Position numbers and translations under genes: made by a program. Below the pieces are notes generated by a model. It was not told where the DNA came from, ran no database searches, and worked only from the letters and a program-made list of their open reading frames with translations. A stretch of DNA of 64,000 nucleotides, from the NCBI GenBank assembly GCA_951406725.2, contig OX597837.1, positions 40,052,001-40,116,000 on the forward strand, in the 5' to 3' direction. The stretch comes from Octopus vulgaris. Its lineage: Eukaryota. The stretch's first letter is position 1, and every line of letters begins with the position of its first letter. Below, piece after piece: positions 1 through 64,000 of the stretch.

Positions 1-34
1 TGGATTTCGTAGAGGGGAAACTGAAAGAAGCTCG

Positions 35-100
<66 letters not shown>

Positions 101-104
101 ATGT

Positions 105-215
105 ATAGTAAAAATATTGCTTTCGACCTACATGGTTCCGAGTTCAGTCCGTATAGTCTCGGGCTGACTAAACCCTTGTGAGTGGATTTATTAGAGGGGA
201 AACTGGAAGAAGCCC

Positions 216-270
<55 letters not shown>

Positions 271-484
271 GTGCCTTTTTGTCTGTTTTTGTCCTCTCTT
301 CACCGCTTGACAACGGGTGTTGGTGTGTTTATGTATTCGCAACTTAGCGGTTCGGCAAAAAGAACCGATAGAATGAGTAGTAGGACTTGCAAAATAAGTC
401 CTAGGGTCGATATGTTCTATTAAAACCCTTGAAGGCGCTGCTCCAAAATGGCCGCAGTGAAATGATAGAAACAACTAAAAGAAT
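105..484 (+). mobile_element. SINE family A copy, degenerate; a further fragment lies at 1-100
   Basis: Shares the gtgagtggattt..gaaactg..gaagccc block, the internal (TA)n(TG)n tract and the 3' gctcca..atggccgcagt..gaaaca end with the full copies at 39858 and 59991. Confidence 0.85.
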
Positions 485-488
485 TTAT

Positions 489-604
489 ATATTGGGTCAT
501 CCCATAAAAAATCCGAGTTTTTTTACACGCCTTTTATTCTTCAAAATTAAGATAAACAAAGTTCGTTTTCAATGTGAAATATACTCTCCTTCATTTTGTA
601 CAAT
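489..604 (-). mobile_element. mariner-like DNA transposon 3' end fragment
   Basis: TIR-like ta-ttgggtcatcccataaaaaatccg; the minus strand encodes IVQNEGEYISH*, resembling a mariner transposase C-terminus. Confidence 0.5.
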
Positions 605-992
605 GCGAAATGCTTAACGGTATTTCGTCTGTCTTTACGTTCTGAGTTCAAATTCCACCAAGGTAGACTTAACCTGTCATCCTTTCGGGGTCGATAAATT
701 AAATACCAGTTACGTACTGGGTCGATCTATTCTACTGGCCCCTCCCTCAAAATTTCTAGAGTAGAAAAGATATTTAAGGCGGCGAGCTGGCAGAATTGTT
801 AGCATGCCGGGCGAAATGCCAAACGGTATTTCGCCCATCGCTACATTCTGAGTTCAAATTCCTCCGAGATCGACTTTGCTTTTCATCCTTTAGGTGTCGA
901 TAAATTAAGTACCAGTTGCGTATTGGGGTAGATCTAATCGACTACCCCACTTCCCTCAAATCCCGGGGCTTCTGCTTAGAGTAGAAAAGAAT
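605..992 (+). mobile_element. two tandem SINE family D copies with tail alpha
   Basis: aaggcggcgagctggcagaa head at 776; core gcttttcatccttt..gtcgataaattaagtaccagtt; both copies end in tagagtagaaaaga. Confidence 0.85.
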
Positions 993-1562
993 ATCTAGAC
1001 GAAAAAATAAACAAAACCAAATATATAGTTCTGGTCCAAATTACTTACTTTTAATATGACTTGGGGCATTTAATATAATTCTAATTTTCAGACCTATTTT
1101 CCAAACTGTTGGGCACGGCTGTATATTCCCATTCTCCAATAACTGAATCAGTCGTGTTGCCCATTACTGATAAATCCTCTGCGCAGCTATTGTGCTTGTT
1201 GTAACAATGTCACACTGTTGTCGATGTTTTCTGCAAGAGTGTCGACGGTTACGCCTTTGTACCAAGTATTGGATAACAGTTGACATTCATAAGTTCATAC
1301 GTTCTCTCACAGTTTTCGTTTTTAATTCTGCATGATCTGAAATCACTCGCGTCACTAAGCAAGCTAATGGGCTGGCCAGTTATTAACCGGCGAGCCGACC
1401 ATACATGCACATACATACATACATACATACATACATACATACATACATACATACATACATACATAGATTTATAATGCATGCATGCATACATACATACATA
1501 CATACATGCATGCATGCATGCATACATACATACGTAAATACATATAAACATACATACATACA

Positions 1563-1594
<32 letters not shown>

Positions 1595-1675
1595 AACATA
1601 CTTACATACATGCATGCAAACATACATACATACATACATACATACATACATAAATATGCCTTTATATACAAATAT

Positions 1676-1963
1676 GTGGAGGCACATGGCCTAGTGGATA
1701 GAGCAGCGGACTCGCAGTCGAGGGTTCGAATTTCAGACCGTCAATGATGAAACACCTAAGCTCCACGCGGCTCCGGCAGAAGGTAATGGCGAACTTCTGC
1801 TGACTCTTTCGCCACAACTTTCTCTCACTCTTTCCTCCTGCATCTTGCAGCTCACCTGCGACGGACAGGCCTCGTGTCAAGGTGGGGAGCCTATACACCA
1901 AGGAAACCGCGTAACCGTCCCTTATGAGCGAGGCATGGCTCGAGAAGGAACAAAAAACAAACA
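1676..1963 (+). mobile_element. tRNA-headed SINE family B with tail T3
   Basis: A-box tggcctagtgg and B-box gttcgaatt; 12-bp TSD atatacaaatat at 1664-1675 and 1964-1975. Confidence 0.9.
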
Positions 1964-1974
1964 ATATACAAATA

Positions 1975-2135
<161 letters not shown>

Positions 2136-2266
2136 TATATAACCACATACGTGCATAGGTATACGTATGTTTGTGTATAGGTATCCTAGCATACATATAA
2201 GTACATATACGCAAACATTGCACACTCGCCTATGCGTATGTGCGTGTGTGTGTATGTATGTATGTA

Positions 2267-2314
<48 letters not shown>

Positions 2315-2513
2315 CGTGCGTGTGTGTGCTTTTGCATATTCGTTTCATTTTATTACACATTAGTAACAAGAAATCGCTGGACGGAAACTGATAAATTATT
2401 GAATTAGTGGCAATTGTTCTCCTACTGAGTAAGCACAGAATGATGCCATGCATATTCACACATTCACACATACATAAATGCATACATAAATGCATGCATA
2501 CATATACCCACAC

Positions 2514-2906
<393 letters not shown>

Positions 2907-2969
2907 ACACACATACACACACACATATATATATATGTATATATATCTGTATGTGTGTCTTTGTGTGTA

Positions 2970-3006
<37 letters not shown>

Positions 3007-3697
3007 ATATATATATATATATATATATATCTGTATGTGTGTCTGCGTGTGTGTATGTGTTTGTGTGCGTGTGTGTGTAATATATATATATATATATTTA
3101 TTTATTTATGTTTATATTTTTTGATGGCTCTCTGACATACTAATTACTTTTATTGTGAATCGTACAGGTGTTGCAATGCAACCGCAGAGACATCAATTCT
3201 TCATCTCCCTTTGATATAGTTGTCCGTGGTTGCCATAGAAATGTATAAATTGGTAACATCATCAATGCCGGAACCATGGAATTAAATAAAAATAACCAAC
3301 TTCTTCCTTATTACAGAACTAACAACAAGGCTACAATTTGATGAGAGGTGCTGAATGGACCTCTTATACGGCTTCCAGAAATCCGGAACTTCCCGGAATC
3401 TGGGGATACTGTGCTGTACCTTGCAATATACTGTAGCATGTATTGAGTACACAGACCCTGTTTTTGAAGCTGAATACTTTTTTTCTTTACATTGTAAAGT
3501 AGTTTGATAAAGAATAAACATATTCTGTTTTAGAAGTAAATAAATTTGTCTCCGTATCTGTTAAATAAAATCATGTTTTTCGCTTTTCTTTATTTAATTT
3601 TTCGGCTATAAACATTATGCGGTAGAATGTCGTATATTTTAAGCGGATTAATAGATATGAAGATCCAGACATAGAAGTCTATTAATTTATATCTGTA

Positions 3698-4087
3698 CTA
3701 GCAGTATCGCCCGGCGTTGCTAGGGTTTGTTTCGATTCTTTAGAATTGGAATTTTTGAAAAGTAAAAATTTTGCATTACGTAGTTTGTTATTCTCCTTAA
3801 TTGAACATTTTTTCTGATTGAAGTACACCGAAAAATGGCAACTCAGCAGTCAAAAATTCGTAAAAAATAGAGATTTTCATAGAAAAAAAAGCACCATTTT
3901 GATGTAAATAATTTTTGGTGTTAACATGGTCCGATTTGAATTTATTCTTCTACGGATGGAAGAGCAAGCCTTCTTCTATCATACTCTCAATTTTGGTCAA
4001 CTGGCGACGCAGGGTCACGGAGGAAATAGTGTTAGTTGAAGGCTACCAAACCTTCCACACACACACACAGCTTTATATATATATAGA
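3698..4087 (-). mobile_element. non-autonomous Helitron
   Basis: Minus strand starts TC(TATATATA) and ends in a hairpin-like ccctagcaacgccggg followed by CTAG; inserted between A and T; near-identical copy at 62770. Confidence 0.85.
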
Positions 4088-4479
4088 TGTCCAAATTGTA
4101 ATTGTAATAGAATTTCGAACTGAAAACCTGTTAATGTTGAAGCATCTCAGGGTAAACAATATTCATTGTGTAATTTTATGTCGGTTTCGAAATGAATAAT
4201 TTATTGCTGCTTCCAACTCGCGAGCAAGCAGCGGAGAGTTGGCCGTGAGAAAAGCATGTAGAAGAGAGATCAAGTTCAAGTACCTTGGCGGATTGACCTT
4301 GAGATTTGTTAATTAAAATATCAAAACTTAGTTTGACTGGAAACTAAAGCGTCTAAAATTCAAATGGAGCATCTGTAGGTATGAGACGAATTTTTGGAAT
4401 AAAGACATTTTCTCTTCTGTGACTACCTGCTATGATTGTTTAGGACATGGAAAGCATCTTGGAGATGAACATGATTTTT

Positions 4480-5160
4480 TAGCCCTTAACTTGTTTGGAT
4501 TGTTACGAATGTAGAGGAGACGCTGACTCTCATCTTTAGCATACATATCAACCAGGTGCTGCTGAAATAGATCACGATACATGTGTAAGTGATTTGATTG
4601 TTCTGGTCTTAACATCAGTTGGTAAGAAAAGAAGTCATTTGGAGGAACATGGCCTAGTGGTTAGAGCAGCGGATGCACGGTCGAGGCATCGCGGGTTCGA
4701 ATCTCAGACCGTCAATGTGTGTGTTTATGAGCTAAGCACCTAAGCTCCACGCGGCACCGGCAGAAGGTAATGGCGAACTTCTGCTGACTCTTTCGCCACA
4801 ACTTTCTCTCACTCTTTCCTCCTGCATCTTGCAGCTTACCGGCGTCCCGTCCAAGTGGGGAACCTATACGCCAAGATTTTCTGTCCCCTTTATGTTTAGC
4901 CCCTTGTGTGCAATAAAGAAATAATGAATAGAAGTCATTTGACGACACCTTTTAGTTTATAATTGTTTCTCCTGTTGCAGATTCAACTTGTGGAATATTG
5001 AAATGATACCTGTCTTGTCCATTCTGCAAAATAAGAGAATACTGGAGAGCAGCGTAAGAGAGACGAGTCTCTGAAACATGTTTAAGATTCTTATCTCGAG
5101 CACGAATGAGAATATCCCGACTTTAATGACCGCACATCGTGCGCTCATTAAAACGGCGTA
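4480..5160 (-). pseudogene. Helitron RepHel fragment (helitron_like_N region) interrupted by a SINE
   Basis: With the SINE removed, the translation reads RRFN..RDILIRARDKNLKHVSETRLSYAALQYSLIL..DRYHFNIP..KVSSNDFFSYQLMLR..DLFQQHLVDMYAKDESQRLLYIRNNPNKLRA; these are Helitron Rep motifs, with in-frame stops. Confidence 0.9.
4641..4929 (+). mobile_element. SINE family B with tail T3 truncated and capped by tail beta
   Basis: A and B boxes present; TSD agaagtcattt at 4630-4640 and 4930-4940; ends tttagccccttgtgtgcaataaagaaata. Confidence 0.88.
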
Positions 5161-5263
5161 AAATGTCATTTACTATAATTTACTATAGATGCAACGAACA
5201 CGGAAACACACACGCACTCAGAGACAGACGCTCATACACATATGTGTATGCATGTGTAGATGT

Positions 5264-5296
<33 letters not shown>

Positions 5297-5835
5297 TTTA
5301 ATTGTCTGACGCCTAACATATAAAAATTATCACACATACACCTCTGATTACACTCACATTCATATACTAAAGCAGACATAGATATACATTCACGCATACC
5401 TCAGGCCTATCTTCATCTCTGTGTGTCTGTCCCTCTCTATTTAGGTGTGTGTATGTGTGTATGTATGTGTGTGTGGGTCAGTCGTCACAAAATGTATGTA
5501 TACTGATACACATATACACCCTCACGTACACTCACAAACCCATACTTCTCAGTCATTGGCCTAACGTACGAAACGAACGCGCAAAAACACACACACACTC
5601 ACAGACACATGCAAACTCATATAGAAAATGTGACGTCGTGGTAGTAGTAGTGGTGGTATAAATGTGGTTTACGATAGTTGACTTATAGAAAAGATTATAA
5701 TGTTAAATTTTTGCGATGCAAATATATGTAAATGAAAATGAAATTCATTTGGTAGCCGAAAGGTTACTGAATCTTTTGATATCCCATACGTCTAAATCGG
5801 TAAATAAGTTTTCGAATGCATAAGGAATATACGCA

Positions 5836-5910
<75 letters not shown>

Positions 5911-5927
5911 ACCCACACCCACACATA

Positions 5928-5980
<53 letters not shown>

Positions 5981-5985
5981 TGATA

Positions 5986-6481
<496 letters not shown>

Positions 6482-6854
6482 AACTATGGCAGAATTTGAA
6501 CTGAGAACGTAAATACGGACAAAATGCCGCACAGTACTTTGTCCGTATGTACGCTGACCAATGTTATTTTATACCAACTTCAAATATCAGGCCACAAGTT
6601 GGCAGAACCGTTAGAGCTTCGGGCAAAATGCCTTCTGGCCGAGAATATTCTGTACATCGTCCGTGTTTTATACTTGACACGATGTTCTTAGAAACGTTCC
6701 AAATTGAATTTTGAACGTTAATTAGAGACGTGCCAGCAAGCTTTCTTTTCCCTGCTAAAGTCTACTTCGGAATATATCTCGAGGTTTTTCAGTTAAACAT
6801 ATTTACTAGATGAATCAGGCAGACGTACATATATATATGTGAGTATGCGTGTAT

Positions 6855-6890
<36 letters not shown>

Positions 6891-6987
6891 ACACACATAC
6901 ATACATACACACAAATATATATATGTATGTGTGTATGTATATATATATATATATTTACATATCTGTGTACATACACACTTATATGTA

Positions 6988-7051
<64 letters not shown>

Positions 7052-7145
7052 TATATACATGTATAATATAGAGAGATAGATTCATAAACAGACTGATATA
7101 TATATATATGTATATATATATTTAAACATATATATATATATACAT

Positions 7146-7191
<46 letters not shown>

Positions 7192-7240
7192 ATATACATA
7201 TATATGCATATAAATATATATATAGACAGACAGACAGCCC

Positions 7241-7329
<89 letters not shown>

Positions 7330-7546
7330 GTGATTATTTTTCTGAGGTTAATCAGCTAAAGGTGAATAAATAGCAAGACAAACCGATAATCCGTTGTGTT
7401 TCAATGCAAATTCCTTGCATTGCATTGTCCCTTCCGCCATCTTAACTACACGGAGAATAGAGATTAGCTCGCTATTAGGACCTACCAACAAAGTTCAATG
7501 TAAATCAGAACACACAGACACACAGGCAGACACACACACACACATG

Positions 7547-7686
7547 TTCTCTTATTCTTTTACTTGTTTCAGGCCTTAGACTGCGGCCAGGCTGTAGCAT
7601 CACCTTGCAAGTGTTTAAGATATTTTCGATGTGTAGTACTTATTCTATCAGTTTTTCTCTGAACTGTTGAGCTGTAATTAGACACA

Positions 7687-7734
<48 letters not shown>

Positions 7735-7755
7735 CATACACACACACACACAAAT

Positions 7756-7788
<33 letters not shown>

Positions 7789-8279
7789 TATATATACATG
7801 CATACATATATATATACATATATATTAGGGCAGCGGACTCGCGGTCGTAGGATCGCGGTTTCGATTGCAAGACCGGGCGTTGTGAGTGTTTATTGAGCGA
7901 AAACACCTAAAGCTCCACGAGGCTGCGGCAGGGGATGGTGGTGATCCCTGCTGTACTCTTTCGCCACATCTTTCGCTCACTCTTTCTTCTGTAGGCCTGC
8001 CTGCTTAGCTAGCGGGGTGGCGTCATTTGAAGGCTAAAACAATGCGAAGCGCATTGTGATCAGCGATGTGTAGAACCATCTGATAGCCTGGTCGGTCACG
8101 TGATCACGTGATCTACATTTATATAAACGACAGGCTTCTTTCAGTTTCCGTCTACCAAATCTACTCACAAGGCTTTGGTCGGCCCGAAGCAATTTGCCCA
8201 AGGGTCTGTGGAGTGTGACTGAACCAGGAACCGTGCGGTTGGGAAGCCAACTCATTACCACACAGCCACGCCTGCACCT
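7547..8279 (-). mobile_element. SINE family A copy with a nested SINE-B (tail T1, plus strand, 7825-8111)
   Basis: SINE-A 3' end at 7547 and head at 8130-8279 flank a B element ending ggtcacgtgatcacgtga. Confidence 0.85.
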
Positions 8280-8298
8280 ATGTGTGTGTGTGCGTTTG

Positions 8299-8460
8299 TA
8301 ATAGAATGACGAAAAGTCTGAGAGTTTCGTGCCTTGGCCCTTGTCAAACTAGTCGCAGCTTGAAGGCCTGTTAGTTTGTATACTTACATAGGCCTTAAAC
8401 ATGCAACTAGTTTGGTAAGTGTCAACGCACGAAACTATCAGACTTTGAGTCATTCTATTA
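8299..8460. mobile_element. fold-back (MITE-like) palindrome, about 160 bp
   Basis: taatagaatgacgaaaagtctgagagtttcgtg pairs with cacgaaactatcagactttgagtcattctatta, and pairing continues along essentially the whole length. Confidence 0.85.
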
Positions 8461-8542
8461 GTTCTACTAAATATTAATAAAAATATTCCTATAATTGAGT
8501 TCTGTTTTACCTGTCTGCATCAACATACCTCTCTCTCTCTTC

Positions 8543-8630
<88 letters not shown>

Positions 8631-8658
8631 ATATTTATCTATCTATCTATCGATCTAC

Positions 8659-8850
8659 ATCATGACACTGTGATACACGATCCCTATCGATCGATTTTTT
8701 CTTCTTTTGTTTCTTTTTTTTCTTCTTCTTTCTCTTTTACGATCCCTTTTGGTCGAAAACCTACCCCACCTTTTTTTTCCCAAGAAAGAAAAGCTCTGCT
8801 TTGTAATCTGTCCCGTCTGTGTGCAGTCCTGTGTGGCTATTAAAGAAACA

Positions 8851-8940
<90 letters not shown>

Positions 8941-9170
8941 CCTACCTATCTATTTTTTAAATTTTTATTTTTTTAATTTAATTTAATTTAATTTTTTTTC
9001 TTAATTTTTTTTTGTTCTTCTTTTTCCCTTTTACGATCCCTTTTGATCGAAAACCTACGCCACCTTTTTTTTGTTTCTTTTGTTTTTTGTTTTTTTCATC
9101 CCCCAAAAGAAAAGCTCTACCTTGTAACTTGTCCCATCTGTGTGCAGCCCTGTGTGGCCAATAAAGAAAC

Positions 9171-9171
<1 letters not shown>
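8659..9171 (+). mobile_element. two LINE-like 3' ends (putatively Tx1 clade), each followed by (TCTA)n
   Basis: Repeated tttacgatcccttttg.tcgaaaaccta..aaagctct..ttgtaa..tgtccc.tctgtgtgcag.cctgtgtggc.a.taaagaaac followed by (TCTA)n; the clade assignment is inferred. Confidence 0.6.
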
Positions 9172-9240
<69 letters not shown>

Positions 9241-9273
9241 GTATACATTTTTTCTTATCCCTAAACAATGCAG

Positions 9274-9351
9274 GTTATTCTACTTTACCCTTCTCTTTCA
9301 ACATATCGGGGTCAGGAAATCCTTTCATGAGACCTTCGGTGAAATGTTACA
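9274..9351 (+). CDS. candidate 78-nt phase 1-1 internal exon (xYSTLPFSFNISGSGNPFMRPSVKCY)
   Basis: Pyrimidine tract with ctaaac and tgcag acceptor, gtgagc donor, open frame compatible with the exon at 24192; no homology recognised. Confidence 0.22.
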
Positions 9352-9675
9352 GTGAGCTGACTCATTTGTTTTGTAGTGTTAATATATCACATATTACCAT
9401 CCGTGCGTAGGTTAGAGTTGCTATAGTTTCAAACCAGCAATGGACAGTTTGATGCTGTCGTTTAATACGTGGGCTGTTCTAGCTAATTTAGATGGCTTCG
9501 TTTATTGTGAAATTCCATCTGTTTCGTTCTGTAGCTTCCATGGAAATCGGGACGTGTTAGACGTGGGTGGCATTGCCGTACGGGTTTTTTTTTTATTAAT
9601 AAAAATATTCATATACTTATATCTTGAGTTCTGTTTTACCTGTTTGCATCAATATACCTCTCTCTCTCTCTTTCC

Positions 9676-9759
<84 letters not shown>

Positions 9760-9865
9760 ATATCTATTCATATTAGAATTATTCTGATTATATTCCGATG
9801 TAGAATTTATTATATTTGCTTCATACATGCGATCTTATACCTTGTAGTATCGTATATATTAGTAT

Positions 9866-9901
<36 letters not shown>

Positions 9902-10011
9902 TAAATGGAAATAAACACATTAACGTGTGTTTCGGAATATATATATATATACTTTGTTGGAATGGAATTAGAAAATGAACGCTACACACACGAGAGAGAA
10001 AGAAATAACCC

Positions 10012-10270
10012 GGCGCTCCCTCAGTTACGACGACGAGGGCTCCAGTTGTGTCAAGAGGTTGAGCACACCACGGGCACGTGTATTTGTCCTTGGGGAGACG
10101 GAGTGTGACACAGAATGTGACAAAGTTAGCCCATTCAAATTACAGGTACAACTCATGCTACTCAGCTGAGTGGACTAGAGTAGCATGACATGAAGTGACT
10201 TGCTCAAGGACACAACGTGCCGCCAGGAATCGAACCCACAACCTCACAATAATGAGCCGAATACCCTAAG
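10012..10270 (-). mobile_element. SINE family C (CORE-like body) with tail T2
   Basis: Minus strand reads ggttcgattcc, gtgtccttgagcaagtcactt..agtccactcagctg, then gttgtacctgta..ccctcgtcgtcgtaac. Confidence 0.8.
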
Positions 10271-10430
10271 TGAGAGATGGAAGGTGGGGAGTAAACGGCA
10301 GAGTAGATATGACATGTAATTGGTGTATTTAATTTGTGTTTTATTTAATTTGTTTTCTTTAATTTGTTATATTTAGTTTTCGCTTAATTTAATTTTCATT
10401 TTAGCTATATATATATATATATATATTTTT

Positions 10431-10839
10431 TTCTCTCTTTTACTTGTTTCAGTCATTTGACTGCGGCCATGCTGAATCACCGCCTTTAGTCGAGCAAGTC
10501 GACCCCGGGACTTATTCTTTGTAAGCCTAGTACTTATTCTATCGGTCTCTTTTGCAGAACCGCTAAGTTACGGGGACGTAAACACACCAGCATCGGTTGT
10601 CAAGCGATGTTGGGAGGCCAAACACAGACACACAAACATATACACATACATACATATATATATATATACATATATACGACGGGCTTCTTTAAGTTTCCGT
10701 CTACCAAATTCACTCACAAGAATTTGGTCAGCCCTAGGCTATAGTAGAAGACACTTGCCCAAGATGCCACGCAGTGGGACTGAACCCGGAACCATGTGGT
10801 TGGTAAGCAAGCTACTTACCACACAGTCGCTCCTGTGCC

Positions 10840-10840
<1 letters not shown>
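10431..10840 (-). mobile_element. SINE family A, full length
   Basis: Colinear with the copies at 39858 and 59991. Confidence 0.93.
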
Positions 10841-10891
<51 letters not shown>

Positions 10892-11547
10892 TACAAATAT
10901 ATATAAAGCATATTTGATAAATGTGTTAAATATTTATTGTGTGTATTCCAAATATTTTGTCATTCATTGTGACAAAATTTTTCCTTCGAAACGAACTCAT
11001 TATACAAGCAGAGAACATTCTATTTATTACATATTTGTAATCGATTTTATGACATAATTTAAGCATTCGATTACAGCATGGAGTATGTTTAGAGATGTGG
11101 AAATCAAGAGATAACGCGTATATCGATGAATTAGCAACGGTAGAAATGAAGACTAATACGGAATAATATAGATGTCATTTATATGAAATAAAAAGAAATA
11201 TTCGGAACGGAATTTCCATTATTTGTGTCAATGAAGCAGCAATTTATGAGTAGTTCCAGGGATGACAGAACCAATCAATGGTTATTTAAATATTCATAGA
11301 ACAATTATTGGCGTCAGGATGGAATTATGGAAGACTAATATAAGGTCTGGTATTTGACATTATTAAAAGTAATAAAATGTACGAAACAAAACCACCAGCA
11401 TTTGGCATATATACATACATACATATATATACATATACACACACACACAAACCACCAGCATTTGGTACATATATATATACATACATACAAACACAAACAC
11501 ACACACACATATATACACATACATAGATATATACATGTATCTGTCTA

Positions 11548-11590
<43 letters not shown>

Positions 11591-11715
11591 ATACATATAA
11601 ACATATATATCAATATATATATATATACATACATACATATATATATATACACATGTATATGTATGTATTTGCGTTCATATGCACACACATATATTCACAC
11701 ACACACACATACATA

Positions 11716-11781
<66 letters not shown>

Positions 11782-11814
11782 TGTACATGTATATATACAT
11801 ATAGATGTACATAC

Positions 11815-11852
<38 letters not shown>

Positions 11853-11854
<2 letters not shown>

Positions 11855-12016
11855 TATTATATAGAAGGATACAGGACTAGTACTGTTTCATTCAAGAGAA
11901 ATCTTCAGGAGCTTCCTGAAGATTTCTCATGAAACATACTATATAATAAATTAATTTTACTCTGCTATGTATTGAGTACCTTACTTACTGTGGTTAACCC
12001 CGAATCAACCCGGGAT
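11853..12016. mobile_element. hammerhead-bearing Penelope-like non-autonomous element, inverted pair
   Basis: A minus copy (11853-11910) abuts a plus copy (11911-12016) of the element seen at 53976; flanked by (TA)n. Confidence 0.7.
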
Positions 12017-12239
12017 ACATATATATATATATATATATATTAGGAGAGACAGTGAAACATACATATATGTATGCATATTTAGAGAAAGTTAGTTATGGCC
12101 GATCCATATGGTTAGCCACTCTTTTGCCCGTCCATAATGCTCTTAGCTTTACAACGTCGCATCAGAACCTATAGCTATCTTTATCTAAATAATCTGCAGT
12201 ACTATAATTTAGAGTGACCTTCTCTTTCGGACTTAGGAT

Positions 12240-12271
<32 letters not shown>

Positions 12272-12515
12272 AGGCTTGCAGAACTGTCGTCTAAATTACG
12301 CAAATGTTGTTCTGTGTGTTCAGCACCTGCTCATGCTGGAGCTTCTGGCGCGAATGCCAAACAGTACAGCATGTTTCGATATTTATGGCAGGATGAATTG
12401 CTTCATGGTGCTCATTTCCTAAGACGGTGCTCAACTGACCCTACTATACTGTGGAGATAAGAAAATGCTATTATACTGTGGCGACAATTTACCCATCACA
12501 GCGTGTATATATATA

Positions 12516-12622
<107 letters not shown>

Positions 12623-12922
12623 TTGTGTGTGTATTGTGTGTGTATTATGTATGTATGCATGTATGCATGTATGCATAAATATGTGTATACATACTATGTA
12701 TATATATTTAAATATGTATATATGTGAATACATATATGCATACATGCATACATACATAATACACACACAATACACACACAAACACATACACATATAATAA
12801 CGGATAAAATCGTTCAAAATTTTATTCGTGGCCAGCATATAAAATAGGCCTAATTATGTAAATTCATATATGGAGATTTATAATAGAATAAAATACAATT
12901 ATAATTAACGACACAGACAGGA

Positions 12923-13069
12923 CCATACCTATGCTAAAAATAGACGCTAAATCGTCCAACTCTAAATCAAGCTCTAAATCATCACTTTTACAATACACAC
13001 ATGTTGAAAGCTTTCGACATGTGTGTATCAGAATGGACGATTTAGCATCTATTTTCAGCATAGGCATGG
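12923..13069. mobile_element. fold-back element with 36-bp arms and a central palindrome
   Basis: ccatacctatgctaaaaatagacgctaaatcgtcca pairs with tggacgatttagcatctattttcagcataggcatgg; centre atacacacatgttgaaag/ctttcgacatgtgtgtat. Confidence 0.85.
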
Positions 13070-13070
13070 C

Positions 13071-13145
<75 letters not shown>

Positions 13146-13389
13146 CATGTTCCCGTTTTGTCTCAGCCATTAGACTCCAGACATGCTGGGGTAACGCGCT
13201 GAATGGTTTACTCTTTAAAGAAATCGACTTTGGTACTTTTAAAAAAATATTCTGCTTCAAACTTTTATTGAACACTTAAATTAAACAAGCGTAAACAAAC
13301 CAACACCGGTGGTCAAGTGACGGATGGAAAAATACAAACACTCACCCCTCCCACACTCACAAAAATGTATGTGTGTACGTACGTATATA

Positions 13390-14510
13390 CAGTACCGTGC
13401 AAATGTCTTCGGTTACTTTAAACAATTGTAAAAATCTAATTGCCAGCTTATAAATGGATGTTTCACATTGCGTTTTTTACAGATGAAACATTGGCCCTCT
13501 TCGAATCATTTCCACACCTAATCATTAAATTCTGAATAAAAGAAGATGCAAGACGAACACCAAAAATGGCCATGCAAAACTTTTCAGCCACCTCACGTAA
13601 TCCAATCAAGATACAGCGTTTGTAAACAGAAAAATGTCTATAATGAAAATTTATTAAATCCTTAAATCCTTAAAAATGTTTCAGCCCGAAGGCTGCGGCA
13701 AAGCTGGGGCACCACTGTTGAATGAGCTACACTAGTATGTGAATCCACCTCTGATATGTGGCACTTGGTCGACAAGGGAGTTCGATGCCGCTGCCCGCAT
13801 CTGTGTCTCTTGCCGAGAGGTAGGTTCATCTGGGACCCCCCGACAAGAAGAGATCCAGTTTAGTTTTAAAGAAACCCACATCCACACCATGCAAGTCTCT
13901 CAGGCATTTAGGGAGGATGTTGAAGAGCTACGGTCCTCTGAAACCCAAGCTATTGCAGTATCTGGACCTGTATTTTGATGGTGATGTTGGAATCTTTGGC
14001 ACCATGCATTGGAGCCCTGTTCTGCGGCTGGGGTTTATTATTACATAATGTTCGCTCCAAGAAGTTACTGTACATTGTTATTATTTCGTGCGGCCTCCCT
14101 TATCTTCAATAATTGCTTCACAGGTATGAGATGCCATTCTCTGTGGGTGAGCTACCGCAACTCTACAAGATTGCGTGGATTCTTCTGACGAACCCTTCTC
14201 TTTCGTTCTGTTCATATTTGTTCGATGATATTTAGGTTAGGGCTCTAAGCTGGCCAATCTTTCAATAGGGTAACACCTTCATCAACCAGATACTGTTGTG
14301 TTGCATGCGATCTGCGGTATGGAGCTCCGTTTGATACCACCCGAGTCGGGTATCAAATTGCCCTTCAGATCATAAATGTATTTGGCACTTTTCAAGTTAC
14401 CATCAGTTTTAACCAACTTTCTCGAACCATAACACCAGATTCTTACACCCAAATTTCACTGCATTCGTCGTGTAACAAGGGTAGTTTCACTTTCTAATAA
14501 GCAAGAATTT
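13390..14510 (-). pseudogene. Tc1 (DD34E-type) transposon relic interrupted by a LINE
   Basis: TA followed by CAGTACCGTGCAAATG TIR at 13388; minus translation NGAPYRRSHATQQYLVDEGVTLLKDWPA*SPNLNIIEQI*..NPRNL..EWHLIP and EAIIEDKGGRTK*. Confidence 0.85.
13657..14013 (-). mobile_element. CR1/Jockey-group LINE 3' end (ORF2 C-terminus plus 3' UTR)
   Basis: Minus translation NSLGFRGP*LFNILPKCLRDLHGVDVGFFKTKLDLFLS/VPDEP..RAAASNSLVDQ; 3' UTR stem-loop and (TAAGGATT)2 tail. Confidence 0.85.
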
Positions 14511-15282
14511 GCCAAAAGACCTCCAGGAAAACATGCATACAAACGTACATACCTTTGACTGGCTTCCCTGCTGCTTCCCCTATAAAATTCACCCAATAAA
14601 CTTAGGAGGTTGTTACGGAGATGTACTTGCATAGCGAGTGACTTGATCTGAGATCGTGTGCTGGAACGAAAACAATTGCAGCGTGGAAGGTGTTTATAAG
14701 CCAGTTAAGAAACACACAAAACCGTTAGATTCACTTCAACATTTAAATATAATTTGTCAAAATATTTTCGTCGCTTTGAGACCGCGACCTGTTCACTGAC
14801 AAAGCTTCGTGCTGAGGTTGGTTCAACGGATATAGAGCGGGGGAAAAAAAACCCTGCTTCAAGTGCCGTACAACAGCGGGACTGAACCCGTAAACAGATG
14901 GTTGCAAAGCGAGTTTGTTAATCACACAGCCACACTTCGCACGTCTAAAATTGTAAGTTTAGCAACAGAAATACAAGAAAATAAAGTAAACACTATCTTG
15001 GCTTATATAAGAATTATTTATTTACGTGTTATGTAATAAATGTTATAAGAATGTTATAAGACCCGTCCATGTTGGATTTCTTGAATTTGGGAACAGAAAA
15101 TATTTATGTCTTTTTTGTAGCATCCTTTACACTTCATATTTGTTGAAGCCATAAATGATAAATGATGAAATAGTATATAAGTTATCTAATGGTAAGATAT
15201 AACATTATATTTACTATCTTAATTACTACTTGCAATGGTTGGGGAAATGTTCTTACATATATATGCATATACCCATATATAT

Positions 15283-15372
<90 letters not shown>

Positions 15373-15454
15373 ATATATGGATACACACACACACATATAT
15401 ATATATGGATATATATATATATACATATACATATATATGGATATATATATATAC

Positions 15455-15509
<55 letters not shown>

Positions 15510-15647
15510 TACATATACATATGTATATATATGGATATATATATATATATATGCATATATATGTAGATATACATATATAAACACATATATATATGTATAT
15601 ATACTTATATATATATAAGTATATATATAGACGCACACCTATATATA

Positions 15648-15682
<35 letters not shown>

Positions 15683-15935
15683 ATATGGATACACGCACAC
15701 ACACACGCTCACCACACACATACGCTCACACACAGACATATATATGTATGTATTAGTGAGATACTTAACAAAGAACATTCTTGGTGGCGGATAATTCTAG
15801 GAAGAATGGTGGAAGCAAAACTGACATTTTTCTTTAACTGATGATGTTGTCTAGTCATAAATGGCATATCATGCCAGCCGACAGGGGTAATCTATTCAGT
15901 CTAATAATAATGATGATGATGATAATGATAATAAA

Positions 15936-16009
<74 letters not shown>

Positions 16010-16542
16010 CAATACCAGACAGTGACTCTCATGGCTGCTGATCTTAACTGATTGGAAGTGTTATCATGTACATTATTTTGTCTCTGTATAAAAGATGGGC
16101 TACAGCAAACATTCCGCTCAATACCACAGATTGGCTTGTCAGTTGTTTGACCTTAAACCAGTTGAGCATGTCCCTTTGTGGCTGACGATATGTGCATCTC
16201 TGATCATGAGCAGAAATAATCGTGGAGTATTAGAGCCATGTCTTGAGAGGGAATTCTTTAGGGTTTGAATAATTCACCTTTGGAAATGTGGGTGGTTCGT
16301 TCAAAATCCTTAAACAACCCTTATTCAGGGACCTTTTGTGCGGGTTGACCAGAAGAACATTGTAACTGGGCTCCACATGCAAGGTGATGTGCTGTTTAAG
16401 TTGATATGAGATCACCATGTCTCGCACATATGGTTGTGATGCATGTACCTGGTCTATCAGAGGGGTGGACATGATGGGTGTACTGGGCTTCGTTTATCTG
16501 TACCCCAGTGTCACTTTGATGGCATGCACTGCTCTCTCACTC
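16010..16542. mobile_element. about 540-bp non-coding element embedded in (AAT)n, copy 1
   Basis: Colinear with 18711-19257 and shares the end gcactgctctctcactc followed by (AAT)n. Confidence 0.85.
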
Positions 16543-16583
16543 AATAATGATGATGATAATAACAACAACAACAACAACAACAA

Positions 16584-16675
<92 letters not shown>

Positions 16676-16749
16676 TTACTACTACTAATGATACTATTAC
16701 TACTACTACTACTAATAATAATGATTATTGAAAGTAGATCTCTTCTCAG

Positions 16750-17208
16750 GTGACACTCTTAAAGAAAGTTGATGTGGAAAAAGGAATTTTCCAGGGGGTC
16801 TCATTGTCCCCTTTAATATTTGTCTTATGTTTGATCTCCCCCCACCCCCACAGTTTAGTATTAAGTAGCACAAAAGCAAGGTATCAGTTTAGAAATAGTG
16901 AGGCAAAATTTAAACATTTACTCTACATGGATGATCTGAAGCTGTTTAGTAAGAATGAAAAAGAGATGGATCCCTTTATAGAGACAGTAAAACTTCAGCA
17001 AAGATACGGGCATGGAATTTGGCATAGATAAGTGTGCAAATATTAGTCATGAGAAGGGGACAGGAAGTCAACAGCGAAGGTACACAATTACGTGATAGCC
17101 AGACATTAAAATCATTGAAAGGAGGAGAGAGTTATAAGCATCTAAGAGTATTAGAATCTGACAGAGTACTAACTATAGAAATGAAAACGAAAATTGAGAA
17201 GGAGTATA
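16750..17208 (+). pseudogene. R4/Dong-clade LINE reverse transcriptase fragment
   Basis: KGIFQGVSLSPLIFVLCL..HLLYMDDLKLF, then frameshifted FSKDTGMEFGIDKCA..ESYKHLRVLESD. Confidence 0.88.
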
Positions 17209-17239
17209 AATGAGAACCCAGGTTCGAAATTTCCTCAAG

Positions 17240-17283
17240 ACACCTGAAGAATGCTGGAGGGTATATCAGCCGAAACGTTGTGT
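17240..17283 (+). ncRNA. minimal type I hammerhead ribozyme motif within a 5'-truncated element (17209-17341)
   Basis: ACAC-CUGAAGA-au-gcugg..ucagc-c-GAAA-CG-UU-GUGU; palindromic ACGU replaces helix III. Confidence 0.7.
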
Positions 17284-17377
17284 TAACAACAAAAAAGATG
17301 AGGACAAATATCCGTTGAATGTAAATAATGTAAATAATGTATATTTTAATATTTTTCTTAACATGAAACCAATGGAA

Positions 17378-17762
17378 GCCTTATCTATCTATCCGCTCAA
17401 TCGAAGTTGACTCTCGGTTACTCGATGGATCAGTGATCTCCAGCTTGTTCTATCCTGGGTCGCTTCTTTCAGATTGGTTATGGCCATTCCCGTGTCACTC
17501 TTAATGGTGTCAAGCCAGCAGGTTCTCGGTCGGCCTCTTCCTCTCTTGCCACTGACCATTCTGACCATGATGTCCTTCTCCAGGGATTTTCTCCGCATAA
17601 TATGACCAAAATATGCCAATCTATGCTTGGTGATCCTAGCTTCTAGCGACAGTTTCGGCTTGATCCGGTTAAGAACTTCGCCATTGGTGAGCCTCGCTGT
17701 CAATAGAATCCGTAAAAGTCTTCTACAACACCAAAGCTCGAATTATTAATGCATTAATTCTC
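17378..17762 (-). pseudogene. RTE (BovB-like) LINE 3' end
   Basis: FELWCCRRLLRI..TARLTNGEVL..RLAYFGHIMRRKSLEKDIM..GKRGRGRPRTCWLDTIK..QDRTSWRSLIHRVT*. Confidence 0.92.
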
Positions 17763-17827
17763 TTAAAAGACAAATAAAGAAATTCTATCTACCAAAGCTG
17801 TGTTGAACACTCATTCTTGTCGTTCGA

Positions 17828-17882
<55 letters not shown>

Positions 17883-18592
17883 ATATAAAAATAGATAGAT
17901 GTGTGTATGTGTGTTTTATACGATGGGCTTCCACACAGTTTTCATTCTACCCCATTACACTCACAAAATATTGCCTAAATCAAAATAAAACACATTAGCC
18001 CACTTACCGCGAGCTCGGATTGAACACAGAATCGCGCTGTTGTGAAACGAAATTCTTAAGCCACACAGCAATGCCTGCAAACTATTCTGTGCTTCCATTA
18101 TACTTCCTGACGTATAGTTACATATTCTAAAGGACACATACATTTGTACCAATATACACATTTTGTACAAAGAACAAAAACATGGCCGCCACTCCAGATC
18201 TCGAATATTTTTTTCTTTATTTGCATATCAAACGCCATGTTTAAAACATTTCATAATATAAAACGCATTACTCAGTGAACAGACAAACAGTTAGGGGAGG
18301 TCAACCAGTAAGATTCTTCTTTTTTTATTTTTTTCTTTCAATAGCTTATATGCACGTGAGGTTTTCTGTACTGCATTGTGTTAGCTCTGGAGAGAATTTG
18401 TTTTTTTTCTTCCATTTTGTGTGTATCCAACTTTGCGTCCGTAATATTGGACAAATAAAGAATATTTGTGTGCGTTTATGGGTTTTTTTTTTTTTTGCTT
18501 TGGAAATGGTCTGATTTGTGGAATGTAATGGTTGCGTTTGTATAATGGAGAGATGGTATGAATAACGATGACGATGGTGGTGATGATGATGG

Positions 18593-18662
<70 letters not shown>

Positions 18663-18671
18663 GATGATGAA

Positions 18672-18710
<39 letters not shown>

Positions 18711-18711
<1 letters not shown>

Positions 18712-19257
18712 GCCATGATGCAATACCAGGCAGTGGCTTTCATGGCTTCTGATCTTAACTGATTGCAAGTGTTATCATGTACATTGTTTTGTCTTGGTAT
18801 AAAAGATGGGCTACAGCAAATATTCTGCTCAATACCACAGATTTGCTTGTCAGTTGTTTGACTTTAACCAGTCGAGCATATTCCTTTCTGGCTGATAATT
18901 TGTGCATCTCTGATCACGAGCAGAAGTAGTGGGGGAGCATCATGGCCATGTGTTGAGAGGGATTCTTTAGGGTTTGAATAATTCACCTCTGGAAACATGG
19001 GTGTATCGTTCAACATCCTTAAACAACCCTTATTCAGGGACCCTTTGAGCGGGATGGGTTACTCGACCAGAAGAAAATTCTAACTGGGCCCCACCTGCAA
19101 GGTGTTTATCTTGATATGAGATCACCATGTCGCGCACATATGGTTGTGATGCATGTGCCTCGTGTACCCTTATCAGACGGGTAGTCATGATGGGTATACT
19201 GGGCTTCGTATATTTTACCCAAGTGTCACTTTGATGGCATGCACTGCTCTCTCACTC
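18711..19257. mobile_element. about 545-bp non-coding element embedded in (AAT)n, copy 2
   Basis: Same sequence as 16010-16542, with (AAT)n on both sides. Confidence 0.85.
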
Positions 19258-19279
19258 AATAATAATAATAATAATGATG

Positions 19280-19364
<85 letters not shown>

Positions 19365-19502
19365 TAATAATAATAATAATAAGGACAACTTTTATTATTA
19401 TCATTATTAATAATCATAATAATAATGTTTTCTTCTCTAGGCACAAGGTCCGAAAATTTTGGGTTACCAGATCGACCTCACTACGCAACTGGTACTTATT
19501 AT

Positions 19503-19924
19503 ACGCTCACCGTCCAGAAATCGTTGCAGGTGGCATAGCCTAAGAGCGTGTCTCCGCATTAGGAGCCACAGCTTACCTAATCCGCCACTCAGAGGATGCT
19601 GGCAACAGACTGACTGCCTGACCATTGGAACGCGTCCCTTCAACAAGAATTTAAATAAGAGACGCTCCAACCTGGTCAAGCAGTAACCGGGACAAGGCAC
19701 GACGGTCAGGAGATAAAAATGATTACGGAGGCGATGTAAGTAATCGCCACCTCTACCCGACCTTCCAGGGCAGCTTTCTTTCGGGCCATTTCTGTGCAAG
19801 ACTGGCCACCCTGTTCGCCACCTCGTCCCTGTTCTTATCAACCTGGAGGTCAGGATCAAACCAGACTCCGAGCAGTTTAACTGGTCCCTCGGTCGAGCAT
19901 CCGACGACGCCGTCCGATGGCATC
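19503..19924 (-). pseudogene. Tx1/L1-clade LINE ORF2 fragment (post-RT region)
   Basis: GPVKLLGVWF..W.ERKL/LEGRVEV..YIAS/YLLTVVPCP..LERLLFKFL..GGLG with two frameshifts; GC-rich relative to flanks. Confidence 0.85.
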
Positions 19925-20432
19925 AAAGATACAACACTCTTATTTCTGCTGAGCTAAGACAAAACAAATGACATGAGGAAACATGCATATATAACTAGAC
20001 TTCAAAATCAAGTCAGCCTGCATAAATATAAATGATCTGAAAGGAAACTTGAAAATGGACGCATCACGCCGGAATACATTTTTGTTGACAGGCAATTATT
20101 GGCTGTGCTTAAAATGGCCGTCCATTCATATTCGCTGCTTTAGTTTTCTCATTTCTTTTTCTTTGACATATGAAAGAAACCATTAATGTTCCGTCTTTGG
20201 CGTTGAAAGATAAAAGACAATACTGAAGGAGATACGAGAACGGTTCTGCAATTTGCATTGCGATAACTAAATAAAGATTTTCGTTAAAATATAATGTATG
20301 TATATGGCTGTGTAGTCAGTAAGAAGTTTACTGCCCAACCAGATGGGTCCGTGTTCAGTCCCGCCGTTCGGCGCCTTGAGCAAACTAAAAAGCGGTCTCT
20401 TATATGTACATACATGCATAGACACAGACACG

Positions 20433-20464
<32 letters not shown>

Positions 20465-20498
20465 TGTATGTATGTATGTATGTATGTATGTATGTATG

Positions 20499-20534
<36 letters not shown>

Positions 20535-20629
20535 ATGAGGGAGATAAATTAATATTAATTTTAATATCAATTTAAAACCAGTAGTCTAGCATACAAAAAA
20601 TCTGAGAAGTCAGAGAAAATTCTAATATA

Positions 20630-21096
20630 TGTGTATATTGGCAGGGCTTACTGCTAGGGAGTCGGCCGTATGCTAGAAATAGACCATCAACGATCAAACT
20701 ACAAGGAAATTCTCTAGAGGAAAAATACAGCGAACACCAGAACCAACTTTTGAAGACATTTGAAATTTTATCACTGGTGTAATGTAAAGCTACACACGTG
20801 TCTGTACTGGCACGAAAGCTGGGGTTAGCTTTTCAGTTTACATCACAATGAACGGATGCACTGAAGAAGCACGGACATTTGAATTACGTAAATAATTCTT
20901 TTGTTAAGGCTGAAACCGAGGTATGCATTTAATTCTGTTTTTAATATAAATTTTCATATGTCATGCCCGCCAAAGTTGGTTCTGGTGTTCGCTGTATTTT
21001 TCCTCTAGAGAATTTCCTTGTAGTTTGATCGTTGATGGTCTATTTCTAGCATACTGGTTGTCGACTCCCTAACAGTAAGCCCTGCCAATATACACA
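20630..21096. mobile_element. inverted-repeat element (about 120-bp arms) with a hammerhead in the spacer
   Basis: 20630-20750 is a near-perfect reverse complement of 20972-21096; adjacent to (TA)n. Confidence 0.88.
20856..20928 (+). ncRNA. type I hammerhead ribozyme motif with intact core
   Basis: Stem I AUGCA/UGCAU; CUGAAGA; stem II AGC..GCU extended by gaca/uguu and gaauua/uaauuc; GAAAC-CGAG-GUA with cleavage triplet GUA. Confidence 0.8.
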
Positions 21097-21147
<51 letters not shown>

Positions 21148-21339
21148 CCTTTCACTGGATACAGTAAAAGGAGTAATCCTGTTGTATGATGGCATACAGT
21201 AACTGATAAATGTATCCGAATTTTGAAGTAAACGTTTTGAGGTTATTACTTCATGGTAATGAACCCATGTCTAAAGTGCGCAACGAAGCGCAGCCTCATG
21301 ATACCATTTCGCGTCCAGACATTAAATCCGTTGCTTATC

Positions 21340-21720
21340 TTTTATATTTTATTTGTTTCATCCTTTGATTGCGGTCATGCTGGGGCATCGCCTCGAAGAA
21401 GTTTTAGTCGAATGAATGGAGCCTAATACACATTTTTTAAAGCCTGGTTCTTATTTTATCGGTACTTTTGCCGAACCGCTAGGTCACAGGTACGGAAAAA
21501 AATCAGCACTGGTTGTTAAACGGTAGTGGAAGAAGACAGTCAGAAAGACAGACATATAGAGATATATACGACGAGTTTCTTTCAGTTTCCGTCTACCAAC
21601 TCCGCTCACAAGGCTTTGGTTTGTTCGAGACTATATTAGAAGACACTAGCACAAGATACCGCATAGTGAGACCGAACCTAGAACCATGTGGTTTGGAAGC
21701 AAGCTTCTTACCACACAATT
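21340..21720 (-). mobile_element. SINE family A, diverged
   Basis: Colinear with other A copies. Confidence 0.8.
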
Positions 21721-22039
21721 ACAGTTTCTCTTAAACCTGAGGCCTTAGAGATATTTCACCATAAAGCAAATATGTTTTCCTCGTTCAGTTTGATTTTTCA
21801 AGATGTGTTCGCCTTTGAGATTCTTGGAAGAGGCTGGAGAATTCTTCCGGAAATGCATTAAAAGATGCAGAAATACGATCCACAAGAATTCGCAGATAAT
21901 TCAGAAATATGTGCAACAGAATCGGAGTTACAGTTGTAAAAGAATTCTTGTGTGCATGTTACATGTGTAAAGGAATTCTTGAATGAAACCGATGACTCAA
22001 AAGAATATTGGCGGATCCAGATTAAAACCAAATGTTCTG

Positions 22040-22760
22040 TATCGTACATAGATTACTCGCTTGAATCTCATTGGTAGATCTGACAGCATACCATTCTCCG
22101 TTGAAGAATTTCAACAAGTCGCTGGTTTGTGTTAAGCGTGAACAGAACGCAAACAGCAAACCAGAATTTCACCAACCAGATTATATTTCGCAAAGGCTGC
22201 ATACCCTTCTGAACAGTTAGACGCTGACTTCAAACGAACTGTTCCTAATATTAACAAGAATCGATATTTTCTCAATATCATAAGCTCCACGGGTTACTTT
22301 TCCTGTTTTCTTGTACAAACATGATTACATCAACAAACAATCATTTCCGTTACCAGCGGTTTCCTATTTTTGGAATCATTCTGGTAGTGAAGAAAATTTT
22401 ATGAGTTGGAAAGTGAATTAATTTTCTTTTTTTTTTTACAAACAATGGAATTTCACGTGGTAGAGTTACTGGTTATAATTTTCAAGATTAGGGAAAGATT
22501 TGATGAAGTCATTTGGTCATCAATCACGTGGTCTTTTACTTTACGTGGATGGCCTATTCAAGTCTGATAGACTGTCCAGGGTTCATAAACTGTGAATCTC
22601 AACTCACTCTGGTCGTTGTTGTATACTGCAATCAACACTAACCACTCTACAACCTGAAAAAAATAATTCTGAATTAATCTCGTTGTTTTTCTAGTAACGC
22701 CTCAATATTCGAGAGACTGGGTAACCCTGGAACAGAAATATCATATCTGTGCAACCCGAA
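22040..22760 (+). pseudogene. Gypsy LTR retrotransposon integrase relic
   Basis: Fragments RSDSIPFSVEEF, SKPEFHQPD, AKAAYPSEQLDADFKRTVPNINKNRYFLNII and LYTAINT match a Gypsy integrase pattern; many stops and frameshifts. Confidence 0.75.
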
Positions 22761-22918
22761 CGATTCTTTTCGTCGATGTGGTGTAAACCTTACAAGGAAA
22801 TCCTCGCAGTGCTCATGCTCGGTACCAAACCACAAGGATGGTACTGAGTCTGCTAGACATTTACTGCAAATACAAACTATCATCAAACAGGAGACTTAAG
22901 CACAATTTCAAAATATCA

Positions 22919-23740
22919 TTTTCTACTCTAGACACAAGGCCCGAAATTTTCGAGGAGGGGGCCAGTCGATTACATCGACCTCAGTACACAACTGGCACTT
23001 AATTTATCGACCCCGAAAGGATGAAAGGTAAAGTCGACCTCAGCGGAATTTGAACTCAAAACGTAACGGCAGACGACTTACTACCAAGTATTTCGCCCGG
23101 CGTGCTTAACGTTTCTGCCAGCTCGCCGCCATACAATCTCAAAATATCTTTTTCTACTCTAGGCACAAGGCCCAAAAATTTCGGGGAGCAGTCGATTAGA
23201 TCGACCTCAGTACACAACTGGAACTTAATTTATCGACCCCGAAAGGATGAAAGGTAAAGTCGACCTCATCGGAATTTGAACTCAAAACGTAACGGCGGAC
23301 GAAATACCGCTAAGCATTTCGCCCGTCGTTCTAAACTTTTCTTATTTCTTTATTGCCTATAAGGGGCTAAACATAGAGGGGACAAACAAGGACAGACAAA
23401 GGGATTGAGCTGATTACATCGACCCCAGTGCGTAACTGGTACTTAATTTATCGACGCCGAAAGAATGAAAGGCAAAGTCGAACTCGGCGGAATTTGAACT
23501 CAGAACGTAAAGGCACACGAAATACAGCAAATCATTTCGCCCGGTGTGCTTAACCTTTTTTCTAGCTCGCCGCCACAAATCTCAAAATATCCTTTTCTAA
23601 CTCTAGGCACAAGGCCCGAATTTTTCGGGGGACGGGGGGGGGTGCAGTCGATTAGATCGACCCCAGTACGCAACTGGTATTTAATTTATCGATCCCGAAA
23701 GGGTGAAAGGCAAAGTCGTGCTAAACGTTTCTTATTTCTT
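22919..23740 (-). mobile_element. SINE-D chain (4 bodies, tails alpha and beta)
   Basis: Repeated tatcgaccccgaaaggatgaaagg.aaagtcga core; spacer acaatctcaaaatatc occurs three times. Confidence 0.9.
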
Positions 23741-23754
23741 GGGCAATAAAGAAA

Positions 23755-23960
23755 TGTGTCTGTGTTTGTCCGCCCCACCATCGCTTAACAACCGGTGTTG
23801 GTGTTCTCACGACCTCGCAACTTAGTGGCTCGGCAAAAGGAGTCCGATTGAATAAGTACTAGGCTTACAAAGAATAAGTCCTGGGGTCGATTTGCTCGCC
23901 TTAAAGGCGGTGCTCCAGCGTGGCCACAATCGGATGACTGAAACAAGTAAAAGAGTAAAT
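23755..23960 (+). mobile_element. SINE family A 3' half
   Basis: tgtctgtgtttgtcc..ggcggtgctccagc..gactgaaacaagtaaaagagta. Confidence 0.88.
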
Positions 23961-24191
23961 GAGCAAATGAGTAAATTAATAAATTATAATCTCTCTCATT
24001 TCATTTAATCTCACTCTCATTTAATCTCCTTTTCTCTTATTTAATCTCTCTCTCATCTAATCTCTCTCTTTTTCTTTCACTCTTTCTCTCTCTCTCTTTT
24101 GTTTCCTATCTCTTTCGTTCTCTTTCTCCCTCTATTTCATTCTTTGTAACTGTATGTGTATATTTTTGATCGCCTGTGTATTTGCCTGCAG

Positions 24192-24406
24192 CGCCAAAAT
24201 TACTGTCTCCAAAACAGCCTGAATGTCCGACCAGCTGTGCCAAATCGTCAACATCAAAACAACTGCACCCAGGTCTCTTATTCTTAATCTCAGGGGTGGT
24301 TCTTGCGGGTTTCAAATCTATTCGAATTTGTGAATCGAGGAAGAAAAGAAGAAATTTTTCAGAAACGGAAGACTGTTGTGCAAATGTTTTAACACAAGCT
24401 GTGTAG
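24192..24406 (+). CDS. probable terminal coding exon of a host membrane protein (Ser/Thr/Pro stalk, hydrophobic segment, basic tail)
   Basis: Long pyrimidine tract (about 23990-24170) and ttgcctgcag acceptor; phase-1 open frame PKLLSPKQPECPTSCAKSSTSKQLHPGLLFLISGVVLAGFKSIRICESRKKRRN..LTQAV*; unique non-repeat sequence follows. Confidence 0.55.
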
Positions 24407-24953
24407 ACAGAAACAGTAAATTCTTTACTACTAAACACGAAAGTATTTCTTAAATATTTCAAGAAACGAACGAACCAAAACAATGGTTTAAATTGAATAA
24501 TTCAGTTATAAAAGAAAGCTCGGATTCGCCTTTAGCGCTTCATCTATAGACTAACGTTACATGTCGTCTGGTGATTACTGAAGATGGAGTCATTAACCAG
24601 CATTTAAGAAGTTTTGCTGTATGTTGTCGTACGAATCGAGTCATTTGTCTGTTGCTTGTTCTGTTGTTATTAAGTGTTGTGTGGATACTGGCAGCTTAAT
24701 GTTGAATAAAAACCCCTCAGATAAAAATCTTTCATTGCACGATAGTGTAAATACCCAAGATTTGGCTTCTAAAATGGAAACTAAATCGTTATTACGTCGC
24801 AGAAACATGATATGAGTTGTATAGAGCGTAGCATCTCGTATGGAATGATTTGAATTTTCTTACAAACCAGCAGATTTCAGAAGACAGATAAGTCAGTTAC
24901 ATCATCTCCAGTGCTTAAATAGTGACGATGTAATGATGATGATGATGATGATG

Positions 24954-25007
<54 letters not shown>

Positions 25008-25009
<2 letters not shown>

Positions 25010-25290
25010 CCAGAATGTGGAATCTAAAAACAGAAACAATTCCTATCATAGTAGGTGCATTAGGCATGATAAAAAAACATATTCGGACAAATACATAACT
25101 AAAACACTAAGACTTACAAACACATATAACATACAGAAAATTGCACTACTGGGCACTGCACACATCCTACGCAGAACACTTTCCATACAATAACCATCAG
25201 AGCATCACAACAAATCACAGCACGTACCCAAGGCACACAGAGCTGCGCTCGGTGGTGAAGTGAAAGCACACAATAAAAATAAAACTACTG
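25008..25290 (+). mobile_element. R4/Dong-clade LINE 3' end inserted in (TAA)n
   Basis: RMWNLKTETIPIIVGALG/..IQKIALLGTAHILRRTLSIQ* (restriction-like endonuclease C-terminus) plus 3' UTR; (AAT)n on both sides. Confidence 0.9.
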
Positions 25291-25309
25291 AATAATAATA
25301 ATAGTAATG

Positions 25310-25374
<65 letters not shown>

Positions 25375-25585
25375 TTCTACTAAAAGGCAGAAGGCTTGAA
25401 CTTTGGAGGAGGGTGATAATCGATTACACTGACCGCAGTACACAACTGGTACTTGTTTTAATCGACACCCGAAATTATGAAAGGCAATTCGACCTCGGAA
25501 GAATTTTGAACTCATAATGTTGAGACGGATGAGATGAAGCTAAGCATTTTGTCCGGCATGCTAACGATTCTTTCAGCTCGCCGTC
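25375..25585 (-). mobile_element. SINE-D, diverged (tail alpha)
   Basis: Contains caactggtactt..atcgac..gaaagg..tcgacctc..cagctcgcc. Confidence 0.8.
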
Positions 25586-26665
25586 TTCACCTCATACATA
25601 ATACACTTCCAAAGAACATTATTTTACAAATTCGAGTATTTACCAGCCCAGGACGCGAACATGCATCTCCAGCATTTCCCGGACATCATTTTCTCGTACC
25701 AGGTTCTTCTGTGTAACTTCACACAGTATTTTACGCAATATCAGAAAAAGAAGTCCCACGTATCAGAAAATATTTTTTCCCCCATCTTGAACACGTACTC
25801 TATAATTTCCGATTTTTCTCTATAGCACAGAGATCCTCTTCTAGTAAGGTCTGTTAAAATCGATTAAATCGATCAGTGCTAGAATAGTGATATATATATA
25901 TATATCTGATCGATGTTGGCGGAATGCTAGCCATACAATTAGTTGCTGTAAAAATCCTCTCTATCGTGTTACTTTGATTTATGTGTCAATTCTAACATCT
26001 TTACAATAAAATAAAATAATGCTATGCTTTCACCATAGAAAATACCTTGGATTTACAAAAGAACCAATACTTCAATGTTGTTGATTAGCACCAGGTCGGT
26101 TCTGAGAGATGAGCTTCTTTAGGTTTTGGTCGTTCTGCGCTGTTTAACACATTCGATGGCGAGCTTCCTCCAAAGGTTTCGGTCGGATAGCTCTCTTGCA
26201 CATCCATTCGATGTGATGTTTGTTTATCTTCAGGCCATCGTGTGTAATGTCCGCCGTCGATTGATCTTTGGTCTGATAGCGGAAATATAAAATCTAATTG
26301 ATTCTAGCCGGGACCTTCTAATCAGCTTGCAAATCAAGTGCGAATGAAAGAGATTTGACTGTCATTTCGAGCCAGTCGAGTGGCGATGTAGGGCAAGTTA
26401 TCTTGTTTCCATGGACAGAGAGAGGGGATGTTGGGGTTATCATGACCTTCTAAATTGTATTAATGATATAATAAAAGTGATTTCAAATGGCGGTTCCTAA
26501 CTACTTTCCCGCATACAGCAAGGAAATTAAGGATTTCATTTGTTTGTCTTTTTGTATATACATACATATAGACCCACATACCTCCGCTCTTTTCTCACCT
26601 TGTTTTACCTTTATGTGCTTACTCATGTGTGTATGTATGTATGTATGTACATATGTATATATCTA

Positions 26666-26797
<132 letters not shown>

Positions 26798-27596
26798 AAG
26801 GGTTAGGCAAAAGAATTTGCTTCACCACACACAGAACTTTAGAAATAGCAGCCAAAATAAAAAAAAACTAGCTGTTACTTTTACTGTAAGAAACAACTCT
26901 CAGATAATATATGCTCAAAAACGTATGACGTAGGCAGAGAAAGAAGACAACGAAATTCACTTCCATTCTGATCAGGGCGTATATAAGTCTTGAAAAAATT
27001 ACAAAAATCAATTCCAGGTGAGAATGCGATCGATAAAGCCGTGGGAGCGAGCATTTGTACGCGCAAGTACATCAGCTGTTGCGATTGAAACTACGCGCAT
27101 GCGAGAAAAAAGGCACGGGCAGTTTGCGCAAAAAAAGCCGGCTGACTTTAAATAATTCCACAAAATGCAGTACATTTAAGAAACAAAAAAAAAGTAAGAT
27201 GCAAAAGAGATATTTTCTTCAAACTTGGCTTGAAGGAAGGAAAGAGTATTTAGTTTCCCGAGAAGTGTTTTTTTTTGTGTTTTGCCTTAACTTCGTTTAA
27301 CAAAACCCAAAATTTTATTGAAATAAAGGTATGCTTAATTATTTTTTAATGAAAAGTAAACACTAATTACTTTTTATTCAGCAGATATGATTCAGCACCG
27401 GCCATTGTACGGGGGGGGCGCGTTTTATTCTTATATATATATATATATATATATAAGATAAGGGCGTATCTGGCATTAGAATTTTTCTTCTGCCCTTACC
27501 TTGTAAATTATGTATAAATTTTACCTTTAAAGGCATTTTTTGATATGCTGGCCATTGATAAAAATTGTTTCCAGAAAAAAAATTTGATACTATATC

Positions 27597-27657
<61 letters not shown>

Positions 27658-29573
27658 GAGTAACATATATGGAGAAAGGGAAGAGTATACTGGTATGTTG
27701 ATATCTTGCCAATAGGGTGTGTAGTTAAGCAGGATATGTGATATAAATTATCTTTGATAGGAAATAGTTGCAGATTCTCATTATAGAAATCGTTGAGATC
27801 TTACATCTTTATCTTCGTAACGCACTACAAGGAAATTAACTTTAAAGAATATACCCAGCTCTGCTTAAAGACTGGAATATAAATATAATTCCCTCCTAAC
27901 TGAAACACTGATTTAATCAATAGTAAAAACAGTTTAACACGCACCAAGACTGGATGGACGTAATGTGTCAGGGAAATTTCATGCTGAGCGTCACAGAACA
28001 AACGATCTCGTTTAGGCTGCCGTGTAAAATTTTCTCCAAAATGTGCTCCCGAAGATTTTCAGGATTTTAAACATATACACGTCGGCGCAAACGCTTATAC
28101 ACTCACCTGCAAACGGAGACTCTGTTAGTCACACCGTATATATAGTCACTAAATATTCTCTCTCACGCATACACAAACACAAGGCCCGTAACTCCTATAA
28201 ATGCACACACCTAGACACACTCATGTGTATCTATATATGTATGTATGTATGTATGTATTTACGTATGTATTTATGTATGTATGTATGTATGCATGCATAT
28301 ATGTATGTATGTATTTATGTATGTATGTATGAATGCATGTATGTATGTATGAAGGCATGCATGTATGTATGTATGTACGTATGTATGTATATGTATATGT
28401 ATGTATATATGTATCTACCTATCTTATCTATCTAACGATCTATCTATGTATCTATCTATCTATCTATCTATCTTATCAATCTATCTTATCTATCTTTCTA
28501 TCTGTCTCCCTATACACACACACATATATACACATACACACTATATACACACGTACGCTCATTTATACTTCCGCATACTCACACACGTTTTCACATACGT
28601 ATACACTCACATGCCAACGGGCGCTCTTGTATGTCCCTCTTGCCATTAAAACCATTATTACCAATCACACTTCCGGTTAGTCGAACACATGAATCTAACT
28701 CACATCCGTTTTCTTTGGCTATATTCACTTTTCCCTTATCTCCTCTCCTCTCTTCACAATCTTCAACAATCCCAAATACATAACCGCCATCTTATTTGGA
28801 TAATTTAACAACTAATGGAAAGATCTGATATAGACACGGAATAATAAAAATAATAACAGTCCATGCTGAGAATAAATTAGATAAGAAATAAATAGTTTTA
28901 GCTAGAAAATAATACCTACTGAGATTTGATGAATATTAAAAACCACAGTATGGGATCCACCTTAAGAGCTTCTTGGCTATGTTATCCGCAGTAAAAACGT
29001 AAATAAAACCAATAATTTCTTGCTATTTCTAATAAATATCACAGATACGTCACGTTCTGCTAATTGTACAGAAATAATAATTTCCACCTGGTGTTATGTA
29101 TCACTGAAATCACAATATTTTCTTGTTTTGTTTGTATTTTTAATATCAAGAAATGAAAATAAAAATTTTTTAAAAATTTATTTTGTTTCTAAGGTTTTGT
29201 AGGAACAGAAAATATATTTTCATTTCCGTTTAGAAAAATAAAATCGATAATAATAATTTTCTCAGACCTATTAACCTTGTAGGAATTAAAATTGCGATGT
29301 CAATAGATAAATAAATAGTTGTTCTGTATGTATGTATGCATGCATGTATGTATGTATGTATGTATGTATGTATGTATGTATGCATTATGTATGTGTGTGT
29401 ATCTATACCTTAATTTATCTATTTATCACCTGTTTATATATATATGCATATATATATTTATACATGTATATGCATTTATATGTATGTATATGTATATATA
29501 TATATATATGCATATATATATATGCATATATATATATGTATATATATATGTGTGTATATATATATATGTATGA

Positions 29574-29618
<45 letters not shown>

Positions 29619-29619
29619 A

Positions 29620-29711
<92 letters not shown>

Positions 29712-30204
29712 TGTGTATGTGTGTATACATAACAAAATAAAGCAATCGTTATTTTCCACCACGTTGGATGGGAAAAAAAAGAAAGATCTTGAATTTAACT
29801 GCTTAGAATATTAACGAATATTTTTCATACAGAACTTTTTTGATCAGTGCAACAAACGGCGTCAGATTATCACATTTAAATAGGAATATTTTTTATCCTT
29901 AGCGACAAAAGAATATGTCTTAACACGATATTTCATTTTAGAATAGACTCAACATTTTAGATATTTTATCTCAGCTACACTACCTAGCTTTTACTATGTC
30001 TGTTTGCCAACTCCTATGTACCGGCTTCTACACTTTACTGAATATATATATATATTTTTTATTCTCCCTTTTCAAGCCTCACCAGGCTCATGGGCCCAGT
30101 TTCCCGGTTTCTGTGGCGTATGTGTTCCCCCCTAGCTGGACGGGACGCCAGTCCATCGCAGCGTTACTCAAGAAACGGGAAGAAACACACAGACACACAC
30201 ACAC

Positions 30205-30246
<42 letters not shown>

Positions 30247-30452
30247 ACACACACACACACACAGGCACACGCACTCACACACACACGTATAAAATATAAG
30301 TGAGTAACAAAGAGGTACAGGTGTCATGTGGACGGCTGTTATGTACTGAGTCTGATATTCACGTAATATTGTTGAGTATCCATGTTACTCAGACCTAACA
30401 AGGTGCCTCAATTTAAGTACTTAATTCAACCAAATCTTAATTGTATTATATA

Positions 30453-30842
30453 CTAGCAGTATCGCCCGGCGTTGCTCGGGTTTGTAAGGGAAATAACTAT
30501 AAAGCACTTTTAGAGAGTTATAGCCAAAAAATAGCAAAAAAATGCATTAAAAATGGAAAAAATATGATGGTAAATTTTGTTTTAAATCGCTGACTCATCG
30601 TAGACATTTTTAGAGAGTTACTTCCCTTTAAAAAAATATGCATTAAAATGGAAAAAAATGATGGTAAATTATTTTAAAAATCGTAGATTCATCGTAGACG
30701 CGCGATAATACCCACAAGGGCTCGATATGAATCACGACTATAAGATACCCGGTTTTGGTTAAACTGCACCGCAAAATGTGGGAGTAGTTAGGAATCTAAA
30801 TCGGAGTAGACAGACACACAACCTTACTTTTATATATAAAGA
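30453..30842 (-). mobile_element. non-autonomous Helitron, second internal type
   Basis: Same 3' terminus (cccgagcaacgccgggcgatactgCTAG) and 5' TC as the 3698 element, with a largely different interior; A/T target. Confidence 0.85.
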
Positions 30843-31336
30843 TATGTACGTATATGTGTATGTGTGTGTAAGAAAACGAAAACGGAGAAATTGACCTCTA
30901 GTCATCACTTTATTAAAAGCAATCCAATTTCAAACAATATCAAACTTATATAACCTACAAATTGTTTTCATGTCTGTCCAAGTAATTCAAATAAGAAAAA
31001 TTAAATTAAAGATTCGTATTGAATATATTTAATTGAACATTTCGTCAGGATCAGAACTTGACAGTAAAAGGAACTTCGTTTGGAATTCAATTTGTTTTAA
31101 TAAATTGATGTCTGTTGGCCAATTTCTTAGTTTTCTATTTCTTATACAAAAATAATATACGCTAACATCTTTTAATATTTCATTGATACACAGGATAAAA
31201 TCGGGGAACCTGGATGCTGACATCCCTTTAAGAGGTGCTTATATTCTTGAAATATATAGACATACATGATAGACGCCATGATACATCATTAGCCAATACA
31301 TACATCTTTTTCTCTCCTTGTCTTTTTTCTGTGTCG

Positions 31337-31372
31337 CTTTCTGTAGAAGAGCGTAGGTTCGAAACATAAAAG
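31337..31372 (+). ncRNA. variant minimal hammerhead-like motif (CUGUAGA core) in a Penelope-like end
   Basis: CUUU-CUGUAGA-a-gagc guag guuc-GAAA-CA-UA-AAAG; the core deviates from CUGANGA. Confidence 0.4.
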
Positions 31373-31493
31373 ACTTTTTCTATTCCTGAGCGTTATACTA
31401 ATGCATCTGTTTGTTTTGTACACCACCTGTCTTCGTCTTTTGTTTTTTTCGTAAACTCTCCCTATACATACATACATATATATATACATACAT

Positions 31494-31576
<83 letters not shown>

Positions 31577-31578
<2 letters not shown>

Positions 31579-31823
31579 GAGGCAAGGGGCTTAGTGGTTA
31601 GGGTGTCTGCGCCATGATCGTAAGATTGTGGTTTCGGTTCCTGGACCGGCCGACGCGTTGTGTTCTTGAGCAAAACACTTCATTTCACGTTGCTCCAGTT
31701 CACCCAGCTGGCAAAAAGGAGTAACGCTGCGATGGACTGGCGTCCCGTCCAGCTGGGGAACACATACGCATTAGAAATCGGGAAACCGGGCCCATGAGCC
31801 AGGCAAGGCTTTAAAAGGGCGCA
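31577..31823 (+). mobile_element. SINE family C (CORE-like body, T3-like tail)
   Basis: tRNA-like head; ttcttgagcaaaacacttcatttcac; gcgatggactggcgtcccgtccag; related copies at 52464-52686 (+) and 30063-30168 (-). Confidence 0.9.
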
Positions 31824-32224
31824 TTTATCATTTTATAAACTTGTCACCAGCTCATATGTACTTGTGCTGTATTCGAACACATAAGAAAGGAATTCACTGT
31901 TATCTGTTCGGGAAAATTTATGTATACCGCCATGCAAGATCTCGCGACGAAACGGAAGATTTCTAAGTATTTTTTAGTACCTTTGCTATTTTGTAGTAGT
32001 TATCGGTTTGTATCTGTTCTCATCCTTTGTATGAACAAACATTTATTGTAGATACAGCAGATTTAGATTGATAACTGGGGAGCTCCGTTCGTAGTTTCTT
32101 GAATTTCCTGTCTTAGGACTTCAATTCGTCTCCGATGAAGAGCTAGCTCAGAACTGAAATAACTCCTCTATTTATACCCAGCATCTTACTTCCGAGGGTA
32201 AATTTAGTTTTGAATATATTGAAT

Positions 32225-33026
32225 AAGGTGGCGAGCTGGCAGAAACGTTGGCACGCCGGGCGAAATGCGAAGCCGTATTTCGTCTGCCGTTACATTCTGA
32301 GTTCAAATTCTGTCGAGGTCGACTTTGCCTTTCATCCTTTCGGGGTCGATAAATTAAGTACCAGTTACGCACTGGGGTCGATGTAATCGATTTAATCCGT
32401 TTGTCTGTCCTTGTTTGTCCCCTCCGTGTTTAGCCCCTTGTGGATAGTAAAGAAATAGGTATTTCATCTGTCTTTACGTTCTGAGTTGAAATTCCGCCGA
32501 GGTCGACTTCGTCTTTTATCCTTTCGGGGTCGATAAATTAAGTACCAGTTACGGACTGGGGTCGATGTTATCGACTTAATCCGTTTGTCTGTCTTTGTTT
32601 GTCCCCTCTATGTTTAGTCCCTTGTGGGTAGTAAATGAATAGGTATTTTGCTTGCCATTACGTTCTGAGTTCAAATTCTGCCGAGGTCGACTTTGCCTTT
32701 CATCCTTTCAGGATCGATTAAATAAGTACCAGTTACGCACTGGAGTCGATATAATCGACAATCCGTTTGTCTGTCCTTGTTTGTCCCCTCTATGTTTAGC
32801 CCCTTGTGGGTAGTAAAGAAATAGCTATTTCGTCTGTCGTTACGTTCTGAGTTCAAATTCTGCCGAGGTCGACTTTGCCTTTCATCCTTTCGGGGTCGAT
32901 TAAATAAGTACCAGGTACGCACTGGAGTCGATATAATCGACTCAATCCGGTTGTCTGTTCTTGTTTGTCCTCTCTGTTTAGCCCCTTTTGTGTAGTAAAG
33001 AAATAGCTATTTCGTCTGCTGCTACG
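32225..33026 (+). mobile_element. SINE-D chain: one head, 4 beta units of about 183 bp, and a partial unit
   Basis: Units restart at 32458, 32642, 32824 and 33006, each directly after the tail end gtaaagaaata (gtaaatgaata once). Confidence 0.93.
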
Positions 33027-33403
33027 GATGAAAGAGATTAAAAATATAAAATAGCGATAATTTACCCATCGCAACCTGAATATGTGTGTGTGTGTGTGTG
33101 TGTGCGTGCACGCGCGCAGCTGCGAGTGTGTGCGTTTGAGAGAGTGTGTGTGTGTGTGTTTGTCTCCGTGTGAGTGTTTGTTTATGAATAGGTATCTGTG
33201 TATGAGTGTACGCGTGTCCTTGTCACCATCACGTGACAACAGGCGTTGACCATTTTACGTCTCCGTAATTTAGTGTTTTGGCAAATCGATAAATAAGTAC
33301 GATAATCAAGGAACACGTACTACGATCGATTTCATCGATTAAAATCTCAAGACAGCATGGTCGCAGGTCAATACTCCAGTATGACCGAAGCAAGCAAAGG
33401 AGT

Positions 33404-33471
<68 letters not shown>

Positions 33472-33591
33472 TATATGTATATATACATTTATACATATAC
33501 ATATATATTTTTATACATACACATACATATATATATATATATGTACATACACATACATACATACATATATATATATATATACATATACACA

Positions 33592-33646
<55 letters not shown>

Positions 33647-34027
33647 ATATGTATGCATGTAGCTACATTTACGCACACACATATATATAGCTATACCTAT
33701 ATTTAGATACACACACACACACACAAATATATGTCTGCGTGTGTACATATAAATTTGTAAATGTGTAGAAACATATTTACATATATACATGTATATATAT
33801 TATATATATCTTTTAATATATGTATATATACGTACGTATGTTTGTATCTATCTATCCATCTAGCTATCTATCCATCTATCCATATATCTATCTATCTATC
33901 TATCTATCTACCCATCCATCCATCCATCTATGTATGTATGTATGTATGCATCCGCCTGTCTCTCTATCTATCTATCTATCTATCTCTCAATTCATCTATC
34001 TATATATCCAACCTTCTAGTTATCTAT

Positions 34028-34152
<125 letters not shown>

Positions 34153-34577
34153 AATCAATCTACCTACCTGTTTATCTATTTATAGTTATGTGACTTTGTG
34201 GTCGATGAAGAAAACATTATTAACACTATTATTGTTGTTATTATTATCACTGATTGTTATCATTATTGTAGTTGTTATTTTAATCATTATCATTATTAAT
34301 TTTGTTTTTGTATTATTACTATGTTGTTGTTGCTCGTGTTGTTGTAGGAAGTCGCTATTGTTCGTAATATATGCTGAAGCAACATCACAGAAATTCTATC
34401 GACGCCCCCAAAAGTCAATAACTACACTGAAAGGGAAATATCTTCTTTCATCAGATGATTTATGACAATAACATTGATTTATTTAATACGACACTAACGA
34501 AATTAAAAGAGTGATTACACATACACATCTACATATCTACATACGCAAACAAATAAATATGTCTACGAGTGTGTGAG

Positions 34578-35350
34578 TGTGTGTAGGTATATGCAGGTGT
34601 GTATGTGTAAGCTATCTCATAACGATGGGGCTGTTGGGTACGGTTACGTACTGTACATTCTCTTCAATAGAAGTTCTTCTTTTAATCCTAATTGTTCGCT
34701 TATATAATGTTTCCCATCATTAGCAGACACTCTACGCCAGCAGTCGGTAATACAATACCGGCATGTCCCGGAACTTCGTCGATGGGTAATTGTGCTACCT
34801 ACGGTGGAAGTGAGTACCCCACCCCTAAAGGAGAATTACTTGTCTTCTTCTACAAGAGCCCAATTGAGATTTTAATAACTTTCCTTGATGAGGATTCATT
34901 AAGTGAAGTTTGTGTGTGTGTGTCTGTGTGTGTGTGTAGGTATATGTACGTGTGTATGTATAAGCTATCTCATAACGATGGGGCTGTTGGGTACCGTTAC
35001 GTACTGTACACTCTCTTCAATAGAAGTTCTTCTTTTAATCCTAGTTGTTCGCTTTTATAATGTTTCCCATCATTAGCAGACACTCTACGCCGGCAGTCGG
35101 TAACACAATACCGGCATGTCCCGGAACCTCGTCGGTGGGAAATTGTGCCACCGACGGTGGAAGTGACTACCCCGCCCCTGAAGGAGAAGAATTACTTGTT
35201 TTCTTCTATAGGGGCGGGGAGGTGGAGAAGCACCAAGAGGGAGTTGTTCTGGCCAGCGCATGGGGCAGACGATAGAATGAAACCAATGAAAGATAAAGAA
35301 CACGGCAAGAGTCCAATTGAGATTTTAAAATCTTTCCTTGATGAGGAAGT
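34578..35350 (+). repeat. tandem duplication (about 353-bp period) of a piggyBac 5' region
   Basis: aagctatctcataacgatggggctgttgggtac..aagagYccaattgagatttt occurs twice; the first copy lacks an internal block. Confidence 0.9.
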
Positions 35351-35600
35351 GAAATTTGCAGAGAATCTGTTACAAATTCCACATAGAAAAATGTACATGA
35401 CTTTAGTCTGTCAACTAACTGAGAAATTTCATTGGAATCCTACTTTTTTCAGGATAGCACAGACTACCAAATGAACATCATTATTGGAGTGTGTCTGAAC
35501 ACCTTGGAACTCTGATTATTCGAAAAGTAATGCCAAGAAACAGATTTATAATCATCAAGTGGTTTCTTCATTTAGTTGACAATGAAAATGCAGAACATTA
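35230..35600 (+). pseudogene. piggyBac (PGBD-like) transposase N-terminal fragment
   Basis: GKSPIEILKSFLDEE..FIGILLFSG*HRLPNEHHYWSVSEHLGTLIIRKVMPRNRFIIIKWFLHLVDN. Confidence 0.88.
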
Positions 35601-35603
35601 CAA

Positions 35604-35929
35604 CTTATTCTTTGGAAGCCTAGTACTTATTCTATCGGTCTCTTTTGCCGAACCGCTAAGTTATGGGGATGTAAATATACCAACATCGGTTGTCAAGCGA
35701 TGTTGGAGGGACAAACACAGACACACAAACATACACACACACACACACACACATATACATATACATATATATACGACGGGCCTTTTTTTCAGTTACCATC
35801 TACCAAATCCACTCACAAGGCTTTGGTCGGTCCAAGGCTATAGAAGAAGACACTTTCCCAAGGTGCTACGCAGTGGGACTGAACCCAGAAGCATGTGGTT
35901 TGTAAGCAAGCTACTTATCACACAGCCAC
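35604..35929 (-). mobile_element. SINE family A truncating the piggyBac relic
   Basis: Colinear with other A copies. Confidence 0.88.
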
Positions 35930-37086
35930 TTGGGAAAAATAGAAGTTGAAAATGCACTGAGAATAGGTAAAATAGTTTTTATTAATATAAAAGTTTAACC
36001 GGTTTCACAATTAACACTGATTTTCAAAAAGATGAAATAGAAAGACGTGGCTTATATCACAGCTGTCTTGCTTCTGACTAGCGTTTGAAGTTTGCTCTGT
36101 TTTTATGGGGAATTCATGGCTCAAATTAGTATCTGTTTTGAATAAAATTTGATTGGTAGATGATAGTCACATTACTGGTCTTAGAAAATTTGTGTAGGTT
36201 CCCCGCTACGTCCGTGTGATAGTATCAAGAGACAATGTTTGGCGTCGTCAGTTAAGGCTGACACGGTTGACTGAAAAAGTCCAAACACTCAATGCTCTGA
36301 ATGTTCAAGTGATTGTAGAGAATGAACACATGGTTACGTTTATAACCCCATAGACAGATTAAATTCGGAATGCCTAGATTGTAGCTGCACAGATTCATTC
36401 AACCGTGTCGTCCTTCTTTTCAGGCGCAAAATATACTGTGACGTGAGACTAACGCACGGACATGGCAGGAGGCGTGCAAGGGATTATAAACTTAATCATG
36501 TGTTCATAATCTACAAACATTCTGAGTATTGACTATTTGGACTTGCTTAATGGTTATTTGATTACATCCCCGTAACTTAGCGGCTACGCACAAAAGATCG
36601 ATACAATAAGAACTAGGCTTAAAAGCAAAGATCAAAACTTTAGTACTGGGGTCGATCGGTGTCCATTAAAAACTCGAAACCAAATGGCTGCAGTTACGAA
36701 GCGAGCTTCTTAATCACATAAACACAACAACGTTCTCGACTACCAGAATATAAATTGAGACATTTTCGAAAATAATTTTATAGTGATAACCCTTAGAGAG
36801 AAAACTCAGGCAAAATAACGAGATTTTGAAGTGGCTGGCTAGTATATAATTTCATTGTTGTCAGTATTACGCATCTTCACATAGTCGCATGACATCTATC
36901 ACTATATCTGTCTGTCTGTCTGTGTGTGTATGTATGTATGTATTTGTCTATCTATATATACATACATGCATAAACGCACACACATATATATAATATATTT
37001 ATTTGTATACATACATACGTAGATGTGTAAGTATATATATATATGTAAATATGTGCATATATATATACATTCACACAGTCACACGC

Positions 37087-37122
<36 letters not shown>

Positions 37123-37208
37123 ATATATATATATACGAATACGTATTAATATCAGTTCATCAGAATATAGCGCAATCATTTGGAGAGTATAGTCGGAAAT
37201 AAAAATAG

Positions 37209-37276
<68 letters not shown>

Positions 37277-37299
37277 ATATATGTATATATGTATATGTA

Positions 37300-37341
<42 letters not shown>

Positions 37342-37344
37342 AAT

Positions 37345-37378
<34 letters not shown>

Positions 37379-37413
37379 TTTTATATATATGTATGTATAT
37401 ATATGTATATATG

Positions 37414-37446
<33 letters not shown>

Positions 37447-37456
37447 ATACATAAAT

Positions 37457-37519
<63 letters not shown>

Positions 37520-37954
37520 TATAAAGTAAGATTTAAGTGAATTAAATATCTCTAATTAAGAATTTATATTTATCTTTGCTGGGAAAATCGTTGTCTCATT
37601 GTGTTTCCCTGCAGAGAACATTAAAATTTCCGCAGATCTCCAAATACTCTGGATATCAATAAACATTCTGCTGAACGATATTGAATTGGGATTTGTATAG
37701 ATTAACATCTCACAAATTCCTGCTCGTGTCAACATCAACAAATTTTATATGACGAAATATATATACATATATATATATACCGAAATATCTATCTGTATAT
37801 TTATATTTGTCTGTTCTTGTGATGTCCATACTATGATCCGCCCTTCGTGGTGAATAAGGAAAACGTTCGTATTGGACTTCGAAATTCCAGGTACAGTTTA
37901 CAGTTCGAGTTAGTGTGTTGCAAATATGGATTCTTGGTTTGTTACGTGATTGCT

Positions 37955-38364
37955 ACTGCTGCTGCTGCTGCTGCTGTTGCTGTTGCTGTTGCTGTTGAGC
38001 GAGCGGTCTTCGTCCCAGAGCCTCGCAAGATTGGAGAATTCCGAAACGTGGTCCTTTGCTATTCGTAAGACCCGCAGAAGAGAAAGCAGGTCAACTCCCG
38101 ACACCGAGAGCATCGACGGATGGATGGATGCGCATCCAGGCTCAGCGGTTGCGTAGAAAGTCAGGGACGAGAAACAGGAAGAAAGAGTGAGAGACAGTTG
38201 GGGCGAAAGAGTACAACAGGGGTCGCCACCGACCCCCTGCTGGGGCCTCGTGGAGCTGTAGGTGTTTTCGCTCAATAAACACACACAACGCCCGGTCTGG
38301 GAATCGAAACCGCGATCCGCCGAACGCGAGTACGCTGCCCTAACCATTAGGCCATTGCACCTCT
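37955..38364 (-). mobile_element. SINE family B with tail T4, ending in (CAACAG)/(CAG)n
   Basis: B head and body followed by a distinct tail ..cgtccctgactttctacgcaaccgctgagcc..gaagaccgctcgctc. Confidence 0.88.
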
Positions 38365-38427
38365 ACTGTTACAGCTGCTCTTTCTATTTTGTATTGTTAT
38401 AACACTGTTGCAGTGTATTCTTTATCG

Positions 38428-39200
38428 TGGAGGCGCAATGGCCCAGTGGTTAGGGCAGCGGAATCGAGTTCATAGGATCGCTGTTTCGATTCCCAGACCG
38501 GGCGCTGTGAGTGTTTATTGAGCGAAAATACTTAAAGCTTCACGTGGCCCCTGGCAGGGGGTAGTGGCGAACCCTGATGTACTCTTTCACCACAACTTTC
38601 TCCCACTCTTTCTTCCTGTTTCTGTTGTACCTGTACTTCAAAGGGCCGGCCTTGTCACTCTCTTGTGTCATGCTGAATCTCCCTGAGAACTACGTTAAGG
38701 GTACATGCGTCTGTGGAGTGCTCAGCCACTTGCAGGTTAATTTCATGAGCAGGCTGTTCCGTTGATCGGATCATAGAAGCACTCCATCGGTTACGACGAC
38801 GAGGGTTCCGGTTGATCCGATCAACGGAGCAGCCTGCTCGTGAAATTAACGTGTAAGTGGCTGAGCATTCCACAGCCACATGTACCCTTAACGTAGTTCT
38901 CGGGGATATTCAGCGTGACACAGAGAGTGACAAGGCCGGCCCTTTGAAATACAGGTACAACAGAAACAGGAAGTAAGAGTGAGAGAAAGTTGTGGTGAAA
39001 GAGTACAGCAGGGATCACCGCCATCCCTGCCGGAGCTTCGTGGAGCTTTGTGTTTTCGCTCAATAAACACTCACAACGCCCGGTCTGGGAATCGAAACCG
39101 CGATCCTACGACCGCGAGTCCGCCGCCCTAACCACTGCGCCATTTCGCCTCCACTGATTGGATCAACGGGAACCCACGTCGTCGTAACCGACGGAGTCCC
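38428..39200. mobile_element. SINE-B(T2) plus-strand copy with an inverted SINE-B(T2) (38774-39154) nested in its tail
   Basis: TSD tgatcggatca (38763-38773) and tgattggatca (39155-39165); the host tail resumes after 39165. Confidence 0.92.
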
Positions 39201-39555
39201 TTAGTACTTCTTTATCTATCGTCGACAATACCAACCGTTCTACAATTTTCAACGTGAAATGTATCACTGCTGTTTACCGAAAAATGTGAATTATAGACGA
39301 CAGTAAATCTTCCCAAAATATATTTTATTTCAGGTTTTATTAATAAAAATTAATGTACATTAATTATTATAGAAATATTAATTTATAAACCAGGCTTCCT
39401 GCATTATTAATTATTCATTCAGCTTAGAATAGCTGCGAATTCATCATCATCATCATCTTCATCATATATATACATATGCATTAAGGGAAAAGTTTTTAGT
39501 CGGCGTGATTAATTTTGTTTTTACCACCATCCACGATATTACGACTGAATGTACT

Positions 39556-39598
<43 letters not shown>

Positions 39599-39818
39599 TT
39601 AAAATTACTAAGTCTCTCTAAAAGAGATTACGGCAGCGTTACTGGAAATTAATTGTTATCGCCATATTAATATGGCAGTCTTATAGATATAAGACTAAAG
39701 CTGTCGCTGATTAGCTCCATGAGGCCATCGCCTTAAGCTAGCTATTTGACACACAAACTGTGTCCATTATAACCTTCGAACAAGGGAGGTCAGCTGCTTC
39801 ACACTGCCAGTCAGACAG

Positions 39819-39859
39819 CTACAGACGCGTTTCAGGGTATTTGCCCTTTGTCAATGTAG
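39819..39859 (-). ncRNA. minimal Penelope-type hammerhead with decayed core
   Basis: Minus strand reads CUACA-UUGACAA-AGGG caaaua CCCU-GAAA-CGCG-UC-UGUAG; two transitions away from CUGACGA. Confidence 0.65.
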
Positions 39860-40254
39860 GCGCAGGAGTGGCTGTGTGGTAAGTAGCTTGTTTACCAACC
39901 ACATGGTTTCGGGTTCGGTTCCACTGCGTGGCACCTTGGGCAAATGTCTTCTACTATGGCCTCGGGCCGACCAAAGCCTTGTGAGTAGATTTGGTAGACG
40001 GAAACTGAAAGAAGCCCGTCGTATATATGTATATATATGCGTGTGTGTGTTTGTGTGTCTGTGTTTGTCCCCCTAGCATTGCTTGACAACCGATGCTTGT
40101 GTGTTTATGTACCCGTAACTTAGCGGTTCGGCAAAAGCGACCGATAGAATAAGTACTGGGCTTACAAAAGAATAAGTCTCGGGGTCGAGTTGCTCGACTA
40201 AAGGCGGTGCTCCAGCATGGCCGCAGTCAAATGACTGAAACAAGTAAAAGAGTA
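39858..40254 (+). mobile_element. SINE family A, full length
   Basis: tRNA-like head (tggctgtgtgg and ggttcgg), CORE-like accttgggcaa.tgtctt, internal microsatellite, LINE-like 3' stem-loop. Confidence 0.95.
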
Positions 40255-40275
40255 TATATGTGTGTGTGTGTGTGA

Positions 40276-40356
<81 letters not shown>

Positions 40357-40645
40357 GTGTGTGTGTGTGTCTGCTTGTATGTATTGTGTATGTGTGTATA
40401 TATATAAATAATCTTTCTGCCTTCATGTGCCTATATATGTCTATATGTGTATATAGTTGCATTTGTCTTGCATGTATACATGTGTACGGGGATGTATATG
40501 TAGGATATATATATATATATATTCTTTTATTCTTTTACACGCTTCAGTCTTTGTAATCCTAGTACTTACTCTCATCGGTCTCTTTTGCCGAACCTCTAAG
40601 GTTAGGGGGACTTAAACACACTATCATCAAACAAAGACACAACGC

Positions 40646-40696
<51 letters not shown>

Positions 40697-41307
40697 TGTG
40701 TGTGTGTATATATATATGTATGTATATGTATTATATATACATACACATATACATAAATCTACTTTCTGCCAAGAAGTAACAGTGAAAAATAGAGTATACG
40801 GCGGGATTCCTTCAGTTTTCGTATAACAACTTCAATGACAAGTTTTGGTCGGCCTGAGGCTATAGTAGATGGTGCAAAGCAGTGGGACTGAACTCGGGAC
40901 CGTGGCTGGGAAACATACTTCTCACCACACAGCCACACCTGCACCTGTACACACACACACACACACACATATTTAGGCATCTTTATGTGTACATGTATGT
41001 ATAGACGTGTATGTATATGCGTGTATGTGTGTAAATTTATGTATGTCCGTGTATTTGTATTTGATTCTGATTTTAATTAAAACATGAAAAACCGATTTCG
41101 TTTGTCTGCAGTAAATTACAACTGACTGAACATCACTACATCACAATATTGATTTTTAATAACATCAGCTCGAAAAAAAATATATAATATTGAATTAGTA
41201 AATACAAGTAATTTAGTTGAAATCATTTAATTAGTGTCTTCATACGTTATTATTTTACATCGTGACTGTAATTCGTTTGATCATCACAGATTAAACGTGA
41301 TTGTTAG

Positions 41308-41474
<167 letters not shown>

Positions 41475-42119
41475 CACACAGATTCACATACACATATATA
41501 CACTCATGTATGTATTTTATCTTTATTGCTTGTTTTCTAGCGGCCATGCTAGGGCACCGTCTTGAAGGTTTTTAGTCGAACGAATCGACCCCCAGAACTT
41601 GTCCTTTCAAAGCTTGGCACTTAATCTGTCGGACTCTTCAGCTGAACCGTTATGTTACGGAAACGTAAGGAAACAAACACCGGTTGGCAAGCGAGGGTGG
41701 GAACACACACAAACACACACATATAAATATTCATACATACACACACACATGAGTGCACCCACACACATACCCATACGACATGCTTCTTGCAGTTACCCTC
41801 TACCAAACCTTCTCACTAGGCTTTGGTTGATTCGGGGCTATCAGAAAAGACACTAACGTGATCCTACAACCGCGAGTCCGCTGCCCTAACCACTGGGCCA
41901 TATATAGGTTGTATGGTGTAAATCTGAATTCTTTTGTGTCCTTTTTTTTACCAGGAACAACTTGATGTGTTGGTGGAGAGTCAGCGGCGTTGGAGAGCAT
42001 GAAGATTAAAATTGAAATGAGTATGGAAGTTGAGCATTAAGTACAAGTTTAGAAAATGTTAGCTGATAGGGAAGATTGACAACCATCTGGATATTGGAAA
42101 TATGTTGCAGACTATTGGA

Positions 42120-42590
42120 AAAATGTCATCGTGTGGAATGATAATTCCCACCGGATATCAAAATGCCAACATCACGGCTGCTATCTAATACTCTGAGCAT
42201 CGCAAAGAGTGTAAGATCTGACATGGATAGCTGCAACGAAGTCTACGAAGCCGTGGTCAGCATACATTCTGACTGCGTCAGCATCGTTGAATAGAGCCTT
42301 AGGCTGAATTCAAATGGATATGTGAAGCTACCGCAGACTGTTGTCAAATTCTGGTTGGATGAGGTTGCTAATGTGAGGCCAAATGTATCGCAACAGGATT
42401 CGGTTTGTGGCTATATCTGCGGGCGGAAAGAGTTACGAGTGGTTTTTGAAGAATTTCTATGGCTTCACCAACCCAAGTTTCTGGCCTCCTAATTTATCCT
42501 ATTGTGATAATATTGACAACTGTGTGTGGGACGCGGTTGAGAAAGGCACTAAGGATTCTGGCTGCCGCACTGTTGTAGTGAAAATGGTAT
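42120..42590 (+). pseudogene. Tc1/mariner (maT/DD37D-like) transposase relic
   Basis: LRLNSNGYVKLPQTVVKFWLDEVANVRPNVSQQDS/..EWFLKNFYGFTNPSFWPPNLSYCDNIDNCVWDAVEK. Confidence 0.82.
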
Positions 42591-42857
42591 TCCCCTTCCC
42601 GAAGGCGGCGAGCTGGCAAGAATCGTTAAGCACGCCGGGCGAAATGCTTAACGGTATTTCGGCTGCCGCTACGTTCTGAGTTCAAATTCCGCCGAGGTCG
42701 ACTTTGGAACAGCCTTTGAATAAGGCCTGTTCTGCAGAAATATTTGATGCTTGGTAAAACAGTCTACTATTATTTCTTTGTTACCAGAGCATTGTAATGA
42801 AGAGATTTGTGGGGTGGAAAATGTACCATTCTTGTTTACTTCACGCTGCTGATTTCC

Positions 42858-42913
<56 letters not shown>

Positions 42914-43913
42914 GAGAGAGAGAGAGAGAGACAGAGAGAGAATCTACCCCAGCACATGACTGATACTTTGTTGACTTCCGAAAGAATAAAATGTAAACTT
43001 GGCCTGCGTAGTATTTGAACCCACGGCACAGAGGATCACATCAAATACCACAAGCTATTCTTTTCGACCAATTCGCTGCCTCAGCTCTCTAGCAGGGTCG
43101 ATGTAATTGACAAACGTCATCTTCTATAAATTGCTAGCCTTGTGCTAAAGTTTGAAGCAATTATTTAATTTAAATATGAAAGCGTATTCCGTCCGTGAGT
43201 CGCTAGATGTAGCACTGGTTATAATGTTCTGTTCTATTTACTTATGAATATTTTTATATTATGAGTTCAAATCTAGCAGGAACTGCCATTGCCTTCCGAG
43301 GTCAATAAAATAAAGCACCAATTGTACTAAGAACTCGATACAACCACCTAGACTTCTCTCGCTCTGTAAATGTTCTGCGTATATTTGTACTTCAGCGAGA
43401 CATCATGATTTTCCTTCAAATTCTTCTCTCATCGATTTGTTGAAGGAATGTTTACATGCAGAAGAACTAGTCTCTAATTGCATGTTCTTGCTTCCTACCA
43501 GAGTCTCTGTGTAGTTAATTACAAGAATTGCTGTGCGCTGTAGGGGTTAGCTTACGGCGAAGCAAATCTTCCATCTGGTTATAATTTCCGTTTGCAAGAC
43601 ATTCTACTCAGTTTATACAGTTAACCAATTCGTGACCAAATTTCCAATCAAATATGCAACCGACGTCTTTGAATTTAATTTCAAATTAAAGAATTTAAAT
43701 AAATTCAGTAACATATGATTTTTTTTTTTTGAATGATAAAATTGATATTTGGATCTTGGAACACTGTTACGTATGATTTAAGGTTTTTCATTGGGATATG
43801 AATATTCTTAAAGAAGTGATCCTATATTTGAAGGGAAAGCGGTGAAACGATCAATATGGGATTGGAGTCAAAAGACTGGTATGAAGAATTGATTGAAGTT
43901 TTATTTAAAAACA

Positions 43914-44352
43914 GGTTTGAACGGCAGTTTTTAACATAACTTCTAAGTAACTAAAAAATTTTAAACTTCGTATACTGGTAGAATGTGCTTATAAAACATC
44001 TTTTTCTCTTGGCTCTATTAAGAAAATTCTATAGTTTGTAAGATATTTGTTGTTTTTTTTCTTCAATTTCTTCAATTTCAACCAATCACTGACGTCTATT
44101 GAGGTAAAAAAACATTCTGTCGTATGAATATGTCCCTCGTTTAAGAAACAGATTGAGTTTATTTACATTTTTGAAGAAAAATAGATACTCTTCCCCCCAC
44201 CCCTAACCCTAACCCAAACCTTAACTCACCCTAACTAACTCTAACCCTAAAACAGATTGAAATGCAATAGATCGATACTAGTGTTATAATTAAGGGTGAC
44301 AATTTCATATGACACCGCTAGAAAAAAACTGCCGTTCAAATCGAAAAGATCC
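43914..44352. mobile_element. MITE with an 8-bp TSD and internal telomere-like (CCCTAA)n
   Basis: TIR tttgaacggcagttttt / aaaaactgccgttcaaa; TSD taaaaaca at 43906-43913 and 44353-44360; CCCTAA units at 44201-44249. Confidence 0.85.
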
Positions 44353-44735
44353 TAAAAACATATTTTTAGAGGAAAAATAAAGAAAGGAAAAAATTAAACG
44401 TACAAAAGGTTAAATTAAAGAGAAAGGAACCTCAAAATTACTTCAACAAAGAAACAAAGAAACGGAAATCAATGGCGAGGTGGAATTAAGCAACAGAAGA
44501 TCGCGAGATAGTAGTAGGTTGGCTATTTATTTATTTATTCAGTTTGGTAAATGAACTTGGGTGTTCGCATCTCGAGAGACTTTGCACATTCAAGTAAGGC
44601 CGTGTATCAGTTAATTTCCTCCACTCATTTAAAGAGTAACGGTTCTGTGTTCGGGTGGGTTTCTTTTATTAGAGATAGCATTTAGATAAACTCATCGTTT
44701 TGAATCGCGATGATCACCGGGCATATGACTATATA

Positions 44736-45331
44736 TTCTTTTCTGCTCAAGGTACAACGCCCGGAATTTTTGGCGGAGGGGGCAAGTCGATTAGATCGAC
44801 TGGTACGCAACTGGTACTTAATTTATCGACCCCAAAAGGCTGAAAGGCAAAGTCGACCTCGGCGGAATTTGAACTCACAACGTACAGACAGACGAAATAC
44901 CGCTAAGCATTTCGCCCGGCGTGCTAACGTTTATTTTCTACTCTAAGCACAAAGCCCAAACTTTTTGGGCGAAGGGGCCACTAAATTAGATCGATCACAG
45001 TACGCAACTGGTACTTAATTTATCGACCCCGAAAGGATGAAAGGCAAAGTTGACCTCGGCGGAATTTGAACTCAGAACGTAACGGCATACGAAATACCTA
45101 TTTCTTTACTACCCACAAGGGGCTAAACACAGAGAGGACAAACAAGGGCAGACAAACGGATTAAGTCGATTATATCGACCCAAGTGCGTAACTGGTACTT
45201 ATTTAATCGACCCCGAAAGGATGAAAGACAAAGTCAACCTCGGCGGAATTTGAACTCAGAACGTACGGCAGGCGAAATACGGCTACGCATTTCGCCTGGC
45301 ATGCTAACGATTCTGCCAGCTCATCGCCCTA
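44736..45331 (-). mobile_element. SINE-D chain (beta, alpha, alpha in element orientation)
   Basis: Three cores; junctions gaaatacc|tatttctttact (45098) and ctaacgtt|tattttctact (about 44931). Confidence 0.9.
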
Positions 45332-46113
45332 AGATGGTTATATAATGTCCAATTTATTATTTGGTTACGACAAGGAAAACAACCCGAAAGTATAATGGTG
45401 GTAGCTTCTAATAGCAACCTACAGCACTACGCCGACTTCCCTCCAAGGAATATTAGGCGGAGAGGATAGACGTATGGATGGAGGGATTTAAGAACTGACT
45501 ATCCTGTGTTCTGGTGGTTTCCTTTTATAAGAAATAATATTTTGATAAAAAAAAAAAATGAAAATATTTTAGTTTCTAAAATTGTCATTTCCTCAGAGAA
45601 GAAAAACAAAATGGAGAATGCAATTGGAACAAAAACCGTCTCCATCTTTGTTTGAATCCTATCTTAATACGCTAATCCCTTCTTTCATAAATATTTCGTT
45701 ACTTTTCCTTTTCACTTAGTTATCTTAAGCGAACGACGTTGACTTGTTGACATTTTCTCAGTTTTACCCTAGGAACACAGACTCTCTCTCACACTTAGTT
45801 TCCCTCTCTCTTTCTCTCTTCTCTTCTTCCTTTCTTTCCTTCCTTCTCTCTTCCTCTTTTTTCTTTCTCTCTCTCGCTCCCTCATTCTCTTTGTTGCTAT
45901 GAAACATTAGCTTGCAAATATTTAATATGAAACGACGACAAATAAATCAATTTTATTGACTTAACAATGAATTTGCAAATACCCCCGAGATATTAAGTAA
46001 AACTCTTGAACTTTTACAATTTTCCCGTCATCAAATTCATAGATATTTCCCTGTTAAGGTTACAAGTACACATACGCACGCATATCTACATATATTATAC
46101 ATAAAGTGCGTAT

Positions 46114-46672
46114 TACAGTTCCATATTTAAGAGATGAGGAATTATGTACATTATTTACATTTGACGGACATTTGACGGGCATATGGCGTAGTGGTTAAGA
46201 GCGCGGACTACTAACCACAAGATTCCGAGTTCGATTCCAGGCAGTGAACTGAATAATAATAATAATAATAACATCGAAAATACCTATTTCTTTACTACCC
46301 ACAAAGGGCTAAACACAGAGAGGACAAACAAGGACAGACAAACAAATTAAGCCGATTATATCGACCCCAGTGCGTAAATGGTACTTATTTAATCGACCCC
46401 GAAAGGATGAAAGGCAAAGTCTACCTCGGCGGAATTTGAACTCATAACGTAAAGACAGACGAAATACTGCTAAGCATTTCGCCCGGCGTGCTAACGTTTC
46501 TGCCAGCTCGCCGCCTTTAACATCACAAATACCTTAGGATTGAGTACTCAGGTTCGAAATTTTCCCAAGACACCTGATGGGGGCTGAAGGGTATATCAAC
46601 CGAAACGTTATGTTAACAACAAACAAGATGAGGACAAATTTCCGTCAAATGTAAATAATGTAAATAATGTAT
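46114..46672 (+). mobile_element. tRNA-headed, hammerhead-bearing element with an inverted 5' copy of its 3' end; SINE-D nested at 46285-46517 (-)
   Basis: TSD ataaagtgcgtat at 46101-46113 and 46673-46685; inverted repeat 46148-46173 / 46636-46661; A-box at 46184, B-box at 46229; hammerhead motif 46570-46613. Confidence 0.8.
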
Positions 46673-47144
46673 ATAAAGTGCGTATATATGATTCTACATA
46701 TGCGTTTGAGAAGGCCTGATTGTTTCATAGCAGCAAGACCATATCCTTTCCTTCCCCTTGGCTTCAGGATATACCGTTGTACGTAATTCTCTATGCATAA
46801 CATGTTTAGCACACTTCAACATTTGATGGGGAAGTTAATGTAATATGAGAACCCCCTTCGTATCTATCTACTTATTCTATCGTTCTCTTTTTGCCGAATT
46901 GCTGACGTAAACATAACAGCATCGGTTCTCAAACGCTACTGAGGAGACAAACACAAACACCAACACTCAGACACATTAATACACACACACACATACAACA
47001 CACGTACACGCATATATATATATAAATAGATATATCTATCTATCTATCTATACATACATACATACATACATACATAGACACTTATATTAGCTGCTTCAGT
47101 CGCTAATAGCTAATATGCACATACGTGTGTGTGTATGTGTGCGC

Positions 47145-47177
<33 letters not shown>

Positions 47178-47548
47178 CGCACTGTGGGCTTCCATACGCT
47201 TTCCGTCTACTACATTCGAAGCTATAGCAGAAAACACCTACTCTAAGTGGCACCAAGCAGGGCTGAACCCGAAACCGCGTGCTTGCAAAGCGAGCTTCTT
47301 AACGACATAGGCATGACCGCATCTTTACGATTGCAGCGCCTAAAGGCGGCCATGTTCCAAAATACAATTTCTCACGTTGTTTTCTGTTTGAAAGTTGCAC
47401 AGAAACTTATTCAATTTTACTTCACATGCAGTAACACTCTAAGAGGGGTTTAATGAAGCGAAAACTTGCAGCGTAGGCTTTTGGTAATTTTGTATTATCG
47501 ACCTAAAATAATTTCGTATCAAGTACGCTCTTGATTCATCCATACACA

Positions 47549-47600
47549 TGCAAACAACAACAACAGCAAGAATAACAACAACAACGACAAAACCACCACC

Positions 47601-47644
<44 letters not shown>

Positions 47645-47673
47645 CAATAATAATAATAATAACGATAATAATA

Positions 47674-47704
<31 letters not shown>

Positions 47705-47823
47705 TGATAATAATAATAGTAATAGTAATAATAGTAATAATAATAATAATAGTAATAGTAATAATAATAATAATAATAATAACAATGATGATAATAATAA
47801 TAATAATAATAACGATAATAATA

Positions 47824-47854
<31 letters not shown>

Positions 47855-47898
47855 TGATAATAATAATAGTAATAGTAATAATAGTAATAATAATAATA

Positions 47899-47934
<36 letters not shown>

Positions 47935-47970
47935 GTATTAATAATAATAATTATGATAATAATAATAATA

Positions 47971-48033
<63 letters not shown>

Positions 48034-48051
48034 TAATAATAGTAGTAATAA
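47549..48051. repeat. (AAT)n array with a 150-bp higher-order duplication
   Basis: The variant pattern aacgataataataatagt.. recurs at 47661 and 47811. Confidence 0.9.
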
Positions 48052-48699
48052 CATGTGAGTGATCTAAGCGTATCAGAACTTAGAATACTATTTCTCCTTG
48101 TCCTTCACTTACATAAAACTCAACACCTAGATGAAATTAGGAAACCACACAAAATCTCTTATTTTCTCCTATACATAAAATACAACTTGTACATACTACA
48201 TCGAAATTCGTTGATTTATCAGCTTTTCCAAGCACAAATATTAATTACTTGTAGCTTCCGGCCAGAAAGTTATATTCAGAAGCACAGTTATTGTACTCCG
48301 TAACAATGCAAACAGTTCTTTCCTTTGGATGTGCTTATCAAATTATTGCCATTACACTTCGCTGATTTTCCTAACACGTCGTTTCACTGTTACGATTTAC
48401 CTGGAAACATATATTGTATCTAGAAGGCAAATATTTCGAGTATATTTCAGCGTGCCTCCGTTTCCACCCGGCAACAAACTGACAACATGAAATATATAAT
48501 TAGTTTATTTCCAGCATCTAAACATAACGCGTTTACACTTAACAGTAACACTGGCCACTGGACATGCTAGAAATAGAAACGAAAGCAAATCACCGTACAG
48601 TCATTGAACGTGCTAGAAATAGTAACCAAAGCAAACCTCTACGTGTCAGCTGATTGACAAAATGATTTTATGATTAAGTTGTACGTTTCCAGTGTCACG

Positions 48700-49640
<941 letters not shown>

Positions 49641-49989
49641 AAAAGATAAAAGATTCATGGATAGTGAATTTTATGGCAGCAAGTTCCATAATTAAATGAA
49701 AATAATTAAAAGAGGGAGAAAATTAAAATGAAGGACTAAAGCTGTTTAATTCTCTGAGGAACAGGGGCGGCCCTAATATAATAAAAGGTCTGGGTTAATA
49801 TAGCCCCACTAAAAATAAATTCAGGAAATATGGAAATTATAACATATTGTGTTTTACTTGTTTCAGCCATTGAAAGTGACGGGGAAGTAAACAAACCAGC
49901 ACTGTCGATCAGTGGGGGACAAATCACTCTCCGAACATCATCGATGGTAAGACAAAATATATGTTGTCGGATTAACGATTATAGAAGTA

Positions 49990-50228
49990 AGGCGCGTGCC
50001 CTAGTGATTAGGCTGTTGCGCTCCCGATCGCTAGTTCGTGGGTTCGATTCCTAGACCAGGGGGCGATTTGTGTTCTTCAGTTTTGAAAAACACTTCATTT
50101 CGTGTTGCTCCAGTTCTCTTTTCGAAGAGGCGGGGAGTGTTGGCCTGCTCGCCTAGCCTGCGGAGTGGTGTCATGTGGTGTCATTGGATAACTAAAATAA
50201 TGCAAAGCGCATTGTGACCATCAATGCA
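49990..50228 (+). mobile_element. SINE family C head and body with tail T1
   Basis: aaaacacttcatttcgtgttgctccag followed by gttggcctgctcgcctagcc..ctaaaataatgcaaagcgcattgtgacca. Confidence 0.8.
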
Positions 50229-50340
50229 TCACCATTGTTAGCAAACAGGAATTAAGTCCCCTTCTAGCGACGAGTAATTTTTTGTTAAGACTTTTGTTGT
50301 TGTTTTCCATCGAGGAAAAAGTGTTTTGTTGATATACGGG

Positions 50341-50388
<48 letters not shown>

Positions 50389-50467
50389 GAACATGTATGC
50401 GTACAAGATACATGTATGGAATAGGTGTACGTACGTATGTGTATCTATGTGTCTGTGTGAGTGTTGC

Positions 50468-50499
<32 letters not shown>

Positions 50500-50506
<7 letters not shown>

Positions 50507-50627
50507 AATTTCAACGGATTTCGCCCAAATCTGACATGGTTGTTACTTAGTTTGGTTTGAAATAAAGAACTTGATTAGCCTTAATAATCCTAACATAATC
50601 CCGTGCAAAGCCGGGTTATGCTGGTAG
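50500..50627 (+). mobile_element. degenerate non-autonomous Helitron 3' end
   Basis: cccgtgcaaagccggg hairpin followed by ttatgctgGTAG-t. Confidence 0.5.
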
Positions 50628-51305
50628 TAATATATTAAATACATTATGATATATGTGACAATAGCAAGTAAAAACCCCAAAGGTAAAATGCATAAATAAA
50701 GATGTAAAATAGCACCTGTAATTGCTAGAAATAAAAGCTAAAAAATATAACTCGAATAGCCACACAAAATCACCAATGTTAGACGACCTTCTACACCGTT
50801 TTTTCTATTAAATTCATTCACAATATTTTGGTCATTCGGGATGCCGCCGTGCTGCGGGACTGAACCGAAGAACATATGGTTACAAAGAGAGCTTCTTCAC
50901 CGCACAGTCATGCCTGCTGAATAAGTTTCATTACATTCATTCGACTTTAGTAAACTTAATATGATTCAAATTATATTCAATCACTTCCAATCTTGGAATT
51001 CTTTTTTCATTTTATACGTAAGAATTATTCCAGCTCATTCAATGGATTTCACCATACGTCTTTTTTCCTTTGTACACTAAACTTAGTACAAGATTTATGA
51101 TGTATTCTAAGCAAATTTATAACTTATTTTGCTATATTTTAATATTCTAATCCATTCTGTGCAAAATCTTCGTCTTACATTTCCTTCAAACGATCAACTT
51201 TCAATCTACTACATTCAGTTTCACGAAAATTTCTTTAAATCTGCTATCCTACGTATGTATGTACATGTATATACGGGTGTGATGTGTGTGTAGGATATAT
51301 ACATA

Positions 51306-51340
<35 letters not shown>

Positions 51341-51443
51341 TATATACATAAGTATATATATACACACATATATAGATATGCATTAATATATGTATGCATA
51401 CATATAGATATATGTATCTACCTACCAATCCGTCAGATCCTCC

Positions 51444-51513
<70 letters not shown>

Positions 51514-51660
51514 TCAATAATATATATGCATGCATACTTATAGATATATGTATCAACCTACCAGATGTCTTTCTCTCTCTCTCACACCCTCTCTCTATAT
51601 ATATTTGTGTGTATATGTATGTATATATACATATGTATGTATGTATGTATATATATATAT

Positions 51661-51868
51661 ATATATAAAAAGGAAATGAAGAAAATGCTGACAACTAATT
51701 GAAGTAATTTAAGTAATTTTTGTGAATGTTCTTTTACCGTTGCGCATTTGTTATGCTTATCAAAATATTTTGATAAGCATAACATGCGCAATGAACATTC
51801 ACCTAATTAAATTACTTAAATTACTTCAATTAGTTGTCAGCATTTTCTTCATTTCCTTTTTTATATAT
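51661..51868. mobile_element. spacerless fold-back palindrome, about 210 bp
   Basis: Outer arms of about 58 bp are near perfect; perfect 36-bp centre tgttatgcttatcaaaat|attttgataagcataaca. Confidence 0.92.
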
Positions 51869-51897
51869 CACCACTCGTGTTCGACATCTCCTTTTTT

Positions 51898-51955
<58 letters not shown>

Positions 51956-52367
51956 AAGAGATAGATGTATGTATGTATGCATGTATGTATATTGTATTTG
52001 GTTCCATTATATTAATCTTTACCTCTACATTCGCCAATAATAACGGGTAGTTTACACGCATATATACACCATCCGCTTTATCCAGTTTTGGTATTGAGAA
52101 CAATTCTTCAAAGGATGCACGGTTTACTTTCACTTCCGTATATAAAAACATAACGAACTCCGTTGCTTCCTCCCAACAAAGATTTTAAGGTGAAAACCTT
52201 TCAATAACATGGATATTTATCCTAACTCTTAACACAACTGCGCATGATTATGCATGTATGTATGTATGTATGTATGTATGTATGTATGTATGTATGTATG
52301 TATGTATGTATGTATGTATGTATGTATGTATGTATGTATGTATGCATGTATGTATGTATGTATTATG

Positions 52368-52400
<33 letters not shown>

Positions 52401-52737
52401 GAGTGTATGTATGTATGTATATATGAATCTATTATGTATGTATTATATATATATATGTGTGTGTGGAGGCGCGTGGCTTGGTGGTTAGGGTGTCAGCATC
52501 ATGATCGTAAGATTGTGGTTTCGATTCCTGGACCGGACGACGCGTTGTGTTCTTGAGCAAAACACTTCATTTCACGGTGCTCCAGTCCACTCAGCTGGCC
52601 AAAATGAGTACCGCTGAGATATACTGGCGTCCCGTCGAGCTGGGGAACAAATACGCCATTGAAACCGGGAAACCGGGCCCATGAGCACCACCCATTCGTT
52701 ATAGATAACGAAAGAAGGCCACACAACAGATTTATTG

Positions 52738-52880
52738 TATGGATCAAAACAGCTTGATTCAAATTCGTTGGTACTCTTGACGCTAGTCGTTCAAATTCAA
52801 ATTCAAAATGGCTGACGACTAGCATCACGCGTGAAACTTAAGAGTACCAACGAACAAGAATCAAATTGTTTTGATCCATA
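52738..52880. mobile_element. fold-back element, about 140 bp
   Basis: tatggatcaaaaca..ttcgttggtactctt..gctagtcgt pairs with acgactagc..aagagtaccaacgaa..tgttttgatccata. Confidence 0.85.
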
Positions 52881-53975
52881 TATATATATATTATATATAT
52901 GTGTGTGTGTGAGTTTGTGTATGTATGTATATAATAACGAAGACCGCTATAAGCAATATAAATAGATCGATGTACCTCCTCCGGCGAAATTACTTACTCC
53001 TCCCCCGAAATTATTAGCCCCCAGCTCCTCCAGAATTGCTGGCCTCGTGCCAAAATTTGAAACCTGATATTTCTCCCTTCAAACTTTCAATACCAATCAG
53101 AATATGTAGCATCCGAATGCATATACAGAATTTACAATCGTAGCCAAAAGACTGGAACATAGGCCGGAATATTAGAATTTTTATATTAAATGCTCAAAGT
53201 TATATATAATTGTTAATATAATATAACTTGGCGAAAAGCTTAGAACATAGGTCTGAAAATTAGATTTTTTATATTAAATGCCCAGTTCTATCCGTTGTAT
53301 ATATGTGAATCGAATTATTCTTGGGCATAACAATTTCAATTTTGTAAAAAGATGTTGCAAACTTTTGGCCGCGACTGTTTGCTCAATATTTTTTCTATAT
53401 AACACTGCGTTCCAATTTAATAACACTACAGTTCCAGATATTGTATAGCTTTCAGTAAAAATATGTATTGAATACATGTAGACTGTATTGATTTTAAACA
53501 ATCGTGTATAATACAAAGTTTGCATTATTTATTTACTGAAATTCGTTTTTTGTTCCTGTTGCTTTTCCATAATTCGCATGAATTATAATGATTTTGGGGT
53601 ATGGCGTCTAAGTGGTACTCTTTCACACTTTACCTAAAATATTGAAGACAACGCTGTTTCATATATATATATATATATTTTTATATATATATTTTTTATA
53701 TATATTTTTTATTTTTTTATTTTTTTATTTTATTTTTTTATTTTTTTATTTTTTTTATTTTATTATTTTATTTTTTTTTTTTTTTTATTTTTTTATTTTT
53801 TTATTTTATTATTTTATTTTTTTATTTATCTATTCTTTCATCTAACTTACCACTGACTCCTTGACCACTCCCCCAAGTATGATATTTTGCGCTATGCCTA
53901 CCCCCAAAAAGCCCCCCACCACCACTCCTTTAAACCTGCCTAAATGTATAAATGCTAATACAATTCTTGTTAAAT

Positions 53976-54026
53976 AGCTTCCTGAAGATTTCTCTTGAAT
54001 GAAACAGTACTAGTCCTGTAGAAGCT
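53976..54026 (+). ncRNA. type I hammerhead ribozyme motif within the element at 53976-54112
   Basis: Stem I AGCUUC/GAAGCU; CUGAAGA; weak stem II u-uuc ucuu gaa-u; GAA; stem III ACAG/CUGU; cleavage triplet GUA. Confidence 0.75.
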
Positions 54027-54367
54027 CCTTCTATATAATAAATTAATTTTACTCTGCTATGTATTGAGTACCTTACTTACTGTGGTTAACCCCGAATCAA
54101 CCCGGAACCTACATATATATATATTTATATAGATGTGTGTGCGTGCTGGTGTGTGTGTGTGTCTGTGTTTGTCTCCTCCGATTACTTGACAACCGACGTT
54201 GGAGTGTTTACGCCGCCGTAACTTAGTGGTTCGGCAAAAGACGGTGATAGAACAAGTACCAGGCTTACAATGAATAAGTCCTGGGGTCGATTTCTTCGAA
54301 TAAAAGGTGGTGCTCCAGTATAACCGTAGTCAAATGACTAAAACAAATGAGACAATAAAACAATAAA

Positions 54368-54415
<48 letters not shown>

Positions 54416-54589
54416 TTCGATTACAGTTTGTGTCGACCTAGTGAAGGGACGGTTATGGTTCAGTCTGATATAATGAATCCGTAAACACATATAAAACACC
54501 CAAGGGTGTATTTGTTTTCCCTCTGAATTAGATGCTAGAGTTGCTGTTGTACAACTGTACACACACTCCACAATTCAATTCCCAGAAGA

Positions 54590-54800
54590 GGAGATGTTGG
54601 TATATAAAAGTCATACTGGCTACGGTTTCGTGCCTATAATCACTTATGCCTGTAATCATAATGACCGAAAGAGTACGATCGCGAAAGAGTTCGGTCGAAA
54701 TGAGGCGGTGTTCTTCAGATGGGTCTTTGGGGTAACGTTACTCTTCGTGATGCGTAGCTCGGAGATCGGGCAGTTTCTCCAGTGTCGCCATGTCGGCAGG
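54590..54800 (+). pseudogene. degraded RTE-like LINE ORF fragment
   Basis: VYK..PIITYAC..GRNEAVFFRWVFGVT..MRSSEI resembles the RTE post-RT region. Confidence 0.5.
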
Positions 54801-55091
54801 GGTCAGACCTCCTGTATTGTGGACATGCGACTAGATTTTCGCGAGAGCGAATTGCAGGAACGATTCCTCAAGCTGAGGAATCATTCTCGAATCTTTCTGC
54901 ATAGGACATAAAAAACTGATGACAGTGACTTCGGAGTCTCGACCTGCTATTCTTCACAAACCAGTGGCTTGACCGAGCTTACATAATGCCACAACTCCAT
55001 TATTAAACTATAAAGACCCGTATCTTTCTTCCAGCACCTACCCTACAACTTAATTGCACGTACACCGGAGAACAAAACAAAATTTCCAGAT

Positions 55092-55551
<460 letters not shown>

Positions 55552-56150
55552 CTATAGTATATAAAGATTATATAAAGCCAATATCAACTAAAATGTACCA
55601 CAGCCCGATGAAGGCTATCAATCGGAACTTCGAAGTCACTGTCAATTCCTTTTTCTTGTAAAAATGTTATTATCACGCACACACTCACAGACCCCACATA
55701 TATATGAATGGATAAGAAAGAACAGCCATTCCGAACTAATGAGAAACATTTAGCTCTTATATGTAGTATATAGATTTTTTTTATTATTATTAACTATTAT
55801 CAAAGGAGCCCTGGGCCATGTTACAACAAATTGGCACAGAAGCCTAGAAATACTGGGGGTTCTCCAAGAAGAACAAAGCAATTTGACTTGCATTCTTCAA
55901 ATACAATCGATTAATGGCATTGAGAAGACTTCTGAAGCATTCTAGAGATTTCAATGTGCGTTTCCTAGAAAATGGAAGTATGCAGACGATCACATGCTCA
56001 TGTGATATACATCCGAAAACGTGCGGACAGACATACGTAAACAGTTTTGGAATAAGCGCACACACACACACTTGTGAATTAAAGTGCAATTACAACCATT
56101 ACTTGAGCGGAGATTGATACACACGTTCATTGTCACACACATACATACAC

Positions 56151-56213
<63 letters not shown>

Positions 56214-56235
56214 CATACATATATACATACAAAGG

Positions 56236-56281
<46 letters not shown>

Positions 56282-56768
56282 CATACTGCTTCCATATATA
56301 CATACATGCATACATACATACATACATACATGCATACATACATGCATACATACATATATACATACAAAGATACATACATATGTACATACATACATACATA
56401 TATACATACAAAGAATCATATATACATACATACATACATGCATACATACATACAAAGATACATACATATATACATACATACATATATACATACATACATA
56501 TATACATACAAAGATACATATATACATACATACATGCATACATACAAAGATACATATATACACACATACATACATACATACATGCATACATACATACATA
56601 CATACGTACATACATACACACATACATACATGTACACTCACATTCGCATCTTCACTACTCTCATGAACTCACTTGAGTAAACAAAAGATCGTTGCCACTT
56701 TGTGAGTGACTTTCTTGAAAACTCTGTAAATTACTGGCTGAAAAAAATCTCACTCAAAAGACTGTATG

Positions 56769-56800
<32 letters not shown>

Positions 56801-56980
56801 TGTATGTATGTATGTATGTATGTATCTATCTATCAATCTATATTCCTTTCTTTCTTTTTCTTTCTTTCTGTCTGTCTGTCTGTCTGTTCTCCTATCTATC
56901 TAGTTATCTGTCCGTCTATCTGTCTATGTATGTATGTATGTATGTATGTATGTATGTATGTATGTATGTATGTATGTATG

Positions 56981-57017
<37 letters not shown>

Positions 57018-58129
57018 GTGTATCTATTCGTGTGTGTGAGTGTGTGTGCGCGCCCTTCTGTCTCTGTCTGTCCCCCAACCCGCTCGGCACGCGGTATTGG
57101 TGTGTGCTTATGTTCCGAGAATTCAGCGCTTCACCATCCCTATTTGCCTCCCATCCTCTCCTCCCTCCCTCCCCCATGTCTCTCTTTCTATCTATATTTA
57201 TACAGATAGATATACAATGGGGTTCCACATTTACCCTCTGCCATATTCACCCACAATGCATCGATCGGTGCAGGACAGAGAGCAGAAGGCAGTCACCCAA
57301 GGATCCCCGCAGTGGGACTGAACACAAAAACCACGTGGTTTCAACGAGATTTCCTTCACTACACAGCCTCCTACATTTTGCGTTGAAATCCCGCTAAAGT
57401 CAAATTAGGCATTATTCTTTCCGAGGTTCGATAAAATAAAGTACTTGTGAATTAGTGGCTCGATCTAAAATCCCAATAAAGCGTTTCAGATGTGAATGGA
57501 TTTATAATGGGAAACTAACATAGAGAGTATTTAGTATCCACATACAAACAAACGAGGTTTGGACTTAGTCATGAAAAATAATCGATGTAAAACTTAAAGG
57601 GAGATGGACGGGAAAAAGAGCAGAATCCATGGTATTCTTTTGTTGGCATTAGGATTAAGCTGGATTAAGGAAAGTAAATAACATTTTGCGAATTCTTTAA
57701 AATTTTGGGTTTAGTTTGGAATTATTGGGAAAATAAGAGGAAAAAGTTATCCGTGGATCAATAGTGTTTTCTTTCTGCATTTCAGAATTTGAGAAATCGA
57801 ATTTTTTCTTGTTCAATCATTTTTTTTTTTTATTGATCTTTCCATACACGAGCTCAGTTTGAAAGCTTTGGAATGAAAACAAGACATTAAAATGTTGTTG
57901 TTATTGTTGTTGACTCCACTACTTCAATTCTGATTGGATTGGCTTATCGTTGAAGACGCTCAAACCGTGACCATCCTGTCCTTGTTGTATCTTCTAATAA
58001 GTTATTTTTTTTTATTAAACGTAACTAATCCGGAAACATTTTGATACCACCTCGTTTAAGTGTCTGAGATCACAATATTTCCACCCACTCTGAACGGGAC
58101 ACCTGTCTGTTGCAGGGTCATGGGTCAGC

Positions 58130-59095
58130 AATTCTGAAGGAAGGGTAGAAGTCGATTATATTGACCCCTGTACTTGATTGGTACTTTGTTTCATCGACCC
58201 CCTAAGGTGGGAAAGACTAACTTAATCACTGCGTGATTCGCACTCTGAACGTAAAGAAGCGGAAGAAAAAAATTGTCATTGAGGCGCTAAAATTCCTGCC
58301 ACAGCGCCACCTATGCCATATTAGATAAGTGTAATTGGTGGTGAGCTGGAAGAAGCGCTATGACGCCGGATAAAATGCTCAGAAGCATCTCGTCCGTCTT
58401 CACATTCTAAGTTAAAATTCTGTGGAGGTCGACTTTATCTTTCACCCTATTCGGGTTACATAAAATAAGTACCAGCTGAGTACTGGGGTCGATGTAATCA
58501 ACTTAGTACCTCCCCGAAAACACTGGCTTTGTGCCAAAAGTTTGAAATCAATATATAAGTGTAACAATGGTTCCAAACCTTAACACTTGGTCATTAATTT
58601 TAGGGAGGGGTTAGTCGAGTCTTTGCTATTCTAGGCACAAGGCCAGTCGATTAGACCGACCCCAGTAAACTACTGGTAATTAATTTATAGACCCCGAAAG
58701 GATGAAAAACAAAGTCGACCTCGGCGGAGTTTGAACTCAAAAACGTAAAGACAGACGTAATACCTATTTTTTTACTACCCACAAGGGGCTAAACACAGAA
58801 GGGACAAACAAGGACAGACAAACGGATTAAGTCGATTATATCAACATCAGTGCGCAACTGGTACTTATTTAATCGACCCCAAAAGGATGAAAAACAAAAT
58901 CGACCTCGGCGGAATTTGAACTCAAAACATAAAGACAAATGAAATAGCTATAAGCATTTCGCCCGGCAATCTAACGTTTCTTCCAGCTCGCCGCCTAAGG
59001 GGTCAGTCGGTTACATCGATCCTATTATTCGACTGGTACTTTTATCGAATCTGAGAGGCAAAATCGACTACGGCGGAATTTGAACTCGGAACGAA
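58130..59095. mobile_element. cluster of about 5 SINE-D bodies in both orientations
   Basis: Minus copy 58130-58315; plus copy 58335-58553 flanked by ataagtgtaa; minus chain 58620-58997 with a beta junction at 58764. Confidence 0.85.
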
Positions 59096-59403
59096 AATCT
59101 GGAAGAAATGTTTGGTGCGATTGCAATTTTGATACTTAGCCCCCTTTTAGGATGGTGATTAGAAGGGTCTTTTTCACATGAATAGAAAAAAGATAGGGAA
59201 AGAAGAGAAAAAAGGGACAAATAGGATAGATTTTAATTCTGTTTATAAATATTTATACGCGGGAAATTAGATGCGAGATCGATGATACTCATATCGAACT
59301 TACAAGAATTTATTGATAGGAATATTAAAAAAAAAAAAATTCTTTTCTTTGCCAATCACAATTATGGAATACTTCTCTCATTTCCCTCATATACGAAGGG
59401 GCT

Positions 59404-59718
59404 ATGGAGGCGCAATGGCCCAGTGGTTAGGGCAGCGGTCTCGCGGTCGTAGGATCGCGGTTTCGATTCCCAGACCATGCTGTACTCTTTCACCACAACT
59501 TTCTCTCACTCTTACTTCCTGTTTCTGTTGTACCTGTACTTCAAAGGGCCGGCCTTGTCACTCTCTGTGTCACGCTGAATATCCCCGAGAACTACGTTAA
59601 GGGTACACGTGTCTGTGGAGTGCTCAGCCACTTACACGTTAATTTCACGAACAGGCTGTTCCGTTGATTTGGATCAACCGGAACCCTCGTCGTCGTAACC
59701 GACGGAGTGCTTCCATCC
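59404..59718 (+). mobile_element. SINE-B(T2) with an internal deletion
   Basis: 13-bp TSD atacgaaggggct at 59391-59403 and 59719-59731. Confidence 0.92.
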
Positions 59719-59990
59719 ATACGAAGGGGCTGAAATGTTCCTGGCTTTGTGTAAAAGAAAATACAGGAGCATAAATTAATTCGGTTATTCAATATTTTCC
59801 CCTCTCAAATTTACTCATTTATAGCAGCTGTCCTTTGGTTTTTTCTAAGGCCTGTAAAATAACTCGGAAATTAGGGCCTCCTAATACGACTTTCGTGATA
59901 CCCTTAAAACCAGGAACTATTCAGAACACCCTCGTGAATATCTCTTAAGTCTTTTCTTCGTAGAAATAATACATCAGATATTATATATAT

Positions 59991-60395
59991 AGGCGCAGGA
60001 GTGGCTCTGTGGTAAGTAGCTTGCTAACCAACCACATGGTTCCGGGTTCAGTCCCACTGCGTGGCATCTTGGGCAAGTGTCTTCTGCTATAGCCCCAGGC
60101 CGACCAATGCCTTGTGAGTGGATTTGGTAGACGGAAACTGAAAGCAGCCCGTCGTATATATGTTTATGTATGTGTGTGTGTGTGTGTGTGTGTCTGTGTT
60201 TGTCCCCCTAGCATTGCTTGACAACCGATGCTGGTGTGTTTACGTCCCCGTCACTTAGCGGTTCGGCAAAAAGAGACCGATAGAATAAGTACTGGGCTTA
60301 CAAAAAGAATAAGTCCCGGGGTCAATTTGCTCGACTAAAAGGCGGTGCTCCAGCATGGCCGCAGTCAAATGACTGAAACAAGTAAAAGAGTAAAG
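59991..60395 (+). mobile_element. SINE family A, full length; another copy at 62225-62630
   Basis: Complete from the head to the 3' aaaagagtaaaga end. Confidence 0.95.
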
Positions 60396-60821
60396 AGAGA
60401 GAGAGTATCCAATGTATTGATTTCAGAAAGATTCCACTGTCGAAGAATCTGCGTATCTTTGCAAAATCGTAAGAGTTTGCGAATCAAATCAAAATTAATT
60501 TCCTTTCGAATTATTTTCTATTTGAATTACTATTTGTTATTACAGTGATAGTATTTCATTTATTTTAGCTATTTTTTTAAAGAAATAGTTTTATCAGAAT
60601 TTCGTTTCTGTTTCGTAGAGTTTGTTTAATACGGAATGCGAAACTTCGTATTTATCTTTATCATTATTTCATGTAGATTTTTAACCTTCATTTATTTATT
60701 CTATTTACATCTAGTTGCATATCTCGTCATATTAGCGCGTATATTTTACACATCTTTCAACGTCACCTTGTACATCACGCATTTATCACTATATTAGCAT
60801 ATATATATATATTATACACAT

Positions 60822-61127
60822 GTGGAGGCGCAATGGCCCAGTGGTTAGGGCAGCGGACTCGCGGTCGTAGGATCGCGGTTTCGTTTCCCAGACCGGGCGT
60901 TGTGAGTGTTTATTGAGCAAAAACACCTAAAAGCTTCACGACAGCTCCGGCAGGGGATGGTGGTGATCCCTGCTGTACTCTTTCACGACTCTTTCTCTCT
61001 TTCTTCTGTTGGCCTGCTCGCTTAGCCAGCGGGGTGGCGTCATTCGAAGGCTAAAACAATGCGAAGCGCATTGTGACCAGCGATGTATAACACCATCTGA
61101 TGGTCTGGTCGGTCACGTGATCACGTG
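60822..61127 (+). mobile_element. SINE-B(T1), full length
   Basis: TSD attatacacat at 60811-60821 and 61128-61138. Confidence 0.93.
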
Positions 61128-61188
61128 ATTATACACATATTACCAAGTTAGTCTGTACTTTACACATTTGATCATCAATTTAACCCGT

Positions 61189-62061
61189 GGAGTCGATGTA
61201 ATCGACTTAATCCCTTTGTCTGTCCTTGTTTCCCCCCTCTATGTTTAGCCCCTTGTGGGTAATAAAGAAATAAGAAACATTAGCACGAGTGGTGAAATGC
61301 TTAGCGGTATTTCGTCTGCCGTTACGTTCTGAGTTCAAATTCCGCCGAGGTCGACTTTGCCTTTCATCCTTTCGGGGTCGATTAAATAAGTACCAGTTAC
61401 GCACTGAGGTTGATATAAACGAATTAATCCGTTTGTCTGACCTTGTTTGTCCTCTCTGTGTTTAGCCCCTTGTGGGTAGTAACGAGAAATAGATATTTCG
61501 TCTGCCGCTACGTTCTGAGTTCAAATTCCGCCCAGGTCTACTTTGCCTTTCATCCTTTCGGGGTCGATAAATTAAGTACCAATTACGCACTGAGGTTGAT
61601 ATAAACGACTTAATCTGTTTGACTGTCCCTGTTTGTTCTCTCTGTGTTTAGCCCCTTGTGGGTAGTAAAGAAATAGATATTTCGTCTGCCGCTACGTTCT
61701 GAGTTCAAATGCCGCCCAGGTCTACTTTGCCTTTCATCCTTTCGGGGTCGATAAATTAAGTACCAATTACGCACTGAGGTTGATATAAACGACTTAATCT
61801 GTTTGACTGTCCCTGTTTGTTCTCTCTGTGTTTAGCCCCTTGTGGGTAGTAAAGAAATAGGTATTTCGTCTGCCGCTACGTTCTGAGTTCAAATTCCGCC
61901 CAGGTCTACTTTGCCTTTCATCCTTTCGGGGTCGATAAATTAAGTACCAATTACGCACTGAGGTTGATATAAACGACTTAATCTGTTTGTCTGTCCCTGT
62001 TTGTTCTCCCTGTGTTTAGCCCCTTGTGGGTAGTAAAGAAATAGGTATTTCGTCTGCCGCT
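61189..62061 (+). repeat. SINE-D(beta) chain with 184-bp periodicity
   Basis: Unit starts at 61306, 61492, 61676, 61860 and 62044; the last three full units are near identical. Confidence 0.95.
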
Positions 62062-62769
62062 GTATTGTCACATTCACTCGCACTATATATATATATCTTG
62101 CCATGTTTTCTCGAATATTTCACATGTATCCTAATGTTAGCTCTTAAATTATATACATATTGTTCTGTTAGATCATATCTGACACATCAACCGCCACAAT
62201 AGCTCGTAAATTACACATGTTTATAGGCGCAGGAGTGGCTGTGCGGTAAGTAGCTTGCTTACCAACCACATGGTTATGGGTTCAGTTCTACTGCGTGGCA
62301 CTTTGGGTTAGTGTCTTCTACTATAGCCTCGGGCCGACCAAAGCCTTGTCAGACGGAAACTGAAAGAAGCCCGTCATATATATGTATATGTATATATATG
62401 TATATATGTGTGTGTGCGTGTTTGTGTGTCTTTGTTTGTCCCCACACCATCACCTGACAAGCGATGCTGGTGTGTCTACGCCCCTGTAACTTTGCGGTTC
62501 GGCAAAAGATTCCCATAGAATAAGTACTAGGCTTACTAGGAATAAGTTCTGGGGCTGATATGCTCGACTAAAGACGGTACTCCAGCATGGCCTCAGTCAA
62601 ATGACTGAAACAAGTAAATTAGTAAAAACAGAATGGTATGTATACTACACACGTATCGCTGCGTTAGCTCGTACATTACACCTGTGTTACTCCGTTAGCA
62701 GGTACATTTCACACCTACCGCCAAGGTTAGCTCGTATATTAAACATGTATCACTACGTTATATCATGCA

Positions 62770-63149
62770 CTAACAGTATCGCCCGGCGTTGCTTAGGTTT
62801 GTTTTGACCCTTTAGAATTGGAATTTTTGAAGAGTAGACATTTTGCATTATGTAGCTTGTTATTCTCTTTGGGTGAACATTTTTCTGGTTGAAATACACC
62901 GAAAAATGGCGACACAGCAGTAAAAAAATCGGGATTTTCATAGAAAAGAAGCACCTTTTTGATTTAAATAATTTTTGGTCTTAACATGATCCGATTTAAA
63001 TTTTATCTTCTACGGAAGGAAGAGAAAGCCTTCTTCTATCACACTGTCAATTTTGGTCAACTTGCGTCTAAGGGTCTCGAAGGAGATAGTGTTAGTTAAA
63101 GGCTACCAAACCTGCCACACACAGACAACTTCAGCTTTATATATATAGA
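62770..63149 (-). mobile_element. non-autonomous Helitron, same family as 3698-4087
   Basis: Colinear with the 3698 element; termini TC...TTAG; A/T target. Confidence 0.85.
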
Positions 63150-63780
63150 TTACGCATGTTTTGCCACGTTACCTGCTGCATAACATATCTATAGCCACGC
63201 TAGTTCAAACATTACACACAAATCTCTACATTAGCTCACTCATTACGCAAATACCACCACGTTAGTTCGTCTTAATACACTGAAATCTTGTTACATGTAC
63301 CGCCGTCACCAAAAAGAAGCGGTCGATTTACAAATCATTTTCCAGTGAAAAATTTTCTTTTGATAAATGACTTGCAAGTCACGATATCTCTGTAATAGTA
63401 AAATTACCGTGTTTCTTACTAGTTTATTATTTACAATAAATTCGAATAAAGAAGATTGCTAAATAATTAAATTACACAGTTAATATTATATTGTGTTTGT
63501 AGTAGTTTACTCAAGACTTTTAAACTGTAAGTCGTACGATTCTTTCTGCCAATTTAGTCAAAATTATTTCTAAAATCCGATTACCAAAGCAAAATGCAGT
63601 TCATTTGATGGATAGAAATAAAATGCAATAAAATCAGTTTAATTATATAAATTCTGAAGTGTAACTGCAGACTTAGAATATTCACATCCATATTATTCAT
63701 GTGTGTGTTTTGCATTTATTTGGTAAATGAACATCAATGATCTATTTAACATCTGATGGTCGGTCGGACACGTGATCACG

Positions 63781-63823
<43 letters not shown>

Positions 63824-63826
<3 letters not shown>

Positions 63827-64000
63827 CGTGATCACGTGTCCGACCAGACCATCAGATGTTGTTACACATCGCTGGTTACAATGCGTTCGCATTGTTTTTT
63901 TTAGCCTTCGAATGACGCCACCCCGCTGGCTAAGCGAGCAGGCCAACAAAAGAAAGAGTGGTGAAAGAGTACAGCTGGGATCACGACCCACTGCCGGAGC
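63824..64000 (-). mobile_element. SINE-B(T1) 3' part, running off the window
   Basis: Reverse complement of the tail at 60960-61127. Confidence 0.9.

Follow-up and report, generated by a model that had tools for sequence, protein, structure and literature searches.

A head-to-head pair of 5'-truncated modules, one bearing a hammerhead motif, in a (TA)n tract of Octopus vulgaris that resembles insertions of Penelope-like elements

Introduction

The insertion pattern of endonuclease-bearing Penelope-like elements (PLEs) is already published: (TA)n targets in which TSDs are hidden are described in PMC8557442 and PMC3846280, along with an inverted 5'-truncated copy and a one-sided tail. According to Cervera and de la Pena 2014 (PMC4209133), the minimal hammerheads of metazoan PLEs belong to type I, have a 5-pair stem I and a palindromic minimal helix III, are dependent on dimers by design, and are mostly found singly, in truncated copies; cleavage of single hammerheads was undetectable, and dimers cleaved little. 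For Poseidon PAc of Anolis, Frangieh et al. 2024 (PMC11167929) report reverse transcription in vitro from two internal sites, one of them an AC-rich stem-loop, and a hammerhead that required the element's protein and was not needed for insertion in vitro. Animal non-LTR retrozymes, which are noncoding and carry type I hammerheads, have been proposed to depend on PLEs (PMC7229834 and bioRxiv 10.64898/2026.07.22.740005).

The locus described here lies in a 64-kb window (the whole stretch of Octopus vulgaris DNA that was analyzed, 64,000 nucleotides) and consists of one 3' module present twice, in opposite orientations. Both copies are 5'-truncated, and they meet head to head; (TA)n lies on either side of the pair, which has an extension at one side only. 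The preferred reading, to which we assign a probability of roughly three in four, is that positions 20533 to 21098 are a single insertion made by endonuclease-bearing PLE machinery in a (TA)n tract. By analogy, the locus appears to resemble the 3' end of a PLE from the Hydra clade or a related group, although no linked RT frame was found. With Hydra-clade PLEs such as Hydra-1_Obim of Octopus bimaculoides and Penelope-13_HM, described in PMC8557442 (Craig et al. 2021), it shares the (TA)n target (probable at the locus), a sense-strand hammerhead near the 3' end with a short palindromic stem III, and an inverted 5'-truncated copy at the 5' end. A mismatch at the base of stem II is often tolerated in both, being U-U in the Hydra clade and A-C in most relatives of the locus. 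However, the 3' end of Hydra-1_Obim in that source does not match the locus by eye, the halves of the core are 44 nt apart at the locus, a distance that never exceeds 26 nt among the 26 animal rows of its file S2 (two of the eight plant rows have 48 and 54 nt), and the extension measures 97 nt where 30 to 40 nt is described. Octopus Naiad PLEs also have a (TA)n target, and the core halves of eight Naiads, one from Octopus, are 35 to 50 nt apart; Naiad_Obim, Naiad_Ovul, and Naiad_Omin nevertheless have 3' ends that, by eye, are unlike the locus, and the locus has all three stems.

The remaining systems match in part. The locus and the PLE hammerheads of PMC4209133 have in common the type I motif, a stem I of five pairs, a minimal helix III that is palindromic, a design that depends on dimers, and occurrence as a single hammerhead in a truncated copy, whereas helix II has 7 to 8 pairs there and 13 to 14 pairs in three segments here, and the conserved G10.1-C11.1 pair is A-U in the locus copy. 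PAc (PMC11167929) resembles the locus in having two inferred 3' ends, one of them in an AC-rich stem-loop downstream of the hammerhead, and an AT-rich target; its hammerhead overlaps the start of an ORF, whereas no ORF follows the hammerhead of the locus, and its two start sites bound a short tail, whereas the ends at the locus are 97 nt apart. Retrozymes (PMC7229834) form head-to-tail tandems with one hammerhead per unit, in contrast to the head-to-head arrangement with one hammerhead seen here. Classification of the locus as a non-LTR retrozyme was rejected because no tandem is present there: at the strict motif setting described below, there is one hammerhead at the locus and in the whole window. 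Head-to-tail partial tandems of the kind that give direct pLTRs in endonuclease-bearing PLEs are likewise not seen at this locus.

Extent and architecture of the insertion

Relatives of the element were examined in contigs of public runs. Of the 24 listed runs, 20 (10 studies, 4 organisms) contain some of the stretch, the highest fraction of its words in any run being 0.44, and contigs from four runs, labeled X2, X3, X8, and X9, were compared (the four sets comprising 241, 864, 437, and 57 contigs). X8 may be an RNA run. Positions 20533 to 20980 (left flank, left arm, and loop) served as the reference, so that both arms of any copy map onto one arm. The listing of individual contig features covers 32 pieces (of 1,614), 24 loose ends (of 175), and 40 variant rows (of 57), and summed contig depth is not equivalent to copy number. 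The parts of the insertion and its surroundings are as follows.

20435 to 20530, no strand: a (TATG)n tract followed by (TA)14, the left half of the inferred target site
20533 to 20750, minus strand: inverted 5'-truncated copy of the family 3' end (extension plus left arm), with its 3' end facing the left (TA)n and high summed contig depth throughout in 4 of 4 runs
20533 to 20629, minus strand: one-sided 97-nt extension, identified by contig depth and overlooked in the initial annotation
20545 to 20574, minus strand: predicted 13-pair AT-rich hairpin within the extension
20624 to 20639, minus strand: predicted 6-pair AT hairpin with a CACA loop, found in one fold run in the centroid and not in the minimum-energy fold
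20630 to 20750, minus strand: left arm (apparent TIR), from the arm alignment
20737 to 20746, plus strand: 10-nt stretch complementary to 20976 to 20985, also directly upstream of 20753 in other copies (three X8 contigs, by eye)
20751 to 20752, no strand: two-base filler at the head-to-head junction, from contigs and the arm alignment
20753 to 21096, plus strand: forward 5'-truncated copy (upstream part, hammerhead, and right arm); X2, X8, and X9 pieces start matching at 20753
20972 to 21096, plus strand: right arm, the 3' part of the forward copy, from the arm alignment and contigs
21099 to 21142, no strand: (AT)22 tract after two extra G, the right half of the inferred target site

The initial annotation had described a palindrome with near-perfect arms, limited to positions 20630 to 21096. 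The arms are indeed there (20630 to 20750, 121 nt; 20972 to 21096, 125 nt), with 119 of 125 alignment columns identical, all differences between them confined to 20654 and 20665 to 20667, and a fold z of -26 for the stretch as a whole, but the element starts 97 nt further left, at 20533. In contigs of the four runs, positions 20533 to 20629 belong to the repeat beyond the supposed TIR end: the bin across 20630 is about as deep as the bin to its left in 4 of 4 runs, the depth of the extension is 0.8 to 2.9 times that of the arm, and none of the 24 of 175 loose ends listed falls at 20630. Divergent contigs from X3 (20600 to 20750), X9 (20610 to 20698), and X8 (20618 to 20744) span this position; under a rule of 31 letters on each side, no piece among the matches listed bridges it, the best having 30 letters on its short side. 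The repeat thus continues through 20533 to 20629, and the coordinates 20630 to 21096 are too narrow. Because the extension meets the (TA)14 run and the right arm stops two bases short of the (AT)22 run, the insertion is taken to span 20533 to 21098. In contigs, other copies continue past 20536.

TA runs of at least 10 occupy 3.5% of the window. No direct repeat was found outside 20630 and 21096, where the flanks read TATA and GGAT, and at this single locus a TSD is not readable within the (TA)n tract. No second copy was found in the 64-kb window. The segment from 20533 to 20660 folds with a z of -3.07, matched by 0 of 200 shuffles. In the family module, the order is upstream part, hammerhead, arm, and extension; the forward copy (20753 to 21096) carries at its 5' end the shorter inverted copy, which runs from 20750 down to 20533. 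No coding frame of note was found inside the element. A splice-donor-like GTAAGC is located at 21076 to 21081 (plus strand), near the end of the arm, and a pyrimidine tract with CAG is located at 20600 to 20612 (minus strand) in the extension; together, GTAAGC and CAG would delimit a candidate 49-nt intron in the family RNA, and the acceptor-like CAG is retained by diverged relatives. An intron in the 5' untranslated region is frequent in PLEs.

The hammerhead motif

The loop of the insertion contains a type I hammerhead motif with a predicted cut after A20923.

20856 to 20928, plus strand: hammerhead, type I, from motif scan, folding, and variants in relatives
20868 to 20911, plus strand: predicted stem II (3+4+6 pairs and two 3x3 internal loops); in most relatives, a further pair, U-G, closes a GUAA tetraloop
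20915 to 20922, plus strand: minimal, near-palindromic stem III; two molecules are predicted to pair at -6.6 kcal/mol, with tandem G-A

The complete core, 5-bp stem I, and self-pairing 44-nt stem II reported initially are borne out. Stem I (20856 to 20860 with 20924 to 20928) has five Watson-Crick pairs, the core pieces CUGAAGA (20861 to 20867) and GAAA (20912 to 20915) have their invariant bases intact, and stem III is CC-GA-GG, that is, two pairs and a two-base loop. At a strict setting, which was picked close to the observed motif, this is the sole match on both strands of the 64 kb, and 0 of 150 dinucleotide shuffles yield one; at a looser setting, 10 of 150 shuffles contain a match versus 1 observed, and at the loosest, 19 of 150 versus 2 observed. 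The 44-nt insert forms 13 pairs in three helices (z of -3.15; 1 of 200 shuffles as good), and 2.4% of 3,000 GC-matched 44-mers from the window fold as well. As a whole, the 88-nt motif is not unusually stable (z of -1.43; 22 of 200 shuffles). Rfam yields no hammerhead match and nothing at gathering score in the 64 kb, and the 15 weak matches around the element at E values up to 10 are all unrelated.

The initial annotation further considered this motif the best candidate for an active ribozyme in the window, which now appears doubtful. Folding predicts that helix III forms only as a dimer and not within one molecule, and the insertion holds a single hammerhead, whose cut site lies 173 nt from one 3' end and 270 nt from the other. 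The pairing probability of stem I is 0.38 to 0.84 within 20840 to 20945 and falls to 0.05 to 0.12 in the forward copy or the whole element, and the locus copy has lost the pair that closes the GUAA tetraloop. On these models, efficient cutting by the locus copy on its own is unlikely. Furthermore, given that stem III is not intramolecular, the single hammerhead, the low stem I pairing, and the published behavior of PLE hammerheads, a monomer assay on 20840 to 20945 could be negative even for a functional family.

Exact-motif scans of other collections gave 0, 2, and 0 matches in viral contigs, 0 and 9 in genome contigs, and 1 in metagenome contigs, all judged to be chance. All nine bacterial matches are without stem I (at most 2 pairs), L001 and L003 match in the motif only, and L002 is not among the best 20 rows.

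Relatives in public contigs

The junction of loop and right arm is family sequence, being present in two X3 contigs (joint 20750/20971, on opposite strands) and two X9 loose ends. Conversely, the left junction, from arm to loop, is in none of the 32 of 1,614 pieces listed. Listed pieces that cover 20753 begin to match at that point, and what precedes it in them is other sequence (X2, 66 nt; X8, 100 and 16 nt; X9, 2 nt). In three X8 contigs, the sequence upstream of 20753, of which 30 letters are visible in relatives, ends with the same 8 letters as 20737 to 20744, and about 25 nt of it is arm-like by eye. An imperfect inverted repeat native to the family may therefore surround the hammerhead domain, and the complementarity between 20737 to 20746 and 20976 to 20985 is a possible seed of the fold-back.

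A second head-to-head junction was found in one X8 contig, where arm position 20716 is joined to loop position 20814, with 30 letters on one side, leaving an 87-nt arm. Variable arm length, suggested initially as a check, is thus seen, in one contig only. Relative to the locus, its loop part has 7 differences in 127 positions and the adjoining arm 0 in 79 (Fisher P = 0.045). Judged from this single contig, another copy is more likely than a deletion allele, although the latter may apply given that the adjoining arm is identical to the locus. Both junctions (20751 to 20752 and X8 20716/20814) share two filler bases, possibly by chance; the filler was set aside as a mechanistic mark because a short microhomology, GAAA, is also present at the second of them.

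The ratio of arm depth to that of the 5' part of the loop is 7 in X8 and 35 to 53 in the other three runs, as against about 2 expected for a fixed MITE, and the ratio to the 3' part is 1.3 to 3.5; the 5' part of the loop is 6 to 27 times rarer than the 3' part. The step in depth near 20870 may reflect 5' truncation or subfamily divergence, and the single loose end listed there is diverged sequence with the core still present.

None of the 40 of 57 variant rows listed hits the invariant core bases or 20912 to 20932, and 11 of the 40 fall in 20848 to 20911. One contig has U at free position 7 together with G20868 and C20911, an A-U to G-C swap in stem II that gives the canonical pair, the linkage having been read from the depth value of the contig. 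U20870 (one loose end) and A20909 (common) would change C-G to U-A and were not seen together on one contig. In most relatives, U20887 and G20892 close the GUAA tetraloop, and the base of stem II is an A-C mismatch in about 84 to 94% of depth. Variants that weaken the fold are this mismatch, A20856U (outer stem I pair, one contig), and G20888A in the tetraloop (a minority).

Alternative explanations

A TIR-based classifier would see a MITE with fixed 121-bp TIRs and a hammerhead-like motif that arose in its loop by chance. The TG...CA ends, the 95% identity of the arms, the absence of an Rfam hammerhead match, and the 10 of 150 shuffles that match at loose settings agree with this, yet it is largely refuted, as the initial annotation had anticipated, and we regard it as very improbable: the repeat runs past the TIR end, so that the supposed ends are not those of the element; a shorter-armed junction exists, and that of the locus is in none of the listed pieces; no shuffle matches at the strict setting; the TATA and GGAT flanks form no direct repeat at this locus; and arm-to-loop-5' depth ratios of 7 to 53 disagree with a uniform length and shared internal sequence. 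Slightly more credible, although still very unlikely, is a nonautonomous Helitron- or Helentron-like element that has a 3' hairpin and whose copies are 5'-truncated, with a local rearrangement as the source of the palindrome. Depth climbs toward one end, only 12 nt separate a 13-pair hairpin from the left end, and a Helitron fragment occurs elsewhere in the window. Helitrons end in CTRR. However, no such end is present at 20533, the hairpin is AT-rich, other copies extend past 20536, and the kept hammerhead would be unexplained.

The main rival, because contigs do not separate the right junction from a longer left arm, is a DNA transposon of the foldback type. Such an element, whose inverted repeats are long and variable, would have captured a PLE fragment containing the hammerhead, and the microsatellite would later have replaced about 97 bp of its right arm. 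Variable arms are known in foldback elements. The near-perfect arms and an arm depth close to the 2:1 expected of a two-armed element, relative to the 3' part of the loop, fit such an origin. What makes it improbable is that the loop's 5' part is much rarer than its 3' part and continues into nonarm sequence, that the hammerhead core has been preserved and shows a compensatory change, for which a captured passenger would have no need, and that no TSD or terminal motif is common to both ends. The preferred reading, an insertion made by PLE machinery, agrees with the initial annotation as far as anatomy is concerned, because the parts fit a head-to-head insertion; membership in the PLE class, also claimed there, is putative, since no RT or GIY-YIG frame is linked to the element (a PLE domain occurs in none of the 130 window frames scanned, out of 264 candidates) and the octopus Naiad or Hydra consensus ends gave no match in a search by eye and by exact short motifs, in which line breaks may hide matches.

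Proposed mechanism

Under the PLE reading, the endonuclease would nick AT-rich DNA, as suggested by published PLE biochemistry, and reverse transcription would have an internal start on the RNA, at either of two sites that lie 173 and about 270 nt past the hammerhead cut. Both cDNAs would stop early and be joined head to head, producing the apparent TIRs and the one-sided extension; their junction may be seeded by the short inverted repeat proposed above as native to the family. By analogy with PAc (PMC11167929), the end of the forward copy at 21096, in the CACA loop of the 6-pair AT hairpin, is a candidate internal start of reverse transcription, which counts as a lead given that it comes from one locus and that AT hairpins are cheap. 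The hammerhead would serve as a processing motif of the family, cutting as a dimer in tandem transcripts or with the help of a protein, and the solitary, slightly decayed hammerhead of the locus is probably a passenger.

More broadly, the locus could belong to an abundant nonautonomous PLE-mobilized family with a selected 44-nt stem II capped by a GUAA tetraloop, a native inverted repeat that seeds the junction, and two RT starts 97 nt apart; this proposal is tentative, and we consider it rather unlikely to hold in full. If it were true, complete hammerheads with a long stem may account for some of the "half-core" motifs reported in animal PLEs, and a share of the annotated MITEs in such genomes would be retro-derived.

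Implications for annotation

As the insertion pattern has been published, the locus is mostly a lesson in annotation: TIR-based tools would class a retro-insertion as a MITE and trim 97 bp from it. Less ordinary are the long, apparently maintained stem II, which escapes both Rfam and the 7- to 17-nt spacer descriptor of PMC8557442, and the coincidence of one 3' end with an AC-loop hairpin. Both bear on the role of the hammerhead in PLEs and on the origin of the inverted copy and tail. A literature search conducted largely outside subscription journals found, as judged from the listed entries, no cephalopod hammerhead family of this kind and, by title or abstract start, no paper on the misclassification of PLE palindromes as MITEs.

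Other repeats in the window

Tandem arrays with a unit of about 184 bp, 86 to 91% alike, occupy 32241 to 33026 and 61188 to 62061, with many dispersed partial copies; the motif scan found no hammerhead in them. A Helitron helicase-like fragment is located at 4433 to 4660 (minus strand; PF14214, E = 2.3e-07), and a SINE-interrupted, piggyBac-like transposase fragment at 35458 to 35946 (plus strand; PF13843, E = 3.7e-04, below the curated cutoff). The frame at 17389 to 17742 (minus strand), which has no Pfam match, presumably resembles the C terminus of an RTE-type LINE. Finally, two 700-bp repeats with 82% identity surround a reverse-transcriptase fragment (15904 to 16606, 16738 to 17028, and 18610 to 19321; Pfam RVT_1, E = 1.4e-06) that we take to resemble an R4/Dong-type LINE, and a second, weak hammerhead-like match is located at 16182, inside the first of these repeats.

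Follow-up and report, generated by a model that had tools for sequence, protein, structure and literature searches.

A dead solo terminal repeat of a Poseidon-type Penelope-like element in octopus, opening with a tRNA-like head that may drive Pol III transcription

The locus at 46101-46685 of the 64-kb stretch of octopus DNA that we analysed (the window, taken at its full length) combines a tRNA-like head, a hammerhead motif and an inverted end in the style of Penelope-like elements (PLEs), which raises the question of what kind of element it is and what transcribes and moves it. The original prediction took it for a hybrid of SINE and retrozyme, driven by Pol III and mobilised by a Penelope-like reverse transcriptase (RT). 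Our analysis points to a solo copy, now dead, of the terminal repeat (pLTR) of an autonomous PLE of the Poseidon type, in which the pLTR itself starts with the tRNA-like A/B-box head, and this head probably drives Pol III transcription of the whole element of about 3 kb.

Layout of the window copy and its hammerhead

Direct reading of the locus recovers every part that had been listed for it, namely the target-site duplication, the inverted 3′ end with its extension, the A/B-box head, (AAT)n, the nested SINE, the hammerhead motif and the 9-nt repeats. The features of this copy, and of a second copy in the window, are as follows.

46101-46113, forward strand: left target-site duplication ATAAAGTGCGTAT, 13 bp, read directly
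46114-46173, reverse strand: inverted, 5′-truncated pLTR arm, with the PLE tail extension of about 30 nt at 46114-46141
46175-46251, forward strand: tRNA-like pLTR head, with +1 at G46177, the A box at 46184-46194 (+8) and the B box at 46229-46238 (+53)
46252-46271, forward strand: (AAT)n linker, of a length that varies between copies
About 46278-46517, reverse strand: nested high-copy SINE, an unrelated, later insertion with a short duplication of host-element sequence
46518-46568, forward strand: middle of the pLTR with the start codon of the PLE ORF, where the window copy has TTG (46540) in place of ATG
46569-46614, forward strand: minimal type I hammerhead of the PLE type, dual-coding with the ORF and inactivated in this copy, with a predicted cut after 46609
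46615-46672, forward strand: 3′ part of the pLTR arm (ORF codons and 9-nt repeats), stopping at the short end point
46673-46685, forward strand: right target-site duplication ATAAAGTGCGTAT, 13 bp, read directly
17209-17343, forward strand: second family copy, 5′-truncated and headless, showing the subfamily variant A7 together with its linked G

In the window copy, the inverted arm and the head meet via a common ACGG, the right arm ends without an extension, and the RNA would have started at about -2 relative to the tRNA +1 (46177). The nested SINE is flanked by duplicated AACATC.AAATACC of the host element itself and is missing at the corresponding position in nearly all other family copies. 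It has more than 20 related matches within the window, where tandem arrays of it are also found (e.g., 32225-33026 and 61188-62061), and the accessible part of PMC4824008 gave no help in naming it. Decay is evident in the copy: its core A9 has become a G, both stem I and stem II contain mismatches, TTG has replaced the ATG and a new TTTT lies at 46560, such that the predicted hammerhead motif is present while a live ribozyme is not. The TTTT was considered as a subfamily trait and rejected, as only 7/192 arms have one at this site. A second B-box-like motif, GGTTCGAAAT, lies at 46550-46559 in the coding part of the pLTR and may be due to chance, and the 9-nt tail repeat runs to 1-4 units across copies with the ORF frame kept. 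The second copy has the intact core that had been claimed for it, although the first pair of its stem II is broken. Directly upstream of it, at 16900-17200, an RT-like coding fragment (LLYMDDLKLF, by eye) is probably a LINE remnant.

At the level of the family, the majority hammerhead core is intact (CUGAUGA, the unconstrained position 7 being either U or A). The majority motif carries an extra base after position 9, a G10.1-C11.1 pair and a palindromic stem III, which are the three features described for minimal PLE hammerheads (PMC4209133). The double-hammerhead fold of an intact copy has an energy of -21.3 kcal/mol versus -29.8 kcal/mol for the best dimer fold, so that it is possible, yet not the minimum. 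Selection on the core after insertion was considered and rejected, with changes at 6.0% in the core versus 7.6% elsewhere, so that copies decay almost neutrally. Rfam returned no hammerhead match in two scans, and in a third scan none was found among the best 150 of 332 matches. Hammerhead-like motifs also occur elsewhere in the genome. The main Neptune-type PLE family (L065-L090), many copies of which have open frames of 781 aa, carries downstream of its ORF a variant with a UUGAUAA core, resembling the U3-A8 covariant of PMC4209133, while minimal-hammerhead-like motifs outside the studied family were seen at L068, L102 and L179, and also at L101 and L104, one of them within a recurring repeat.

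The autonomous partner and the insertion footprint

Across the genome searched (G000; 2.8 Gb in 227 contigs), exact 25-mers matched 6,606 times for the hammerhead, 2,052 times for the head start and 456 times for the ORF end that immediately precedes the head, while reversed-control 25-mers had 0 matches genome-wide, so that the family match is not due to chance. Copies differ by about 9% (their median identity being 90.8%), and true copy numbers would therefore be several times above these exact counts. Head and hammerhead are consistently linked, with 14/24 hammerhead-selected arms extending into the head and the other 10/24 cut shorter; inspection of the first 60 loci revealed no other common upstream sequence, and no relatives were found among viral contigs.

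The partner was reached through an RT fragment around one copy, which led to a Poseidon-type family with 1,366 first-look candidates. The lead came from a double-armed short copy lying inside an older copy of its parent PLE, with a 12-bp duplication (L038:970-2610). Two other groups were tried and rejected as partner: 50 loci from a GIY-YIG search, mostly of Neptune type, share no 3′ end with the element, and neither do 50 loci of a second PLE group, which we take to be Naiad-like. In the Poseidon-type family, the head stands directly behind the ORF end in 9/19 RT-selected loci (L162-L180), with inverted arms upstream in 6, and one locus (L180) contains the complete ORF with a head on either side of it. 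The order of the unit is head, (AAT)n, ATG, hammerhead, tail, RT, a putative GIY-YIG-type C-terminus, stop, about 27 nt, and the head again. The ORF begins with an ATG between (AAT)n and the hammerhead, its frame continues through ribozyme and tail, and it stops about 27 nt ahead of the next head; partial tandems of ORF end, head and ORF start occur at L222 (the same as L340) and L326. The tRNA-like head belongs to the autonomous element's own pLTR.

The family belongs, almost certainly, among Poseidon-type PLEs. Its RT matches RVT_1 (E = 2e-7) and is 38% identical to the Anolis protein P0086, taken from its length and start to be PAc, versus 23% to a Neptune-type ORF of the same genome. The N-terminus of the ORF is conserved in the relative P0008 (42% over 48 aa). 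At the C-terminus, a region read in translation as IPC.C...YKGET matches homologues, some with PF01541, and the GIY-YIG label rests on these motifs and homologues; the family is absent from the 50 of 150 GIY-YIG matches that were examined. No copy with an intact ORF was found, the longest open frame among the 150 copies listed being 569 aa. Among the closest outside relatives is the P0007 cluster (55% over the RT), which includes proteins named from the barnacle Amphibalanus amphitrite, while a named mollusc match reaches 36%; horizontal transfer among marine invertebrates is possible on this pattern. A predicted protein named from Octopus sinensis (P0001, 368 aa) is 94% identical to the element ORF over its first 36 residues, and this ORF-like start precedes what appears to be the protein's own signal peptide and cysteine-rich domain, which may reflect exonisation or a gene-prediction artefact. 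The match suggests that the family exists in a related species.

The short copies are pLTRs standing alone, in which about 55 codons from the start of the ORF are retained. Because head, (AAT)n, hammerhead and tail form the terminal repeat of the PLE, with the start of the ORF inside, the apparent SINE is the element's pLTR. Measured against a tRNA-derived SINE, the family has the A/B-box head, but this head is shared with the partner, and the LINE 3′ tail is missing: the 3′ part, which the original prediction had suggested comparing with a PLE pLTR, consists of the first codons of the PLE ORF and is not LINE-derived. The idea of a SINE mobilised by a Penelope-like RT thus holds for the PLE link, in footprint and 3′ part, and fails for a separate SINE front on a borrowed tail, the head being in the partner's pLTR.

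The footprint of insertion was read from 152 loci with 244 arms, 59 of the loci having been chosen by similarity to the window copy. The 3′ ends are bimodal, with 110 of the 244 arms stopping at one point and 99 at another some 30 nt away. Pairs of arms are arranged head to head in 81 cases, tail to tail in 3 and on the same strand in 9, and in 63/81 head-to-head pairs the tail of about 30 nt is found on one arm only. A duplication of at least 8 bp flanks 33/81 pairs, versus 1.4% for shuffled flanks. This footprint agrees with the PLE insertion pattern described in PMC8557442. For PAc of Anolis, a Poseidon element, both strands are reported to be cut and extended, with two internal RT starts and with hammerhead cleavage dispensable (PMC11167929).

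By analogy with this Anolis biochemistry, the protein would nick both target strands and prime reverse transcription internally on the RNA, the two start sites lying some 30 nt from each other (PMC11167929). A start in the first pLTR would yield a short cDNA running off at the 5′ end of the RNA, which gives a 'SINE-like' solo copy, while long copies would result from starts in the second pLTR. A cDNA from each strand would then be joined to the other, head to head, via short homologies, such as ACGG in the window copy. Cleavage by the hammerhead is predicted for dimers only, and the hammerhead does not set the ends of the element. As to origin, a SINE or retropseudogene that came from a tRNA and ended in (AAT)n may have replaced the usual T-rich promoter region of the pLTR.

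Transcription from the head and rival readings

Where copies end at their 5′ side bears on how the RNA begins, with insertion ends standing in for the RNA 5′ end. Among 70 head-start loci taken in genome order, 57 start within 7 nt of the tRNA +1, and the PLE sequence upstream of the head measures at most 7 nt in these 57 and 34-478 nt in the other 13, the lengths being lower bounds where deletions interrupt the match. Among the hammerhead-selected arms, 8/24 begin at the head start, and 0/24 pass it or reach the ORF end. Over some 50 nt at this boundary, the number of exact 25-mer matches drops from 2,052 to 456, and AC, or its CpG-decay form AT, occupies positions -2/-1 in 33 of the 57 boundary copies. 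When 29 copies were selected for the 5′ part of the ORF, a sense head was found in only 5, the rest being truncated; 2 of the 5 follow an ORF end in tandem, and 3 start at the head behind unrelated flank. The ORF-bearing loci L180, L314 and L317 begin at the head after unrelated flank. We read this 5′ boundary as the probable 5′ end of the RNA. A small palindrome (GCCC-AC-GGGC) at the boundary and brief fold-back of the head make its position uncertain to within a few bases, and they offer a rival cause for it.

The head itself aligns to the tRNA genes of the genome, best to tRNA-Arg, without an isotype assignment. Its boxes stand at +8 and +53, in tRNA register, and the strict A/B-box pattern is kept in 41/70 aged copies, while between ORF end and hammerhead an A/B-box match occurs in 0/14 outside Poseidon-like families. 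As a tRNA, the head scores below the Rfam threshold and the default threshold of ARAGORN. Two Rfam scans gave no tRNA match, and in a third no Rfam tRNA was found among the best 150 of 332 matches, almost all of which were microsatellite-driven miRNA. Relaxed ARAGORN called 6/70 heads at threshold 85, but at 80 it gave noise on control loci, and its calls are therefore given no weight. Reads matching the family number in the thousands in three raw RNA runs of a single study. The runs look unstranded and provide no Pol III test: 65-70% of placed reads continue into other sequence, with no pile-up of starts or ends at the head or the cut site, and no unit-length 'goes back' joint was among the RNA joints listed, from a library type unsuited to circular RNA.

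Pol III terminates at runs of four or more T. The majority sense strand, read from the ATG up to the following head (2,527 nt at a coverage of at least 20), has 0 TTTT and 30 AAAA, where five null models over the 2,454 in-frame nt expect means of 2.9-4.2 TTTT (P = 0.012-0.026). Six control ORFs from the same genome, of Neptune and Naiad type, have 8-15 TTTT runs each (6/6 with runs), and among outside Poseidon-like families of at least 1.5 kb the ORF part holds TTTT in 44/45, though these comparisons set one majority sequence against single copies. Over the span that includes ORF and hammerhead, each of 14 outside families has at least one TTTT, and TT has an observed/expected ratio of 0.79 in the family, below all 45 outside families (lowest 0.85). 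The stretch from stop to hammerhead is T-rich in 11/14 outside families, whereas here it consists of about 27 nt plus the head and has no TTTT. Real copies carry 0.44 TTTT/kb, in line with the 0.50 simulated for neutral decay of a TTTT-free master. We count against the T-run argument that the P values are modest, that GGGG is also absent from the majority strand (as it is in most controls), that among the outside ORFs L372 lacks TTTT throughout its 1.9 kb and L376 has a single run, and that one aged copy (L173) has 4 TTTT runs in 1 kb.

Together, the boundary at the head start and the TTTT-free sense strand point to Pol III, and we consider it probable that the head is used by this polymerase. 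More tentatively, and at less than even confidence, the sequence evidence can be read as an autonomous protein-coding PLE that lives wholly on Pol III. Here, the tRNA-derived head would give an uncapped RNA of about 3 kb, purged of T-run terminators, which would be translated into the RT-endonuclease, and internal priming would yield thousands of SINE-like solo repeats, some of them spreading alone. Counted against a Pol III origin of the RNA are the sub-threshold score of the head, the palindrome at the boundary, and the need to translate an uncapped RNA from an ATG upstream of the cut site. The last of these would be solved by a capped RNA if the same PLE were transcribed by Pol II, with the head as a captured passenger or as the Pol II start site, and with the sharp 5′ boundary stemming from that start site or from fold-back at the small palindrome. 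This is rather unlikely in our judgement, yet D. virilis Penelope has an internal TATA-less, LINE-like promoter in its pLTR (PMC2377424), an internal Pol II promoter of this kind would also give a sharp 5′ end, the T-run depletion reaches a P of only 0.01-0.03 with 1/45 outside ORFs TTTT-free too, and exactly 7 upstream bases match in 21/70 loci, which is readable as head fold-back. A Pol II start fits less well with A and B boxes placed at +8 and +53 from the boundary and strictly kept in so many aged copies, or with the replacement of the T-rich stretch between stop and hammerhead by a head and about 27 nt that lack TTTT.

A different division of labour, in which a large share of the short copies comes from Pol III-transcribed solo pLTR masters mobilised in trans, as in a PLE-dependent SINE, is unlikely. 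Short copies are far more numerous than long ones, and a subfamily marked by A7 in the hammerhead and by another change linked to it (linkage p = 1e-8) is commoner among solo than among ORF-linked loci (13/38 versus 3/31 typed loci, p = 0.02, with 57/126 loci untyped). However, A7 is found in copies linked to an ORF as well, and the two changes fit coding (D to E, and synonymous), so that the solo enrichment is a hint only. Internal RT starts in the first pLTR account for short copies without separate masters, and solo copies may lack the binding site, given that PAc RNA must reach ORF position +172, which lies past the sites where the RT starts (PMC11167929). A SINE-like subfamily with partial independence is nevertheless possible. 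Very improbable is a non-LTR retrozyme, with monomers cut by the hammerhead, circularised and copied into tandem arrays, even though most copies have an intact minimal hammerhead and animal retrozymes have been proposed to derive from PLE pLTRs (bioRxiv 10.64898/2026.07.22.740005). The copies are dispersed and paired head to head (81 pairs versus 9 on the same strand), and the mapping of ends contradicts it, as 0/244 arms start and 1/244 ends within 2 nt of the hammerhead cut site; the retrozyme half of the original label is dropped on these counts. The preferred reading is still that of an autonomous PLE whose own pLTR bears the head, probably under Pol III.

Relation to known systems

Autonomous retrotransposons are generally regarded as dependent on Pol II (or, in the case of R2, on read-through by Pol I), and Pol III promoters as marking short non-coding passengers. 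If the family is driven by Pol III, a 3-kb Pol III RNA must be translated, and PLE promoters, the purpose of PLE hammerheads and cap-independent translation become testable in one element; if Pol II drives it, the head is an unusual yet modest capture of a promoter region. Were the wholesale Pol III reading true, a LINE-SINE pair would be united in one element, a route to SINE birth caught in the act. A SINE-like family can arise straight from the terminal repeat of its partner, and annotation pipelines may file such pLTRs as unclassified SINEs. The octopus repeat annotation of PMC13282606 reports Penelope elements and many unclassified SINE families, with no ribozymes in its main text, and curated octopus libraries such as this one may already hold the family. 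In the literature searched (subscription journals, Repbase, Dfam and supplements lying outside its coverage), we found no tRNA-headed or Pol III-driven autonomous PLE.

With other Penelope/Poseidon PLEs, as described for PAc (PMC11167929), D. virilis Penelope (PMC2377424) and in PMC8557442, the family shares a single ORF of RT and a C-terminal region, in this family a putative endonuclease, a partial-tandem pLTR, an inverted 5′ copy, a one-sided tail of 30-40 nt, and a minimal hammerhead that overlaps the ORF start and whose cut does not mark the ends. It differs from them in that its pLTR opens with an A/B-box head and (AAT)n and not with a T-rich 3′ UTR/promoter, and in the lack of TTTT on the sense strand; the TATA-less, LINE-like internal promoter of D. 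virilis Penelope comes with an intron (PMC2377424). Animal non-LTR retrozymes are likewise short hammerhead elements tied to PLE pLTRs (PMC7229834; bioRxiv 10.64898/2026.07.22.740005), but they are non-coding, form tandem arrays, have canonical hammerheads and circular RNAs, and are described in the accessible text with no mention of a tRNA head, the words 'tRNA' and 'promoter' having 0 occurrences in the main text of the latter preprint.

The closest likeness in a short repeat is to the SINE-like hammerhead repeats of schistosomes, Sm-alpha and Sj-alpha. In these, a Pol III-type promoter is followed by a hammerhead, and the accessible text presents them as non-coding, often tandem and ribozyme-released, naming no autonomous PLE that shares the head (PMC6765202). 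The pairing that had been thought undescribed is thus known, from schistosomes, as far as Pol III and hammerhead in a SINE-like repeat are concerned, and the novelty lies in the tRNA-headed autonomous PLE. A parallel for the capture itself is found in the TRIMp3 elements (Cassandra, Helenus and Ajax), where a Pol III promoter of small-RNA origin was taken into a terminal repeat, by a proposed SINE insertion (PMC10886601). The TRIMp3 elements are non-autonomous LTR elements, whose autonomous partners must, according to the author, use Pol II given the weak processivity of Pol III, whereas in the family studied here the head sits on the autonomous element (PMC10886601).
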